From Thermococcus sp. JdFR-02 (lineage in GTDB: Archaea; Methanobacteriota_B; Thermococci; Thermococcales; Thermococcaceae): a stretch of 64,000 nt of DNA. The position numbers were made by a program, and so were the translations under genes. Below the pieces are notes generated by a model, which saw only the letters and a program-made list of their open reading frames with translations, ran no database searches and had not been told where the DNA came from. The DNA lies in assembly GCA_002009975.1 (NCBI GenBank), contig MTLP01000022.1, positions 48,207 through 112,206 of the forward strand. Reading direction: 5' to 3'. This document shows, in pieces, positions 1-64,000 of the stretch (its first letter is position 1; each line of letters opens with the position of its first letter).

Positions 1-41
1 ATCGACAATTGCCTTAATGTTTAAAAATAGAGAAAGTAACA

Positions 42-899
42 TCACTTAGATTTTTTGCATAGCATAGAACCTTGAGGAACTTTCAATTCTCTTGCAATCG
101 GTTTACATTTGGCTTTGAGTAGATAAAAGATCTTATCCTCCTTTATTTCGTTAAGGGTTTCAAAATTCCCCTGTCCTTTTGCAATTATTACATCTGCCCT
201 TTCAAAGAGTTCTTTAAATTCCTTACTAACCCTATCAAATGGAGCTCCCACAATCCTTGTTCCTGTTGAGATTATCTCAGCAATTTCATCAAATTTGGCA
301 TTTTTTAAATCCTCAATCGTTGCATCATTAATTATTGCCCCCTCTTTCCCAGCAACATAAATATCCAAATGCGGAAACTCTTCCTTGAGTTTTTCTAAAA
401 AGAGCTTATCAAAGTAAATTTCACCACAATTATCAGTCAAATAAAGAAGAACTTTGCTTTTTCCCAGCTTTTCAAAGAGTTCATCGCTCTCATCTACATA
501 AAGCTCTTCGCTGAGCATTGTTAAGATGTCTTCCTCTATCCTTTTTAGCTCATAGCCAACGGCAAAATCTATTACGTTTCCAGCTATTGCCAACTTTAGG
601 GCTGTTTTCAAATCTATGGAAATTTTTCTCTTTAAATCCTCAACAACCTTCTCTGCTAACCTATTTGACACTTCCTTATACTTTCTAAAGGGATCATCCT
701 CATCGAGGAACTCATAAAGCTCAAGAAATATCTCACTTCCAGTTGTCGCTGGTATTGAATCTTCATTAAAGTACTTTTCAACCAGCTTTGCTGTAAAAAT
801 CATAGCTTCCTTTCTTTTTATTAAATCATCAGTGCTGAACTCCACTATCTTTTGAGCTTGATTTATCATGCATGAGAGGCATTCATAATGCACTTTCAT
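42..899 (-). CDS. DUF89/ARMT1-like damage-control phosphatase
   Basis: N-terminal CxxC, AIAGNVIDF, DNCGE, NDAT and KGQGNFE motifs typical of DUF89. Confidence 0.9.
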   Translation of the reverse strand: MKVHYECLSCMINQAQKIVEFSTDDLIKRKEAMIFTAKLVEKYFNEDSIPATTGSEIFLELYEFLDEDDPFRKYKEVSNRLAEKVVEDLKRKISIDLKTALKLAIAGNVIDFAVGYELKRIEEDILTMLSEELYVDESDELFEKLGKSKVLLYLTDNCGEIYFDKLFLEKLKEEFPHLDIYVAGKEGAIINDATIEDLKNAKFDEIAEIISTGTRIVGAPFDRVSKEFKELFERADVIIAKGQGNFETLNEIKEDKIFYLLKAKCKPIARELKVPQGSMLCKKSK

Positions 900-974
900 T
901 TTATCACCCTACAATTAATGCCCCAAAGATCATATAAAAGTGCCTATTCTTAGGAAAAGTTTTAAATGTATAAA

Positions 975-992
975 ACCGAACATTTGTTCGGT
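975..992. promoter_or_regulatory. Perfect inverted repeat ACCGAACA-TT-TGTTCGGT, candidate operator
   Basis: Lies between a TTTAAA box (~960-966) and the MFS ATG at 1000. Confidence 0.55.
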
Positions 993-999
993 GGTGCGT

Positions 1000-2283
1000 A
1001 TGGAGACCATTGAGAAGGCTAAATTCGGAAAGTTTCACTATAATCTGTTAGCAGTTTTGGGAACAATCTGGGCGTTTATAGCAATAAATACTATAGCTGC
1101 AAGTTTTTTAATTCCTCTACTAAAAAAAGAACCTGCGTTTCAAGGGAGCTTGGCTAAATTAGGTTCCCTCGGTTCAGCTGCTTTATTTGGAATGCTTTTT
1201 GGAGCTTGGCTTTTTGGAAGCTTAGCCGATTATATAGGAAGAAAAAAGAGCTTAGCGATTGCAGTGACAACTTTTGGGCTTGGCTCAATAATAAGTGCCT
1301 TTTCTCAAAGCTTAGATCAGCTTATAGCTTTGCGTTTTGTAGTTGGTTTAGGCTTAGGTGGTTCATTGCCAGTGGCAAGTTCATATTTTGCCGAGTTCAT
1401 GCCTCAACGAATCAGAGGAGCTATGATATCAATATTGGAAAGTTTCTGGGCGATAGGAACGATAATTATTGGAATAGTCGCTTTGGCAATCGGAACGAGC
1501 TGGAGAAACCTTTTATTCTTTGGCGGTACAGTATTGCTAATCTTACCTATACTATTAGCCCTTCCAGAGTCTCCAAGGTTTTTGCTTGTTAAGGGTAGAG
1601 TTGAAGAAGCCGAAAGAATTATAGAAAAGATTTTTGGAGTCAAAGTAAAGCTCAAAAAGCTTGAAGAGAAGCATGAAAAAGTTACAATAGCGGAACTTTG
1701 GGAAAAATTTGCAAAAACAACATTAATGCTGACAGTTGCATGGTTCAGCATTGCTTTTGCATACTACGGCTTTTTCATCTGGCTACCAAAGTTCCTAGCT
1801 TCAACTCTAAGCATTACCGTCTTTAAGAGCTTTCAATATTTCATTATAACAGCTATAGCTCAACTTCCCGGTTATTACAGTGCAGCCTATTTAATTGAAA
1901 AGATTGGAAGGAAAAAGACATTGTCAAGTTATCTCCTAATCTCAGGTTTAGCTGGTATTATGTTCTATAAATTTGCAAGTTCAGGCAATGTAAATTTAAT
2001 AATGCTCAGTGCGATACTCTTCAGCTTTTTCAACTTAGGTGCTTGGGGAGCTATTTACGCCTACACACCAGAGCTATATCCGACTAACGTTAGGGGTACT
2101 GGAACAGGATGGGCTGGAGCAATGGCAAGAATAGGAGGTGGTTTAGCTCCAATAATAGCTGGAAAATTAATGGAAAGTTACACCGTTGGAGTTGCTGTTC
2201 TCGTTATTGCAATAGTCTCAATAGTTGGTGCAGTGGATGTTTTGCTCTTAGGTGAAGAGACAAAAGGAAAAGCCTTAGCTTGA
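1000..2283 (+). CDS. MFS transporter (SV2/NiaP-like organic solute permease)
   Basis: ~12 hydrophobic segments; ADYIGRK, PESPRFL and PELYPT..RG motifs; start moved to ATG 1000 after GGTG. Confidence 0.85.
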   Translation: METIEKAKFGKFHYNLLAVLGTIWAFIAINTIAASFLIPLLKKEPAFQGSLAKLGSLGSAALFGMLFGAWLFGSLADYIGRKKSLAIAVTTFGLGSIISAFSQSLDQLIALRFVVGLGLGGSLPVASSYFAEFMPQRIRGAMISILESFWAIGTIIIGIVALAIGTSWRNLLFFGGTVLLILPILLALPESPRFLLVKGRVEEAERIIEKIFGVKVKLKKLEEKHEKVTIAELWEKFAKTTLMLTVAWFSIAFAYYGFFIWLPKFLASTLSITVFKSFQYFIITAIAQLPGYYSAAYLIEKIGRKKTLSSYLLISGLAGIMFYKFASSGNVNLIMLSAILFSFFNLGAWGAIYAYTPELYPTNVRGTGTGWAGAMARIGGGLAPIIAGKLMESYTVGVAVLVIAIVSIVGAVDVLLLGEETKGKALA

Positions 2284-2344
2284 TTTTTTATTTTTATCGA
2301 AAAATAGTTTAAGGAAGAGTTGCAATATTCTTTGGGCGATATTT

Positions 2345-2923
2345 ATGGCCGAAGAAAAGTTGCCAAAAGGAATTTTAGAAAATCTATTCCCAAATGAGGA
2401 AGTTCTCTACACCGTGAAAAAGAAGTTTAGCCTTGAAGCAAAGCCCAAATGGCTTGTTGTGACAAATATGCGCATCCTATATATTGACGAGAAGCTCTTA
2501 GGAAGATACGATCTAATAGCGGTTCCCTATGAAAAACTTGAGTTTGTGTATTTTAAAGCTACCAAAGTCTCATCAGAGTTCGTTATTAAAAAAGAAGATG
2601 GAGAAGAGCTTTCTCTTTCAAGACTTGACAAAAATGAAGCTATGAAAGCAATAGAAGCAGTTAGAGATGCTTTAAATGCGATAGCAGTTGAACCAGTGAC
2701 AATCCAAAGAAAGAAGAAATTGATGAGTGAGGAATGGATTATTCATAAACCAAAAGAAACTGTAAGCAGGGCAATAAGAGTACAGCGCTCAGTTCCAACT
2801 CTTGTTAAAGAAAAGGAGGACCCAATTGAAAAGCTAAAAAAGCTTAAGGAGCTTTATGACATGGGCATTATAACTCAGGAAGAATACGAAGAAAAAAGAA
2901 GAAAACTTCTTGAAAAAATATAG
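2345..2923 (+). CDS. Bacterial PH-domain protein with C-terminal SHOCT domain
   Basis: LVVTNMRILY (bPH-like) and LKKLKELYDMGIITQEEYEEKRRKLL (SHOCT). Confidence 0.8.
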   Translation: MAEEKLPKGILENLFPNEEVLYTVKKKFSLEAKPKWLVVTNMRILYIDEKLLGRYDLIAVPYEKLEFVYFKATKVSSEFVIKKEDGEELSLSRLDKNEAMKAIEAVRDALNAIAVEPVTIQRKKKLMSEEWIIHKPKETVSRAIRVQRSVPTLVKEKEDPIEKLKKLKELYDMGIITQEEYEEKRRKLLEKI

Positions 2924-2941
2924 CGCCTCTTCATTACATCT

Positions 2942-3142
2942 TTACCATATCCAAAGTTTAGGGTCTGCTTCCTCCCTGCCTTGAAGGGTGAGGAGTCCTG
3001 TTGGAGGCTTATAGTCAGCCGCTAAGGAGTAACCCAAAAGAAAACCCCAGAGAATACTAAAAGGGACAATATAAGGAACATCACTCTTATCTGGCTTTTC
3101 ATAGAGGGTCACCTTCTCATTAATGTTATTATTTGTCTGCAC
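2942..3142 (-). pseudogene. Truncated small membrane protein running into the IS-end remnant
   Basis: One hydrophobic helix, then the C-terminal codons are supplied by the IS-like sequence. Confidence 0.4.
2965..2998 (-). mobile_element. Decayed IS200/IS605 (tnpB-type) right-end remnant
   Basis: Minus strand GGACTCCTCACCCTTCAAGGCAGGGAGGAAGCAG resembles the recalled tnpB 3'-end pattern ...GCCCTTYAGGGCGGGGAGGAGGTCAG; no transposase nearby. Confidence 0.5.
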
Positions 3143-3143
3143 T

Positions 3144-3515
3144 TCACAACCTCAACGAAGTAGGCATAGTAAAATCCTGATAGAGAACTATTAGAGAGAG
3201 CACCAACATGAACAAAGCAAATCCAGCTATCACTACCCGTTTAATGTAAGATGCATCTTTGAGAAATTTTAAATTCTCCAATATAACAATCGAGACAAAT
3301 ACTGCAAATGTCATTGCATCTGAAGCCATTAGATTCAATGGGATTCTCCGATTAATCTTGAGCATAATAACTAAAAGTAGGTATGGAAATGTAACAATTC
3401 CCGCTTTTTGGAAGCTCTCGAGTGAGATATCCCCAAACTTTTTGTAGTTAAGCAATATGAATGAGAACAAAGAAATAAAGAGGACAGGATAATACGTTGG
3501 GTTCATTAAGCTCAC
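3144..3515 (-). CDS. Small 4-TM membrane protein, candidate immunity protein for precursor 2
   Basis: Hydrophobic 123 aa; starts 3 nt after the stop of precursor 2. Confidence 0.6.
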   Translation of the reverse strand: MSLMNPTYYPVLFISLFSFILLNYKKFGDISLESFQKAGIVTFPYLLLVIMLKINRRIPLNLMASDAMTFAVFVSIVILENLKFLKDASYIKRVVIAGFALFMLVLSLIVLYQDFTMPTSLRL

Positions 3516-3518
3516 CTC

Positions 3519-3875
3519 TCATGCTGTGAGTCCACCACCGATTGTTGCAAGGGCTCCTCCGAATACTGCACCTAAACCACCACTAGCTATAGCAATGCCA
3601 ACTCCCCCAACAACAAGTGAAACACCAACTCCAATCATGGAATTTGCATCCGATAACTCCAGAGCATATCGTCCAGCCCTTGCATGGTAGTATTCTGCCA
3701 TAGTTTTGTCTCCTCTAAGAAGAGCTCTTTCGTATTAATCCATATAGTAATTGTACATCTTTTTAGCAAAATGCCTTTTAATTGCTCCTATCTCAGCTTT
3801 TTCAGCAACTGCTCCATCAATTACCATTCCCACAGCCATCAACACCAGTCCCAACACCAAAGCTTTTCTCCACAT
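3519..3875 (-). pseudogene. Bacteriocin-like precursor 2 interrupted by in-frame TAA at codon 47 (3735-3737)
   Basis: ATG 3875 reads MWRKALVLGLVLMAVGMVIDGAV...MD*YERALLRGDKTMAEYY... in frame with the 3519-3701 glycine-zipper ORF. Confidence 0.75.
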
Positions 3876-3880
3876 TTTAA

Positions 3881-4444
3881 TCACCCCAAACTTTCGGCAA
3901 TTTTAAGTGTTATTGTACTCTCAATCAGAGCAGCAATGAAGATTAAAATCATCGAGATAGCAACAAGCTTGAAGAATTCCTTAGCATCCTCCTCACTAAT
4001 CATCTCCTCCTTCTTGCCCAAAGCAAATCTTAAGGCTTCGTAAGGAATCTTGAAGCCAGCTGCTCCGGCTATAATTAAAGCGGGGATTTCGAAAATGCCG
4101 TGGGGGAAGATTAGGAGAAAGAATGTTTTAACTTCGCCTAAGCTTAAGGAAGACTGGAATAATACTCCCAAGTTAATTCCATTCATGATTAAGTTTAGAA
4201 AAGTCAAACCCCCAAAAGTCAAAACACCGCCAAATGAAAGGAGAAGAATAACTTTGAAATTGTTTGCGAAGATATAAGAAAAACTTAGCTTTTCTTCACT
4301 AAACTCTCTTTCTAAAAATGGGGCAATATTGACATTTTCATGTTCATGAATTTTATAATGGGTTGAGAGTGAAATCCCAAGGAGAAACCCAATAAAAAAT
4401 AGTAGAGATGAAAGGAAAATAGGCCTGTTGAGCTTCTCCTTCAA
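3881..4444 (-). CDS. SpoIIM / DUF95 membrane protein
   Basis: IFANN, NG..LG and PHGIFEIPA signature. Confidence 0.9.
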   Translation of the reverse strand: MKEKLNRPIFLSSLLFFIGFLLGISLSTHYKIHEHENVNIAPFLEREFSEEKLSFSYIFANNFKVILLLSFGGVLTFGGLTFLNLIMNGINLGVLFQSSLSLGEVKTFFLLIFPHGIFEIPALIIAGAAGFKIPYEALRFALGKKEEMISEEDAKEFFKLVAISMILIFIAALIESTITLKIAESLG

Positions 4445-4659
4445 TTTTGAGCCTCCTTTGCCATTGGTAGGAGGAATTCTATGGCATATCCAAGCTCTGC
4501 GTATATTATTGTAAAGGCTAGCATTGCCCCAAGGAAGTCTGTCACTGATTTAATGGGAAGGAAGTCGTTAAAGAGTAACGCTATGCTCACAGTTGTTCCA
4601 AAAGCCATTATGAACCCAACGACAAGTAAGCCAATGTACTTTCTAATAGATCCCTTCAT
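4441..4659 (-). CDS. 72-aa 2-TM protein, candidate immunity protein for precursor 1
   Basis: ATG 4659 after GGGGG; MKGSIRKYIGLLVVGF...; stop overlaps the SpoIIM start. Confidence 0.65.
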   Translation of the reverse strand: MKGSIRKYIGLLVVGFIMAFGTTVSIALLFNDFLPIKSVTDFLGAMLAFTIIYAELGYAIEFLLPMAKEAQN

Positions 4660-4670
4660 ATAACGTCCCC

Positions 4671-4937
4671 CTAGGCCCACACCGCAAGACCAACATAGGG
4701 TATTGCCTTTGCTACAGTTTTTAAACCAAACTTTAGAGCAAATTTTGTGGCTACTGCAGCGCTTCCTAATGCTGCAGTGCCTGCCTTTACCCCACCCATA
4801 GCTTGTCGCCAATCTCCTGTTTTGTGCCACCTATAAATCCCATATGCTATATCAAATTTCCCTTTTTCAACTGCTCCACCCACTACCATTCCTACAGTCA
4901 TCAACACTAGCCCTAACACTAAAGCCTTCCTCCACAT
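4671..4937 (-). CDS. Bacteriocin-like precursor 1 (88 aa; circular-bacteriocin-like)
   Basis: GGTGG site then MWRKALVLGLVLMTVGMVVGGAV leader; cationic Gly/Ala-rich core ending GLAVWA; near DUF95. Confidence 0.7.
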   Translation of the reverse strand: MWRKALVLGLVLMTVGMVVGGAVEKGKFDIAYGIYRWHKTGDWRQAMGGVKAGTAALGSAAVATKFALKFGLKTVAKAIPYVGLAVWA

Positions 4938-5317
4938 TTGAAAACCACCAATCGAGTTCGTGTTCTTAATACTATTTAAAGTTTTCTTTATAATTCCATA
5001 ATTACTATTGACATTTTTATGATGATTGAACAGAATATATAACAATCACAAATAGTAAGTTGTGGTTCCCATTAAGTCATTGAAAATTTGTAAGTACGTG
5101 AGTTTTTGAGCAAAGCAATGCAATGGAAGATCAAAAATCAGATTGCTAATCTGACTGAAAGAAAGTTTTGCAAGTACTTGTCCGATTTCCACAGGAGAAT
5201 TGATCTGACTCTCAATCTAAATAGATTGTACAACTTCACAGGGGGTAGAAACTAAAGTTCATATCATTAACCTAAGGGTTATAAACTTAATCTACATCTC
5301 TTATTTTGGTGGTGAAA

Positions 5318-6670
5318 GTGGCTTTAGAAAATTTGGGAAAAGCCTTAAATAACGCCCTAAAAAAGCTTGCTCGTGCTAGAACTGTTGATGAAGCTGTAAT
5401 AAAAGAAGTTGTGAGAGATATTCAAAGAGCTTTAATCATGAGTGATGTTAATGTTAGATTAGTCCTTGAATTGACGAAAAAAATCGAAAAGAGAGCGTTA
5501 GAAGAAAAATTACCCCCTGGAATTTCAAGAAAGGAGCACATAATCAAAATAGTTTATGAAGAGCTGACAAACTTCTTGGGAAAAGAAGCCAAGCCAATTG
5601 AGATTAGAGGAAAACCTACTGTTCTCTTAATGGTTGGTATTCAAGGTTCAGGTAAAACCACAAGTGTTGGAAAATTGGCGAGATATCTGCAAAAGAGGGG
5701 TTATAGAGTGGGATTAGTTTGTGCAGATACTTGGAGACCCGGAGCATATCATCAACTAAAGCAACTCGCTGAACCCTTTGGAATTGAAGTTTTCGGGAAT
5801 CCAGAGGAAAAAGATGCGGTGAAATTAGCTAAAGAAGGTGTAGACTATTTTAGGCAAAAAGGAGTTGATGTGATTATCGTTGATTCTGCTGGACGACATA
5901 AAGAGGAGAAGGGACTAATTGAAGAGATGAAACAGATAAGCAGTGCAATAAAACCCCATGAAGTTATTTTAGTAATTGATGGAACAATCGGGCAGCAAGC
6001 ATATAACCAAGCCTTAGCCTTTAAAGAAGCGACTCCAATCGGTTCAATAATAGTAACAAAGCTCGATGGGAGTGCAAAGGGAGGAGGAGCATTATCTGCA
6101 GTTGTTGCCACGGGAGCACCAATTAAATTTATTGGCGTTGGTGAGAAAATTGATGATTTAGAACCCTTTGATCCAAAGCGCTTTGTCTCAAGATTGCTTG
6201 GTTTAGGAGATATTCAAGGACTCTTGGAAAAGTTTGAAGAAGCGAGCAAAGAAGTAAAAATTGAACAGGATATTGAGAAATTCATACGTGGGAAGTTTAA
6301 CTTGAGAGATATGTATACTCAATTAGAAGCTATGCAAAAGATGGGACCTCTAAAGCAAATATTACAGATGATACCCGGGCTAGGGTATGAATTGCCAGAT
6401 GATATGGTTAGGATGAGTGAAGAAAGGCTTAAAAAGTTTAAAGTCATTATGGACTCAATGACGAAAGAGGAACTTGAGAATCCTTCCATAATCAATTACT
6501 CAAGAATTAAAAGAATTGCAAGAGGTTCTGGGACTTCTGTTAGAGATGTGAGGGAGCTATTAGAGCAATATAATCAGATGAAAAAATTCTTTAAGAGTAT
6601 GAATAGGAGAAAATTGGCAAAGATGGCAAGAAAATTAGGTGGAATGAATTTTGGAGGGTTTGGAATATGA
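5318..6670 (+). CDS. srp54: Signal recognition particle protein SRP54
   Basis: [26 protein letters not shown] and M-domain RIARGSG; probable GTG start at 5318. Confidence 0.97.
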
Positions 6671-6906
6671 TGGAGGCATTTGTTTTGGTTATAGTAAAAC
6701 CCGGAAATGAGGAGAAAGTGTATAACAAATTAAAGGAATGTCCCAAAGTTAAAGAGATATACAGGGTCTACGGAGAATATGACATAGTATTAAGGGTGGA
6801 AGTTGATAACATCAAGGCTTTAGATGAGTTTCATGACACCATTTTGAGAAAGATTAGAGAGATTGAAATGACTGAAACGCTAATAGCAAGTTCATATCGA
6901 GTTTAG
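6667..6906 (+). CDS. Stand-alone Lrp/AsnC ligand-binding (RAM) domain protein
   Basis: VYGEYDIV motif, 79 aa, no HTH. Confidence 0.85.
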
Positions 6907-6916
6907 AGGTGGGGAG

Positions 6917-7429
6917 ATGAAAAAACTAGTCGCGATAATTCATTTAGACACTTTAAAAGTTGATTACGACCCCTCTTTTAAATTTAGATGTTTGGAAAAC
7001 TGTGCAAAGTGTTGTGCTGAACTCGATATACCCTTAAGAGACGAGGATATAATGAGGATCGAAGATCTCGGCTTCAATGCTTGGGAATTTGTAGACTACA
7101 ACAAGATGTTCTATAGAGGAGACAAATTCATTGGCTATGCTTTGAAAAAGAGACCTTTCGATGGTTTATGTCCCTTTTTAGACGAAAACAGCAGATGCAA
7201 GATATATCCGAGCAGACCTTTAGCTTGCAAGCTCTATCCTTTCATGCTGGTAAAACAAGGAAACATAATTGAGGTATATGTCAAAGATCCCAACTGTCCG
7301 GGAGTAGGGGATAGAGATGGAAAACCAGTAAATTTTGAATTTGTTATGGAGTACTTTGGGGAAGTTATTGAAGAATATAGAAGGAAATTAAACTATACTC
7401 GAGTTCCAAAAGCTGCTGGAACGCCATGA
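6917..7429 (+). CDS. YkgJ-family cysteine-cluster protein
   Basis: CxxxCxxCC...CPFL...CKIY..RP..CKLYPF. Confidence 0.88.
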   Translation: MKKLVAIIHLDTLKVDYDPSFKFRCLENCAKCCAELDIPLRDEDIMRIEDLGFNAWEFVDYNKMFYRGDKFIGYALKKRPFDGLCPFLDENSRCKIYPSRPLACKLYPFMLVKQGNIIEVYVKDPNCPGVGDRDGKPVNFEFVMEYFGEVIEEYRRKLNYTRVPKAAGTP

Positions 7430-7528
7430 ATTATAAACGCACAACATTGTATTGCGATGAGATTTTGATATAACCGAAACCTATTTATACATTTTTTTGT
7501 CAATCATGAATCCAAGAGAGGTGATAAT

Positions 7529-8242
7529 ATGAGTCAAATAGAAGCAGTTAAAGAAAAGCTTAGAGTAGTTAGGATTCTTAAGCTCTTAAAAAAGACGTAT
7601 ACGTACGATGATCTGTCAAAAATAACTGGTTTGCCAATAACTGTGCTTAATCGTTACGTTAGAGGAAAAGTCCTACCAAGCACAGATAGAGCAAAAGAGC
7701 TTTTGCAAATGCTTTCACCATACATAAATATTGAAGAAGAAGTTAGGAGAAGAATAGAGTTCGATGAGCACGGACTCTTTGACAATATGAAAATACTAAG
7801 CGATACCGCTTTAATGAGCCTAATTGCTGAAGAGATAGCTTCAAAATACATGGGAAAGGATGTTTCAAAGGTTTTAACAGCAGCAACAGATGGAATTCCT
7901 TTAGCGGTTCATATAGCAGACGAATTAAACGTTGATGTAGTTTATGCTAAAAAGAAAAAAGAAGTTGGAGTAGAGAAGTTTTATGAAGTCAACTATGTTC
8001 CAAGTGCTTCTGGAAGTGTCATGACGCTTTATCTACCCCAATGGGCATTGAAGAAGGGTGATAATGTTCTCATAGTTGATGATGTTATAAGGAGCGGTGA
8101 AACTCAAAGAGCATTAATTGACATGTGCAAACAAGCTGGAGCTGTTCCAATTGGGATGTTTTTCCTAATTAGTGTTGGAGACTTTGTCGATAAGCTCAGG
8201 GAGGAGTATAATATTCCCGTAGATGTGCTGGTGAGATTATGA
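7529..8242 (+). CDS. HTH + phosphoribosyltransferase domain protein (PurR-like regulator)
   Basis: N-terminal HTH (TYDDLSKITGLPITVLNRY) and PRPP loop VLIVDDVIRSGET. Confidence 0.85.
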   Translation: MSQIEAVKEKLRVVRILKLLKKTYTYDDLSKITGLPITVLNRYVRGKVLPSTDRAKELLQMLSPYINIEEEVRRRIEFDEHGLFDNMKILSDTALMSLIAEEIASKYMGKDVSKVLTAATDGIPLAVHIADELNVDVVYAKKKKEVGVEKFYEVNYVPSASGSVMTLYLPQWALKKGDNVLIVDDVIRSGETQRALIDMCKQAGAVPIGMFFLISVGDFVDKLREEYNIPVDVLVRL

Positions 8243-9423
8243 TAAATACTGAAATAAGAATGCTCAATAGCATACTAAGAGGAGGGATTAGAGAAGGGAA
8301 CAGCATAATGTTTTCCGGTTCTTTTAATGATGATCACAGGATTTTGATGCATCAATTTATTTTTGCCCTTCTCAAACAAGATTACAAAGTATTGCTCGTA
8401 GAGTTCAAGCAGAGCCCAAAGAGTCTGCTAAAATGGCTTGAAGAGTATAAAATCGATTACGATAAGTTCATAGAAAAAGAGCAGCTCAAGATTATAGATG
8501 GACACACAAATTTATATGCAAAAACACAGGTGGTTGGAAAAGATGTACTTTCAAACCCAATGGATTTGCCCATAACAACGGCTATCCTGAGGAGAGAATT
8601 AACTTCAAAGGGATACAACTTTTTAGTTATAGATGATCTCTCAATTCTTTACGCCGTCCTTCCAAGCAAAGATGAGTTCTTTAAAATAACGGTTAGATTC
8701 ATAAACTCCCTTCTCTTAGAAGGAATTGTAACCGTAACCTCATTCATTGAAAAGCTTGCATCTCCCACAGAGTTCTCTCTCCTAACTTTGCCTTTTGGAT
8801 ACGTGATCTCCATTGAAGATGATAAGGTGAGGATAAAGAAAGCTCCACATCCAATCGGACCCGTGGATTACTTCAAATACATAAAGACAGATGAAGGAAT
8901 AAAATCCTATGAAGAGCACTATGAAAGCTTGGAGAAGATAAAGGAATCTCTCTATTTAGACGATGAGGGAATTTTATGGAGCGGAAACCAAAGGGTTCAA
9001 GTAATAGACGAGGAGAGCGAGGCAAAGTTAATAGAAAGTCTATTCGAGTATTACGGCAGTCAATCTGCCAAGAAATTCATGTACTTCTGGGGAAGGGAGG
9101 AGTTTTTAGGGCGTGGAAAGCTGTATTTGCAGATTTATAGAAGCTTGGATAAAGTTTTGAAAAGAATAATTCACGATACAAAGGTGACTGGTGGGGGAAC
9201 ACTTGAAATAGGACACATGGAGGAAGATATAATCATAATAAGAGCTAAAAACCTATTCCCAAGGATTCCAAACTTTGGAGAACAAATTCACCTCCATGAT
9301 GTTGGAGGATTAACACAAATAATAGAAGAAGTTATTGGTGGAAAATGGGAAGGGGATGAAGTTAAGTGTGAAGCAAAAGGTGACAGTTATTGTGAATTCA
9401 TTATAAAGAGGGTTAGCAAATGA
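8239..9423 (+). CDS. Degenerate KaiC/RecA-like ATPase fused to a V4R domain
   Basis: LRGGIREG start, Walker B-like LVIDD, C-terminal EVKCEAKGDSYCEF; Walker A lacks GKT. Confidence 0.7.
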   Translation: MINTEIRMLNSILRGGIREGNSIMFSGSFNDDHRILMHQFIFALLKQDYKVLLVEFKQSPKSLLKWLEEYKIDYDKFIEKEQLKIIDGHTNLYAKTQVVGKDVLSNPMDLPITTAILRRELTSKGYNFLVIDDLSILYAVLPSKDEFFKITVRFINSLLLEGIVTVTSFIEKLASPTEFSLLTLPFGYVISIEDDKVRIKKAPHPIGPVDYFKYIKTDEGIKSYEEHYESLEKIKESLYLDDEGILWSGNQRVQVIDEESEAKLIESLFEYYGSQSAKKFMYFWGREEFLGRGKLYLQIYRSLDKVLKRIIHDTKVTGGGTLEIGHMEEDIIIIRAKNLFPRIPNFGEQIHLHDVGGLTQIIEEVIGGKWEGDEVKCEAKGDSYCEFIIKRVSK

Positions 9424-9875
9424 AATGTCCGATTTGTGGAGTTGAGATGGAAAATATTGAGGAGCATTTAAAGGGTCATATAAACTTTGAAAGAAAGCTT
9501 CTAAAGGAGGAACTTGATTCTCTGAAGAACATGGATCGTTTTATGCTTTATAACGTGATGGGGAAGACTATAGTAGTTAATACAAAAATCGATAAGCCTT
9601 TTACTTTCCACTGCTCAGCAGAGAATTGTGGCATAGACATAAAATTGGAAGGAACGATCAAGGTAACTGACTTTAAAGATTACATTGTCACAAAGGCAAT
9701 AGCCCTTTCAAAAATCGAGAGCTTTAAAGAGCTTTTAAAAAGTTCCTTAGATGACAAGCCCTTAGTTTTTGAAGGGTATGTAAATGGGAAAAAAGTCAAG
9801 CTTCCTGCAGAGAGCACAGAGGATTTTTCAAGAAGATTTCTCTCAATGAAAGACTCGTATTACATACTTCGTTAA
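9420..9875 (+). CDS. Hypothetical protein with N-terminal C2H2-like Zn finger
   Basis: KCPICG...EHLKGH. Confidence 0.65.
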   Translation: MKCPICGVEMENIEEHLKGHINFERKLLKEELDSLKNMDRFMLYNVMGKTIVVNTKIDKPFTFHCSAENCGIDIKLEGTIKVTDFKDYIVTKAIALSKIESFKELLKSSLDDKPLVFEGYVNGKKVKLPAESTEDFSRRFLSMKDSYYILR

Positions 9876-10333
9876 GGCTTTAAGTTCATATCCTCCTTTA
9901 CGATTTCCATTGCAACATGGGTAGTCGTTTTTTCAACTCCGTCAATAGACAGTACACTCTTTACGAATTTGTTCATATCTTCCCTTCCTCTGAACTTTGC
10001 CACAACGATTATGTCAAATTCCCCAGTTACGTCATAAACGCACATCACATGATCATCCTTAGCTATCTCCTTTTCTATCTCTATTATCCTTTTTCCTTGA
10101 GCTCTAACACCAATTATAGCTGTAAGACCATAACCGAGCTTTTCATAATCTAATTTTGGGTAGAAGCCTTTTATCACACCTTCCTCTTCAAGTCTCTTAA
10201 TTCTATTATACACAGTGCCAACTGCAATCCCTAACTCTTTAGCGATTTCTCTATAAGATAGACGAGCATCTTTTTGTAAGAGCGTTAATATTTGCCTATC
10301 CAAGTCATCTATCACTATCATCCCCCTTTCCAT
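9872..10333 (-). CDS. Lrp/AsnC family transcriptional regulator
   Basis: DDLDRQIL...DARLSYREIAKELG HTH and VTGEFD. Confidence 0.92.
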   Translation of the reverse strand: MERGMIVIDDLDRQILTLLQKDARLSYREIAKELGIAVGTVYNRIKRLEEEGVIKGFYPKLDYEKLGYGLTAIIGVRAQGKRIIEIEKEIAKDDHVMCVYDVTGEFDIIVVAKFRGREDMNKFVKSVLSIDGVEKTTTHVAMEIVKEDMNLKP

Positions 10334-10385
10334 AATTTACCGTAAAGTTTAAATATTCTTCCCTTTTCAATCCTTCTTGGACTGA

Positions 10386-10463
10386 GGACCGGTAGCCTAG
10401 CCAGGATAGGGCAGCGGCCTCCTAAGCCGCAGGTCCGGGGTTCGAATCCCCGCCGGTCCGCCA
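10386..10463 (+). tRNA. tRNA-Arg(CCT)
   Basis: Cloverleaf; anticodon arm GCGGC-CT-CCT-AA-GCCGC; GTTCGAATC; encoded CCA. Confidence 0.96.
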
Positions 10464-10530
10464 AAACAAAAATCTAGCCTTTTTATAATTTTCTTCCAAA
10501 TTAAAAATAGAAGAGTACAAACTAGTGAAG

Positions 10531-11673
10531 CTACCACTTTGATAGGAGGTAATCCTTCTCCTTCAAAAATATCTCTGCTCTTCTTTCAATGATCCTCTCA
10601 GCTTCTAATGTACTCATGTCTTTAGTTTTTTCAACGAAATCTGCTGTCTTTGCAAAGTAAAGCGGAACTAGTGGTTCCGGCTTTTCTAATATTCCATTCT
10701 TGTAAGCAACAGCAGCATCGTATAAAACATGGCTCCAAAGAATGTCATCGAAGTCAAATGTTTTTAGAGCTTTTTCAACACTTCCAAATGTTTCCTCTGA
10801 AAGAACTTTCTTCAAAATATCTCTATTCTCCTCAAATCCTTCTTTTGCCTTAATTTTTAGTTTCTCAAGGTTAATTTTAACTTCTTCTGGTTCTGCTTTT
10901 TCGACCTTTCCTACTAGAGGTACCTCCGTAATCTCCCTCACATTTTTCCAAACATTTTCATATTTCTTCATCAGCATAAATAGGGTCCCAACAACTTGAT
11001 TGAACATTGGGCCTAGACTCTCTGCTGGGTCCTTTGGGTTATGAATCTTTAAACCTAACGCCGTTTGAATAACTTTAAACCCTTCTGCAATTGCTGTAGT
11101 TGTTAAAAAGATGTCAACTCCAAATCTTGCAACGTCAGTCTTCCAAACTTCTCCATTTTTTAAATAGACATCAAAGAGCCTTGAACTTACTCCAAAATCT
11201 CCTCCAATTGGCTGTCTGACTTTAAATCCATACAAAGCGGTTGTCATTGGAAAGGCGATGTTGTTCGTTATAGTTCCATCGTATTTATGCCTAATATAAT
11301 ATGGAACAACAAAATCGTAGCCATCAACAATAGGCTTTGCAAATTTATAAATCCACTCTGGAGTTATGCTCCTCAAATCACTATCAACAAAGATCAAAAT
11401 TTCTGCACCTTTTTCTCTTGCAAGTTCCATTAGCTCCTTCATAGCACTCCCTTTTCCGGGAATAGGCCATTTATAAACAAAGCTTAAAACTTCAATTCCT
11501 TCTGGGACTTTTGTGCTTAAAACAACGTCTCTTGTGCCATCTTTACTTCCGCCATCAGCGTTTACTATTATTCCTCCCCCAAAATACTTTTTTAAGCCTT
11601 CTGCAACCTGTTTAACGACAAAGCCAATTGTGTCAGCGTTATTATAGCTCGGGATTCCAACCATAATTTTCAT
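10531..11673 (-). CDS. GT-A glycosyltransferase, glucosyl/mannosyl-glycerate synthase-like
   Basis: GIPSYNN, GKGSA, DSD, R.KYDGTITN and QPIGGDF; start moved to MKIMV at 11673. Confidence 0.75.
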   Translation of the reverse strand: MKIMVGIPSYNNADTIGFVVKQVAEGLKKYFGGGIIVNADGGSKDGTRDVVLSTKVPEGIEVLSFVYKWPIPGKGSAMKELMELAREKGAEILIFVDSDLRSITPEWIYKFAKPIVDGYDFVVPYYIRHKYDGTITNNIAFPMTTALYGFKVRQPIGGDFGVSSRLFDVYLKNGEVWKTDVARFGVDIFLTTTAIAEGFKVIQTALGLKIHNPKDPAESLGPMFNQVVGTLFMLMKKYENVWKNVREITEVPLVGKVEKAEPEEVKINLEKLKIKAKEGFEENRDILKKVLSEETFGSVEKALKTFDFDDILWSHVLYDAAVAYKNGILEKPEPLVPLYFAKTADFVEKTKDMSTLEAERIIERRAEIFLKEKDYLLSKW

Positions 11674-11688
11674 CCTTTCATCCCTCCA

Positions 11689-11712
11689 AAAATACAACCA
11701 TCCAAAGTGGTT
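11689..11712. promoter_or_regulatory. Candidate operator copy 1 (AAAATACAACCATCCAAAGTGGTT)
   Basis: 20/24 identical to 13831-13854; contains AACCA-N7-TGGTT dyad; divergent promoter region. Confidence 0.55.
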
Positions 11713-11769
11713 TATATTGGGGAAAGCATTATATACTTTTTGTTTTTAGAACAACCTTGAGGGATATAT

Positions 11770-12798
11770 ATGGCAGAAAGGAAACTCCGAGTAGGAGTCA
11801 TAGGATGTGGCAACATTTTTAATTTAGCGCACAGAAATGCCCTAAAAAAGCTGGAAAACATCAAAGTTGTTGCTTTTATGGACATTAAAGTGGAAAAAGC
11901 AAAACAAGCAGCGAAAGAGTTTAATGCAAGCTATTATAGAAATCTAGATGAGTTTCTTGATTTAGATTTAGACGTTGTTGAAATTCTAACTCCAACCTAC
12001 ACACATGCAGACTTGGCTATTAAAGCATTAAAGAGTGGAAAACATGTTATCGTTGAAAAACCAATAGCCTTAACCTCTGAAGAAGCTGAAAGAATGATAA
12101 AAACTGCTGAAAAAGAAGATTTAAAGCTCTTTGTAGGACATGTAAGACGTTTTGACAAAAGATGGATGCAGATAAAAGAGATACTCAAAAAAAGAAACAT
12201 TTTACCGATGCATATAAAGAAATCAGAAGTTCAAAGATTGCCTTTTCCAGAGACTTACTGGTATTGGAAGAACAACAAAAGCGGAGGAGTTGCAATAGAC
12301 TTAGGGGTTCACGTTACAGACTTCTTGAGATGGTACTTTGAGAGCGAGCCTGTTGAAGTGTTTGCTCTTGGTAAAATGATAAAAAAAGAAGCAATAGCAA
12401 ATAACACTTACGATCATTTTGTCATGATGATTAAGTTTAATGGAGGAAAAACAGGAATAGCTGAAGTGAGCTGGGCTTATCCATATCCAGCGCGCTATGG
12501 AGTTTTCTATCATCATCTAGATATCATCGGCAAAAATGGAAGAATCAGGTATACCCCAATGGATACCCCAGTAGTTGGAGTCGCGAAAAGGCACTTTGAA
12601 ATGCCACGCTTTTCCCCATTGTTATCAACATTCCCAGATGCCTTTGAGAGGGAATTAAGACACTTTATAGAATGCATATCCAGAAACAAAGAACCTGTTG
12701 TGACAGCACATGATGCAAAGATAGCCCTAGAGATAGCAGAAAAAGCCCTTGAATCCGCTAAAAGAGGAGAAGCGGTTAGAATGGAGGTGAGAGAATGA
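11770..12798 (+). CDS. Gfo/Idh/MocA oxidoreductase
   Basis: GVIGCGNI, VEKP and GG...DLGVH. Confidence 0.9.
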   Translation: MAERKLRVGVIGCGNIFNLAHRNALKKLENIKVVAFMDIKVEKAKQAAKEFNASYYRNLDEFLDLDLDVVEILTPTYTHADLAIKALKSGKHVIVEKPIALTSEEAERMIKTAEKEDLKLFVGHVRRFDKRWMQIKEILKKRNILPMHIKKSEVQRLPFPETYWYWKNNKSGGVAIDLGVHVTDFLRWYFESEPVEVFALGKMIKKEAIANNTYDHFVMMIKFNGGKTGIAEVSWAYPYPARYGVFYHHLDIIGKNGRIRYTPMDTPVVGVAKRHFEMPRFSPLLSTFPDAFERELRHFIECISRNKEPVVTAHDAKIALEIAEKALESAKRGEAVRMEVRE

Positions 12799-13817
12799 TT
12801 AGGTTTGGAATCATAAGTTATGCTCATCCTCATGCCATAAGATATGCTGAAACCATAGTAAATAATCCAAAGGCTAAGCTCTATGCAATTTCCGGTGACG
12901 GTGCAAACAGTGATGTTGCAAAAAGGGAAGCACAAAGATTTACAGTCAAAGGTTCTATAGTAAGATTTTACGAAAATTATGAACAGCTTTTGAAAGATAA
13001 AAAGGTTGATGCTGTTTATATTGCAATTGAAACTTACAGACACAAAGAAGTTGCAATTAGGGCTGCAGAAGAGGGGAAGCACATACTTTTAGAAAAACCA
13101 ATAGCATTAAATCTTAAAGATGCTGAGGAGATTATTAAAACTGCAAAAAAGAATGATGTTAAGTTAATGGTTCCATTCAATCCACGTTTTACAACCCCAT
13201 TAATGAAAGCCAAGGAAATGATAGAAAGGGGAGAGATAGGCAAGCTAGAGTATATAAATGCAATTTCAGAATATGTAAAACCTCCAATCTTCTTAGAGGG
13301 GCTGGATTTGAGCTGGTTCTTAGATAGCAAAAAATCTGGTGGCGGTGGCTTTATGGACACAGCACCACATGGAATCGATTCCCTTCTATGGCTAGTAAAA
13401 AGCGAACCTAAGAAGGTTTATGCCGATATAGGCTCAAAGATCTACGGATTTCCAGTGGATGATATTGGAACAGCAGTTTTAGAGTTTAAAAATGGCGTTA
13501 TAGCAGTTTTAAGTGCTGGATGGGGCAATCCAAAAGGTTACTCATACAACCTTGAACTTAAGTATTACTTGGTTGGAAAAGAAGGATTCTTGGATGTAAG
13601 AACAGTTTACCCAGATTTTACAGTGTATCAAGATAGAGCTGAGAAGATCTATTGGGAAAGAGTGGATGTTGAAAACATTGTTAAAAGCTTCGTAAATTCA
13701 ATAATCTACGATAAGGATCCTCCAATTACTGGAGAAGACGCCAAGAAGAACCTTGCAATAATTTTAGCCGCTTATGAATCTTCTAAGACTGGAAAGGTTA
13801 TTAAACTTTCCCTGTAA
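12795..13817 (+). CDS. Gfo/Idh/MocA oxidoreductase
   Basis: LEKP and SGGGGFMDTAPH; atypical N-terminal ISYAHPH. Confidence 0.88.
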   Translation: MIRFGIISYAHPHAIRYAETIVNNPKAKLYAISGDGANSDVAKREAQRFTVKGSIVRFYENYEQLLKDKKVDAVYIAIETYRHKEVAIRAAEEGKHILLEKPIALNLKDAEEIIKTAKKNDVKLMVPFNPRFTTPLMKAKEMIERGEIGKLEYINAISEYVKPPIFLEGLDLSWFLDSKKSGGGGFMDTAPHGIDSLLWLVKSEPKKVYADIGSKIYGFPVDDIGTAVLEFKNGVIAVLSAGWGNPKGYSYNLELKYYLVGKEGFLDVRTVYPDFTVYQDRAEKIYWERVDVENIVKSFVNSIIYDKDPPITGEDAKKNLAIILAAYESSKTGKVIKLSL

Positions 13818-13830
13818 CTTTACTTTTTTC

Positions 13831-13854
13831 AAAATACAACAACTGAAAGTGGTT
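13831..13854. promoter_or_regulatory. Candidate operator copy 2 (AAAATACAACAACTGAAAGTGGTT)
   Basis: Just upstream of the TTATATA box (13867) of the ABC operon; matches 11689-11712. Confidence 0.55.
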
Positions 13855-13918
13855 CTATCATAACGCTTATATATCCTATGTTGCATAATTTTAGTGACAT
13901 GTACCGAGGTGGTGTCTA

Positions 13919-15241
13919 ATGAAAAAGGCAGTACTTAGCCTATTTTTGATTGGAGTTTTAGCCTTTGCTGTTGTAGCAAGTGGATGTGTAAGTAAGGAAG
14001 AAACAACGCCCACAACTTCAGAACAACCAAAAGAAACTACGCCTGCAAAACTTATATGGGTTTCAACCCAACTTAATCCACCCGAAGAGAGAGCATTTGT
14101 CCAAGAGGTTCTTCTAAGCGAATTTAAGAAGGAGACAGGAATTGATGTTGAGTTTATTGCCATATCCTATACAGACTTGGCAACAAGACTTGAAGCTGAA
14201 GAAACAACTGGCAAGGTTACAATTGATGTAATTGGTGAATTACACGGAGGATTGGATTACTTTAACTCAAAAGGCTGGCTAATGGACCTAAGCAACATGC
14301 CAGCCTTAAGTGGAAGAACTTTCATCTCAACCTTTGAAAAGTATGCAACAATTGGTGGAAAGAAGGTTTATGTTCCATGGATGAGCGCTACCTACGTAAT
14401 GGTAATTAACAAGAAAGCTTTTGACTATCTCCCAGATGGACTAACAAAGGATGATGTTATGAAAGGAACCGAGAAGTGGACTTATGACGCATTCTTAGCT
14501 TGGGCTAAGAAGCTTAAAGAAGCAACTGGTTCACCACAAGTTGGATTCCCAGCAGGTCCAAAAGGATTATTCGTAAGATTCTTGCACGGTTACATATACC
14601 CTGCATATACTGGATATCAAGCAAAAGCCTTTGATTCACCAGAAGCTGTAACAATGTGGAACTACCTTAAGAGCCTCTGGCCATACGTGCACCCAGCAAG
14701 TACAACATGGGATGCTATGTCAGATCCACTCCTTAAGGGAGAAGTCCTAATCGCTTGGGATCACACTGCAAGAATTAAGAATGCTATTGAAACAAGACCA
14801 GATGACTTTGTAGTTGTTCCAGTTCCAAGAGGACCAAAGGGAAGAGGATTCATCCTAGTCGTCGCTGGATTAGCCATTCCACAAAACGCTCCAAATCCAG
14901 ATGCAGCTTGGAAATTAATTGACTACCTTACAAAGCCAGAAACACAAGTTAAGGTTCTCGAAAAGGTTGGATTCTTCCCAACAGTTAAAGAGGCAAGCGG
15001 CGCTCTACCAGCAGGACCACTTAAGATCTTAGCTGAGGGTGTTGCTGCTCAGTCATCAACACCAGATGCAGTAGTTGCTATGATTCCAAACTTGGGTGCA
15101 AAGGGTGGTGAATTCAAAGCTATTTACAAGGAAGCATTTACAAGGATTGTCTTAAACAACGAAGATCCAGCAACAGTTACAAAAGAACTTGGTCCAAAGC
15201 TTAAGGGATTGTTCGAGGAAGTAGGAATAGAAGTTCCATGA
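13919..15241 (+). CDS. Sugar ABC transporter substrate-binding lipoprotein
   Basis: Lipobox VASGC, Thr/Pro linker, first gene of an ABC operon. Confidence 0.9.
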   Translation: MKKAVLSLFLIGVLAFAVVASGCVSKEETTPTTSEQPKETTPAKLIWVSTQLNPPEERAFVQEVLLSEFKKETGIDVEFIAISYTDLATRLEAEETTGKVTIDVIGELHGGLDYFNSKGWLMDLSNMPALSGRTFISTFEKYATIGGKKVYVPWMSATYVMVINKKAFDYLPDGLTKDDVMKGTEKWTYDAFLAWAKKLKEATGSPQVGFPAGPKGLFVRFLHGYIYPAYTGYQAKAFDSPEAVTMWNYLKSLWPYVHPASTTWDAMSDPLLKGEVLIAWDHTARIKNAIETRPDDFVVVPVPRGPKGRGFILVVAGLAIPQNAPNPDAAWKLIDYLTKPETQVKVLEKVGFFPTVKEASGALPAGPLKILAEGVAAQSSTPDAVVAMIPNLGAKGGEFKAIYKEAFTRIVLNNEDPATVTKELGPKLKGLFEEVGIEVP

Positions 15242-15254
15242 GGGAGGAGGAAGA

Positions 15255-16109
15255 ATGAAGATTAAATCTGAATTCCTTCCCTACCTTTTAATTTTACCTG
15301 CCTTTGCGTATTTAATGTTCTTTGTTGGTTATCCTCTAGCTCAGGCATTGTATTTAGCCTTTACTCAGAATGGTGCGTTTTCTTTAGCCACAGTTCGTAG
15401 AGCGATTAGCGATTATTATTTTTGGACTGCTTTAAAATATACCCTCGGTTTAGCTGCTATAATAGTTCCAACCCAAGTTATTTTAGCATTGGTTTTAGCA
15501 TTGGTTATGAATAAGAGTTTTAAGGGTAGAGATTTGAGTATATACGCTCTTGTGATTCCCTTAACAATAAGTGATGTTGCTGCTGGTCTTATCTGGTACT
15601 CAATGCTTTCACCCTACGGGTTTTTAAATAAGCTCCTAATGAATATTGGGATTCTTGATAACCCAATCTACTTTTTTGGATATCAATTTAGGCATATGGA
15701 ATTCTTGGCAATAGTTTTGGCTGAGCTTTGGAGGGCTACCGCTATAGTTTTTGTTATAATCTTAGCAGGTCTCCAGATGATAAGTAACGAATATCTTGAA
15801 GCTGCTGAAGTTTTTGGTGCAACCTACTGGATAAAGCTCAGGCGTATTGTTATTCCCCTCCTAAAGCCAAGCATTCAAAGTGCTTTAATCATAAGAACTC
15901 TCTTTGCAATGCAGGTCTTCGGTATAGTATGGATATTGGCAGGAAGAGACATTCCAATCTTGGCTGGAGAAGGATTCTACCAGTTAACAGAGATCAAGGA
16001 CTATGGAGTTGCATCAATCTATGCATTGGTTATAGCAGGTCTATCAATCCTCCTTGGAGCGCTGTACATTAAGTTCATGAAAGCTGAGTATTTGGAGGTG
16101 AAAAGATGA
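15255..16109 (+). CDS. Sugar ABC permease (MalF-like)
   Basis: EAA loop LEAAEVFGA; 6 TM. Confidence 0.92.
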   Translation: MKIKSEFLPYLLILPAFAYLMFFVGYPLAQALYLAFTQNGAFSLATVRRAISDYYFWTALKYTLGLAAIIVPTQVILALVLALVMNKSFKGRDLSIYALVIPLTISDVAAGLIWYSMLSPYGFLNKLLMNIGILDNPIYFFGYQFRHMEFLAIVLAELWRATAIVFVIILAGLQMISNEYLEAAEVFGATYWIKLRRIVIPLLKPSIQSALIIRTLFAMQVFGIVWILAGRDIPILAGEGFYQLTEIKDYGVASIYALVIAGLSILLGALYIKFMKAEYLEVKR

Positions 16110-16939
16110 ACGATGAAACAAAATATATGCTAAAACAACTTGCCTTTTACACCTTTATCTTTGTTGTTGTGGCGTGGATAGTTGTTCCCTTAATAGTTGC
16201 AACGCTCTATGCGTTTGCAGCCCCAAAAGACTATTATGATCCAAATAAGGTCATACCACTACATTTTACAGCTAAATACGTAAAAACGATACTCATTCAT
16301 CTTGGTGCATGGGAGGCAATAAAAAACAGTGTAGTTGTAGCCCTACTTACAATAGCCATAAGTTTTACCTTGGGAATACCAGCTGGATACGCTATAGCAA
16401 AGTTCATCTTCCCTGCAAAAGACACTATAAAGCTCTCCATAGTTGCATTGAGAATGTTCCCAATTCCTGTAATGGCAATTCCCTTAGTAATCCTCTATAT
16501 AAGGCTCAATTTAATTGACACTCGTTTAGGTGTCGCTTTAGCACACACTGCAATGGCTTTGCCCTTTGTGGTTTTAATAACTTCAAGTATTTTCGCTGGA
16601 GTAGCAACTGAATTAGAAGAAGCAGGTATGGTATTTGGACTTACAAGGCTTGGCTCATTCCTAAAAATAACCTTACCATTAGCTTTACCGGGTTTAGCTG
16701 CTGCAGCAATGTTTACATTCGTTATGTCTTGGAATGAGGTATTTGTAGCCTCAGTATTAACCCTATCCCATAGAACTTTACCAGCGCAAATCCTTTCAAT
16801 AATGGCTGGCTCAAGTGGAGGAGCTGCTCCAGATTATTACAAATTCGCTGCAGCATTTATAATGACATTACCTGCTATGCTCTTTGTATTCTTCGCAAGG
16901 AAGTATCTGATCACGATGTGGGGAATATCACTCAAGTGA
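16106..16939 (+). CDS. Sugar ABC permease (MalG-like)
   Basis: LEEAGMVFG and SWNE. Confidence 0.92.
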   Translation: MNDETKYMLKQLAFYTFIFVVVAWIVVPLIVATLYAFAAPKDYYDPNKVIPLHFTAKYVKTILIHLGAWEAIKNSVVVALLTIAISFTLGIPAGYAIAKFIFPAKDTIKLSIVALRMFPIPVMAIPLVILYIRLNLIDTRLGVALAHTAMALPFVVLITSSIFAGVATELEEAGMVFGLTRLGSFLKITLPLALPGLAAAAMFTFVMSWNEVFVASVLTLSHRTLPAQILSIMAGSSGGAAPDYYKFAAAFIMTLPAMLFVFFARKYLITMWGISLK

Positions 16940-16948
16940 GGTGTTCAT

Positions 16949-18061
16949 ATGGTGGAAGTTAGGCTTGAAAACTTAAAGAAATACTTTGACAAGGGAAGGG
17001 TAAAGGCTGTTGATGGAATTGACTTGACGATCAAAGATGGTGAGTTTTTAGTGCTTTTGGGTCCAAGTGGATGTGGAAAAACTACGACCTTGAGAATGAT
17101 CTCCGGTTTAGAGTTGCCAACAGATGGTAAAATTTACTTTGGAGATAAAGATGTCACTTATTTGCCTCCAAAAGATAGAAACATTTCAATGGTTTTCCAG
17201 AGCTATGCTGTTTGGCCCCACATGAAAGTCTATGACAACATAGCCTTTCCATTGAAAATCAAAAAATATCCAAAAGATGAGATAGATAAACGCGTGAAGT
17301 GGGTAGCAGAACTTCTGCAAATTGAAGAGCTCTTGGATCGTTATCCCGCTCAATTGAGTGGTGGGCAAAGGCAAAGAGTTGCAGTTGCAAGAGCAATAGT
17401 TGTTGAGCCAGATGTTTTGCTTATGGATGAGCCTCTTTCAAACTTAGATGCAAAGCTTAGAGTTATGATGCGTGCTGAGATTAAGAAATTGCAAACAAAG
17501 CTAAAAGTCACGACCGTTTATGTTACTCACGACCAAGTTGAAGCAATGACAATGGGTGACAGAATAGCAGTGATGAAGCAAGGAAAACTACTTCAAGTTG
17601 GACCACCTGCTGAAGTTTATTTAAAACCAAACTCAATCTTCGTTGCAACTTTCATAGGAGCACCAGAAATGAATTTGCTTGATGTTACAGTTAAAGAAGA
17701 TGAAAAAGGGCTAATTTTGGAAGGAGAGAGCTTTGAGATTCCACTTCCAGAGGATTTCACACCTTTACTGAAGGATTATGTTAATAAAACAGTGATCATG
17801 GGAATAAGACCAGAGCATTTAATCGTTGAAGGAATTTCAGAAATTCTTCATGTAAAGAGAAGGGCAAAGATTGAAGGGGTGGTAGATTTCGTTGAAGCCT
17901 TGGGAACAGATACAATTGTTCACGCTAAGGTTGGGGAAAAGATCATTAAGATTAAACTTGCAGGAAATGTAAATGTCCCAATCAGGGAGAAAATTAAAAT
18001 AATAGTTGATCTTGACACTATGCATATTTTCGATAAACAAAATGAAAAGGCAATAATATGA
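16949..18061 (+). CDS. malK: Sugar ABC ATPase (MalK family)
   Basis: GPSGCGKTT, LSGGQRQR, DEPLSNLDA and C-terminal OB domain (GIRPEH). Confidence 0.93.
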   Translation: MVEVRLENLKKYFDKGRVKAVDGIDLTIKDGEFLVLLGPSGCGKTTTLRMISGLELPTDGKIYFGDKDVTYLPPKDRNISMVFQSYAVWPHMKVYDNIAFPLKIKKYPKDEIDKRVKWVAELLQIEELLDRYPAQLSGGQRQRVAVARAIVVEPDVLLMDEPLSNLDAKLRVMMRAEIKKLQTKLKVTTVYVTHDQVEAMTMGDRIAVMKQGKLLQVGPPAEVYLKPNSIFVATFIGAPEMNLLDVTVKEDEKGLILEGESFEIPLPEDFTPLLKDYVNKTVIMGIRPEHLIVEGISEILHVKRRAKIEGVVDFVEALGTDTIVHAKVGEKIIKIKLAGNVNVPIREKIKIIVDLDTMHIFDKQNEKAII

Positions 18062-18070
18062 GGGACTATA

Positions 18071-19096
18071 ATGGAGGAGAAGGAACTTAAGGGATTGCTA
18101 AAGGAAGTTGGGTTAAATGAATACGAAGTTAATGCCTATTTAGCCCTAATTAGGGAAGGAGCTTTAACGGCTAGTGAGCTAGCCACACTTTCAAAAGTCC
18201 CTCAACCAAGAATCTATGACGTCATAAGAACGTTAATGACCAAAGGCTTCGTAATCGTCAGCGGTGGAAGACCAAAAACAATTATTCCTATTGATCCAGA
18301 GAAAGTTTTAAACGAAATCGAAAAGGCTTACACCTCAAAAATTGAAAGAGCGAAAGAGAAGCTTAAAGAACTCTATAAACCACACGAAGAGCTAATTGGG
18401 AATGTTATAGTCGTCAAAAGCAAGGTAACCTTTGAAAAATATACAAAAAAAGCCATAGGAGATGCACAGAGGCATGTATCAATCGCTCTCCCAATGTCTT
18501 TTCTAAAACGCATTCAAGAGGACATAAGGGAGAAAAAGCAGGAAGGAGTGCAAATTAATCTCTTTGTTTATGGAAAGGGTAAGGTTCCTCCAATCGCCCA
18601 AAAGATAAAGATCAGAGAAGTCCCCGATCCATTTATATTAATTCAAGATAAAGAAATAGGAATTTATGCTCCTCCAGAAGCAGTGACAACAAAGAGCTCT
18701 ACCCTACATGGATATGCAATGATAATTAGAGATGAAAATCTACTCTTTATGTTTGACCGTTATTTCTATCATGCTTTGTGGCCCACAGGAAAGACAGTTT
18801 ATGAGGAAGAAAGAAAGCTGAGGCTTCCCAAGAGATACATCCACATAAGAGAACTCGTCAGCGATATTAGGCAATTCAACTTGCTTGGAGCTAAAGTTGA
18901 AGTTGCCGGAAAATTTGTTAAGAGTAAAAATCCCGTGTATGTAACGGGTAAAATCATTGACTTTTTTGAAAGTGAAGGTAGAGTCATATCTAATATAACC
19001 ATAGAAACAGAAGACGGAGAAAGGTACGTTGTTGGAGGTTGGAACTCCTCCCTCGAGGATATTGAGGCAGATTCAATAATCCTAAAGGAGAAGTGA
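18071..19096 (+). CDS. TrmB-family transcriptional regulator
   Basis: GLNEYE..AY...VPQPRIYD HTH; C-terminal VGGW...EDIE sugar-binding end. Confidence 0.9.
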   Translation: MEEKELKGLLKEVGLNEYEVNAYLALIREGALTASELATLSKVPQPRIYDVIRTLMTKGFVIVSGGRPKTIIPIDPEKVLNEIEKAYTSKIERAKEKLKELYKPHEELIGNVIVVKSKVTFEKYTKKAIGDAQRHVSIALPMSFLKRIQEDIREKKQEGVQINLFVYGKGKVPPIAQKIKIREVPDPFILIQDKEIGIYAPPEAVTTKSSTLHGYAMIIRDENLLFMFDRYFYHALWPTGKTVYEEERKLRLPKRYIHIRELVSDIRQFNLLGAKVEVAGKFVKSKNPVYVTGKIIDFFESEGRVISNITIETEDGERYVVGGWNSSLEDIEADSIILKEK

Positions 19097-19100
19097 TAAA

Positions 19101-21599
19101 ATGAAGGTTTTTCTCATTCCTCATTTTCATTATGATACTGAGTGGGTAATGACAAAAGAGGAGTATGCAAAAGTAGCATCTCAGAACATAAAGCGCTTGC
19201 TGGAAATTATGAGAAAAAACAAGGATTTTAAATTTGTTTTGGATCAATATCTGCTCTTAGAACAGTTCAGCAAATTCTATCCATCTCTTTGGGGAGAGTT
19301 AATTAAGAGAATCAAAGAAGGGAGGATAGAGTTAGTATGTGGAATGTATGTGATGCCAGATGCTTTACTACCAGGGGTGGAGAGTGAAATAAGGCAAATC
19401 CTTTACGCAAAGCCTCTTTTTGAAAAAGTAGGAGGAGAAGTGAAAGTTGGATGGATGATCGATGCCTTTGGTCAGCACTCTCAAACTCCTCAGCTATTCA
19501 AAAAAGCTGGATATAAGTATTATACATTCAAGCGTGGCTATAGGGGAGAACCAACTATGGATTTTATTTGGAAAGGATTGGATGGCAGTGAAATTCTAGT
19601 GCACTATCTCCTTTTCAGTTATGATGCTCTATGGCTTCCAGAAGATGTTGAGTTGGGAGCAAAGCTTCTCCTCAATGCTATAGAAAGGGCTAAACCTCAT
19701 GCAATACATGGACACTTAATGGTCTTAACTGGTTCTGACTTTTCAAAACCAAACCCTAAGCTTCCAGAAATCGTTAAAAGAGCAAGGGAAATCAGTGGAT
19801 TAGACATTAGAATAGCTACTCCAATAGAGTTTCTAAGAGAAATTGAAAAGTTCAAGGATGAACTGCCAATAGTGGAAGATGAAATGATATTCGGAAGGTA
19901 TCATAGAGTATTACCCGGCTGCTATAGTTCCAGAATAAATGTAAAACAAAAGTATCGTGAAGTGGAGTTTCTTTTGCAGGGTGTGGAAACACTTTCCACC
20001 TTTGCTTATATCCTTGGGAAAAGCTATCCAAAAGCAAGATTAAAGAAAGCTTGGAAGCTATTACTTGAAAATGCATTTCATGATGTGATCTGTGGATGTG
20101 GGATAGATGAAATCTATGAGAGTGCAGAAAAGAGATTCGAGGAAAGCAAATCCCTAGCTTTTGAATTATTAGAGAGGGGCATGAAGTTTATAGCAAAATG
20201 CGTTAATACGAGAGGAGATGGAATTCCATTAATACTCTTCAATCCCCTCCCATGGGAAAGAGAAGAAGTTGCTGAATTCTCCATCGATTTAACAGCTTTA
20301 GAGTCCAAAGGCTTTGAGATAGTAAGTCATGAAGGAGAAGAAATCCCCTATGAAGCCCTAAACTTCGAGTTAGACGAAGAAGGAAAAATAACTCAGGTTA
20401 GAGTTCTAGGCAAAGTTAAATTACCACCCTTAGGATATAAGCTGTTCTATGTAAAGCCAAGCAATGAAATCAAGGTTCAAGAAAAAACGGAAGAATTAAA
20501 GATTGAAAATGAATTCTTTAAGGTTGTTTTTAAGCCAGAGATGGGCACTATTGACATATACTCCAATGGAGAGCTAATCATCGAAAACGGAAACGATCTG
20601 GAGATATCAACGGATGTTGGAGATTTGTACTACTCCATCGAACCCAAAGGAGGTTATAAAGTAAAGCTAAGTGAAGCCTTAACAAAGCCCGAATACCTAA
20701 GAGACATTGCAGATATAAAATACGATATTGTTGAGATGTTTAAATCCTCCTCTGAACTAAGAGAGAGCATAAGATACACTGTTAAGGCTATTTGGAGAGA
20801 AGAAACACTGTTTGAAGCTAAAGTTATAGTTTCATTGTACAAAGGAATGCCAAGAATTGACTTTAAGCTTGATATTGACTTTAACTATCCGCACACCATT
20901 CTTAGAGTTTTGTTCCCAACAAAAATTGAGAGCGAAAGCTTTTACTCAGAGATTCCTGGAGGAGTTGTTAAAAGGGAAAAAGTTGTTGAGAGTAAGGGAT
21001 GGGTAGAGGAGCATCCCTCAACTTATCCAGTCCAGAACTGGATAGCCTATGAAGATAATGAAAAAGGAGTTGCTTTGATAAATGCAGGTCTTCCAGAGCA
21101 CAAAATTGAAGATAACACAATAAAGCTCACACTGCTTAGGAGCGTTGATGTAGTCTCTTGGGGAAACGCTGGACCAAGATTCTACACACCAAAAGCCTTA
21201 ATGATAGGTAAGCACACTTTTAGATACTCATTAGTTCCTTACAAAGGCTCATGGAAAGAAAACAAGATCCATAAAATAGCGTATTCCTTTAATGCACCCA
21301 TCTTTGTCCATCAAACTTACAAACATGAGGGTTCATTACCAAAGGAACTTTCAGCTTTAGAAATTAACGATAACTTAGTACTGACAGCATTCAAGAAGGG
21401 TGAAAGAGATGAAGATATAGTAGTCAGATTCTTTGAAACGGAAGGTAAAGAAAGTAATGTAGAACTAAATCTTGGCTTTGAATACCTAAAAGTCGAAGAA
21501 TCTGATTTGCTCGAAAATCCGATAAAAGAGTGGAATTTCAAAGTAAAGCCCTTTGAGATAACCACGCTAAAAATAAAACATAAAAAAGCTAAATCTTAA
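19101..21599 (+). CDS. GH38 alpha-mannosidase (mannosylglycerate hydrolase-like)
   Basis: PHFHYD.EW, DAFG nucleophile motif, FHDVICG and LTLLRSV. Confidence 0.9.
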   Translation: MKVFLIPHFHYDTEWVMTKEEYAKVASQNIKRLLEIMRKNKDFKFVLDQYLLLEQFSKFYPSLWGELIKRIKEGRIELVCGMYVMPDALLPGVESEIRQILYAKPLFEKVGGEVKVGWMIDAFGQHSQTPQLFKKAGYKYYTFKRGYRGEPTMDFIWKGLDGSEILVHYLLFSYDALWLPEDVELGAKLLLNAIERAKPHAIHGHLMVLTGSDFSKPNPKLPEIVKRAREISGLDIRIATPIEFLREIEKFKDELPIVEDEMIFGRYHRVLPGCYSSRINVKQKYREVEFLLQGVETLSTFAYILGKSYPKARLKKAWKLLLENAFHDVICGCGIDEIYESAEKRFEESKSLAFELLERGMKFIAKCVNTRGDGIPLILFNPLPWEREEVAEFSIDLTALESKGFEIVSHEGEEIPYEALNFELDEEGKITQVRVLGKVKLPPLGYKLFYVKPSNEIKVQEKTEELKIENEFFKVVFKPEMGTIDIYSNGELIIENGNDLEISTDVGDLYYSIEPKGGYKVKLSEALTKPEYLRDIADIKYDIVEMFKSSSELRESIRYTVKAIWREETLFEAKVIVSLYKGMPRIDFKLDIDFNYPHTILRVLFPTKIESESFYSEIPGGVVKREKVVESKGWVEEHPSTYPVQNWIAYEDNEKGVALINAGLPEHKIEDNTIKLTLLRSVDVVSWGNAGPRFYTPKALMIGKHTFRYSLVPYKGSWKENKIHKIAYSFNAPIFVHQTYKHEGSLPKELSALEINDNLVLTAFKKGERDEDIVVRFFETEGKESNVELNLGFEYLKVEESDLLENPIKEWNFKVKPFEITTLKIKHKKAKS

Positions 21600-23079
21600 G
21601 AATCTCTTTAACCTCTTCTTTTTCTGCCAAGTTTATTGCTTTAATTCCCCAAAGTTTTGCAATGAATCTTAACTCCTCTCTATAATCCCCTGGAACTGCT
21701 GAAAGATGATTAGCTCCCATTATTTGTAGGAAAGTGTTTTTGTCAAGAGGGTTCTTTATAGCAGTATGGGGCCATTGCTTACCCCATTTAAGTTTTTGTT
21801 CTATCTCTTCGCCTATTTCAACACCTTCCCCAAGGAAGTATAAGAGATAATATTCTCCATCGATTCTAATTAACCTTGTTATCGTCAAAGTTGTCTTTGG
21901 CGTTCTGTAGGTTAATGCTCCTCCGCTTTTCCCTTGGCACTGTCCCTGAATTGTTGTATACCTTAAATTCTCCTCAGGATTTTCGCTAAGCCTTGCATAG
22001 TAAAGGGATGAAGCTCCACAGTTCGCTATTAATATAAGTTCGTCGTCAACGTATTTTATATCCCCAAAGAGGGGTGGTTTTCCGCTTAAGTAGTAGAGCA
22101 AGATCGAACTTATAGTGCCTTTAATGTCACCCTCACAAGTTGCTGGAATGACCTCTTTTTCACCTTTAACATCCAAGTTAAATGGGAACAATGCCGGGAT
22201 TAGACAAGCCGTTACTCCGTAAACTTCAGAAAGTTCTGGTTGACATTTAATTGAAACTCCAACAACTTCGCTCTTATATTCTTCATAAATCTCCTTTGCT
22301 GCTAGATATATCGCAATCTGTCTTCTTAATGCCTCTTGAGTTAGCATCACATTATCATACTTTACTTTAGCCTTCTTATTTAACCAATCAACAAACTCTT
22401 CAACTTTAACTCTTTTCTTTTCATCGCTGAGCATGCTATCGGCTTTCCTTACGATCAAATATTGGTCCAAAAGAAGTAAGTCTCCAATAAAGCGCTTTAA
22501 TCTTGGTAGATCATCCATTAAATGTTCCATCCCCAATGTATACGGTGCTCCCCAAACGAGCAAAGATTTCTTTGATAGCTTGGCTATAGCCTCAACTGCC
22601 CTTCCCCATGCTTTTAGCTTTTCTAAATCACCCTTAAGCCTAACATGATGTAGAGCATAAAAGTTAACTGCACTTTCCCAAAGTGAAGCTCCAACTGATG
22701 TAACACAAGTTGTTCCTGCCCAAGAGATATCATCGTCTGCATAAAGTAATAGTGGCTTGTTTGTCTCTTTAGCTAAAAGTGTAACTAAATTACTTTCTGT
22801 CCAGTGCCATAAGCCAAGAATAATGCCCGAAACTTCGTTAGAATTTATAAACTTTGATGCTTCAAACACCTCATCTTTCTCATCTATTCCAAAGTTCTGA
22901 CCTTTTTCAAAGGCTTCATATTTTTTGAGCTCTTTGTTAACATCCAAGACTTCAAAGCCCTCTTTTTTAAGCTCATTAATCAAGTTTTGATGCTTCTCCA
23001 TCAATGCCCTTTCCCTTTCAATTGATAGGGAAGTTTTTCTTGGATCTGTAAAAGTTGCTATGGCTAACATTTTAAACAC
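21589..23079 (-). CDS. L-fucose/L-arabinose isomerase family protein
   Basis: IKCQPEL, TCEGD and ANH motifs. Confidence 0.8.
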   Translation of the reverse strand: MFKMLAIATFTDPRKTSLSIERERALMEKHQNLINELKKEGFEVLDVNKELKKYEAFEKGQNFGIDEKDEVFEASKFINSNEVSGIILGLWHWTESNLVTLLAKETNKPLLLYADDDISWAGTTCVTSVGASLWESAVNFYALHHVRLKGDLEKLKAWGRAVEAIAKLSKKSLLVWGAPYTLGMEHLMDDLPRLKRFIGDLLLLDQYLIVRKADSMLSDEKKRVKVEEFVDWLNKKAKVKYDNVMLTQEALRRQIAIYLAAKEIYEEYKSEVVGVSIKCQPELSEVYGVTACLIPALFPFNLDVKGEKEVIPATCEGDIKGTISSILLYYLSGKPPLFGDIKYVDDELILIANCGASSLYYARLSENPEENLRYTTIQGQCQGKSGGALTYRTPKTTLTITRLIRIDGEYYLLYFLGEGVEIGEEIEQKLKWGKQWPHTAIKNPLDKNTFLQIMGANHLSAVPGDYREELRFIAKLWGIKAINLAEKEEVKEILKI

Positions 23080-23082
23080 CCC

Positions 23083-24102
23083 CTACTCTATAAGTGATAG
23101 TTTAATTTTTGTACACTCATAATCCTCTAAAACAGCAAACATTCCCCCAATCTTTACGATTCCAGTCTCTGTTTCAACATCGAAGTTATCAATACCCTCT
23201 TCGAAGGCAATAGTGTAGCCAATAATCCTTCCTTCAATTTTCTCAATCTCACCGGTCTCTAAGTTTTTAGCTATAAGCTCAGCGTATATGTTGTTGTTTT
23301 TTAAATGCCTTTTAATAAAGTCAGCTGCATGGAACGTTGTAAAAAACCTTATATCGTTTTTTCTCCTTATGCTTTCCATAGTTAAGCTTGATTCCTTAAA
23401 CGCTTCTCTAATAAAGCTGTATTGAGCAAAAATTATTTCTGGATATGTTGCCTTGAAGCTAGGGGGATTCCTTGGTCTAAAACCAATGTTTTGAATATCT
23501 ATAACTTCCTTTCCATCGGTCATTCCTATAAAGTGATTTAGCTTGTGAAATTTCCTTACAAATAAGTTTCCAATACCAATCAGCTCGGATAAATCGATTC
23601 TATCTTCTGTGTAGAGGGAAACGGTTACACCGTTTTTAAGAGCAATTCTTATGCTATCCTCTATACTTCCAAGAAACTTTTCGGGAGCTACTAGAATCAC
23701 CTCATATTCAGCGTTTCTTAAGGATTCATTTGTCATTTCAACAGCTTCATCCAAAGAGGTTGTTCTCCAAATACCCGGTCTTTCTTCATCAACCTTAACT
23801 TTTCTAAGCGCGCTTTCCAGTTTTTGTTTAATCTCGTCAAGCTCTTTTTTAAATCTCAAAAAAGCAACGCTTGGACTAAATGCAACATAAACTGTTGGTG
23901 ACCCCTCAATTTCACTAACAAATCCTCTCATCTTTAATGAAGCAATAGTATCGTAAACCCTATTATATGGAATTCCACTTCTCTTTGAGATATCCTTAGC
24001 AGTGCTTGGTCCATAAACTAAGAGGGTCCAATAGGCTAAAGCTTCATATTTTGTAAAGCCAAGTTTTGTAAATGCCGATAATATCTCCCCGGTTATCTCC
24101 AC
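23083..24102 (-). CDS. trmB: TrmB sugar-sensing regulator
   Basis: [30 protein letters not shown]; [11 protein letters not shown]; adjacent to treT. Confidence 0.92.
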
Positions 24103-24144
24103 TTCATTCCCCCTCTTAAAAAATGGGTTTCAAAAATATAAAAA

Positions 24145-25380
24145 TTAACCCAAAGAATTGAGCAGGTCTAAGTATCTTTCCAAGTGTTTTGTTATGAGGA
24201 AGTTCTCCTTGACCCTCTCTTTTGCTTTCTCCCCCATCTTTTTGCCAATCTCTGGATGTTTTAGTAAATAAAGAGTTTTTTCCACAGCTTCATTTACGTC
24301 CTTAACTAAAAAGCCGCTTTCCCCATCAACTATTTGAAGCCTTATACCTCCAACTGCTCTTCCTATTACTGGGTTTTCTTTCCACATAGCTTCGCTAACC
24401 GTTAAGCCAAATCCTTCTCTAATTGACATTTGCAGAACAACATCGCTTGCCCTCTGGAATGCATTCACTTCCTTAGCATGAACTCCAATCAAGTTGGTTA
24501 GAACATGTACATCGTAATCTTCGCCAATCTTTCTCAAAGTTTTTTCAAAGTAAACCCATCCTTCTGGATCGTCGTGAGCCATTACACCTACAAGCAAAAG
24601 CTGGACATCTGGAATCTTTTCCTTTACTTTGCGATAAACGTCTATAACATCAAATATGCCTTTCCAAGGATCAAAGCGTGAAACTTGTGTAATTATTGGC
24701 TTTTCAGGATCAATATCAAAGCGCTCTAACGTTTTTAATATTTCAGTTTCACTAAGTTCAAAGTTCTTTTCACTCAATGGATCAATTGAAGGAGGCATTA
24801 CAACTACTCTATTCCCCTCCAAATCGTTTTGGACATATTCCGCCATATGGAAAATATAGCGATCATATCTTTCCACAAACTGCCTCAAAAACTTCCAAAA
24901 TTCTAAATTAGGATCGCTTAAATCAATATGACATCTCCATACCCAAGGAACCCTCTTTTCATAGAAGTCTATTAATGCTGCTGGTTGAGGGTCATGAATT
25001 ATCACAAAATCTTGGCTTAAATCAAGGTTTTCTGCGTTTTTCTTGTTAACTCTTAGGTATATATCTTTCATCTCTTGGGTCAGCTTTAATTCTTTATTTC
25101 CTTGAAGTGCATTGTGGAATGTTTTTGTAACATTAAAGAACTCATCGCTACCTTCAATCACAAACCATTTTGCATCGATTCCAAGATTCCTCATTAAAGG
25201 TATCAAATTGTGAAGTATCTCTGCAACCCCTCCTCCATATGCTGTAGAGTTTACATGAGAGACACTTTTCCCAGCTAATTTTTCTGCTTTCACTTTTATT
25301 TTCTCTATATTTTCTTTTCCAATAATCTCTGAGTAGTCTTCAATTTTCTTGTCTCCTCCAGCGAACTTTTTAACCTCCAT
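24145..25380 (-). CDS. treT: Trehalose synthase TreT (GT4)
   Basis: NST.YGGGVAE, HDPQP, WRCHID, RFDPWKG and EGFGLTVSEA. Confidence 0.95.
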   Translation of the reverse strand: MEVKKFAGGDKKIEDYSEIIGKENIEKIKVKAEKLAGKSVSHVNSTAYGGGVAEILHNLIPLMRNLGIDAKWFVIEGSDEFFNVTKTFHNALQGNKELKLTQEMKDIYLRVNKKNAENLDLSQDFVIIHDPQPAALIDFYEKRVPWVWRCHIDLSDPNLEFWKFLRQFVERYDRYIFHMAEYVQNDLEGNRVVVMPPSIDPLSEKNFELSETEILKTLERFDIDPEKPIITQVSRFDPWKGIFDVIDVYRKVKEKIPDVQLLLVGVMAHDDPEGWVYFEKTLRKIGEDYDVHVLTNLIGVHAKEVNAFQRASDVVLQMSIREGFGLTVSEAMWKENPVIGRAVGGIRLQIVDGESGFLVKDVNEAVEKTLYLLKHPEIGKKMGEKAKERVKENFLITKHLERYLDLLNSLG

Positions 25381-25395
25381 GTAATCACCATCCTA

Positions 25396-25410
25396 TATAC
25401 TGTTAGTATA
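25396..25410. promoter_or_regulatory. TrmB-type operator TATACT-GTT-AGTATA upstream of treT
   Basis: Matches the TACT-N3-AGTA palindrome known for Thermococcales TrmB. Confidence 0.7.
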
Positions 25411-25599
25411 CATAAAAACATTCAATTTATACTCGTCGCATTCACTATATAAAATTATCTCAACATACTTATTTTTGACAGGATAACCAAAAATGTGTTT
25501 GATATTAATTAAATTTTTAAACTAAAATTAATTGCGTTATTCCAATAAATTCTTTATAAATATCATGGAAGTTTTTCATTCGGCACCAAAAACTATAAA

Positions 25600-25618
25600 T
25601 ATATACAAAAAGTATATA
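25600..25618. promoter_or_regulatory. TrmB-type operator TATATAC-AAAAA-GTATATA upstream of the second ABC operon
   Basis: Perfect 7-bp dyad next to the TATA box; same spacing as the treT site. Confidence 0.65.
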
Positions 25619-25648
25619 ATGACGAAAATTGTACTGGGGTGACTAATA

Positions 25649-26953
25649 GTGACAAGCTTGTTTAAGAAAGTTGCTTTGTTGATGACTATTGTGCTTTTAG
25701 GAGCTGTTGTAGCTGGATGTATCTCCCAAAAGGAGCAAACACCAACCCCAACAGAAACCGAAACAAAAGCTGAAGTAGTTGAAGTAGTTGTTTATGGACA
25801 ATGGGGTGGGAGTGAAGGAGAGGCTTTCATGAAAGCCTTACAAGAATATGATAATGCCCATCCAGAAGTGAAAATTAAATACGTTCAACAATCAAAGCTT
25901 AGAGATGCTGTTCTTAGTGAACTAGCTGCTGGCTCACCAAACTTTGATATTGCAATCCTACCATGGCCAGCTCTTATAAAAGAGCTTGGTCAAAAAGGTC
26001 AATTAGAAGACTTAACACCAATTGTAAACAAATATTCTGGACAAATTATGCAAAACCTTCTTGATCCAGTTAATCTTAATGGTGTTTACTATGGAATTCC
26101 AATTAAAGCATGGGCAAAGCCAGGTATTTGGTATAATGTTCATGTATTCAAAGACAACAATTTAGAACCACCAAAGACATTAGATGAACTAAAGCAAGTT
26201 TGTGATGTCTTAAAAGCTAAAGGTATTCAGCCAATGGCAAGTGGTGCTGCTGATAAATGGCCACTAAGTGATGTGTTTGAGGCTGTTCTTCTTAAAGTTG
26301 GAGGTCCAGAGCTTCACCAAAAATTAATGAAGCATGAAGTTGCATGGACAGACCCACAAGTTGTTGAAGCCTTCAAGGTCTTAAGTGATCTATTGAAACA
26401 AGGTTGCTATGGTGATCCTAAGGTTGCCATCGGTGAGAAATGGGAAGCTCAAGTAGCTCGCTTAGGAAACGGAGAAGTTGCAATGTACTTCATGGGTAAC
26501 TGGATGAACTTAATGCTGCAAAGCCAAGGATTTAAACCAGGTGACGATTACAACTTAATACCATTCCCAACAATCAAAGAAGGAGTTAAGCCAGCTATAG
26601 TAGCTGGTGGAGATTGGGTTATCGTTCCAAAGGGTGCTCCACACAAAGATGCCGCACTAAAGCTTGCAGAGTGGCTTGCAGGTCCAGAGTACCAAGAAAT
26701 AATGGTAAGGCAAAAAGGTTATTTGGCACCTAACTTAAAGGTTCCAAAAGAGGCTTATGATCCAGTTGATGGAAAGATTGTTTATGAGATCATGGCTAAC
26801 TCAGTAGTGGTACCAGACTTAGACGATAACGTCCCAAGTGGATTCCAACCAGTAATTTGGGACAAACTCTTTGAGCTTTGGGCAAACCCAGACAACTACC
26901 AACAAATTGCTGAAGAATTAGAAAAAGCAGCAAAGGATTACTACTCAAGTTAA
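25649..26953 (+). CDS. Sugar ABC substrate-binding lipoprotein (alpha-glucoside-type)
   Basis: Lipobox VAGC; K.GIWYN, WPLSD.FE and GGD motifs. Confidence 0.88.
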   Translation: MTSLFKKVALLMTIVLLGAVVAGCISQKEQTPTPTETETKAEVVEVVVYGQWGGSEGEAFMKALQEYDNAHPEVKIKYVQQSKLRDAVLSELAAGSPNFDIAILPWPALIKELGQKGQLEDLTPIVNKYSGQIMQNLLDPVNLNGVYYGIPIKAWAKPGIWYNVHVFKDNNLEPPKTLDELKQVCDVLKAKGIQPMASGAADKWPLSDVFEAVLLKVGGPELHQKLMKHEVAWTDPQVVEAFKVLSDLLKQGCYGDPKVAIGEKWEAQVARLGNGEVAMYFMGNWMNLMLQSQGFKPGDDYNLIPFPTIKEGVKPAIVAGGDWVIVPKGAPHKDAALKLAEWLAGPEYQEIMVRQKGYLAPNLKVPKEAYDPVDGKIVYEIMANSVVVPDLDDNVPSGFQPVIWDKLFELWANPDNYQQIAEELEKAAKDYYSS

Positions 26954-26964
26954 AGGTGATGTAA

Positions 26965-27849
26965 ATGGGCGGAAGGAGGAAATATAACCTCAATAAAGAT
27001 TTCTTTTTCCTGATGACGCCCGCATTTACTTTACTTTTTATTTTTATAATCTACCCAATTTTAAATACCTTTTATCTAGGTTTCTTTAAATGGGATGGAT
27101 TTACTCCCCCAGAATTTGTTGGATTACAAAACTATGCTAAAATGCTTGACTATAGCTTATTTTGGACTTCAATAAAAAATAATCTGTTTATATTCATGAT
27201 CTTCCTTCCATTGGTCACGCTATTGGGGCTTGGTTTTGCCATATTATTGCACAATAAGGAAGTTGTGGGTAGGAACGTATTGAGAGGTATAGTGATGCTT
27301 GGAATGGTCATGCCTCTAACAGTTGTAGGTATTGTTTGGATGCTCTTATTAGATCCACGCTCTGGAATAATTAATAGGGTTCTTGAGTTACTTGGAGGCT
27401 CTCCAAGAGCCTGGATACAAGATCCATCCACTGCAATTTATTTCGTTATTATAGGTTCTTTATGGGCATGGGGTGGTTTCTCAACAACAGTATTTTTAGC
27501 TGGTCTTGAAGGTATTGATAAAGAAATTTTAGAGGCTTCTTTAATTGATGGGGCAAACCCATGGCAAAAGTTTAGATATGTCATTCTCCCCCTCTTAAAG
27601 CCCGCTTTAATAGTCGTAGTCACAATGAGTTCAATCTACATATTAAAGGTGTTCGATTTAATATTCGTTCTTTCAGCAGAGTCTCCACCACTTTATCTAT
27701 CAGTCTTAGCGTATTTAGTGTACTATGAAGCGTTCTTTAGGTATAGGTGGGGCTTTGCAGCCGCTGTAGCGACTTTCCTAACTATATCAGTCTTTGTATT
27801 CTCAATTGGAATGCTGAAGAGGATGATAGAAGAAAGGAGGGGATACTAG
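26965..27849 (+). CDS. Sugar ABC permease
   Basis: FVGLQNY and EASLIDGA. Confidence 0.92.
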   Translation: MGGRRKYNLNKDFFFLMTPAFTLLFIFIIYPILNTFYLGFFKWDGFTPPEFVGLQNYAKMLDYSLFWTSIKNNLFIFMIFLPLVTLLGLGFAILLHNKEVVGRNVLRGIVMLGMVMPLTVVGIVWMLLLDPRSGIINRVLELLGGSPRAWIQDPSTAIYFVIIGSLWAWGGFSTTVFLAGLEGIDKEILEASLIDGANPWQKFRYVILPLLKPALIVVVTMSSIYILKVFDLIFVLSAESPPLYLSVLAYLVYYEAFFRYRWGFAAAVATFLTISVFVFSIGMLKRMIEERRGY

Positions 27850-28673
27850 TGGTCAAGGTTACTATGAAGTACAAAATCACAATAAATCTAGTAGCTTGGA
27901 TTATTGGAGCTCTGCTCTTAATACCTCTTTTAGCTTTAGTAATGGCTTCAATCAGACCTTTTAGTGAAGTTGTTACTGGATGGTGGAAACTAAGCAATGC
28001 CCATTTTACTTTAGAGAACTATATTGATGTTATAGGCAGGGGATTTTCAAGGCATGTTTTGAACTCTATAATAATTGCCGTTTTTGCGACTGTTCTACCT
28101 TTGCTAATTGCAGGAATGGCAGCTTATGGTTTCACATCGTTTAGTTTTCCAATAAAAACAATGATATTCCTCACATTGGTTGCTATTCAAGTTGTGCCAC
28201 AACAAGCAGTTATTATACCTCTCTTAAAGCTTTTTAGAGATTTAGGATTCTATAATCACTTTTACGGAATAATACTAGTTCACTCAGCCTTTGCATTGCC
28301 TTGGACAATATTCTTCCTAAGAAGCTTTTTCATGACAATACCAAAAGATTATGAAGAGGCTGCTAAAATAGATGGACTTAGTGATACAATGATTTACTTT
28401 AAAATTATACTTCCGATAGCACTACCAGCTATTATCAGCGTTGCAGTTGTTCAATTCATCTTCGTTTGGCAAGACTTATTCTTTGCAATTACTCTCTTAA
28501 GACCAGAAAATTGGCCAGCGTCTGCTGGAATAACAAGGTTTGTTAGTAGATACAATCCAAATTGGGGACAGTTAACAGCTGCAGGTGTACTAACTATCCT
28601 TGTTCCAATAGTAGTTTACATAGCATTGCAGAAGTACTACATGAAAGGTGTCTCTGGCGGAATAAAAGGCTGA
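27849..28673 (+). CDS. Sugar ABC permease
   Basis: EEAAKIDG; true start near GTG 27849 or ATG 27864. Confidence 0.92.
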   Translation: MVKVTMKYKITINLVAWIIGALLLIPLLALVMASIRPFSEVVTGWWKLSNAHFTLENYIDVIGRGFSRHVLNSIIIAVFATVLPLLIAGMAAYGFTSFSFPIKTMIFLTLVAIQVVPQQAVIIPLLKLFRDLGFYNHFYGIILVHSAFALPWTIFFLRSFFMTIPKDYEEAAKIDGLSDTMIYFKIILPIALPAIISVAVVQFIFVWQDLFFAITLLRPENWPASAGITRFVSRYNPNWGQLTAAGVLTILVPIVVYIALQKYYMKGVSGGIKG

Positions 28674-28712
28674 ATACTTCTTTTCTTTTAAACAACATTA
28701 GGGGGGTAGGAG

Positions 28713-29903
28713 ATGGAGTTTATCTTAGGTGTTAATTACTGGCCAAGAAAGAAAGCTATGTTCTGGTGGAAAGACTTTGATCAAAAAGAAGTTGAAGATG
28801 AATTTCAGATAATCAAGGAGCTAAATCTCGATGTTGTTAGGATCTTCCTCCTTTGGGAGGACTTTCAACCAAAAATTGATAAGATTGATGAGAAAAGCGT
28901 TAAAAATCTTGGAAAAGTTTTGGATATTGCCAATGATCTTGATTTAAAAGTTATTCCAACTTTCTTCATAGGACATATGAGCGGCATAAACTGGCTTCCA
29001 GAATGGGCTTTAGACAATAAACCACATGAAAGATTCTCAACTTATTCAAATGGAAAAATCCTCGATTTAAGGGCTAAAGACATCTATGAGGATGAAGAAA
29101 TGTTGAAAGCTGAAAAGCTTTTAATTAATTCAATAACAGCCGAATTCAGGGATTCTCCAGTTATTTTTGCCTGGGACATCTCAAACGAAATTGATAACGT
29201 TAGAGTTCCAAAAACTCCTGAAGCTGGAAAAAGGTGGGTGAAGCTCATTTATGAGACCATAAAAGAGAATGACAACAGACCAGTAACCTTTGGAATTCAT
29301 CAAGAAGACATCGATAGGGACAAGCATTTTAGAGTTCAAGACGTTGCACAGTTTAATGATTTCTTATGTATGCATGCATATTCAGTTTATGCTGATTGGG
29401 CAGAGAATCCCTTAGATCCATATGTAGTTCCCTTTGCCTGTCTCTTGACTAAAGCCTTAGGTAAAAAAGAAGTTTTAATGGAAGAGTTTGGAATGCCAAT
29501 TGTCAAAGGAGAAACAAAAAGAGTGGAGTCTTATACTGGAAAAGAAAAAGCTTGGCACTACCTAATCAATGAGGAAGAGGCAGCAAAGTGGCTTGAAGAA
29601 ACTCTAAAGTTGTTATATGAATTCGGAGTTTTGGGAGCTTTGTACTGGAACTTTTCCGACTATCATGAAAGCCTTTGGGATAAACCACCCTTTGACAAAG
29701 AGATACATGAAAGGTTCTTTGGACTTTTGAGGAGTGATGGAAGTTTTAAACCAACTGCATTGGTAATTAAGAACTTCAAAGAGAAAATGAAAAATCTAAA
29801 AAGAAGAGAAGTTTTTATAGAAGTTCCAGAGAATTATTATGAAAATCCAAAGGAAAATCTTGTAAAGCTTTATAGGAAGTTTCTCAAAAACATGAGAGGG
29901 TGA
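28713..29903 (+). CDS. Clan GH-A glycoside hydrolase (GH5-like beta-mannosidase/glycosidase)
   Basis: GVNYWP, WDISNE (acid/base) and MEEFG (nucleophile). Confidence 0.82.
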   Translation: MEFILGVNYWPRKKAMFWWKDFDQKEVEDEFQIIKELNLDVVRIFLLWEDFQPKIDKIDEKSVKNLGKVLDIANDLDLKVIPTFFIGHMSGINWLPEWALDNKPHERFSTYSNGKILDLRAKDIYEDEEMLKAEKLLINSITAEFRDSPVIFAWDISNEIDNVRVPKTPEAGKRWVKLIYETIKENDNRPVTFGIHQEDIDRDKHFRVQDVAQFNDFLCMHAYSVYADWAENPLDPYVVPFACLLTKALGKKEVLMEEFGMPIVKGETKRVESYTGKEKAWHYLINEEEAAKWLEETLKLLYEFGVLGALYWNFSDYHESLWDKPPFDKEIHERFFGLLRSDGSFKPTALVIKNFKEKMKNLKRREVFIEVPENYYENPKENLVKLYRKFLKNMRG

Positions 29904-29907
29904 AAGC

Positions 29908-30858
29908 ATGATCTTTGCAATTGGCGAAATATTAATTGATTTCATTGCAAAAGAAGAAGGGGCTCTAAAGGATGTTAAAGCCTTTGAGAAGTTTCCGGGC
30001 GGAGCACCAGCAAACGTTGTTGTTGGACTTTCACGCCTAAATGTCCCCTCAGCATTAATAAGTAAAGTAGGAAAAGATCCATTTGGTGAATTCTTAGTTG
30101 AAAAATTGAAAGCTGAGAATGTTGAAACTAAATATATTGCCTTTGATGAAGAAAAGCACACGGGGATTGTATTTGTTCAGTTAATTGGTGCAAAGCCTGA
30201 ATTTATACTTTATGATGGTGTTGCTTACTTCAATTTAAAGCTTGATGACATTGACTTCTCGTTCATTGAAAATGCAAGTGTCCTACATTTTGGGAGCGTG
30301 TTCTTTGCAAGAGAACCAAGCAGAACTACAACCTTTGAAACTCTAAAGAAAGTTAAAGGGAAGATACCCATAAGCTATGATGTCAATATTCGTCTTGATC
30401 TATGGCGTGGTAGAAAGGAAGAGATGCTAAAAGACATTGAAAAAGGGCTGAAGTTAGCAGACATTGTGAAAATTGGTGAAGAGGAGTTAGAATTTCTTAA
30501 GAATAATGGGATAGACTTAGAAAGCTTTGAGTTTAAACTCTTAGCAATAACAAAGGGCTCTAAAGGGAGTGAGCTTATACATAAGAGCGAAAAAGTTGAA
30601 GTTCCAGCTTATAAGGTTAGCCCAATTGACACAACTGGAGCAGGCGATGCTTACATGGCATCTCTCCTAGCTTCACTATATGCATTAGATAAACTTGAGA
30701 GCTTAGAGATTAGCGGCGAAGAACTTAAACTCATTGGCAAATTTGCCAATATAGTCGCTGCAATTTCAACATTAAAGAGAGGAGCTTGGAGCGTTCCAAA
30801 ACTGGAAGAGTTGAGAGAAGTTAGTGAAATTAGTGGTATCATAAAAAATCTACTATAG
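29908..30858 (+). CDS. PfkB-family carbohydrate kinase (fructokinase-like)
   Basis: GGAPANV and DTTGAGDAY. Confidence 0.92.
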   Translation: MIFAIGEILIDFIAKEEGALKDVKAFEKFPGGAPANVVVGLSRLNVPSALISKVGKDPFGEFLVEKLKAENVETKYIAFDEEKHTGIVFVQLIGAKPEFILYDGVAYFNLKLDDIDFSFIENASVLHFGSVFFAREPSRTTTFETLKKVKGKIPISYDVNIRLDLWRGRKEEMLKDIEKGLKLADIVKIGEEELEFLKNNGIDLESFEFKLLAITKGSKGSELIHKSEKVEVPAYKVSPIDTTGAGDAYMASLLASLYALDKLESLEISGEELKLIGKFANIVAAISTLKRGAWSVPKLEELREVSEISGIIKNLL

Positions 30859-30982
30859 GCATCCTACAGGGAAGAAATCTAGCACAATATTTGTTTTATC
30901 TTTATTTTACCCAAATATTTACGTATTTGGCTTTTTCAGTTTTTACAGGAATGTTTATATAGTTTGAAGACTAGTTATATGG

Positions 30983-31151
30983 TGAGGGGTATTGTATAAG
31001 GTAAAACTTCAAGCGAAAGCTTGACCCGATACAAGGTAATTATTTCAAACATTAATTCTGCAACGCTTTGTTGTGGAATTTAATGTTTAGAGAGATGGCT
31101 TTGCCTCGAGGAAAACTTCCACTTGGGGCTTGCCCTGTATGATATCCCTCA
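30983..31151 (+). ncRNA. Putative ~170-nt rod-like structured RNA
   Basis: Nested end-to-apex pairing with many G-U pairs; TTTATATA at 30954-30961; T-rich tail. Confidence 0.6.
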
Positions 31152-31341
31152 TTTTAATTCTTAAACACCGCTTTTTGAGTTATTAATGAGCCAATCCATC
31201 TTTTAAAGCACAGATATAATTAAAAATGCCTAGAATGGATAGGAAATCGCCTGAACGCTTTTCTCCCTTGATTTTATTCGAAATATTTAAATAGATGATT
31301 TTAGTAATATTATGTTAGAAAAAGTGGAGAGGTGAGAAACG

Positions 31342-32097
31342 ATGAGGTATGTAGCGGTTCTAGCGAACATAAACGGCAATTTTCCAGCATTAGTTAAAGC
31401 CTTAGGCAAGATTGAAGAACTTAAAGAAGAAGGATATAACATTGAAAAATACTATATTCTTGGCAATATCGTAGGATTGTTCCCATATCCAAGAGAGGTT
31501 CTTGATATCCTTGATGATATGATCAAGAACAGCAATGTTAAAGTTATTCGTGGTGAATTTGATCAAATAATTGCAGAAAGCGATCCTCACGCAGAAGGAT
31601 GTGATTATATCGATAAGCTTGACATTCCCGACCATGTGAAGAAAGCTCTACAATACACTTGGGAGAAATTAGGTCATGAAGGAAGGGAGTTTATAAGGGA
31701 TTTACCAATTTATTTAGTGGATAAAATAGGAAAGAACGAGATTTTTGGTGTTTATGGTAGCCCACTAAACCCCTTTAAGGGGATTGTATTACCTGAGCAA
31801 CCTACATCCTATTATGAAGCAATCATGAGACCAGTCAAAGACTATGAGCTTCTATTTGTTGCCTCACCAAAGATGCCAGTAAATGCAATGACAAGGTATG
31901 GAAGGATTGTTTGCCCTGGAAGCATAGGATTTCCACCAGGAAAAGACCATAAAGCAACATTTGCCCTCGTTGATGTTGATACATTACATGTAAAGTTTAT
32001 TGAAGTTGATTATGACAAAAGGCTCATTGAGGACAAAATAAAGCAAGAAGGGCTGCCAGAACAGTTAACTAAAACCCTCTACTACGGAAAGATTTAA
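31342..32097 (+). CDS. Calcineurin-like metallophosphoesterase-fold protein with degenerate metal ligands
   Basis: ANINGN (for DxHxN), LGNIVG (for GD), RGEFD (for GNHD) and PGSIG. Confidence 0.8.
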   Translation: MRYVAVLANINGNFPALVKALGKIEELKEEGYNIEKYYILGNIVGLFPYPREVLDILDDMIKNSNVKVIRGEFDQIIAESDPHAEGCDYIDKLDIPDHVKKALQYTWEKLGHEGREFIRDLPIYLVDKIGKNEIFGVYGSPLNPFKGIVLPEQPTSYYEAIMRPVKDYELLFVASPKMPVNAMTRYGRIVCPGSIGFPPGKDHKATFALVDVDTLHVKFIEVDYDKRLIEDKIKQEGLPEQLTKTLYYGKI

Positions 32098-33391
32098 ACA
32101 TCTCCATCATTTCTCCTATCTCCTTTCTCATAAAAAAGATGTAAACTAACAAACCTAAGGAAAGGACAGATTTTGAGACAAAAATAAGCATTTGTAAAGG
32201 TAAGGCATAAAGTAGGGGCTTATAACTCGCCATGGAAACACCAAGATACCTTTTGGCAAAATATATGACTCCAATAAAAATTGCTGAGTAGCCGAATATT
32301 AAACCAAGCATAGCTCCTTGCTCTCCAAACTTTGGAACTAAAAAGCTTAGGAAAAACAGAGAAATCATTGCACCTATAACGGAAATTACAGTTCCTTTTT
32401 TAACGTATTTCGTTGAGTTTAATGCTATTATGCTGGGATTATATGCTATGTAAATCTCCACCGCAATCACTGCTAAATAAAACTCACTTCCAAGGCTAAA
32501 ATCGAAAAGAAGTGAAAGAATCTCCCTACCAAATAGAAAAAGAGCAAAAACACAGAAAGCTATTACTAATGAAAGAACCCTTGTAGTATTCTCAGCTAAG
32601 GATGTAACATAATCCATCTCATTTTTACCATATTTATACGAATAGAGGGGCATTATTGCAGATTGAAGAACTTGAGGGAGGTAAGTTAGCAAAAATGCTG
32701 CTGAAAGAGAAGCCGAAACCTTCCCTGCTATTAGAGAACTTCCAAATTTTTCACTTAAAAAGTAGGGTCCCTGAACCAAAAACACCCCTGCCAATGTTCC
32801 AAGAAATGCAAAAGCGGAGTAATTTATTAAAAGCCTTAAATCCTCAAATCTTGGCACTCCAAAGAATCTTTCTTTGAAGATATAAACCTTTGAAAATAGA
32901 ACTATTGAGAAAAGCATTGCAATATAGGGCAAATATGGATCTTCAAAAGCAAAGCTTGCTAAAAAGATAATAAAACTGAAGATGATAGCATAAGCATATG
33001 CTTCCCCCCTATGAAGCCCATAAACAAAGCTCCTAAAAGTAAGCTGAAATGCTCTTAAAGTTGCTAAAATAGATATGTATACATTGAAAGGGAGCAAGAG
33101 AAGACCTAAAACTGGAAAAGAGAATGAAATTGTTGAAATAGATTTTATTCTCTCAAACTCTCCCCTACCCAAAAATTCGGAGGTATATTTGCCAAGAGCT
33201 ATTGCAAAAAAGCTCAGAGGAATTGCAAGTAAAAAGGCTTGGGAAATCAGAGAATTGACACTTCCTAACGTTTCTAATCCAAATTTTCTAGAAATCACAA
33301 CACTATATAAAAATCTGCTTAGCCCAAATAAAGCTAAAGCTACTATACTTGCCAATGAATGCTTCAATATAATCTTTTGCTCATAGCTCAT
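32069..33391 (-). CDS. Polysaccharide flippase / MATE-like exporter
   Basis: 12-14 TM; N-terminal ISRKFG...G pattern of Wzx-like proteins. Confidence 0.75.
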   Translation of the reverse strand: MSYEQKIILKHSLASIVALALFGLSRFLYSVVISRKFGLETLGSVNSLISQAFLLAIPLSFFAIALGKYTSEFLGRGEFERIKSISTISFSFPVLGLLLLPFNVYISILATLRAFQLTFRSFVYGLHRGEAYAYAIIFSFIIFLASFAFEDPYLPYIAMLFSIVLFSKVYIFKERFFGVPRFEDLRLLINYSAFAFLGTLAGVFLVQGPYFLSEKFGSSLIAGKVSASLSAAFLLTYLPQVLQSAIMPLYSYKYGKNEMDYVTSLAENTTRVLSLVIAFCVFALFLFGREILSLLFDFSLGSEFYLAVIAVEIYIAYNPSIIALNSTKYVKKGTVISVIGAMISLFFLSFLVPKFGEQGAMLGLIFGYSAIFIGVIYFAKRYLGVSMASYKPLLYALPLQMLIFVSKSVLSLGLLVYIFFMRKEIGEMMEMFKSFRSRGF

Positions 33392-33416
33392 AGAATAAAA
33401 GAGAAACAAAGTGGAT

Positions 33417-33716
33417 TTAACCTTTATGGAATCCTAGGTAGAAACCAACAACAAATGCTCCTCCACCGGGCAATATGCCTATAACTTTATCGGCTAATCC
33501 TAAGGTTTGTTGAGCTGTGCTCTCCGTTAAATTGAAAAGTTTGTCAGTATTTATCGTTATAACACCCTTCTGCTGAAGCCAGAAGAGACTTAAAACATAA
33601 GCTCCTATTAGGGCTAAAACTAATTTTATGAACTTTTTTAGAGCGTATCCCGTCATGAATCCTACGACGCCACCAACACCAATATCGCCGACCATGTTGT
33701 TTATGTCCAACTCCAT
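33417..33716 (-). CDS. FUN14-family membrane protein
   Basis: GF.TGYALKK and L...GVITIN. Confidence 0.88.
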   Translation of the reverse strand: MELDINNMVGDIGVGGVVGFMTGYALKKFIKLVLALIGAYVLSLFWLQQKGVITINTDKLFNLTESTAQQTLGLADKVIGILPGGGAFVVGFYLGFHKG

Positions 33717-33918
33717 ACTGCCTCACCATTAAATCATTCTACTCTTTTCTAATAAATAGTTTTCTTAACACAAAATCGTGCTCAAAGAGGAAAAAGCACC
33801 CTCATTTGATCGAATGGATTTTATCGCTGTAAAATGTTTAAATAGTATAAACGAAAAAGTATTTATAGTCTATGAAAGTTTTCCAGGTATATAGCATATA
33901 TCATTATAGGTGATACAC

Positions 33919-34245
33919 ATGGTAAGTCCAATGGAAAGACTTGAGGAAAAAATGACTAAGGAAGTTTTGTGGCTGTACATTTTAAGCTTACTAAAAGACA
34001 GACCAATGTACGCTTATGAGTTAAAGAACAGAATTAAAGAGAGGTTTGGATTTGAACCAGCCACAGTTAGCAGCTATGTTGTTCTCTACAAGCTTGAAAA
34101 AGGCGGATATGTGACATCAAAATGGCATGAAAGTGAAACAGGAAAACCCTCAAGGAAATATTATGAGCTTACAGAAAAAGGTAAAAAACTTTTAGAAGAA
34201 GGAATAAGCTTTATAGAAGACATGCTTCAAAAGTTAAGGGTCTAA
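33919..34245 (+). CDS. PadR-family transcriptional regulator
   Basis: YAYEL...Y..LYKLE..G and [10 protein letters not shown]. Confidence 0.9.
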
Positions 34246-34400
34246 CGACCGGCTCCTCCTCTTGGTTCTTTTGCCTTTGGTCTTAGTCCTTTGTATCCAC
34301 ACTTTCTACACTTGTCAGCTTTCCATGGATTTGTAGCACCGCATCTCATACAGATATATTTTTTAAACAATCTTGCTTCAGCTTCTGGAAACCTCGCCAT
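34242..34400 (-). CDS. rpl40e: 50S ribosomal protein L40e (52 aa; below ORF-track cut-off)
   Basis: Manual translation [52 protein letters not shown]. Confidence 0.95.
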
Positions 34401-34557
34401 GATAATCCCTCCATGATCTTGAACCTATGCACTTTTTAGTGCGTCTATTTTTAAACTTTACTGAAATTTGATTTTAGAAAGTAGAAATCTTTATCATCTC
34501 CTTGTTTATCCCTCACCGAAAGGTTTTTAATAGTATTCCTTCATTGTTATCTTGAGC

Positions 34558-34645
34558 GCGGGGGTGCCCGAGCCTGGCCAAAGGGGACGGACTTAAGATC
34601 CGTTGCCGGAGGGCTGCGCGGGTTCAAATCCCGTCCCCCGCACCA
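34558..34645 (+). tRNA. tRNA-Leu(TAA)
   Basis: ACGGA-CT-TAA-GA-TCCGT; long variable arm; CCA. Confidence 0.95.
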
Positions 34646-34729
34646 ACAATTCTAAAAGTTTTGTTAAAGCATCTAGCTTTCTAAACAAAACAACATAGAT
34701 TCACTAAAATGTAAAAACCAAAAAGGACA

Positions 34730-35563
34730 CTAAAGCCTTCTCAAGCTTGGAAACCAATACTTTTTACGCTTCTTTTCTTTCTCTTCGTCCCACTCATGAA
34801 GGATTTTAACAGCTTCGTTTGCCACCATTGCCGCTTCCTTTTCTCCCATTTTTCCAAATTCATTTGTTATCCTATTAGCAAAAACGGCACAAACACATCC
34901 AGCTCTTAACCCATAGATATTCGCTAGAGTAAATAGCGTTGCCGCTTCCATTTCAAAGTTTGTAACCTTAGCTTGCCTTAGATCATCAATTAAATGTTTC
35001 GCAAAGCTTGGGAAATAACCGTTTAATCCTGGTCTCGCCTGACCTACATAAAAGCTATCTGTTGATGCAGTGATTCCAACATGATAACGAACTCCCAAAG
35101 CTTCTGCTGCTTCAATTAAAGCTAAAGTCACTTCATAATCTGCACTTGCAGGATATTCAACCCTTACATATTGTTTTGATGTTCCTTCTAATCTAACAGC
35201 AGCTTTTGCAATAATTAAATCTCCGATCTCTATACCGGGTTGAATTGCACCCGTTGAGCCAACTCTAATAAAAGTATCAGCTCCAATGGCAGCTAACTCT
35301 TCAATCGCTATTGCTGTTGAAGGTGCCCCAATTCCAGTTGAAGTACAGCTTATTGGAACTCCTTTATACTTGCCTGTGTGAGTTTTATATTCCCTATGAA
35401 AAGCTATTTCCTTAATTTCATCCCAAAGAGAGCTTATCTTTGGAACTCTCTCTGGATCACCTGGTAAAAGAACATAGCGAGCAACATCACCGGGCTTACA
35501 AGCTATATGATACTGGTACCCTTCTTTAGTTTGCGGTCTATCAGCAGGCATGAACTTTTTCAT
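34730..35563 (-). CDS. udp: Uridine phosphorylase
   Basis: LLPGDPER, STGIG.PS, RVGSTG and NFEMEAA. Confidence 0.93.
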   Translation of the reverse strand: MKKFMPADRPQTKEGYQYHIACKPGDVARYVLLPGDPERVPKISSLWDEIKEIAFHREYKTHTGKYKGVPISCTSTGIGAPSTAIAIEELAAIGADTFIRVGSTGAIQPGIEIGDLIIAKAAVRLEGTSKQYVRVEYPASADYEVTLALIEAAEALGVRYHVGITASTDSFYVGQARPGLNGYFPSFAKHLIDDLRQAKVTNFEMEAATLFTLANIYGLRAGCVCAVFANRITNEFGKMGEKEAAMVANEAVKILHEWDEEKEKKRKKYWFPSLRRL

Positions 35564-35671
35564 TATTCCACCTCCTCAAGAGATTTTCCTGTATAAAACT
35601 TTATCAAAGAGAATAAAAGTCTTTTCTAAGAAAATGGGGTGCAACATTATAAGAAAAGATTTGATAAAAGA

Positions 35672-35746
35672 TGGAGCCGGGAGGGGGATTTGAACCCCCG
35701 TATAGCGGATCTGCAGTCCGCCGCCTCACCTCTAGGCTATCCCGGC
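35672..35746 (-). tRNA. tRNA-Cys(GCA)
   Basis: Reverse complement GCGGA-CT-GCA-GA-TCCGC; CCA end. Confidence 0.95.
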
Positions 35747-35765
35747 AGTAACCCCAAAGAATTTC

Positions 35766-35852
35766 TGGCGCCGCGGAGGGGATTTGAACCCCTGTGGGAC
35801 AACGCCCACCGGCTTAGCAGGCCGGCGCCCTACCAGGCTAGGCTACCGCGGC
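35766..35852 (-). tRNA. tRNA-Ser(GCT)
   Basis: Reverse complement CCGGC-CT-GCT-AA-GCCGG; long variable arm; tandem with tRNA-Cys. Confidence 0.95.
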
Positions 35853-35950
35853 ATCCTTCATTTCATTGAAAAGCCGAGTTGGGTATTTAAGCTTTTCGTA
35901 GAAGGCAATTTTAAGGAAGGTATAAATACTCTTTATCCTTAATAACAACC

Positions 35951-37195
35951 ATGAAGCTTTTTGATTCGAAACTATGTGCAATCTGTAAAGGAAGAAAGCT
36001 CTTATGTGGTAGACCTACCTGTCCAATTCTTGAGCGCTTTAGGGTAGTTAGGAGTGTTGAGAAGATTGTAAACAAGAGAGAAATCTTTGGTTCTTCTCCT
36101 CCAAGCATTTTTGTCGGTGAGTTTGGATATCCAAAAGTTAGAATTGGCCCTTTAGTTCCTCCAATTGAAGGAGATACATCTTATCTTGATAATCCTTTGA
36201 AATGGGAAAAGGCTCAAATCGGGGATATCTTGAAGTATCGCTCTCTTTTAGTCATGGGAGAGACAAAAGCAGATATAAATGTTAGGAAAAGCCAAAGAAT
36301 TTTAGGTGAAATCCAAGAGCTGGCAATGTCAATTAAACCCGTTGATAGCGAGATTTTACTTAAGAGAAAGCCAATTTTAAAAGTCCTACCCTCTGAATTT
36401 GCTCCCCCCATAGGGCCAAAAGCTGAACTTTTAGCGTTTGAATTAACTGAAAATCCCAAAATTCCAAGGAAAAGCGATTATGTTGTTAGCGATGAGCTAA
36501 AAGCCGAAAAGGCAATAATGACCCTTTACAACTCAGGCTTTGATGAATACTACATAATTAGACTTTTATCTGCTGGACTTTTGGGAATAAATAAAAAGCT
36601 CGTTCCAACAAGATGGAGCATAACTGCTGTTCAAGACACGATTGGAAGGCATTTAAAAAGAGAGATTCTCCACTATGACACAATTAATGATTTTGAGCTT
36701 TACTTTTACGAATTCTTAGGAAATAGATATGCCGTCTTGCTGATGCCTGAAAGCTATTCCTTTGAACTTTTGGAAGTTTGGCTCAAAGGATCTCTCTTTG
36801 GTGCTGAAGAGCCAGAAGTAATTCACGATTGGGAAGATTGGCGCGGTATTAAAGGATATGCCAATCAAACCCTTGGTGCTTACTATGCAGCTCGCTTAAG
36901 CGTTTTAGAGCATTTGAGGAAGAGACGGAGGCAAGCGAAGATTTTAGTATTTAGAGAGGTTACTCCAAAGTACTATGCTCCAGTTGGAGTTTGGCAAATC
37001 CGCTTAGGAGTTAAGAAAGCTTTTGAAAACCCAATTGGAAAGTTTAACACACTTGAAGAAGCTTTAAATGGAGTAAGAAAGCTCTTAGAACTTCCGCTTG
37101 AAAAGTATCTAATAAAAAGCACCGTTCTAAAAGTTAGAGAGAAGCAGAAAACTTTGGATGGCTATCTCAAAAAGTTTTTCAACAAGAGCGTATAG
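35951..37195 (+). CDS. nreA: Nre-family DNA repair protein
   Basis: C..CKG..LCG...CP, GSSPPSIFVG, LVPTRWSITAV and C-terminal PIP-like QKTLDGY. Confidence 0.88.
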   Translation: MKLFDSKLCAICKGRKLLCGRPTCPILERFRVVRSVEKIVNKREIFGSSPPSIFVGEFGYPKVRIGPLVPPIEGDTSYLDNPLKWEKAQIGDILKYRSLLVMGETKADINVRKSQRILGEIQELAMSIKPVDSEILLKRKPILKVLPSEFAPPIGPKAELLAFELTENPKIPRKSDYVVSDELKAEKAIMTLYNSGFDEYYIIRLLSAGLLGINKKLVPTRWSITAVQDTIGRHLKREILHYDTINDFELYFYEFLGNRYAVLLMPESYSFELLEVWLKGSLFGAEEPEVIHDWEDWRGIKGYANQTLGAYYAARLSVLEHLRKRRRQAKILVFREVTPKYYAPVGVWQIRLGVKKAFENPIGKFNTLEEALNGVRKLLELPLEKYLIKSTVLKVREKQKTLDGYLKKFFNKSV

Positions 37196-37200
37196 GAAGT

Positions 37201-37257
37201 TTGAATGATGAAGTTCGCTAGGTCTGAATGGTGATGACTGCACGTCAGGCTGACTTA
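37201..37257 (+). ncRNA. C/D-box methylation guide sRNA
   Basis: C ATGATGA 37205, D' CTGA 37224, C' GTGATGA 37231, D CTGA 37250; two 12-nt guides. Confidence 0.9.
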
Positions 37258-37269
37258 AGTGGTGGTGTC

Positions 37270-38391
37270 ATGAAATTAGCATTAATAAGCCTCGATGGAA
37301 ATGGAGTTTACAACTTAAAACATATGCCTTTCCTTCAAAGCTTAGCTAAGGAGGGTCTCTTTGGGATAGTTGATTCCATTTTCCCAACCCTTACAGATTT
37401 AGTCCACACAAGCGTAATGACAGGCGTTTATCCAAACGTTCACGGAATTGTAGAAAATGGCTATTATGATAGACTGACTGACCAAAAAATAAATTTCTAT
37501 GACTATGAAGTTGCATTCAATCCCCACAAGGTCATAAAGGCTAAAACAATAATCGATATCTTGCGTGAAAAAGGGATTAGAAGTGCAAGTGTTAGCGGTT
37601 ATACAATGCCTCCATTTAGTGGAACCAATGTTAGAATTTTTCCTCCCTTTTTTAGCGATGATAAGCTTTACAAAAAGCATGGAAGAGACTGGAGGAAAGA
37701 CGTTTGGGTTGCTCAGTCTGCTCTATATCTTTATGAGGAATGTAAGCCAGATTTGCTCTTGGTTCATTTTTGCTCAATAGATGGGATGCAACATGACTAT
37801 GGCGTTGAAAGCGAAGAAACTTTAAAAGCTGTAAAAACAGTCGATGAAATGCTCAAGCTCTTGTGGAAAAGGCTTAAGGACGAGTATAAGTTCATAATTT
37901 TCGCCGATCATGGGCAGGAAAATGTTCACACTTGGGTCAACTTAAGAGTTTATCTCAAAAAACATGGCATTGAGACGCTTAGAGTGTCATCGGGTGGAGG
38001 AGTTCACGTCTATTTGAAAGATCCAAACCAAGCTGAAGAAGCTTATTTAGTTTTGAAAAAAGCTCCCGGAGTTAAGCAGGTTTTCTTTAGAGAGGATTTA
38101 CCCTACTTAAACACTCCCAACAGCGGCGAGCTAATAGTAGCAGCTAAAGAAGGCTACTGGTTCTGCTCATTCTGTAAGGGTAAAAGCGGAGTAAGTTATT
38201 GGACTAGAGGAATGCACGGCTCAATAAACGAAAGCGTCATGAAAGTTCCCTTAATTCTTTGGGGTTTTGGGAAAGGAAGATTAAAAGCATCACTTTTGGA
38301 TATAGCTCCAACAGTTTTAGACCTCTTCGGGATTGAAAAGCCAAAAGAGATGGTTGGGAAGAGTTTAATTAACAATAACTTAAAGCTCTAA
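37270..38391 (+). CDS. Alkaline phosphatase superfamily / nucleotide pyrophosphatase
   Basis: ISLDG, FPTLT, D..QH.YG, ADHG and GMHG; start at ATG 37270 after GGTGG. Confidence 0.88.
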   Translation: MKLALISLDGNGVYNLKHMPFLQSLAKEGLFGIVDSIFPTLTDLVHTSVMTGVYPNVHGIVENGYYDRLTDQKINFYDYEVAFNPHKVIKAKTIIDILREKGIRSASVSGYTMPPFSGTNVRIFPPFFSDDKLYKKHGRDWRKDVWVAQSALYLYEECKPDLLLVHFCSIDGMQHDYGVESEETLKAVKTVDEMLKLLWKRLKDEYKFIIFADHGQENVHTWVNLRVYLKKHGIETLRVSSGGGVHVYLKDPNQAEEAYLVLKKAPGVKQVFFREDLPYLNTPNSGELIVAAKEGYWFCSFCKGKSGVSYWTRGMHGSINESVMKVPLILWGFGKGRLKASLLDIAPTVLDLFGIEKPKEMVGKSLINNNLKL

Positions 38392-39165
38392 AATGTTCTT
38401 TAGAGCATCAAAATCAACCCTTGCAGTCATGTCAATACTTATTGGAGTTAAGCTAACTTTTCTTTCAATTTTAATCGCATACATATCAGTTCCAGGCTCA
38501 AGAACCTCTTTAGGACATTGAGTTCCAACAATCCAATAGTAGGGAGTCCCTTTTGGGTCAATCCTTTCTTCCACTGATGGATTGTACATCCTTCTTGCCA
38601 AGCGAGTGATTTCTATTGGGGTTTCTTTTGTAGCATCACTTGGAACATTGAGGTTTAGCATATCTACTCCTGCAGGCAAGCCATTTTTAAGAACCGCGCT
38701 AGCTATTTTTCTCAAAAAGTATTTTGCAACACTGAAATCAATTTCTTCTCCACTTCCAAATTTGTGCTTCTCCCTATTAACTTCCAAACTTATTGCAATG
38801 CTTGGAATTTTATGAGTTGCCGCTTCAATTGCAGCACTTGCAGTTCCTGAGACAGTTATCTCTGTGCTTAAGTTTTCCCCAAGATTGATCCCGCTTATTG
38901 CCAAATCAAAGCTTTCAAAACGAGCTAAGGCAAAGATAATACAATCAACGGGCATTCCATCTAAAGCGTAAGCACCTTTTGTTCCTTCAATATTAACACG
39001 CTTTGCCCTTAAAGGTTTGTGTAAAGTCATTGCCCTTCCGCTTGCACTTCTTTGAAACATAGGTGCAATTACATAAATATCACCTAAACCTTGAAGAGCT
39101 TCTACAGCCGCTTTAATCCCCCTTGAGTAGATTCCATCATCATTCGTTATGAGTATCTTTGGCAT
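38380..39165 (-). CDS. surE: 5'/3'-nucleotidase SurE
   Basis: ILITNDDG, SGINLGEN and SGT. Confidence 0.95.
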   Translation of the reverse strand: MPKILITNDDGIYSRGIKAAVEALQGLGDIYVIAPMFQRSASGRAMTLHKPLRAKRVNIEGTKGAYALDGMPVDCIIFALARFESFDLAISGINLGENLSTEITVSGTASAAIEAATHKIPSIAISLEVNREKHKFGSGEEIDFSVAKYFLRKIASAVLKNGLPAGVDMLNLNVPSDATKETPIEITRLARRMYNPSVEERIDPKGTPYYWIVGTQCPKEVLEPGTDMYAIKIERKVSLTPISIDMTARVDFDALKNILEL

Positions 39166-39249
39166 GATATAGCATTTTGCTGAAAGGTTAATAAAGTTTA
39201 GGCAACTTTAAAAAGCAAAATATTCAATCCAAAATAGACCACAATTGAG

Positions 39250-40227
39250 GTGATAACTTTGAGTTATTGGATTAGCGAAGACAACGTTGCAGGAAAAAAA
39301 GGAATTACGCTCTACATAATATTGCCTACAATTGGCTGCTATCGTTATAGAATTGGTAAAGCTTGTTATATGTGTGCCTACCCTGCTTCAGCTCCTAAGC
39401 AACCCTGGGAGCAAGGGAGATTTGTCGATTATGTTAAAGAAGCGTTAGAAAAGATTAAAAACAAAAACAGAGTTGCTGTTAAAATTTTTACCTCTGGAAG
39501 CTTTTTAGATGATGCTGAAGTAAGACCTGAGATAAGGAGGCAAATTTTTGAGTTAATTGCTCCATTGGAAAATGTTAAAGAAGTTGTTGTTGAAAGCAGA
39601 GCTGAATTGGTGAGACTTGATGACGTTAGAGAGCTAAGTGAGATTGTGAAAGACAAATATTTTGAGATAGGTATTGGATTAGAAACTCAAAATGATGCTT
39701 TGCGAGACGTTGCGATAAACAAAGGAAATACCTTTGAAGAGTTCATTAAGGCAAGTGAAATTATCCACAAAGCAAATGCCCACGTTAAAGCTTATCTCCT
39801 TTTAAAAAGCGCCTTTTTAAGTGAGAGAGAAGCAATTGAAGATGCTAAAGCAAGTATAGAGAAGATAATTCCCTATGTTGATAGCATATCCCTAAACCTA
39901 ACCAACATTCAAAAGGGAACCATTGTTGAAAGGCTCTGGGAAAGGAAAGAATACCGCTCTCCTTGGCTTTGGAGTGCAGTTGAAGTTTTGAAATGGGCAA
40001 AAGAAAAGTTTCCGGAGAAGAGAATTCTTTGCGATCCGGTAGGTGCTGGTTCCCAAAGAGGTCCGCATAACTGTGGAAAATGCGACAAAAAGGTTGCCAA
40101 TGCGATTAGAGAATTCTCAAACACGCAAGAACTTAAATATTTAGAAAATCTTGACTATGAGTGTCAAAAGGAATGGAAATACATCGTAGAGCAGGGTTTA
40201 ATGGATTGGCAGTTAATAACTTGGTAG
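39250..40227 (+). CDS. raSEA: Archaeosine biosynthesis radical SAM protein RaSEA
   Basis: GC(x8)CYMC, KIFTSGSFLD, INKG, PWLWS and RGPHNCGKCD. Confidence 0.85.
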   Translation: MITLSYWISEDNVAGKKGITLYIILPTIGCYRYRIGKACYMCAYPASAPKQPWEQGRFVDYVKEALEKIKNKNRVAVKIFTSGSFLDDAEVRPEIRRQIFELIAPLENVKEVVVESRAELVRLDDVRELSEIVKDKYFEIGIGLETQNDALRDVAINKGNTFEEFIKASEIIHKANAHVKAYLLLKSAFLSEREAIEDAKASIEKIIPYVDSISLNLTNIQKGTIVERLWERKEYRSPWLWSAVEVLKWAKEKFPEKRILCDPVGAGSQRGPHNCGKCDKKVANAIREFSNTQELKYLENLDYECQKEWKYIVEQGLMDWQLITW

Positions 40228-40432
40228 CTTTACATTTATCAATTTTATTGCTACAAAATATATGAAAAGATGTTCATTCTCTTTTCATACAGCTTAAGAG
40301 AAGGAAGCATAAAGCTTCAAATTCTTTGTAAAGGCTTAGATAAATAAAATTTTTCCTGAATGACCATTTAAGGGCAGAACCGAAACATTTAAATCATTTA
40401 CAAACGTAAAAGCGAACGATGGGGTGAATATT

Positions 40433-40684
40433 ATGGCGGAAGTTGATGAGAGTAATGTGATTGTAATTGGGAAAACTCAAAACGTCGAAATAAGCGTCGA
40501 TAAGACCCTCTGCAAAGGCTGTGGAATTTGTTTAGAACTTTGCCCGAGAAAAGTTTTCCATTGGAGCAAAGAGCTAAGTGAAAAGGGTGTTCATTACCCG
40601 ATTCCGCTTGATGCTGAAAAGTGCGTAAAGTGTAAGCTTTGTGAACTTCTATGCCCAGACTTTGCAATAGCTGTTATCTGGTGA
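40433..40684 (+). CDS. korD: 2-oxoacid:ferredoxin oxidoreductase delta subunit (2x4Fe-4S)
   Basis: Two CxxCxxCxxxCP motifs. Confidence 0.88.
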   Translation: MAEVDESNVIVIGKTQNVEISVDKTLCKGCGICLELCPRKVFHWSKELSEKGVHYPIPLDAEKCVKCKLCELLCPDFAIAVIW

Positions 40685-40689
40685 GAGCT

Positions 40690-41877
40690 ATGATAATCAA
40701 AGGTGATGAGGTAGAAACGAAGAAGATTCTAAGAAAGCTTTATCCCAAAGGCAACTATTTTATGCAGGGTGATGAAGCAATTGCTTATGGTGCCATTTTT
40801 GCTGGTTGTCGTTTTTATGCAGGTTACCCAATTACACCCGCTAGTGAAATAGCGGAAACAATGGCAAGAGAATTACCAAAAGTTAGGGGTTATTACATCC
40901 AAATGGAGGATGAGATTGGAAGTATTGCCGCAATAATTGGAGCCTCTTGGACTGGTTTAAAATCTATGACAGCAACAGCTGGTCCCGGCTTTTCTTTAAT
41001 GCAAGAGAATTTGGGTTATGCTATAATGACTGAAACACCTATTGTGATTGTTGACGTCCAGAGGAGCGGACCATCAACAGGTCAAGCTACCAAAGGTGCT
41101 CAAGGAGATTTCTTCCAAGCACGATGGGGAACTCATGGAGATCATCCGATGATCGCTATTTCTCCGATAAGTGTTGAAGACTCTTTTTGGGAAACTATTA
41201 GAGCTTTTAACATAAGTGAAAAGCTTAGAACTCCCGTAATCCTCCTGACAGATGGTGTTATTGGTCACACAAGAGAGCAAATTAGAATCCCAGACCCAGA
41301 AGAAGTTGAAATTCTTTATCGTAAGTTGCCTCAAAGTGATGAAGAGGCTAAATTCCCATTTGGCGACATTCACGGCGATCTAATCCCCCCAATGCCTCTA
41401 TTTGGTAAGGGTTATTACACCCACGTTACAGGTTCAACACATAAGGAGAGCGGTTTAAGAGATGTTTACACTCCAGAAGTTCATGACAAGCTTGTGAGGA
41501 GAATTCACAAGAAGATTGAAGCTCATAAGGATGAAATTCAAAAGTGGGAAGAGTACTATACAGATGATGCGGAGATTTTAGTTATAAGCTGGGGAGTGAG
41601 TGCAAGACCTTCTTTAGGCGCAGTTCTAAAGGCTAGAGAAGAAGGAATAAAAGTTGGATTAATGGTTATTAAAACAGTTCACCCATTCCCAGGCGAGAGG
41701 GTTAAAGAGTTAAGCAAAAAGGTTAGAGCGATTTTAGTGCCAGAGATGAACTTGGGGCAGCTGATTCTTGAGGTTCAAAGATTTGTAAATGATGACGTCA
41801 TTTTGAAAGGTGTGAACAAGATAGGTGGAGTTCCCTTGACAGTTGAAGAAATTTTGAGAGAGATTAGAGGTGTTTAA
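40690..41877 (+). CDS. korA: 2-oxoglutarate-type oxidoreductase alpha subunit, copy 1
   Basis: YAGYPITPASE and QRSGPSTG. Confidence 0.88.
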   Translation: MIIKGDEVETKKILRKLYPKGNYFMQGDEAIAYGAIFAGCRFYAGYPITPASEIAETMARELPKVRGYYIQMEDEIGSIAAIIGASWTGLKSMTATAGPGFSLMQENLGYAIMTETPIVIVDVQRSGPSTGQATKGAQGDFFQARWGTHGDHPMIAISPISVEDSFWETIRAFNISEKLRTPVILLTDGVIGHTREQIRIPDPEEVEILYRKLPQSDEEAKFPFGDIHGDLIPPMPLFGKGYYTHVTGSTHKESGLRDVYTPEVHDKLVRRIHKKIEAHKDEIQKWEEYYTDDAEILVISWGVSARPSLGAVLKAREEGIKVGLMVIKTVHPFPGERVKELSKKVRAILVPEMNLGQLILEVQRFVNDDVILKGVNKIGGVPLTVEEILREIRGV

Positions 41878-41878
41878 G

Positions 41879-42736
41879 ATGGCTAAGCAAATTTACACCA
41901 AATATAAGATGGCTAAGTACTTGAGGGTTGAAGCTTTGCCAACAGCTTTATGTCCCGGCTGTGGTGGAGGAACTGTTTTAAACGCTTTTGCAAATGCTAT
42001 TGACCAATTAAAGATTGATCCTAAGGATTTGGTTCTCGTAAGCGGTATTGGATGTTCAGCTTGGATTGCATCACCCTATTTCTTAGCCGACACTTTGCAC
42101 ACTACACATGGAAGGGCTATAGCCTTTGCAACAGGCGTTAAGGTTGGATTACCAGATAAAAAAGTCGTTGTGATTAGTGGAGATGGGGATTTAGCCGGAA
42201 TTGGAGGGAATCACCTAATTCATGCGGCAAGGCGAAATATAGATATGACGGTCATCTTGGTTAACAACTTCATCTATGGAATGACAGGTGGACAAGTCGC
42301 TCCAACAACACCTTTTGGAGCCAAAACAACCACAACACCCTATAGAAACATAGAACACCCCATAGACATTGCCGAAACTATTGCAACTGCCGGTGCTTCT
42401 TATGTGGCAAGATGGACGACTGCTCATGTTTACCAACTCATAGACAGTATAAAGAAGGCTTTAACAACTAAGGGATTTGCATTGGTTGAAGTTATTTCCC
42501 AATGCCCAGTGCAGTTTGGAAGGAGAAATAGAATGAAGGATCCAGCAGAAATGCTTAGATGGTTCCTAAAGAACAGCATTCCAATAAGCAAAGCAAAGAA
42601 AATGAGTAAAGAAGAGCTTGAAGGAAAGTTTATCGTTGGAGAGTTCATAAAGAGGGAGAGACCAGAGTTCACAGAAGAGCTAAACAAATTGATAAATGAA
42701 GTTTGGGAGCATTTTGGAATAGGTGAGGAGTTATGA
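41879..42736 (+). CDS. korB: Oxidoreductase beta subunit, copy 1
   Basis: CPGCG, GIGCS and TPP motif GDGD...NN. Confidence 0.88.
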   Translation: MAKQIYTKYKMAKYLRVEALPTALCPGCGGGTVLNAFANAIDQLKIDPKDLVLVSGIGCSAWIASPYFLADTLHTTHGRAIAFATGVKVGLPDKKVVVISGDGDLAGIGGNHLIHAARRNIDMTVILVNNFIYGMTGGQVAPTTPFGAKTTTTPYRNIEHPIDIAETIATAGASYVARWTTAHVYQLIDSIKKALTTKGFALVEVISQCPVQFGRRNRMKDPAEMLRWFLKNSIPISKAKKMSKEELEGKFIVGEFIKRERPEFTEELNKLINEVWEHFGIGEEL

Positions 42737-43251
42737 TTAGCCAAATTAGGTTTGCTGGAATTGGTGGACAAGGTGTAATTCTAGCTGGGCTTATTTTAGG
42801 AGAAGCAGCTGCAATTGAAGGCTTAAACGTCATTCAAACTCAAGATTATGGTTCTCAAAGCAGGGGAGGTCACTCAATAGCCGATGTTATCATTGGAGAT
42901 GAGCCGATTTATAACTTAATCGTTACAAAAGCGGACATTCTTGTAGCTTTAGCCCAATTGGGATATAAAGCAACAAAGCATGAATTAAAGAAAGATGGAC
43001 TTTTGATAGTTGATACTGACTTGGTCAAGCCAGATAGGGAATTTATTGGTGCCCCATTTACAAAATTAGCAGAAGAGAAAGTTGGATTAGCTTTAACAGT
43101 CAATATGGTAGCTTTAGGCTATTTAGTTGCTAAAACGGGAATCGTCAAAAAAGAGAGTGTTGAAGAGGCGATTAGAAGGAGAGTTCCTAAGGGAACCGAG
43201 GAGATTAACTTGAAAGCTTTTAACGTTGGTTATGAGGAGGGAGCAAAATGA
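42733..43251 (+). CDS. korC: Oxidoreductase gamma subunit, copy 1
   Basis: GIGGQG and YGSQSRGG. Confidence 0.88.
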   Translation: MISQIRFAGIGGQGVILAGLILGEAAAIEGLNVIQTQDYGSQSRGGHSIADVIIGDEPIYNLIVTKADILVALAQLGYKATKHELKKDGLLIVDTDLVKPDREFIGAPFTKLAEEKVGLALTVNMVALGYLVAKTGIVKKESVEEAIRRRVPKGTEEINLKAFNVGYEEGAK

Positions 43252-44402
43252 AGTATCCTTTTCCAGTTGGGACAAATGACTTCATTCAAGGTGATGAAGC
43301 GATAGCGAGAGCTGCAATCTTAGCCGGTTGTCGTTTTTATGCGGGTTACCCCATAACACCAGCAAGCGAGATATTTGAAGCCATGTCTCTATACATGCCT
43401 TTAGTGGATGGTGTTTCAATTCAAATGGAGGATGAGATTGCAAGTATTGCCGCGATAATTGGAGCATCTTGGACTGGAGTAAAAGCTATGACGGCTACAA
43501 GCGGTCCTGGATTTAGCTTAATGATGGAAAACTTAGGCTATGCTATAATGACTGAGACACCGATTGTGATTGTTGACGTTCAAAGAAGCGGACCATCAAC
43601 AGGTCAACCAACTTTAGCGGCACAAGGTGATGTTATGCAGGCAATATGGGGAACCCATGGAGATCATAGCTTAATAGTTCTATCACCAGCAACTGTTCAA
43701 GAAGCTTTTGACATGACCATAAAGGCATTTAACTTAGCAGAGAAATACAGAACTCCTGTAGTTCTTCTAACCGATGCAGAAGTTGGACATATGAGAGAAA
43801 AAGTTAACATTCCAAATCCCGATGAGATTGAACTCCTCTATCGTAAGTTGCCTCAAAGTGATGAAGAGGCTAAATTCCCATTTGGCGACATTCACGGCGA
43901 TCTAATCCCCCCAATGCCGATCTTTGGTAAGGGATATAGGACATACGTTACTGGGTTAACTCACGATGAGAGAGGAAAACCAAAAACAGTTGAATCTGAA
44001 ATTCACGAAAAGCTCATCAAAAGAATTGTTGCCAAGATAGAGAACAACAAAAAGGATATCATAGAGTATGAAACCTACGACCTAGATGATGCTGAAATTG
44101 TCATAATTAGCTATGGAATAGTTGCGAGATCAGCGGAAAGGGCTGTGAAAATATTGAGGAAGGAAGGAATTAAAGCCGGCTTGCTAAAACTTAACGTTCT
44201 ATGGCCTTTTGACTTTGAGCTAATTGAGGAAATTGCTGAGCAAGCTAAGAAGATTTACGTTGCAGAGATGAACTTAGGACAAGTATATCACATGGTTAAA
44301 GAAGGAGCTAACGGAAAAACTGAAGTTGAGCTGATTTCCAAGATTGGTGGGGAAATACACACACCTTACGACATAATTGGCGAGATTAAGAGGGGGTTGT
44401 GA
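43248..44402 (+). CDS. korA: Oxidoreductase alpha subunit, copy 2
   Basis: YAGYPITPASE and QRSGPSTG. Confidence 0.88.
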   Translation: MKYPFPVGTNDFIQGDEAIARAAILAGCRFYAGYPITPASEIFEAMSLYMPLVDGVSIQMEDEIASIAAIIGASWTGVKAMTATSGPGFSLMMENLGYAIMTETPIVIVDVQRSGPSTGQPTLAAQGDVMQAIWGTHGDHSLIVLSPATVQEAFDMTIKAFNLAEKYRTPVVLLTDAEVGHMREKVNIPNPDEIELLYRKLPQSDEEAKFPFGDIHGDLIPPMPIFGKGYRTYVTGLTHDERGKPKTVESEIHEKLIKRIVAKIENNKKDIIEYETYDLDDAEIVIISYGIVARSAERAVKILRKEGIKAGLLKLNVLWPFDFELIEEIAEQAKKIYVAEMNLGQVYHMVKEGANGKTEVELISKIGGEIHTPYDIIGEIKRGL

Positions 44403-44404
44403 GG

Positions 44405-45259
44405 ATGTATCTTAAGTCAAGCTACGAAATTAGGGATAAGTATCTAAGAAAGGACATGCTTCCAACGATATTCTGTCCTGGTTGTGGTATTGGGAGCGTT
44501 TTACAATTTACGTTAAGAGCTATTGATGAGCTGGGATGGAGCCAAGATGAGGTAGTATGGGTTAGTGGAATTGGATGTTCATCAAGAGTTCCGGGTTACG
44601 TTGATTTTGATGGATTACACACAACTCATGGAAGGGCTTTAGCCTTTGCAACTGGAATTAAGATGGCTAACCCAGATTTGAAAGTCATAGTCTTTGCTGG
44701 TGATGGAGATATAGCGGCTATAGGAGGCAACCACTTCATCCATGCAGTGAGGAGAAATCTTGACGTTACTGTAATTCTAATTAACAACTTCACCTATGGA
44801 ATGACTGGAGGACAAGTTGCTCCAACAACATTGAAAGGTCTTAGAGGAACAACTGCACCCTATGGAAGCTTTGAAAACCCCTTTGACATTGCTCAATTAG
44901 CAGTAGCCTCTGGCGCAAATTATGTTGCAAGATGGACGGTCTTTAACTACGTTCAAGGGATCAAAAGCGTTAAGAAAGCACTTCAAAAGAAAGGCTTTAC
45001 ATTAGTCGAATTTCTATCACCGTGCCCAATCAGCTTTGGAAGGAGGAACAGAATGAAAACTGCCCCAGAGCTAATAAAGTGGTACCAACAAATCACAATA
45101 CCAATCAGCAAAGCAAAGAACATGCCTCCAGAAGAGCTGGAGGGTAAAATTGTAATCGGGGAATTCGTTGATAGGGATAGGCCAAGCTTAGAAGAAGAGT
45201 ATGAGAGGCTGAAGAAGAGGGCAAAGCAAATGATGGGCTTTGAGGAGGGAGAAGAATGA
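44405..45259 (+). CDS. korB: Oxidoreductase beta subunit, copy 2
   Basis: FCPGCG, GIGCSSR and GDGD. Confidence 0.88.
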   Translation: MYLKSSYEIRDKYLRKDMLPTIFCPGCGIGSVLQFTLRAIDELGWSQDEVVWVSGIGCSSRVPGYVDFDGLHTTHGRALAFATGIKMANPDLKVIVFAGDGDIAAIGGNHFIHAVRRNLDVTVILINNFTYGMTGGQVAPTTLKGLRGTTAPYGSFENPFDIAQLAVASGANYVARWTVFNYVQGIKSVKKALQKKGFTLVEFLSPCPISFGRRNRMKTAPELIKWYQQITIPISKAKNMPPEELEGKIVIGEFVDRDRPSLEEEYERLKKRAKQMMGFEEGEE

Positions 45260-45816
45260 GAAAGGAAGTTCTAATAGGAGGCTTTGGTGGACAGGGAGTA
45301 ATCCTAGCAAGTGTCATTCTTGGAAGAGCAATTGCAGTTTATGAAGGTCTCTATGCAGTTCAAACTCAAGCCTATGGTCCAGAGTCAAGAGGTGGAGCAA
45401 GTAGATCAGAGGTCGTAATAAGCGATGAGCCCATTGACTATCCAAAGGCATTAGCCCCAGATTATGCAATCCTCCTATCTCAAGAAGCTTACAACAAGTA
45501 TCTGCCCTTGGTTAAAGAAGGCGGGATTATAATACTTGAAAAAGACCTAATTCCTCACAGAAATTCTGAGCTTGAGAAGAAACTTAAAGTTTATGCTCTA
45601 CCCTTCACGGAGATTGCAGAGGAAGAGGTTGGATTAAGCTTAACGATGAACATTCTTGTTTTAGGATTCTTTGCAAAAGTTAGCGGCATAGTCAGTGAAG
45701 AATCAATAAAGAAGGCTGTTTTGGACAGTGTTCCAAGGGGAACCGAAGCCATTAATACAAGAGCCTTAGAAAAAGGCTTTGAGTTGGGCGAAAAAGCATT
45801 AAAAGGACAAATTTAA
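45256..45816 (+). CDS. korC: Oxidoreductase gamma subunit, copy 2
   Basis: GFGGQG and YGPESRGG. Confidence 0.88.
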   Translation: MRKEVLIGGFGGQGVILASVILGRAIAVYEGLYAVQTQAYGPESRGGASRSEVVISDEPIDYPKALAPDYAILLSQEAYNKYLPLVKEGGIIILEKDLIPHRNSELEKKLKVYALPFTEIAEEEVGLSLTMNILVLGFFAKVSGIVSEESIKKAVLDSVPRGTEAINTRALEKGFELGEKALKGQI

Positions 45817-45850
45817 TAACCTTCCTTCATCTATTTTTATTGGTGAAATC

Positions 45851-46508
45851 ATGGAGTTCATAGGCATTGCTAATGTAGGCAATACATTTGACAATAGGCT
45901 CATTTTCAAAGTGTACAGCAAGGTTAATGATTATCTTCGTGAAAATGGGCTTAAAAACATCAGGCTTCTTCTTTTAAAAAAGATCAATCTCAGCCCGGCA
46001 TATTTGATAACTATAGACACACAAGATGGAAAAATGAAGGGCTATTCTCTGGAAGCTCTAATTGATTTGCTCTATGCTCATCTCCTCGAAGAAAGGGAAA
46101 AAATCCTAATGGATAGAGAATACAACCTTTTAATTAAAAAAGAGCTTCATCCCGAGCTTAAACTTGAAGATGAGATTAATAAGCTACGTTTTGATAAAAT
46201 TTTGGGAATAGTCAACTTTCCCTTGGTCTCAAGAAATCCCTATTTTGATTTCTATGAAAAATTCCTGGGAATACACAAAAAGGTTGGGGACAAAAAGATA
46301 ATGGTTCTCTCAATAAAACCCTTTTACAGCGAAGAGGAAGAACTCTTTGTTGAGAGGGTTGCAAAAGGAGTTTTGCATGAAATTGGACACAGCTTTGGTT
46401 TAGAACACTGTAAAAACGCGTGCATAATGAGACAGCCAAAAACCCTAAGAGAATGGGATTTGACAAAACCGAGATTTTGTGGAGATTGTTTTGTGAGGTT
46501 AGTCAAAA

Positions 46509-46522
<14 letters not shown>
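45851..46522 (+). CDS. Archaemetzincin-like Zn metalloprotease
   Basis: HEIGHSFGLEHC...CIM...FC..C. Confidence 0.85.
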
Positions 46523-49820
<3,298 letters not shown>

Positions 49821-50084
49821 GGATATTACCTCTGAGGTTTTGGGAAAGGTTGGCTCAGAAAACTACAGGCAGAAACTTGTTTTTGATCTGCTGAATGCAA
49901 TAAAAGCGAACGACCAGAGGAGGTTTTTCTGGATCCTTCTTAGAGCTCTAAACGCACACTCCAAGGACAGTCCCAAAGCAATGGAGCTGGCTAGGTTACT
50001 TGGCGAAACTTTTCCACTTTCTGAGTCTGATTTTGAAAAGGTTTCGTATTCCATCGTGCTCGGTATAATGGCAGGAGGTGGTGA

Positions 50085-51323
50085 ATGATGGGAAGGTTCT
50101 TGGTTATGGACGTGGTCTTTTACGGGAGCTCTTTGAACTATGATCAAGGAAGTGGGAACTATCAGGAGCTCAAAAAGATAGCCCGTTGGGATGGGAGACA
50201 GTACACACTTGTTAGCAGGTATGCGTTGAGATACAGCCTCCTAGAAACCGGTCAAAAGCTCGGCCTCTGGAAAGTTGCGGATGGAGAAAAGTTACAGAGG
50301 GCTGGACAGGGAGAGAATACTGTAATTCAGCCAGCCACGGAGCTTCTCCTGACTGGAGGAATTCTCCTATATCCGGAGTTCGATCTTTTTGGGTATTTGA
50401 TTACTTCAACAACACCCCAAAACTTCAGAACTGCTCCAGCAAAGCTTAGTCATGCAATTTCTATGACGTCATTCAATTATGACGCTCTCTTCAACGCAAA
50501 TCTTGGTATGGCTAACAGGATGAGAAAAATTTACGGTGAAATGAAGCCGAATCCCTTTACCGCAGAGGAACACGAAACATTTTACCTCTACTCACTAGTT
50601 GTTGATATTGACGAAGTTGGCTCTATAGACATCTTTCTGACAAAGGGTGCTAATATAGCCATAGGGGGAGACCAAAAAGGGAAAGAGACAAAGTGGAAGC
50701 TCGAAGATGTGCTTAAGGAGGGAGACAGGATAAGGTTCGTGCTTAGCAAAGGCAAGGAAAAGAAGGAGATAACCCAGCATGATGGGGTAAAGCTTGAGGA
50801 GTTTGAGGTCATTAATAATAAGTTAATCCACATACGCTATTCTCTAGCATTAGAGGATGAAAAGAAAGAACGCTTAAAGAGACTCGTTAAGGCCATTCTT
50901 AACCTTAAACGCTCTATTAAAGGTAGAGAAGAAGACTTAAGGCCAAGGCTTTTAGTGCTTGGCATATACAAGAACAAGCCTTATCAGACTTTCAAGGACA
51001 GAATTGAGCTTCTTGATGAATATACCGAGGAAGAATACGATGAGATAGAAGAATTTGAAGAGAGCGGCAAGAAAGTTCTCAGGATCAAGCACAGGGTCTC
51101 AAAGAGCAGAAAGCCAGTTTTCAAAGTGTACGGTGTTAAAAAACTGTTACTTAGAGACAAAGACGAGGATGATAAGAACAATCAATCTACTGAGGGCACT
51201 ATTCCTGAGATGACTGAGGATAAAGTTCTCAATATAGTCGAAAAACTCTTTGATGACAAAGAAGGTGAACTCGCAGAGGTGAGGGTGTTCAAAGATCCTA
51301 TGATAGAAGTCAAACTCGAGTGA
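50085..51323 (+). CDS. cas7: Cas7 (Cst2/DevR family)
   Basis: SLNYDQG.GN..ELKK, VSRYALRY, EFDLFGY and EEH...Y.Y...VD. Confidence 0.9.
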   Translation: MMGRFLVMDVVFYGSSLNYDQGSGNYQELKKIARWDGRQYTLVSRYALRYSLLETGQKLGLWKVADGEKLQRAGQGENTVIQPATELLLTGGILLYPEFDLFGYLITSTTPQNFRTAPAKLSHAISMTSFNYDALFNANLGMANRMRKIYGEMKPNPFTAEEHETFYLYSLVVDIDEVGSIDIFLTKGANIAIGGDQKGKETKWKLEDVLKEGDRIRFVLSKGKEKKEITQHDGVKLEEFEVINNKLIHIRYSLALEDEKKERLKRLVKAILNLKRSIKGREEDLRPRLLVLGIYKNKPYQTFKDRIELLDEYTEEEYDEIEEFEESGKKVLRIKHRVSKSRKPVFKVYGVKKLLLRDKDEDDKNNQSTEGTIPEMTEDKVLNIVEKLFDDKEGELAEVRVFKDPMIEVKLE

Positions 51324-51329
51324 TGGATT

Positions 51330-52172
51330 ATGTCAGAGAAAACACTATTCATAGAACTTTTTCAGCCTTTTGCTCAGTATCGTAACCCCTTTACCTTTTA
51401 CTATGCCCAGACTTATCCACTCCCACCGAAGTCAACCATAATTGGTATGCTCCAGAATGCTCTTAACGACTGGTACGGAAATGGGAGAGGTTTAGATATA
51501 TGGTGGAACTTAAAAGTCAGTATTCACGGAGGGTTTGAAAGCGTATTCTGGAATTATCAGCAATTAATTAAGGGTACAAAGGACGGTATAAACCTCGTTA
51601 GATTCGAAGGACGGCCGATTCTCTGGAATCAAGATCGTCCACTATATTACTATCCAATAAAGTCTCAGCGTACTCCAGTCTATCAGCAGGAGCTCTTTAA
51701 CGGCTGGCTTTACCTTTTTCTCAGAGGGCCCATTGATTTACTCGAAGACATAAAACAGGCCCTCCTTAGTCCTAACAAAGTTCTCTCTCTTGGCAGGAGC
51801 GAAGATGTGATATTCGTGAGAAGGACAGAATTCGTCGAGCCAACCAAGCAATACAAAGCTAAGGGAGTAATCTTTGCTTATCCAACATACATCAGGCTTC
51901 CAAATGAGTTGCTCAGGATCGAGAGGTTCCCGGCTTACTTTATTCCAATTAAGGTGGTCTTCAGAAACAACGGTAAGCCAGTAAAGCACAAAGCTGAAAT
52001 CTCCTCGAACACTGAGAGGGATGTGGAATTTGAAAGCGTTCTCTACGCGGGAGTTGGCTACGTGGCAAAGTTGACTGAGAAAGTTTGGGTCGAGCGTTTT
52101 GATATTAATGAATTGTTGAATGTTAATGACCTAAAACCATTCAAAATACTCTCCGACTATGGGTGGTTATGA
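51330..52172 (+). CDS. cas5: Cas5
   Basis: AQYRNP...TYPLPPKSTIIGML and LSLGRSED. Confidence 0.93.
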   Translation: MSEKTLFIELFQPFAQYRNPFTFYYAQTYPLPPKSTIIGMLQNALNDWYGNGRGLDIWWNLKVSIHGGFESVFWNYQQLIKGTKDGINLVRFEGRPILWNQDRPLYYYPIKSQRTPVYQQELFNGWLYLFLRGPIDLLEDIKQALLSPNKVLSLGRSEDVIFVRRTEFVEPTKQYKAKGVIFAYPTYIRLPNELLRIERFPAYFIPIKVVFRNNGKPVKHKAEISSNTERDVEFESVLYAGVGYVAKLTEKVWVERFDINELLNVNDLKPFKILSDYGWL

Positions 52173-54961
52173 TGAGCCAGAAAACTCTTGACACGTATAT
52201 TTCAAACAGAATGACTTCGCCTTTCCTAGGATTAATAAGAGCCAAAAGTAGTGACGCTCCCAGTTATTTGCTTAGAGATCACGTAATTGAAGCTCTTAAG
52301 AGGTGCGTCACTCTTTATCAGTTCATATCGAGCATGAACAGCCTCTCCTATGAACCCCTAAAAGATGAAGATGGCAGAAGGGAATTCTTTAAGGCCTTAG
52401 CAAAAGCCGTGATACTCCATGATCTTGGCAAGATAAGTTATGACTTCCAGAAAAGGCTCTACGGTCACGATAATTGGAAAGAACTGGAAGGACTTCTAAG
52501 AGACACAAAGGGAATAAAAGTGAGACACGAGATATTATCGCTTACTTGGACGGTTGGACTGCTCGGCAATTCCAAGTGGGATGCCAAGATACGGACGGCT
52601 ATCCTTCTACACCACTACAACGAATTCTTCTCAGAGGAGAAAAGCCTAGCTGATGTTGTGCTCTCTTACAAGACCGACGTGACGAAATATCTGAGGTTTC
52701 TCGTGAATAAGCAGGAGGAGCTTAAAGCATTTATCAGGGCCCTTTACATGGAATTGGGAAAGCAATTTGATGAGGGCTTCATACAAAAGGCCCTAGAAGA
52801 GCTGAATGAGGAGATAAACTTCTCAAGATTCTCGAAACTACTTAATGCAATAGAGAACTGGGTAGATGACCTCTTTGAATACGCTTCTATGCACGAGCCC
52901 GAGCGCATGGAGGTGGACTTCCTTGTCTTCCTCGGCATGTTGAGGAGATGTGATTACTCCTCAAGTGGGAACTTTTCAGTTGAGACCGTACAAGACTTTG
53001 AAGCAATCTTTGAGGATGTTGATGTCAGAATAATAAACGCGATCAAAGAAAAGAACATACGGTTTGAGGGGCTTTGGCAGGCCGAGATACTCAAACGGCA
53101 CAACGATGACTATCTAATAGTCGTCGCACCGACTGGCTCAGGAAAGACGGAACTGGCCGTTCTTTGGGCTAAGAACAGAGGCAAGCTCATTTACACGTTA
53201 CCACTAAGGGTTGCCCTCAACGATCTTTACAAAAGACTTTCTAAGGAATATTTCCCAAAAGAACTTCCCAGGAATAGAGGTACAGACTGGGAAGAAATTG
53301 TTGGCTTATTGCACTCAACGGCGTTCATGGAGTACGTGGAGGGCGCTGGAAGTGACATTGAGGTTGAGAAAAAGGTAAACTCTGCCAGAATGCTGGCGAT
53401 GCCAGTAATGCTTTCGACTCCTGATCAAGTGTTCCTGACGGGTCTAAACTACTATGGCTCTGATAAAGTCATCTCAGTGTACCCTGAATCTGCCATAGTG
53501 GTTGATGAGATCCAGGCATATACTCCGGAGATGGCAGCTGTTTTCCTGAAAACACTCCAGCTTATACAAAAGGCTGGGGGAAGGGTCCTCATAATCACTG
53601 CTACATTGCCACCGTTTGTAAAATGGTTTTTATCTGAGTTTCCTAGAGATGAAGTCGAGAGACTTGGTGTAAATATTGAGAAGTTCCAAGGAGCAAAAAC
53701 TCCGAACTTTAGCTTTAAAGTTATCGATGTTCTTACCGAGGCCAAAAAAAGTGGACTCAACGTGAAGAACCTCTGGATAAAACGGCATAGGATTGAGATA
53801 ATTGAAGAAAGCCTGTTTAGTTACGAACAGGATGAAAACTCTAAACGAATCATACCAAAGTTTGTTGGCAGGCAAAAAGTAGAGGATAAGCTTAGAGAAT
53901 TCGAAAGTAAAGGTCTTAAAACTATCATGATTGTGGTTAACAACGTCAGGAAAGCTATTGAAATGTACAAAGCTTTTAACGGACAAGGCTCTTCCAAAAC
54001 TCCACTAGAAGGCTGGGATGTGTACTTACTGCACTCCCGTCTTCCGGAAATTAGAAAAGAGCAGACAATAAAAGAGGTTCAGAAAATTTTAAAGAGGTAT
54101 AGAGATTCTAGGAGGATTAATAAGCCACTACTCCTCATAACGACACAGGTTGTTGAAGCTTCCATTGACGTTGACTTTGATGCTATGATAACTGAAATTT
54201 CCCCTATAGACAGCCAAGTTCAGAGGTGGGGTAGAGTTTATAGAAATCGGAGCAGGGACTACGATAATAAAATTCCAAATATCATCGTATTCTCAGGTGC
54301 TGAAATAGACAGGGGAACGATTTCAGTTTACGGTCAAGGAATAGGCGAAAGTAAAGAACTAGGTAAAAAGGTCTTAGAAAAGACTGTAGAAGTTCTCAAG
54401 GAACTTAACGGACAATTGTTAGATTACTGGGTTGAGAGGACCTTAATCGAGAAGGTCTACAGTGGAGAAATCCTCGAAAGGTATATTTATGCTATCACGG
54501 AACTGTTGGAGAAACTCGACTACTTCACCCTCGAAAAGAAGAGCGAGGCCCAGAGAGTCTTCCGCCAGATGGGTGGGATGTATTTCGTGGTACCAGCACT
54601 TATGAAATCCTGGGGGAGAGCTCAGGGGGACAAACTAATTGAAAAGTTTGGAGAAATCCTCAGCAACAATACCAATCTTAAGCTTAGTTGGGAGGAAATA
54701 GCCCAAAAACTTTCCCAAGAAGTTGAACGCGAGGTCAACAAATGGGAGCTCAAAAAAATACTTCAGGAGTTTTCAGTTAACGTGCCAATATGGTTTGTTT
54801 TAAGGGATCACGGCCTTCAGCATGCACTCCACAACACTACGTTCAAAGGTTATCCTGTTGTTTTGAGATGGCAAGAAGAAGCGACAGCTGAAGAGTTATG
54901 GGAATATGGTGTTGATGAGGTTATCAACAAAGATTTAGATGTGGAGGAGGATATGCTCTAA
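52169..54961 (+). CDS. cas3: Cas3 HD nuclease-helicase
   Basis: HDLGK, RHE, APTGSGKT, DEIQ, TAT, LHSR, TQVVEAS.D.D and QRWGR. Confidence 0.96.
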   Translation: MMSQKTLDTYISNRMTSPFLGLIRAKSSDAPSYLLRDHVIEALKRCVTLYQFISSMNSLSYEPLKDEDGRREFFKALAKAVILHDLGKISYDFQKRLYGHDNWKELEGLLRDTKGIKVRHEILSLTWTVGLLGNSKWDAKIRTAILLHHYNEFFSEEKSLADVVLSYKTDVTKYLRFLVNKQEELKAFIRALYMELGKQFDEGFIQKALEELNEEINFSRFSKLLNAIENWVDDLFEYASMHEPERMEVDFLVFLGMLRRCDYSSSGNFSVETVQDFEAIFEDVDVRIINAIKEKNIRFEGLWQAEILKRHNDDYLIVVAPTGSGKTELAVLWAKNRGKLIYTLPLRVALNDLYKRLSKEYFPKELPRNRGTDWEEIVGLLHSTAFMEYVEGAGSDIEVEKKVNSARMLAMPVMLSTPDQVFLTGLNYYGSDKVISVYPESAIVVDEIQAYTPEMAAVFLKTLQLIQKAGGRVLIITATLPPFVKWFLSEFPRDEVERLGVNIEKFQGAKTPNFSFKVIDVLTEAKKSGLNVKNLWIKRHRIEIIEESLFSYEQDENSKRIIPKFVGRQKVEDKLREFESKGLKTIMIVVNNVRKAIEMYKAFNGQGSSKTPLEGWDVYLLHSRLPEIRKEQTIKEVQKILKRYRDSRRINKPLLLITTQVVEASIDVDFDAMITEISPIDSQVQRWGRVYRNRSRDYDNKIPNIIVFSGAEIDRGTISVYGQGIGESKELGKKVLEKTVEVLKELNGQLLDYWVERTLIEKVYSGEILERYIYAITELLEKLDYFTLEKKSEAQRVFRQMGGMYFVVPALMKSWGRAQGDKLIEKFGEILSNNTNLKLSWEEIAQKLSQEVEREVNKWELKKILQEFSVNVPIWFVLRDHGLQHALHNTTFKGYPVVLRWQEEATAEELWEYGVDEVINKDLDVEEDML

Positions 54962-55034
54962 GCATCTAATTACATCCAAAACTATAACAGCAACAACTGT
55001 AATAAGGATTATAGCAAAAACTATAAAAACTATT

Positions 55035-55048
55035 ACAAATTAATTTGT
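55035..55048. promoter_or_regulatory. Perfect 14-bp palindrome ACAAATTAATTTGT
   Basis: Between a TATAAAA box (~55022) and the AGGTGA site of the ATPase gene. Confidence 0.5.
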
Positions 55049-55064
55049 TACAGGTGAAACTATA

Positions 55065-57677
<2,613 letters not shown>

Positions 57678-57680
57678 GAC

Positions 57681-59948
57681 TCATGGATGCTCTCTAATCC
57701 CAAACCATCTATTGATCCAAGACCTCAGTCCCAAATCTTTCTTTACCAATATTACGGTTTTTCTGCACTCGCTCGCTATTTTCTGTGGAATCTCTCCAAA
57801 CAGCAAACGCTGAAGGAACCCCTCACGTGTAGCCCCTAGAATAACCAAATCATGCTTTTGAGCTTCTTCCAATATTCCATCTACAACACTATCCCTCTCA
57901 ATAATTTTCACGTTAACCTGCACACCAGAAAATTGTTTTAAAATATGCTGTAAGCGTCTTTCAATCCTAGATCTTTTTTCTCCACTCGTGTTGACGTTTA
58001 AGACAGTAACCCTTGCCCCATAGGCTTTAGCTAATATATTAGCTATTTCTGCAGCCATTAAGCTGTGAACCCCTCCATTGGATGGAAGAAGAATGCTTTT
58101 GATTCTTTCGTACTTCTCAGTTTCTCCAGGCTTAACTACCATAATATCGCATGGGGCATTTTCAATGATCTTATCCAAGTTGCTGCCCATGATGTACCTT
58201 CTCCACCTTGGATACCCTCTCCAGCCTAAAATTAGAAGATCCGGGTCTTGATCTCTAACAGCACTTAAGACACCTCTAAAGACACTATGAGCATAATAGA
58301 TTATCCCCTCAACCTTTTCTTTGCCTTTAAGTTGAGATTTCGCTTCTTTGATGACCCTAATATTTTCCGAAGCAAACCTCTTGGCTTCTTCTAATGGTGT
58401 TTGCTCAGGAACCGTTACAACACTAACTATGACAAGTTCATCATCCTTAGCTTCCGCAATTTTTTCAGCATATTTTGTGAGTATCTTGGCGTTTCTGGGA
58501 TTTGATACAGATACTAGGATCTTATACCTCCGAGTTTCCAGTTTTTCCTCAAATACTACTTCTCTTTCAATCTCTTCCTTTTTTCTGGCTTGCCTGTATG
58601 TGGAGTATATGAGAAGTCCAAAAGAAATCCATGCAATAGTTATCAGCCAAGCAGTTGGGCTAACGTTAAAAATCCAAATTGAAAGAATTAATTGCAAAAA
58701 GATAGCCAAAAGAGGTATATAGGGGAAATAAGGTATCAAAAAGCCATAATCAAGTTCATCTCCCCTCTCTATCCTGATCTTTATAACAGATGCATTCACA
58801 AGAAGGAAAATTAGGAGAAATACTATATCAGCACTGGCAGCAACATCCTCTATCGGAAAAACGAGAGCTATTGTGATTACAATTATGGAGGAAAGGAAAA
58901 GAGCATAATGTGGAATTCTCCTCTTTCTATGGATTTGGGAGATAAAAGAAGGTAAGCGTCCATCTCTACTCATTGCAAAAAGTACTCTCGTACCAGAGTA
59001 TATTGTAGCATTTAAAGCAGAAGTCGACGAGAAGATAGCCGCAAGGGTTATGAGAAGTCCTCCATAGGGCATTAGGTCTTTTATGGCTTCTCCCATCCCT
59101 ACAGGTCCCAGTTGAGCAAACCATTCTGAAATTGGAATGTTTCCTGGCTCTGCACCTACAATAGCCGCAAATGCAAAGAGGAGATAAGTTGTAGTGACTG
59201 CTACCACAGAGTATAGAATTGCCTTAGGTATATTCTCCTTGGGATTTATAGCCTCTTCCCCTGCATGAGCTATAACTTCATAACCCTCAAAACCCACGTA
59301 TGTGAATCCCATTGCCATTAATATCTTATCCCAACCATTTGGAACGAAGTTAGAAAAGTAAGAGAGTTTTTCGGGATGTAGAATTGTGTAAAAAATAGCA
59401 AAAACCCCTATAAATCCGAGAGTTAGCATCTGCCCTATGGTAATAATGTTCTCAATGTTTCCAGTTTCTGAAACTCCAATATAATTCACCACAATGAAGA
59501 AGAGAGCAATCCCAAGAGCTAAAATCTTCTCGAGAAAACCCGGAAAAATCCCAAGAATAGAGAACAGAGCTGTTCCTTTCAAAAGAAAAACGGTATAAGT
59601 TGCAAAAGTTATTGCATAAAGGCTTCCAGCAACTGTTAAGGCGAACCAATTTATCCATCCGGAAAGGAATCCAATGAGCCCTTTAAAAGCTTCATCTATG
59701 TATGTATACGCCCCTCCAGCTGTAGGAAGAGCAGAAGAAAGCTCTGCAAATGACATTGCTGAAAATAATGCAACCAAACCATTTAAAGCAAAGGCTATCA
59801 ATATTCCTCCAGAACCAGCGAAACCAATTGAAATACCAGTAGCAACAAAAACACCCGCTCCTATCATCATCCCCATGCCCATCATCATTAAATGAATTAT
59901 CGATAGACCTCTAGAAAGCTCAATCTTCTCTTCAACTTGATTTTCCAT
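57681..59948 (-). CDS. APC-family amino acid/cation transporter with two C-terminal USP domains
   Basis: MIGAGVF, AELS..P.AGG.Y and GFE; USP motifs DLLILGW...GS..D.I...APCD and DLVILGA...LFG. Confidence 0.88.
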   Translation of the reverse strand: MENQVEEKIELSRGLSIIHLMMMGMGMMIGAGVFVATGISIGFAGSGGILIAFALNGLVALFSAMSFAELSSALPTAGGAYTYIDEAFKGLIGFLSGWINWFALTVAGSLYAITFATYTVFLLKGTALFSILGIFPGFLEKILALGIALFFIVVNYIGVSETGNIENIITIGQMLTLGFIGVFAIFYTILHPEKLSYFSNFVPNGWDKILMAMGFTYVGFEGYEVIAHAGEEAINPKENIPKAILYSVVAVTTTYLLFAFAAIVGAEPGNIPISEWFAQLGPVGMGEAIKDLMPYGGLLITLAAIFSSTSALNATIYSGTRVLFAMSRDGRLPSFISQIHRKRRIPHYALFLSSIIVITIALVFPIEDVAASADIVFLLIFLLVNASVIKIRIERGDELDYGFLIPYFPYIPLLAIFLQLILSIWIFNVSPTAWLITIAWISFGLLIYSTYRQARKKEEIEREVVFEEKLETRRYKILVSVSNPRNAKILTKYAEKIAEAKDDELVIVSVVTVPEQTPLEEAKRFASENIRVIKEAKSQLKGKEKVEGIIYYAHSVFRGVLSAVRDQDPDLLILGWRGYPRWRRYIMGSNLDKIIENAPCDIMVVKPGETEKYERIKSILLPSNGGVHSLMAAEIANILAKAYGARVTVLNVNTSGEKRSRIERRLQHILKQFSGVQVNVKIIERDSVVDGILEEAQKHDLVILGATREGFLQRLLFGEIPQKIASECRKTVILVKKDLGLRSWINRWFGIREHP

Positions 59949-59953
59949 TGAAT

Positions 59954-60148
59954 TTACCTCCTTTTTGCTCTTGTGTCCCTTTGAACTTCGCGAACATGCT
60001 TTATTTTCTTTTTAAAATATCTCCTTTTCTGCTCTATTTTTCTTCTCGCTATTTCTTCAATAATTCTTTTAGACTTAATTAACAGAGCTAGCATTACCCC
60101 ATAAGCTGTTATTATGATTGAAACCCCGGTTATTTGCACTATGTCCAT
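59954..60148 (-). CDS. Small single-TM basic protein upstream of the APC transporter
   Basis: GGGGG upstream, one TM, Lys/Arg tail; 5 nt from the transporter start. Confidence 0.55.
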   Translation of the reverse strand: MDIVQITGVSIIITAYGVMLALLIKSKRIIEEIARRKIEQKRRYFKKKIKHVREVQRDTRAKRR

Positions 60149-60208
60149 AGGATTTCCCCCGAAGCAAACTCAACATGATAATCATCATTAAGTAACACTT
60201 CCTCGTTT

Positions 60209-60466
60209 TTAAATAATATCCTCCAGTGGATTCTTCTCTATTCCAAATGTTTCCCTCTTTGGCTTTGAGCGAAGCTTGTAAATTATTATTGAGTCTTCAT
60301 TTTCATCAATGAGATTTAAAAGCCCATCTTTAATTCTCTCAAACTCTGCTAAAGTTATTTCTCCCTCAAAAACGCTATTTTGAACCCAGTTTAAGTGCTG
60401 TCTTAAGAACTTCTTAACTTTGTTAACTCTTGAGACATTTACGTCGTAAACTATGACCACATACAT
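60209..60466 (-). CDS. cas2: Cas2
   Basis: MYVVIVYDV...WVQNSVFEG. Confidence 0.96.
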   Translation of the reverse strand: MYVVIVYDVNVSRVNKVKKFLRQHLNWVQNSVFEGEITLAEFERIKDGLLNLIDENEDSIIIYKLRSKPKRETFGIEKNPLEDII

Positions 60467-60469
60467 GGT

Positions 60470-60989
60470 GCATCAAAGGGAGTTACACATTTAAGAATTT
60501 TAACTTTTTGAAAGTTTTTCAATTCTCATTCCTAGGTTTGGTCTCTGCTTTTTGAAACTTATGATGGTTTTTAGTTTGGAGTCCCCCTCTTGAGGGATTT
60601 TGGGAATGTTTATTAACATTTTGTTAGATTTTAACATCATGTTATAGATTTTTGGCTTTTTGTAACATTGTAAATGTATCCATTAGAGTATTGGATGATA
60701 TTTGGGCTTTGTTAGTGCTATTTCTTCCATAAAGTTTACCATTTTGTATTTGAATTCCTCTAAGGGCAGATTTTTGGATTTTAGCTGTTCCTAAAGTCTT
60801 GGAAGTCTCATGCACAAATTTATACATTGAGCTAATCCCTGAATAGTTAAGAAGCTTTGGGCACTAACTTCTTCATCAACTCGTCTTTAGAACCCCATGA
60901 ACGCTCGATTATTATCCCTTTGCCAAAAACCTTTTATATTTTGAGTTCTTTTAGAGTTTTATTGGAGAAATAGGGGAAAATTCGCCCCT
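60470..60989 (+). promoter_or_regulatory. CRISPR leader (~520 bp, AT-rich)
   Basis: Non-coding; AAAAACCTTTTATAT BRE/TATA near 60925-60940; ends ...TTCGCCCCT at the first repeat. Confidence 0.8.
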
Positions 60990-63900
60990 GTTCCAATAAG
61001 ACTCTAAGAGAATTGAAAGGTTCATGCTTCGCCCCCTCCTCCAACGCTTATTCTCAAGTTCCAATAAGACTCTAAGAGAATTGAAAGTGCGCCCGTGTCT
61101 GCCCACTTCGACGCGTCAAAAGTGTTCCAATAAGACTCTAAGAGAATTGAAAGCGCTGTCATTTTTTAAGCCCCCTATACACTTCTTTAAAGTTCCAATA
61201 AGACTCTAAGAGAATTGAAAGCACTTTTCCCCTGTCAAGCGCTGTTTTTATAGCATATTGGTTCCAATAAGACTCTAAGAGAATTGAAAGTAAATCCCTG
61301 AACAAAATAATGTCCTTTACCTTGCGTTCCAATAAGACTCTAAGAGAATTGAAAGTTTCTTTACCCTCCTGCTAAAAATCGCCTAAACATTTTGTTCCAA
61401 TAAGACTCTAAGAGAATTGAAAGCATAGCTCAGCGACTTATACCAACTAAGCCCAACCTTAAGTTCCAATAAGACTCTAAGAGAATTGAAAGTAATACAT
61501 GAAAATATCAGCGCTTGAATTTGCCGCTATGTTCCAATAAGACTCTAAGAGAATTGAAAGTCCACAACCACATACCATAAACCCTGCTTGTTCTTGGTTC
61601 CAATAAGACTCTAAGAGAATTGAAAGGTTACTACGTAGCCCTCTTCCTCCGCTGAGAAAGCCGCTGGTTCCAATAAGACTCTAAGAGAATTGAAAGTAGC
61701 AGAATTTGAGTAGAACCTGAGCGCTTTCTGCGGTTCCAATAAGACTCTAAGAGAATTGAAAGCAATGCAAATTTGTAGCGTCCTAAAGGATAGAGTTTAA
61801 CGTTCCAATAAGACTCTAAGAGAATTGAAAGGTTAAATTAATCTATTTTGGCGATTTTGATAATGTTATCGTTCCAATAAGACTCTAAGAGAATTGAAAG
61901 TAATAATCTTTCTTACTTTTTCATATTTCTGAGAAAGGTTCCAATAAGACTCTAAGAGAATTGAAAGAAGAAAGGGAAGGAAAGAGGTTGTAGAAATCTT
62001 AAAATGTTCCAATAAGACTCTAAGAGAATTGAAAGTTTTTCTTAACTTCTTGAAACTTTTCTTTTTCTTTGATAGTTCCAATAAGACTCTAAGAGAATTG
62101 AAAGGTCGAGGTTAAAAGCTGTCAAATAGTGATAAACGATGGGTTCCAATAAGACTCTAAGAGAATTGAAAGACAAACATAATTAGAAGACCAGTTCCTA
62201 GCAACACTATGTTCCAATAAGACTCTAAGAGAATTGAAAGTATTTATAATTTCGATTAACGGGAATTTTGAAGCAATTGTTCCAATAAGACTCTAAGAGA
62301 ATTGAAAGTACAAAATTGAAGCTTCATGCTTTCGTAATTTAGCGTGTTCCAATAAGACTCTAAGAGAATTGAAAGAGCGACGAAAAGGAGTATAGAAAGT
62401 TGAAAGAAAAGGTTCCAATAAGACTCTAAGAGAATTGAAAGAGTACAACAACAGTAACACCAGGGCAATATTTCACCATAGTTCCAATAAGACTCTAAGA
62501 GAATTGAAAGATAACTCCCATCTTTGTTAAATAATGTCCAATTAAGCGTTCCAATAAGACTCTAAGAGAATTGAAAGGACGAGACCCAATAGCTATAAAT
62601 ACGTCATGAATTTGGGTTCCAATAAGACTCTAAGAGAATTGAAAGCTGAGTTCTCTGTTTTCTTTATGGCTTCAAAGTAAGGTTCCAATAAGACTCTAAG
62701 AGAATTGAAAGTGGACTTTGCTAATTCTCTCGCTCTATCGGCTAATTTCGTTCCAATAAGACTCTAAGAGAATTGAAAGGAAGTATTGGAAGCAAGTTAT
62801 ATTACCTGGGCGGATGTTCCAATAAGACTCTAAGAGAATTGAAAGACAGCAAGTGGCTTTGATGTAAAGCAGATCAGGGGGTGTTCCAATAAGACTCTAA
62901 GAGAATTGAAAGATGAATGCCGAACCGTAAGCCTCTCTTCCACACAGTTGTTCCAATAAGACTCTAAGAGAATTGAAAGGACTTCAACGGTCTTACTCTT
63001 AGTAACATTCCTTACAACAGTTCCAATAAGACTCTAAGAGAATTGAAAGGACGTTCTCAGGGTTCTAAAGCTAAGAGGAATCGTAACGTTCCAATAAGAC
63101 TCTAAGAGAATTGAAAGGAGGCATTCCGTCAGTAACTTCCTCATAGCGGTATGTGTTCCAATAAGACTCTAAGAGAATTGAAAGATATAGACAACCCAGA
63201 AACCTCTTTTGTGATAAGAATCCCGTTCCAATAAGACTCTAAGAGAATTGAAAGCTTTTTATGTCAATTATTTCCGCTTCCGCAAGTCCCAGTTCCAATA
63301 AGACTCTAAGAGAATTGAAAGTTATGGAGCAACTTTAGACAATGCAACAGTAAAAGAAGTTCCAATAAGACTCTAAGAGAATTGAAAGCCTTTGGAATGT
63401 ATTTATACCACTTCGTTGGAATTTGTTCCAATAAGACTCTAAGAGAATTGAAAGTGGCTACAAACATTGCAATTAATGCTGCCAACGCCCCGTTCCAATA
63501 AGACTCTAAGAGAATTGAAAGATTATACTTGAGGTGAATATTATGGGAACGGATGAAAGTTCCAATAAGACTCTAAGAGAATTGAAAGACTTTTTTGTAT
63601 GGGTGGATTGCAGCAATTTGTATCAGTTCCAATAAGACTCTAAGAGAATTGAAAGATAACTCCTTTATTTGTTTTTTAGAGCTTTTTAATAGCGTTCCAA
63701 TAAGACTCTAAGAGAATTGAAAGCACAAAGCTTTACAGCTTTCCGCCATAGGTTTATGAAACGTTCCAATAAGACTCTAAGAGAATTGAAAGTTACCTTT
63801 GCGATCGCGTCTTTAATATAGGTATATCGTTCCAATAAGACTCTAAGAGAATTGAAAGTTAGAGTATCCCCAATATTCTTAATAACCCCAAGTCCTACGG

Positions 63901-63998
63901 TTCCAATAAGACTCTAAGAGAATTGAAAGTTGGGCAAATTGGTCACTGTTGCCAATAGTGGGAAGCTTGTTCCAATAAGACTCTAAGAGAATTGAAAT
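60990..63998 (+). CRISPR. CRISPR array, repeat GTTCCAATAAGACTCTAAGAGAATTGAAAG (30 nt), 45 repeats and 44 spacers by manual count
   Basis: Identical repeats ending ATTGAAAG; ~36-41 nt unique spacers; last repeat ends GAAAT. Confidence 0.98.
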
Positions 63999-64000
63999 AA

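Follow-up and report, generated by a model that had tools for sequence, protein, structure and literature searches.

A putative polymorphic peptide cassette with a conserved leader and a SpoIIM/DUF95 protein in Thermococcus sp. JdFR-02

In this study, we analysed a stretch of 64,000 nucleotides from the archaeon Thermococcus sp. JdFR-02 (hereafter the window) and found a locus with two copies of a polymorphic peptide cassette, one of them intact and the other decayed. The cassette is widespread in Thermococcales. The intact copy is a tight minus-strand operon, which consists of the gene of a small peptide (precursor 1), the gene of a two-helix protein of 72 aa and a SpoIIM/DUF95 gene. The peptides of this family are 73-110 aa long, and their constant N-terminal segment is followed by at least 15 unrelated Gly/Ala-rich cores. 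Judging from the sequences, the type of core tracks the type of the small membrane gene behind it. Thus, we propose with a probability of about 0.55 that the cassettes represent a polymorphic bacteriocin-like (archaeocin) toxin/immunity system with a Sec leader, in which DUF95 would serve for maturation or self-protection.

Organization of the locus

In the ORF list of the window, the cassette genes are all on the minus strand, and the gaps between them are small (Table 1). This confirms the gene order given in the initial annotation, which was made from the sequence alone. For example, the gap between precursor 1 and the 72-aa gene is 11 nt, the TTG start of the DUF95 gene overlaps the stop of the 72-aa gene, and 5 nt past the stop of DUF95, at 3875, the second leader ORF begins. 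With the 72-aa gene on one side and precursor 2 on the other, the DUF95 gene is translationally coupled. In addition, the TATA-like element lies 35 nt upstream of the ATG of precursor 1, and a Shine-Dalgarno-like motif (GGTGG) is located at 4949..4945, before the same gene.

Table 1. Features of the peptide cassette locus, in positions of the window
Feature	Position	Strand	Length	Description
Promoter-like element	4973..4989	-		Purine-rich BRE-like stretch, then TTTAAATA; proposed from direct reading of the sequence
Precursor 1	4671..4937	-	88 aa	Leader MWRKALVLGLVLMTVGMVVGGAVE and cationic Gly/Ala-rich core with hydrophobic C-terminal end
72-aa membrane protein	4441..4659	-	72 aa	Two predicted helices; candidate cognate immunity/partner protein of precursor 1
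Cassette-type SpoIIM/DUF95 membrane protein	3881..4444	-	187 aa	PF01944, E = 1.9e-32, 112.9 bits against a cut-off of 26.9
Precursor 2, leader and first part	3735..3875	-	46 aa	Ends ...YNYYMD; in-frame TAA at 3737..3735
Glycine-rich frame	3519..3701	-	60 aa	Ends GGGLTA; same frame as the leader part; own ATG with AGAGGAG motif upstream
Multi-helix membrane protein	3144..3506	-	120 aa	Possible partner of precursor 2, by position only
ORF	2942..3142	-	66 aa	One hydrophobic stretch; doubtful as a gene

Precursor 1 includes a conserved leader of 24-27 residues and a core of 61-64 residues, depending on the presumed cleavage site, and has no C-terminal extension. It ends with ...AIPYVGLAVWA, and the net charge of residues 28-88 is +6. 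Six relatives of precursor 1 were found in the database, each of 88 aa and with 72-86% identity, and no Pfam or NCBIfam family matched it above the cut-off. Meanwhile, relatives of the 72-aa protein stand directly behind type-A cores in other genomes (68-92% identity). The net charge of the 72-aa protein, counted from its sequence, is 0, so it is not cationic. For the doubtful 66-aa ORF, we found neither a family nor a relative among the fetched loci. As for the flanks of the window, the bPH-SHOCT gene in 9 relatives has no SRP54 gene, MFS gene or cassette within 1.5 kb.

The second unit carries no DUF95 gene of its own. Precursor 2 had been described as a single ORF with a glycine-zipper core, but the in-frame stop cuts it after 46 residues, and the GGGLTA tail belongs to a separate frame. 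When precursor 2 was read through with X at the stop, 93 residues could be aligned to an intact paralogue of 107 aa on another contig (45% identity, E = 4e-22), and a Leu of this paralogue stands opposite the X. Therefore, precursor 2 is a nonsense-interrupted and probably inactive copy. The same TAA is present in contigs from two studies, with no difference listed at 3735-3737, and one of these studies (X1) may be the source of the window itself. The contigs are identical to the window across the stop, over 2900-4052 (X1, record 1) and over 3334-4052 (X3, record 15). The glycine-rich frame, which has no relative among the fetched loci, is the former C-terminal core of precursor 2, detached from its leader, and it could be translated separately from its own ATG. 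In addition, for the multi-helix membrane protein, which had been given as 123 aa, the ATG at 3506 is the more likely start; no family was found for the resulting protein.

A conserved leader, variable cores and a dedicated DUF95 paralogue

The leaders of precursor 1 and of the second ORF both read MWRKALVLGLVLM(T/A)VGMV(V/I)(G/D)GAV, in agreement with the common pattern noted at first. The leader is laid out as MWRK, 19 hydrophobic residues and G-G-A. Over the first 20 codons of 25 copies, the mean amino-acid identity is 79%, and the codons of identical residues are the same in only 57% of cases; for instance, five codons are in use for Leu6 and four for Gly9. Because the residues were kept while the codons diverged, the likeness of the leaders is not due to chance and is under constraint at the protein level. 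A reading of MWRKA as a type IV pilin-like (class III) signal was also considered and dropped, as the proteins are short, all-helical and hydrophobic at their ends, with no pilus genes nearby.

The window genome has four PF01944 matches. Three of them belong to the three leader-peptide cassettes of this genome, and the fourth, which is located beside unrelated genes and is 34% identical to the window copy, we infer to be the housekeeping copy. The C-terminal halves of the DUF95 paralogues in this genome are 85-89% identical, yet only 51-69% of their same-residue codons match, and the N-terminal halves are 42-62% identical. Recent gene conversion, as a cause of the conserved leader and the conserved C-terminal half of DUF95, is ruled out by the divergence of the synonymous sites. 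Residues P114, G116 and E119 of the PHGxFEIP stretch and residue E175 are invariant, and H115 is nearly so. An AlphaFold2 model of DUF95 shows six helices (mean pLDDT 84.4). Its best match in the PDB had E = 1.1 with Foldseek, and a search of 48,161 chains with VIA-align gave generic helical matches with a best Z of 7.0; this lack of an informative relative for the predicted structure does not make the fold new. A complex prediction for DUF95 and precursor 1 returned 'no answer' with a score of 0.00, which is not evidence either way.

The peptides were also searched for structural and database relatives. The AlphaFold2 model of precursor 1, built on an alignment of 14 sequences, is one long helical string with a mean pLDDT of 54.6, too poor for a search for saposin-like folds. 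A sequence profile search of the PDB with the type-A alignment gave no match at E ≤ 10, and the peptides matched no bacteriocin family above the cut-off in Pfam or NCBIfam. In the ESM Atlas, the best score for the core of precursor 1 was 0.89, to unnamed clusters. A cluster named 'putative cyclic bacteriocin' came up for residues 25-88 at rank 30 with a score of 0.78, below the chance level, and was rejected.

We searched the Thermococcales genomes with the leader and catalogued what lies downstream, as the initial annotation had proposed; variable cores, co-varying partners and adjacent DUF95 genes were found. The leader peptides (MWRKAL…GGAVE) occur in 21 of 99 genomes at E ≤ 8e-8 and in 25 of 99 at E ≤ 0.01, so that only about a fifth of the Thermococcales genomes carry cassettes, with 1-6 copies each; in the genus labelled g4, most genomes are without them. 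The idea of one leader with interchangeable cores holds for these 21 genomes and their at least 15 core types. When a profile was run against 1.84 billion representative proteins, no more than 24 clusters reached E ≤ 0.001, all of them 56-110 aa long. Among them, 22 open with MW(R/K)… or MRRR…; the two exceptions are P0032 (MLRKTL…) and P0022, whose sequence starts within the leader. Related cassettes were also found in Archaeoglobales and Methanococcales. The cores are 46-83 aa long across the family, with net charges from -3 to +8, some being neutral or anionic, and nearly all of the 22 tabulated cores end in hydrophobic residues without a charged tail (L020 is a clear exception).

Two precursors around a single DUF95, as described at first, is not the usual unit, which runs from the peptide gene through one to three small membrane genes to a dedicated DUF95 paralogue. 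We counted 31 distinct leader ORFs with a length of 60 aa or more, and 26 of them have a same-strand DUF95 ORF within 1.8 kb downstream. Three of the remaining ones lie near the end of their loci: that of L014, where an open-ended piece of DUF95 was also found, and the second ones of L016 and L037. At L021, an open-ended DUF95 piece stands at the locus end, and the last of the five sits downstream of a DUF95. PF01944 is present in 97 of the 99 genomes, and a housekeeping copy in all 80 Thermococcales genomes of at least 90% completeness. At least two matches were found in 20 of the 21 genomes with a strong leader (the leader of the remaining one is on a contig of 396 nt) and in only 3 of the other 78, although such co-occurrence counts overstate the statistical strength because related genomes are not independent samples.

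Furthermore, 20 of the 23 cassette pairs with a common partner cluster also have a common core cluster. A cognate membrane partner for each core, as had been suggested, is thus supported across cassettes, but not for precursor 2, whose presumed partner has no relative among the fetched loci. In one core type, a stretch of the peptide recurs in the partner gene, with 65% identity over 31 residues.

The claim of a polymorphic array is supported by tandem arrays of differing content at one orthologous island, which holds 2, 2 and 5-6 cassettes of differing types in three genomes. Between these cassettes, there are gene pairs resembling HEPN/nucleotidyltransferase pairs (named by eye) and AAA ATPase genes, one of which was checked (PF13173, AAA_14). 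In some cassettes, the peptide gene is broken and the partner and DUF95 genes are kept. ABC-2 permease genes stand divergently beside cassettes at three loci, namely L002 of the window genome (PF12679), L043 and L045; at L002 and L045, a nearby gene has ABC-ATPase-like motifs (named by eye). In the cassettes of Methanococcales, a gene with a Yip1 domain (PF04893, E = 6.7e-31) accompanies DUF95.

Proposed mechanism and competing readings

If the cassettes are indeed toxin/immunity modules, the TATA-like element before precursor 1 would drive transcription of the operon, and the peptide would enter the membrane by means of its leader, as a Sec-type signal or anchor. The leader would then be removed near the conserved G-G-A-V-E and the polar linker, which would leave a core of about 61-66 residues. 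The cassette's own DUF95 would provide maturation (leader removal, perhaps head-to-tail ligation), self-protection or both; its constant half may work with the leader, which is conserved too, and the variable half with the variable core or the partner. The small membrane protein would shield the producer, while the released hydrophobic or cationic peptide would damage the membranes of related archaea in which the matching partner is missing.

Head-to-tail cyclisation as a part of this bacteriocin-like system is a more tentative reading, which we consider rather improbable. It would be just as tentative to regard the products as the first antimicrobial peptides of archaea with head-to-tail cyclisation, with DUF95 alone recognising the universal leader, removing it and ligating many unrelated cores, in the absence of the large membrane protein and the ATPase used by bacteria. 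The same joint reading would extend a DUF95-only cyclising cassette of three genes to Thermococcales, Archaeoglobales and Methanococcales, and it is held with equal reserve. Meanwhile, the peptides may be linear, Sec-dependent and class II-like, the leader being cut by the general signal peptidase and DUF95 serving only in immunity or export. This reading overlaps with the toxin/immunity reading, and we regard it as possible though not probable. Small residues at -3 and -1 are the rule for signal peptidase, and G-G-A fits it. In addition, the leader resembles the signal peptides at the N-termini of 340-380-aa secreted proteins in related genomes (weak matches, E about 0.004), and a large membrane protein and an ATPase are missing from the window. 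However, DUF95 is otherwise known from circular systems in the literature available to us, and the hydrophobic ends of nearly all cores, L020 aside, recall the circular precursors described there.

The 19-residue hydrophobic leader is long enough that it could also be a permanent membrane anchor, and together with the hydrophobic C-terminus the peptides could then be two-helix membrane proteins. A reading of arCOG01996 loci as membrane-associated defence was given in the available part of a paper of 2014 (Extremophiles, PMC4158269). Here, the variable small proteins and DUF95 would sense or block infection by viruses or plasmids, for example by collapse of the membrane potential, and the N-terminus would be an anchor and not a leader. 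The hypervariability of the peptides fits an arms race, and the neighbouring HEPN/nucleotidyltransferase-like pairs and AAA_14 genes of the variable islands point in the same direction. However, none of the 7 cluster proteins matched any of the 5027 PADLOC models at E ≤ 0.1, no relative was found in a scan of viral contigs with the peptide alignment, and the combination of a strictly conserved leader, a variable core and a small cognate partner is seen more typically in toxin/immunity pairs. Thus, defence is an unlikely explanation. For the same cassettes, a complex for membrane remodelling or vesicle formation was proposed in what is accessible of a paper of 2015 (Biochimie, PMC5898192), whose text does not contain the word 'bacteriocin' (0 occurrences). 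Membranes would then be shaped by the DUF95 paralogues together with the small proteins, in Methanococcales also with Yip1, and the variability of the peptides would be neutral drift. The universal housekeeping DUF95 and the Yip1 gene agree with this, but Yip1 does not discriminate between the readings because it is also present in an annotated bacterial circular-bacteriocin cluster. Moreover, the patchy presence, the varying copy number and the differing content at one site fit accessory conflict genes better, and neutral drift leaves both the sharp boundary between invariant leader and unrelated cores and the co-variation of core and partner unexplained. We therefore give remodelling little credit.

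Peptide signalling and recognition systems, too, consist of peptides with a leader and a variable core and of a membrane partner that matches them. The exported peptides may thus be tags or pheromones for the cognate membrane partner in kin or self/non-self recognition, without any killing, and the neutral or anionic cores, in a charge range untypical of purely cationic membrane-active peptides, agree with this. However, the cassettes examined contain no sensor kinase or regulator gene, and the cores are very hydrophobic and long for diffusible signals, so that signalling seems the least convincing of these explanations.

The toxin/immunity reading, if true, would mean a widespread antagonism system of hydrothermal-vent archaea with peptides necessarily stable at high temperature. 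Only halocins and sulfolobicins appear as archaeocins in the accessible literature as of 2023, and our literature search found no archaeocin described for Thermococcales, Archaeoglobales or Methanococcales. In addition, the identity of the protein behind leader removal and ring closure is an open question in bacteriocin biology, as far as the available sources go. DUF95 bears on this question as the only conserved non-peptide component of the cassettes. Because DUF95 is the sole conserved component, because one leader serves many cores and because one half of DUF95 is conserved while the other co-varies, its function is directly testable in genetically tractable Thermococcales. If the cyclisation by DUF95 alone is true, DUF95 would be a natural, thermostable and substrate-tolerant peptide cyclase, and the long-sought cyclase activity of circular bacteriocins would be pinned on it.

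Comparison with known systems

In the parts of the literature available to us, DUF95 serves to define the class of circular bacteriocin clusters, and the initial annotation was right to call it a hallmark of them: the DUF95 of an annotated cluster on the Bacillus thuringiensis plasmid pYGD30 matched residues 86-187 of the window copy (37.7% identity over 102 residues, E = 2e-6). The annotated order of this uberolysin/carnocyclin-family cluster is circular bacteriocin, Yip1, large membrane protein, ABC ATPase and SpoIIM. Its precursor is 99 aa long, with PF09221 over residues 39-99 and a hydrophobic signal-like leader of about 35 residues. Because this annotated Bacillus precursor also has a long hydrophobic leader, the Sec-like look of the archaeal leader is no obstacle to the bacteriocin reading.

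Neither the window peptides nor any of the 24 family members and 10 further peptides matched the known circular-bacteriocin families (PF09221, PF12173, PF16942 and the like) at E ≤ 1, while the Bacillus precursor, as positive control, matched PF09221 at E = 2.3e-6; this test is not very sensitive, because a 61-aa peptide from a bacterial cluster of canonical appearance gave no match either. When precursor 1 was compared by BLASTP with two peptides of bacterial DUF95 clusters, one gave no alignment and the other E = 0.57. A large membrane protein and an ATP-binding protein are described, where sources were accessible, as key components of circular-bacteriocin clusters. No ORF for a large multi-pass membrane protein (about 500-580 aa) was found in 1-9000 of the window, nor such a protein in the Thermococcales cassettes inspected, and the window cassette lacks an ATP-binding protein or ABC transporter; the ORF list upholds the earlier statement that no ABC exporter is present at this cassette. 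Of large membrane proteins, only an MFS transporter of 447 aa (PF07690) is encoded nearby, on the other strand.

Several features are common to the archaeal cassettes and the circular bacteriocin clusters of Bacillota, namely a precursor of small size (88-110 aa here), a hydrophobic leader, a Gly/Ala-rich helical core, a SpoIIM/DUF95 gene in the operon and, beside the precursor, a small protein of two helices, which are predicted ones here. The precursors of both have no C-terminal extension, as far as the bacterial ones are described in the sources at hand, and the archaeal partner that resembles its precursor recalls the precursor-like immunity candidate of pumicyclin A in the available account. 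In addition, ABC transporter genes are present at some archaeal loci, and Yip1 in the Methanococcales version. However, the window lacks the large (about 570 aa) membrane protein and the ATP-binding protein, each archaeal cassette usually has its own DUF95, and the hosts are archaeal hyperthermophiles. Furthermore, the bacterial leaders vary in sequence and length in the sources at hand, whereas the archaeal leader is constant over many unrelated cores; these cores belong to no known bacteriocin family, and their cyclisation is hypothetical.

DUF95 cassettes as such were already described in 2014 and 2015, and the bacteriocin reading differs from the published ones, as far as the two papers were accessible (PMC4158269, PMC5898192). 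We found a DUF95/COG1300 paralogue beyond the housekeeping copy, in a cassette of 3-4 genes with small diverged membrane proteins. The window cassettes are thus almost certainly the arCOG01996 cassettes of Makarova and co-workers as given in the accessible text of these papers, although the arCOG number itself was not assigned here. In contrast to our results, the available parts of both papers describe no architecture of shared leader and variable core for any 'small membrane protein'.

Halocins and sulfolobicins are likewise archaeal, ribosomally made antagonistic peptides or proteins, but they come from other lineages and have no sequence relation to the present peptides. To our knowledge, neither of them is associated with DUF95. 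Compared with polymorphic toxin/immunity loci and double-glycine class II arrays, the archaeal peptides are shorter than 110 aa and wholly of membrane type, with no C39 peptidase-ABC exporter, and their leader is hydrophobic, unlike the double-glycine leader. Nevertheless, they resemble both in having a conserved N-terminal delivery segment, to which interchangeable toxic C-termini are joined in those systems. Both are also similar in their cognate immunity genes directly downstream, their tandem arrays, their orphan immunity genes and their decayed toxin genes.

Gene row and the interrupted second precursor

The window carries a compact, operon-like series of small genes on the minus strand (4989-2942), whose features are listed in the table. 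The TTG start of the SpoIIM/DUF95 gene is overlapped by the stop of the 72-aa gene. None of the small proteins of the cassette matched a Pfam, NCBIfam or PADLOC family at its cut-off. The flanks (window 42-2923 and 5306-6670) are occupied by ordinary genes, namely those for an ARMT1-like damage-control phosphatase, an MFS transporter and a bacterial-PH plus SHOCT protein, and an SRP54-like gene. In nine relatives, the 1.5 kb on either side of the PH-SHOCT gene contained neither SRP54 nor the MFS gene.

Features of the cassette (window positions)
Feature	Position	Strand	Remark
TTTAAATA box with purine-rich stretch before the box	4989..4973	-	35 nt upstream of first ATG; sequence reading, putative promoter
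GGTGG		-	7 nt ahead of precursor 1 ATG; sequence reading
Precursor 1, 88 aa	4937..4671	-	
72-aa protein, two predicted helices	4659..4441	-	11-nt gap from precursor 1
SpoIIM/DUF95 protein, 187 aa, TTG start	4444..3881	-	PF01944, E 1.9e-32
Second leader ORF, 46 aa, first part of precursor 2	3875 to in-frame TAA 3737..3735	-	Opens 5 nt past DUF95 stop
60-aa glycine-rich frame	3701..3519	-	Same reading frame as second leader ORF
120-aa multi-helix protein	3506..3144	-	
66-aa ORF	3142..2942	-	Uncertain as gene

The cassette described in the initial annotation is real, except that its second precursor is interrupted by an in-frame stop; the single ORF proposed there had fused the 46-aa and 60-aa frames across the TAA. 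L003, a 107-aa paralogue carried by a different contig of this genome, reads unbroken past the stop position. When the window copy was read through with X, 93 residues aligned with L003 (45% identity, E 4e-22), and the stop fell opposite a leucine. In addition, contigs from two studies, one of them possibly the window's own source, match the window exactly across the stop. An intact paralogue that aligns through the stop, and a stop present in the contigs of two studies, show that precursor 2 is a copy interrupted by a nonsense codon. Precursor 2 also lacks the dedicated downstream DUF95 gene of a typical unit.

At window 4023-4081, in the conserved C-terminal half of DUF95, public-run contigs split or branch, and variant contigs carry 11-12 differences. 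These breaks are consistent with assembly confusion by three paralogous DUF95 copies.

Leader peptides, their partners and DUF95

A peptide profile matched 25 of 99 Thermococcales genomes at E <= 0.01, and 21 of these at E <= 8e-8. The four weak matches were ordinary signal peptides of larger proteins (three on 340-380-aa proteins whose N-termini were read; the fourth, in genome G081, a 321-aa frame known from the match table alone). Among 1.84 billion representative proteins, a profile search found only 24 clusters, every one of 56-110 aa. The leader consensus across the family is MWRKAL(A/V)LGLVLMA(I/L)G(V/M)VVGGAVE, and more than 15 unrelated cores stand behind it, which bears out the initial claim that one leader is joined to differing cores. 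The cores are 46-83 residues long, with 18-48% Gly+Ala and a net charge of -3 to +8; nearly all of the 22 tabulated cores have hydrophobic C-terminal residues, the clear exception being that of locus L020. Invariant leader residues are encoded by up to five synonymous codons, and the leader is under protein-level constraint.

The gene between the peptide and DUF95 follows the core type. Type-A cores, including precursor 1, are always followed by a 72-aa protein, type-A' cores by a protein of about 82 aa, and type-B cores by a 65-aa protein that repeats a motif of 31 residues from its cognate peptide (65% identity, E 3e-11). A core cluster was common to 20/23 cassette pairs with a shared partner cluster, versus 28/302 other pairs. 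The proposal of a cognate membrane partner for each core type is supported by this comparison. For the 120-aa neighbour of precursor 2, the fetched loci contained no relatives.

PF01944 was present in 97 of the 99 genomes. At least two matches were found in 23 genomes, 20 of which are among the 21 with a strong leader match, although these are related genomes and not independent samples. In the sole strong-leader genome with fewer matches, the peptide sits on a contig of just 396 nt. Three genomes with two or more DUF95 matches had no strong leader match. Furthermore, a DUF95 ORF lies within 1.8 kb downstream of 26 of the 31 distinct full-length leader ORFs. Locus ends account for four of the other five (three ORFs near the end of the fetched stretch; an open-ended DUF95 piece in L021, likewise L014), and the fifth sits downstream of DUF95.

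In the window's genome (44 contigs, 2.36 Mb), four genes match PF01944, and three of these adjoin a leader-bearing ORF. The fourth, among unrelated genes and 34% identical to the window copy, is presumably a housekeeping copy. The three cassette proteins are 85-89% identical in their C-terminal halves, with well-diverged synonymous sites, and 42-62% identical in their N-terminal halves. In the PHGxFEIP stretch, P114, G116 and E119 are invariant in 45 sequences, as is E175, and H115 is nearly invariant.

Polymorphism, decay and distribution

One island, between genes for a 451-aa secreted protein and an epimerase, occurs in three genomes of one genus (L040-L042) and holds 2, 2 and 5-6 cassettes with differing core types. 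Between the cassettes there are HEPN/nucleotidyltransferase-like gene pairs, toxin-antitoxin-like and named by eye, and genes for 420-430-aa AAA ATPases (one checked, PF13173 AAA_14), which suggests a general conflict-gene island. Decayed units also exist, with a broken peptide gene beside retained partner and DUF95 genes. L043 (6408-7301) and L044 (6324-7537) have a frameshifted or truncated leader peptide gene and a 72-aa-type partner. In L043 most of the partner is intact (74% over residues 11-72), with DUF95 reduced to a 41-aa fragment; the partner in L044 is 49% identical, and a complete DUF95 is also kept.

Three loci, including one of the window's genome, have an ABC-2 permease gene adjacent to the first peptide gene and divergent from it; the L002 permease matches PF12679, and a gene with ABC-ATPase-like motifs (by eye) lies near two of the three. 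In all arrays with a divergent ABC-2 transporter gene opposite them, a conserved stretch of about 60 nt precedes the ATG of the first leader ORF (L016, L021, L023, L043, L045; in-frame reading MKKTLSSI.NI.NMKN.E..). This stretch probably represents a common promoter/5' region or else a longer, alternative start.

In Archaeoglobales and Methanococcales (L053-L056, L059-L071, L076, L082, L089), cassette-type DUF95 genes sit downstream of peptides whose leaders, related yet particular to each order, end in ...MPAVGVGD and ...EPVALGD, respectively; variable Gly/Ala-rich cores and small membrane genes come next. An Archaeoglobi peptide aligned with a Thermococcales peptide over both leader and core (51% over 78 residues, E 1e-8). 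Methanococcales cassettes have an additional Yip1-domain gene and a secreted protein of about 500 aa. Cassettes of the Archaeoglobales or Thermococcales type also occur on short contigs under Desulfurellaceae, Cyclobacteriaceae and Thermoplasmatota MAG names (L058, L074, L047), which probably reflects misbinning and not transfer. On the Methanomethylovorans hollandica megaplasmid pMETHO01 (L137, 2658-4306), two near-identical, very hydrophobic 66-aa peptides lie upstream of DUF95, and genes for Yip1 and an ABC permease are close by. The locus may represent another variant of the system, whose peptide is of a different kind and leader-poor.

Comparison with circular bacteriocin clusters

Sequence comparison gives strong support for a polymorphic family of leader/core peptides that have cognate partners and DUF95 genes dedicated to them. 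The function of these cassettes has been read differently: passages of the 2014 paper of Makarova and co-workers (PMC4158269) suggested membrane-associated defence, and those of their 2015 paper (PMC5898192) membrane remodelling or vesicle formation. The term 'bacteriocin' does not occur in the 2015 text, archaea go unmentioned in three circular-bacteriocin surveys (by term counts for two and by a term search of the text for the third), and our literature searches found no publication tying these archaeal cassettes to bacteriocins. We consider a bacteriocin-like toxin/immunity system the best fit, with a probability of about 0.55. Cyclisation of the peptides is possible, with a low probability. 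Structure and complex predictions for precursor 1, DUF95 and the pair of both gave nothing usable.

The initial annotation had linked DUF95 to circular bacteriocin clusters, and this is supported by the literature and by the match of the window DUF95 to plasmid-borne Bacillus DUF95 genes. Published accounts term SpoIIM/DUF95 class-defining for these clusters and give the usual set as precursor, large membrane protein, DUF95, ATP-binding protein and small two-helix immunity protein; in one of them, DUF95 is proposed both to cleave the leader and to circularise the peptide. The Bacillus cluster inspected is annotated as circular bacteriocin, Yip1, 572-aa membrane protein, ABC ATPase and SpoIIM. 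An Aeribacillus composti contig (L093, 3014-6998) has Yip1, a 61-aa hydrophobic peptide, DUF95, a 578-aa membrane protein and a gene with ABC-ATPase-like motifs (by eye); it looks like a circular-bacteriocin cluster, and the 61-aa peptide matched no Pfam family at E <= 0.01.

However, the window has neither the large membrane protein nor an ATPase, which counts against membership and agrees with the reported absence of an ABC exporter, and the archaeal peptides matched no bacteriocin family. On the other side, the decayed cassettes of L043 and L044 resemble orphan immunity genes of bacteriocin loci. Furthermore, the Bacillus precursor (99 aa, PF09221 over residues 39-99) has a hydrophobic, signal-like leader; therefore, a Sec-like leader is no argument against such a system.
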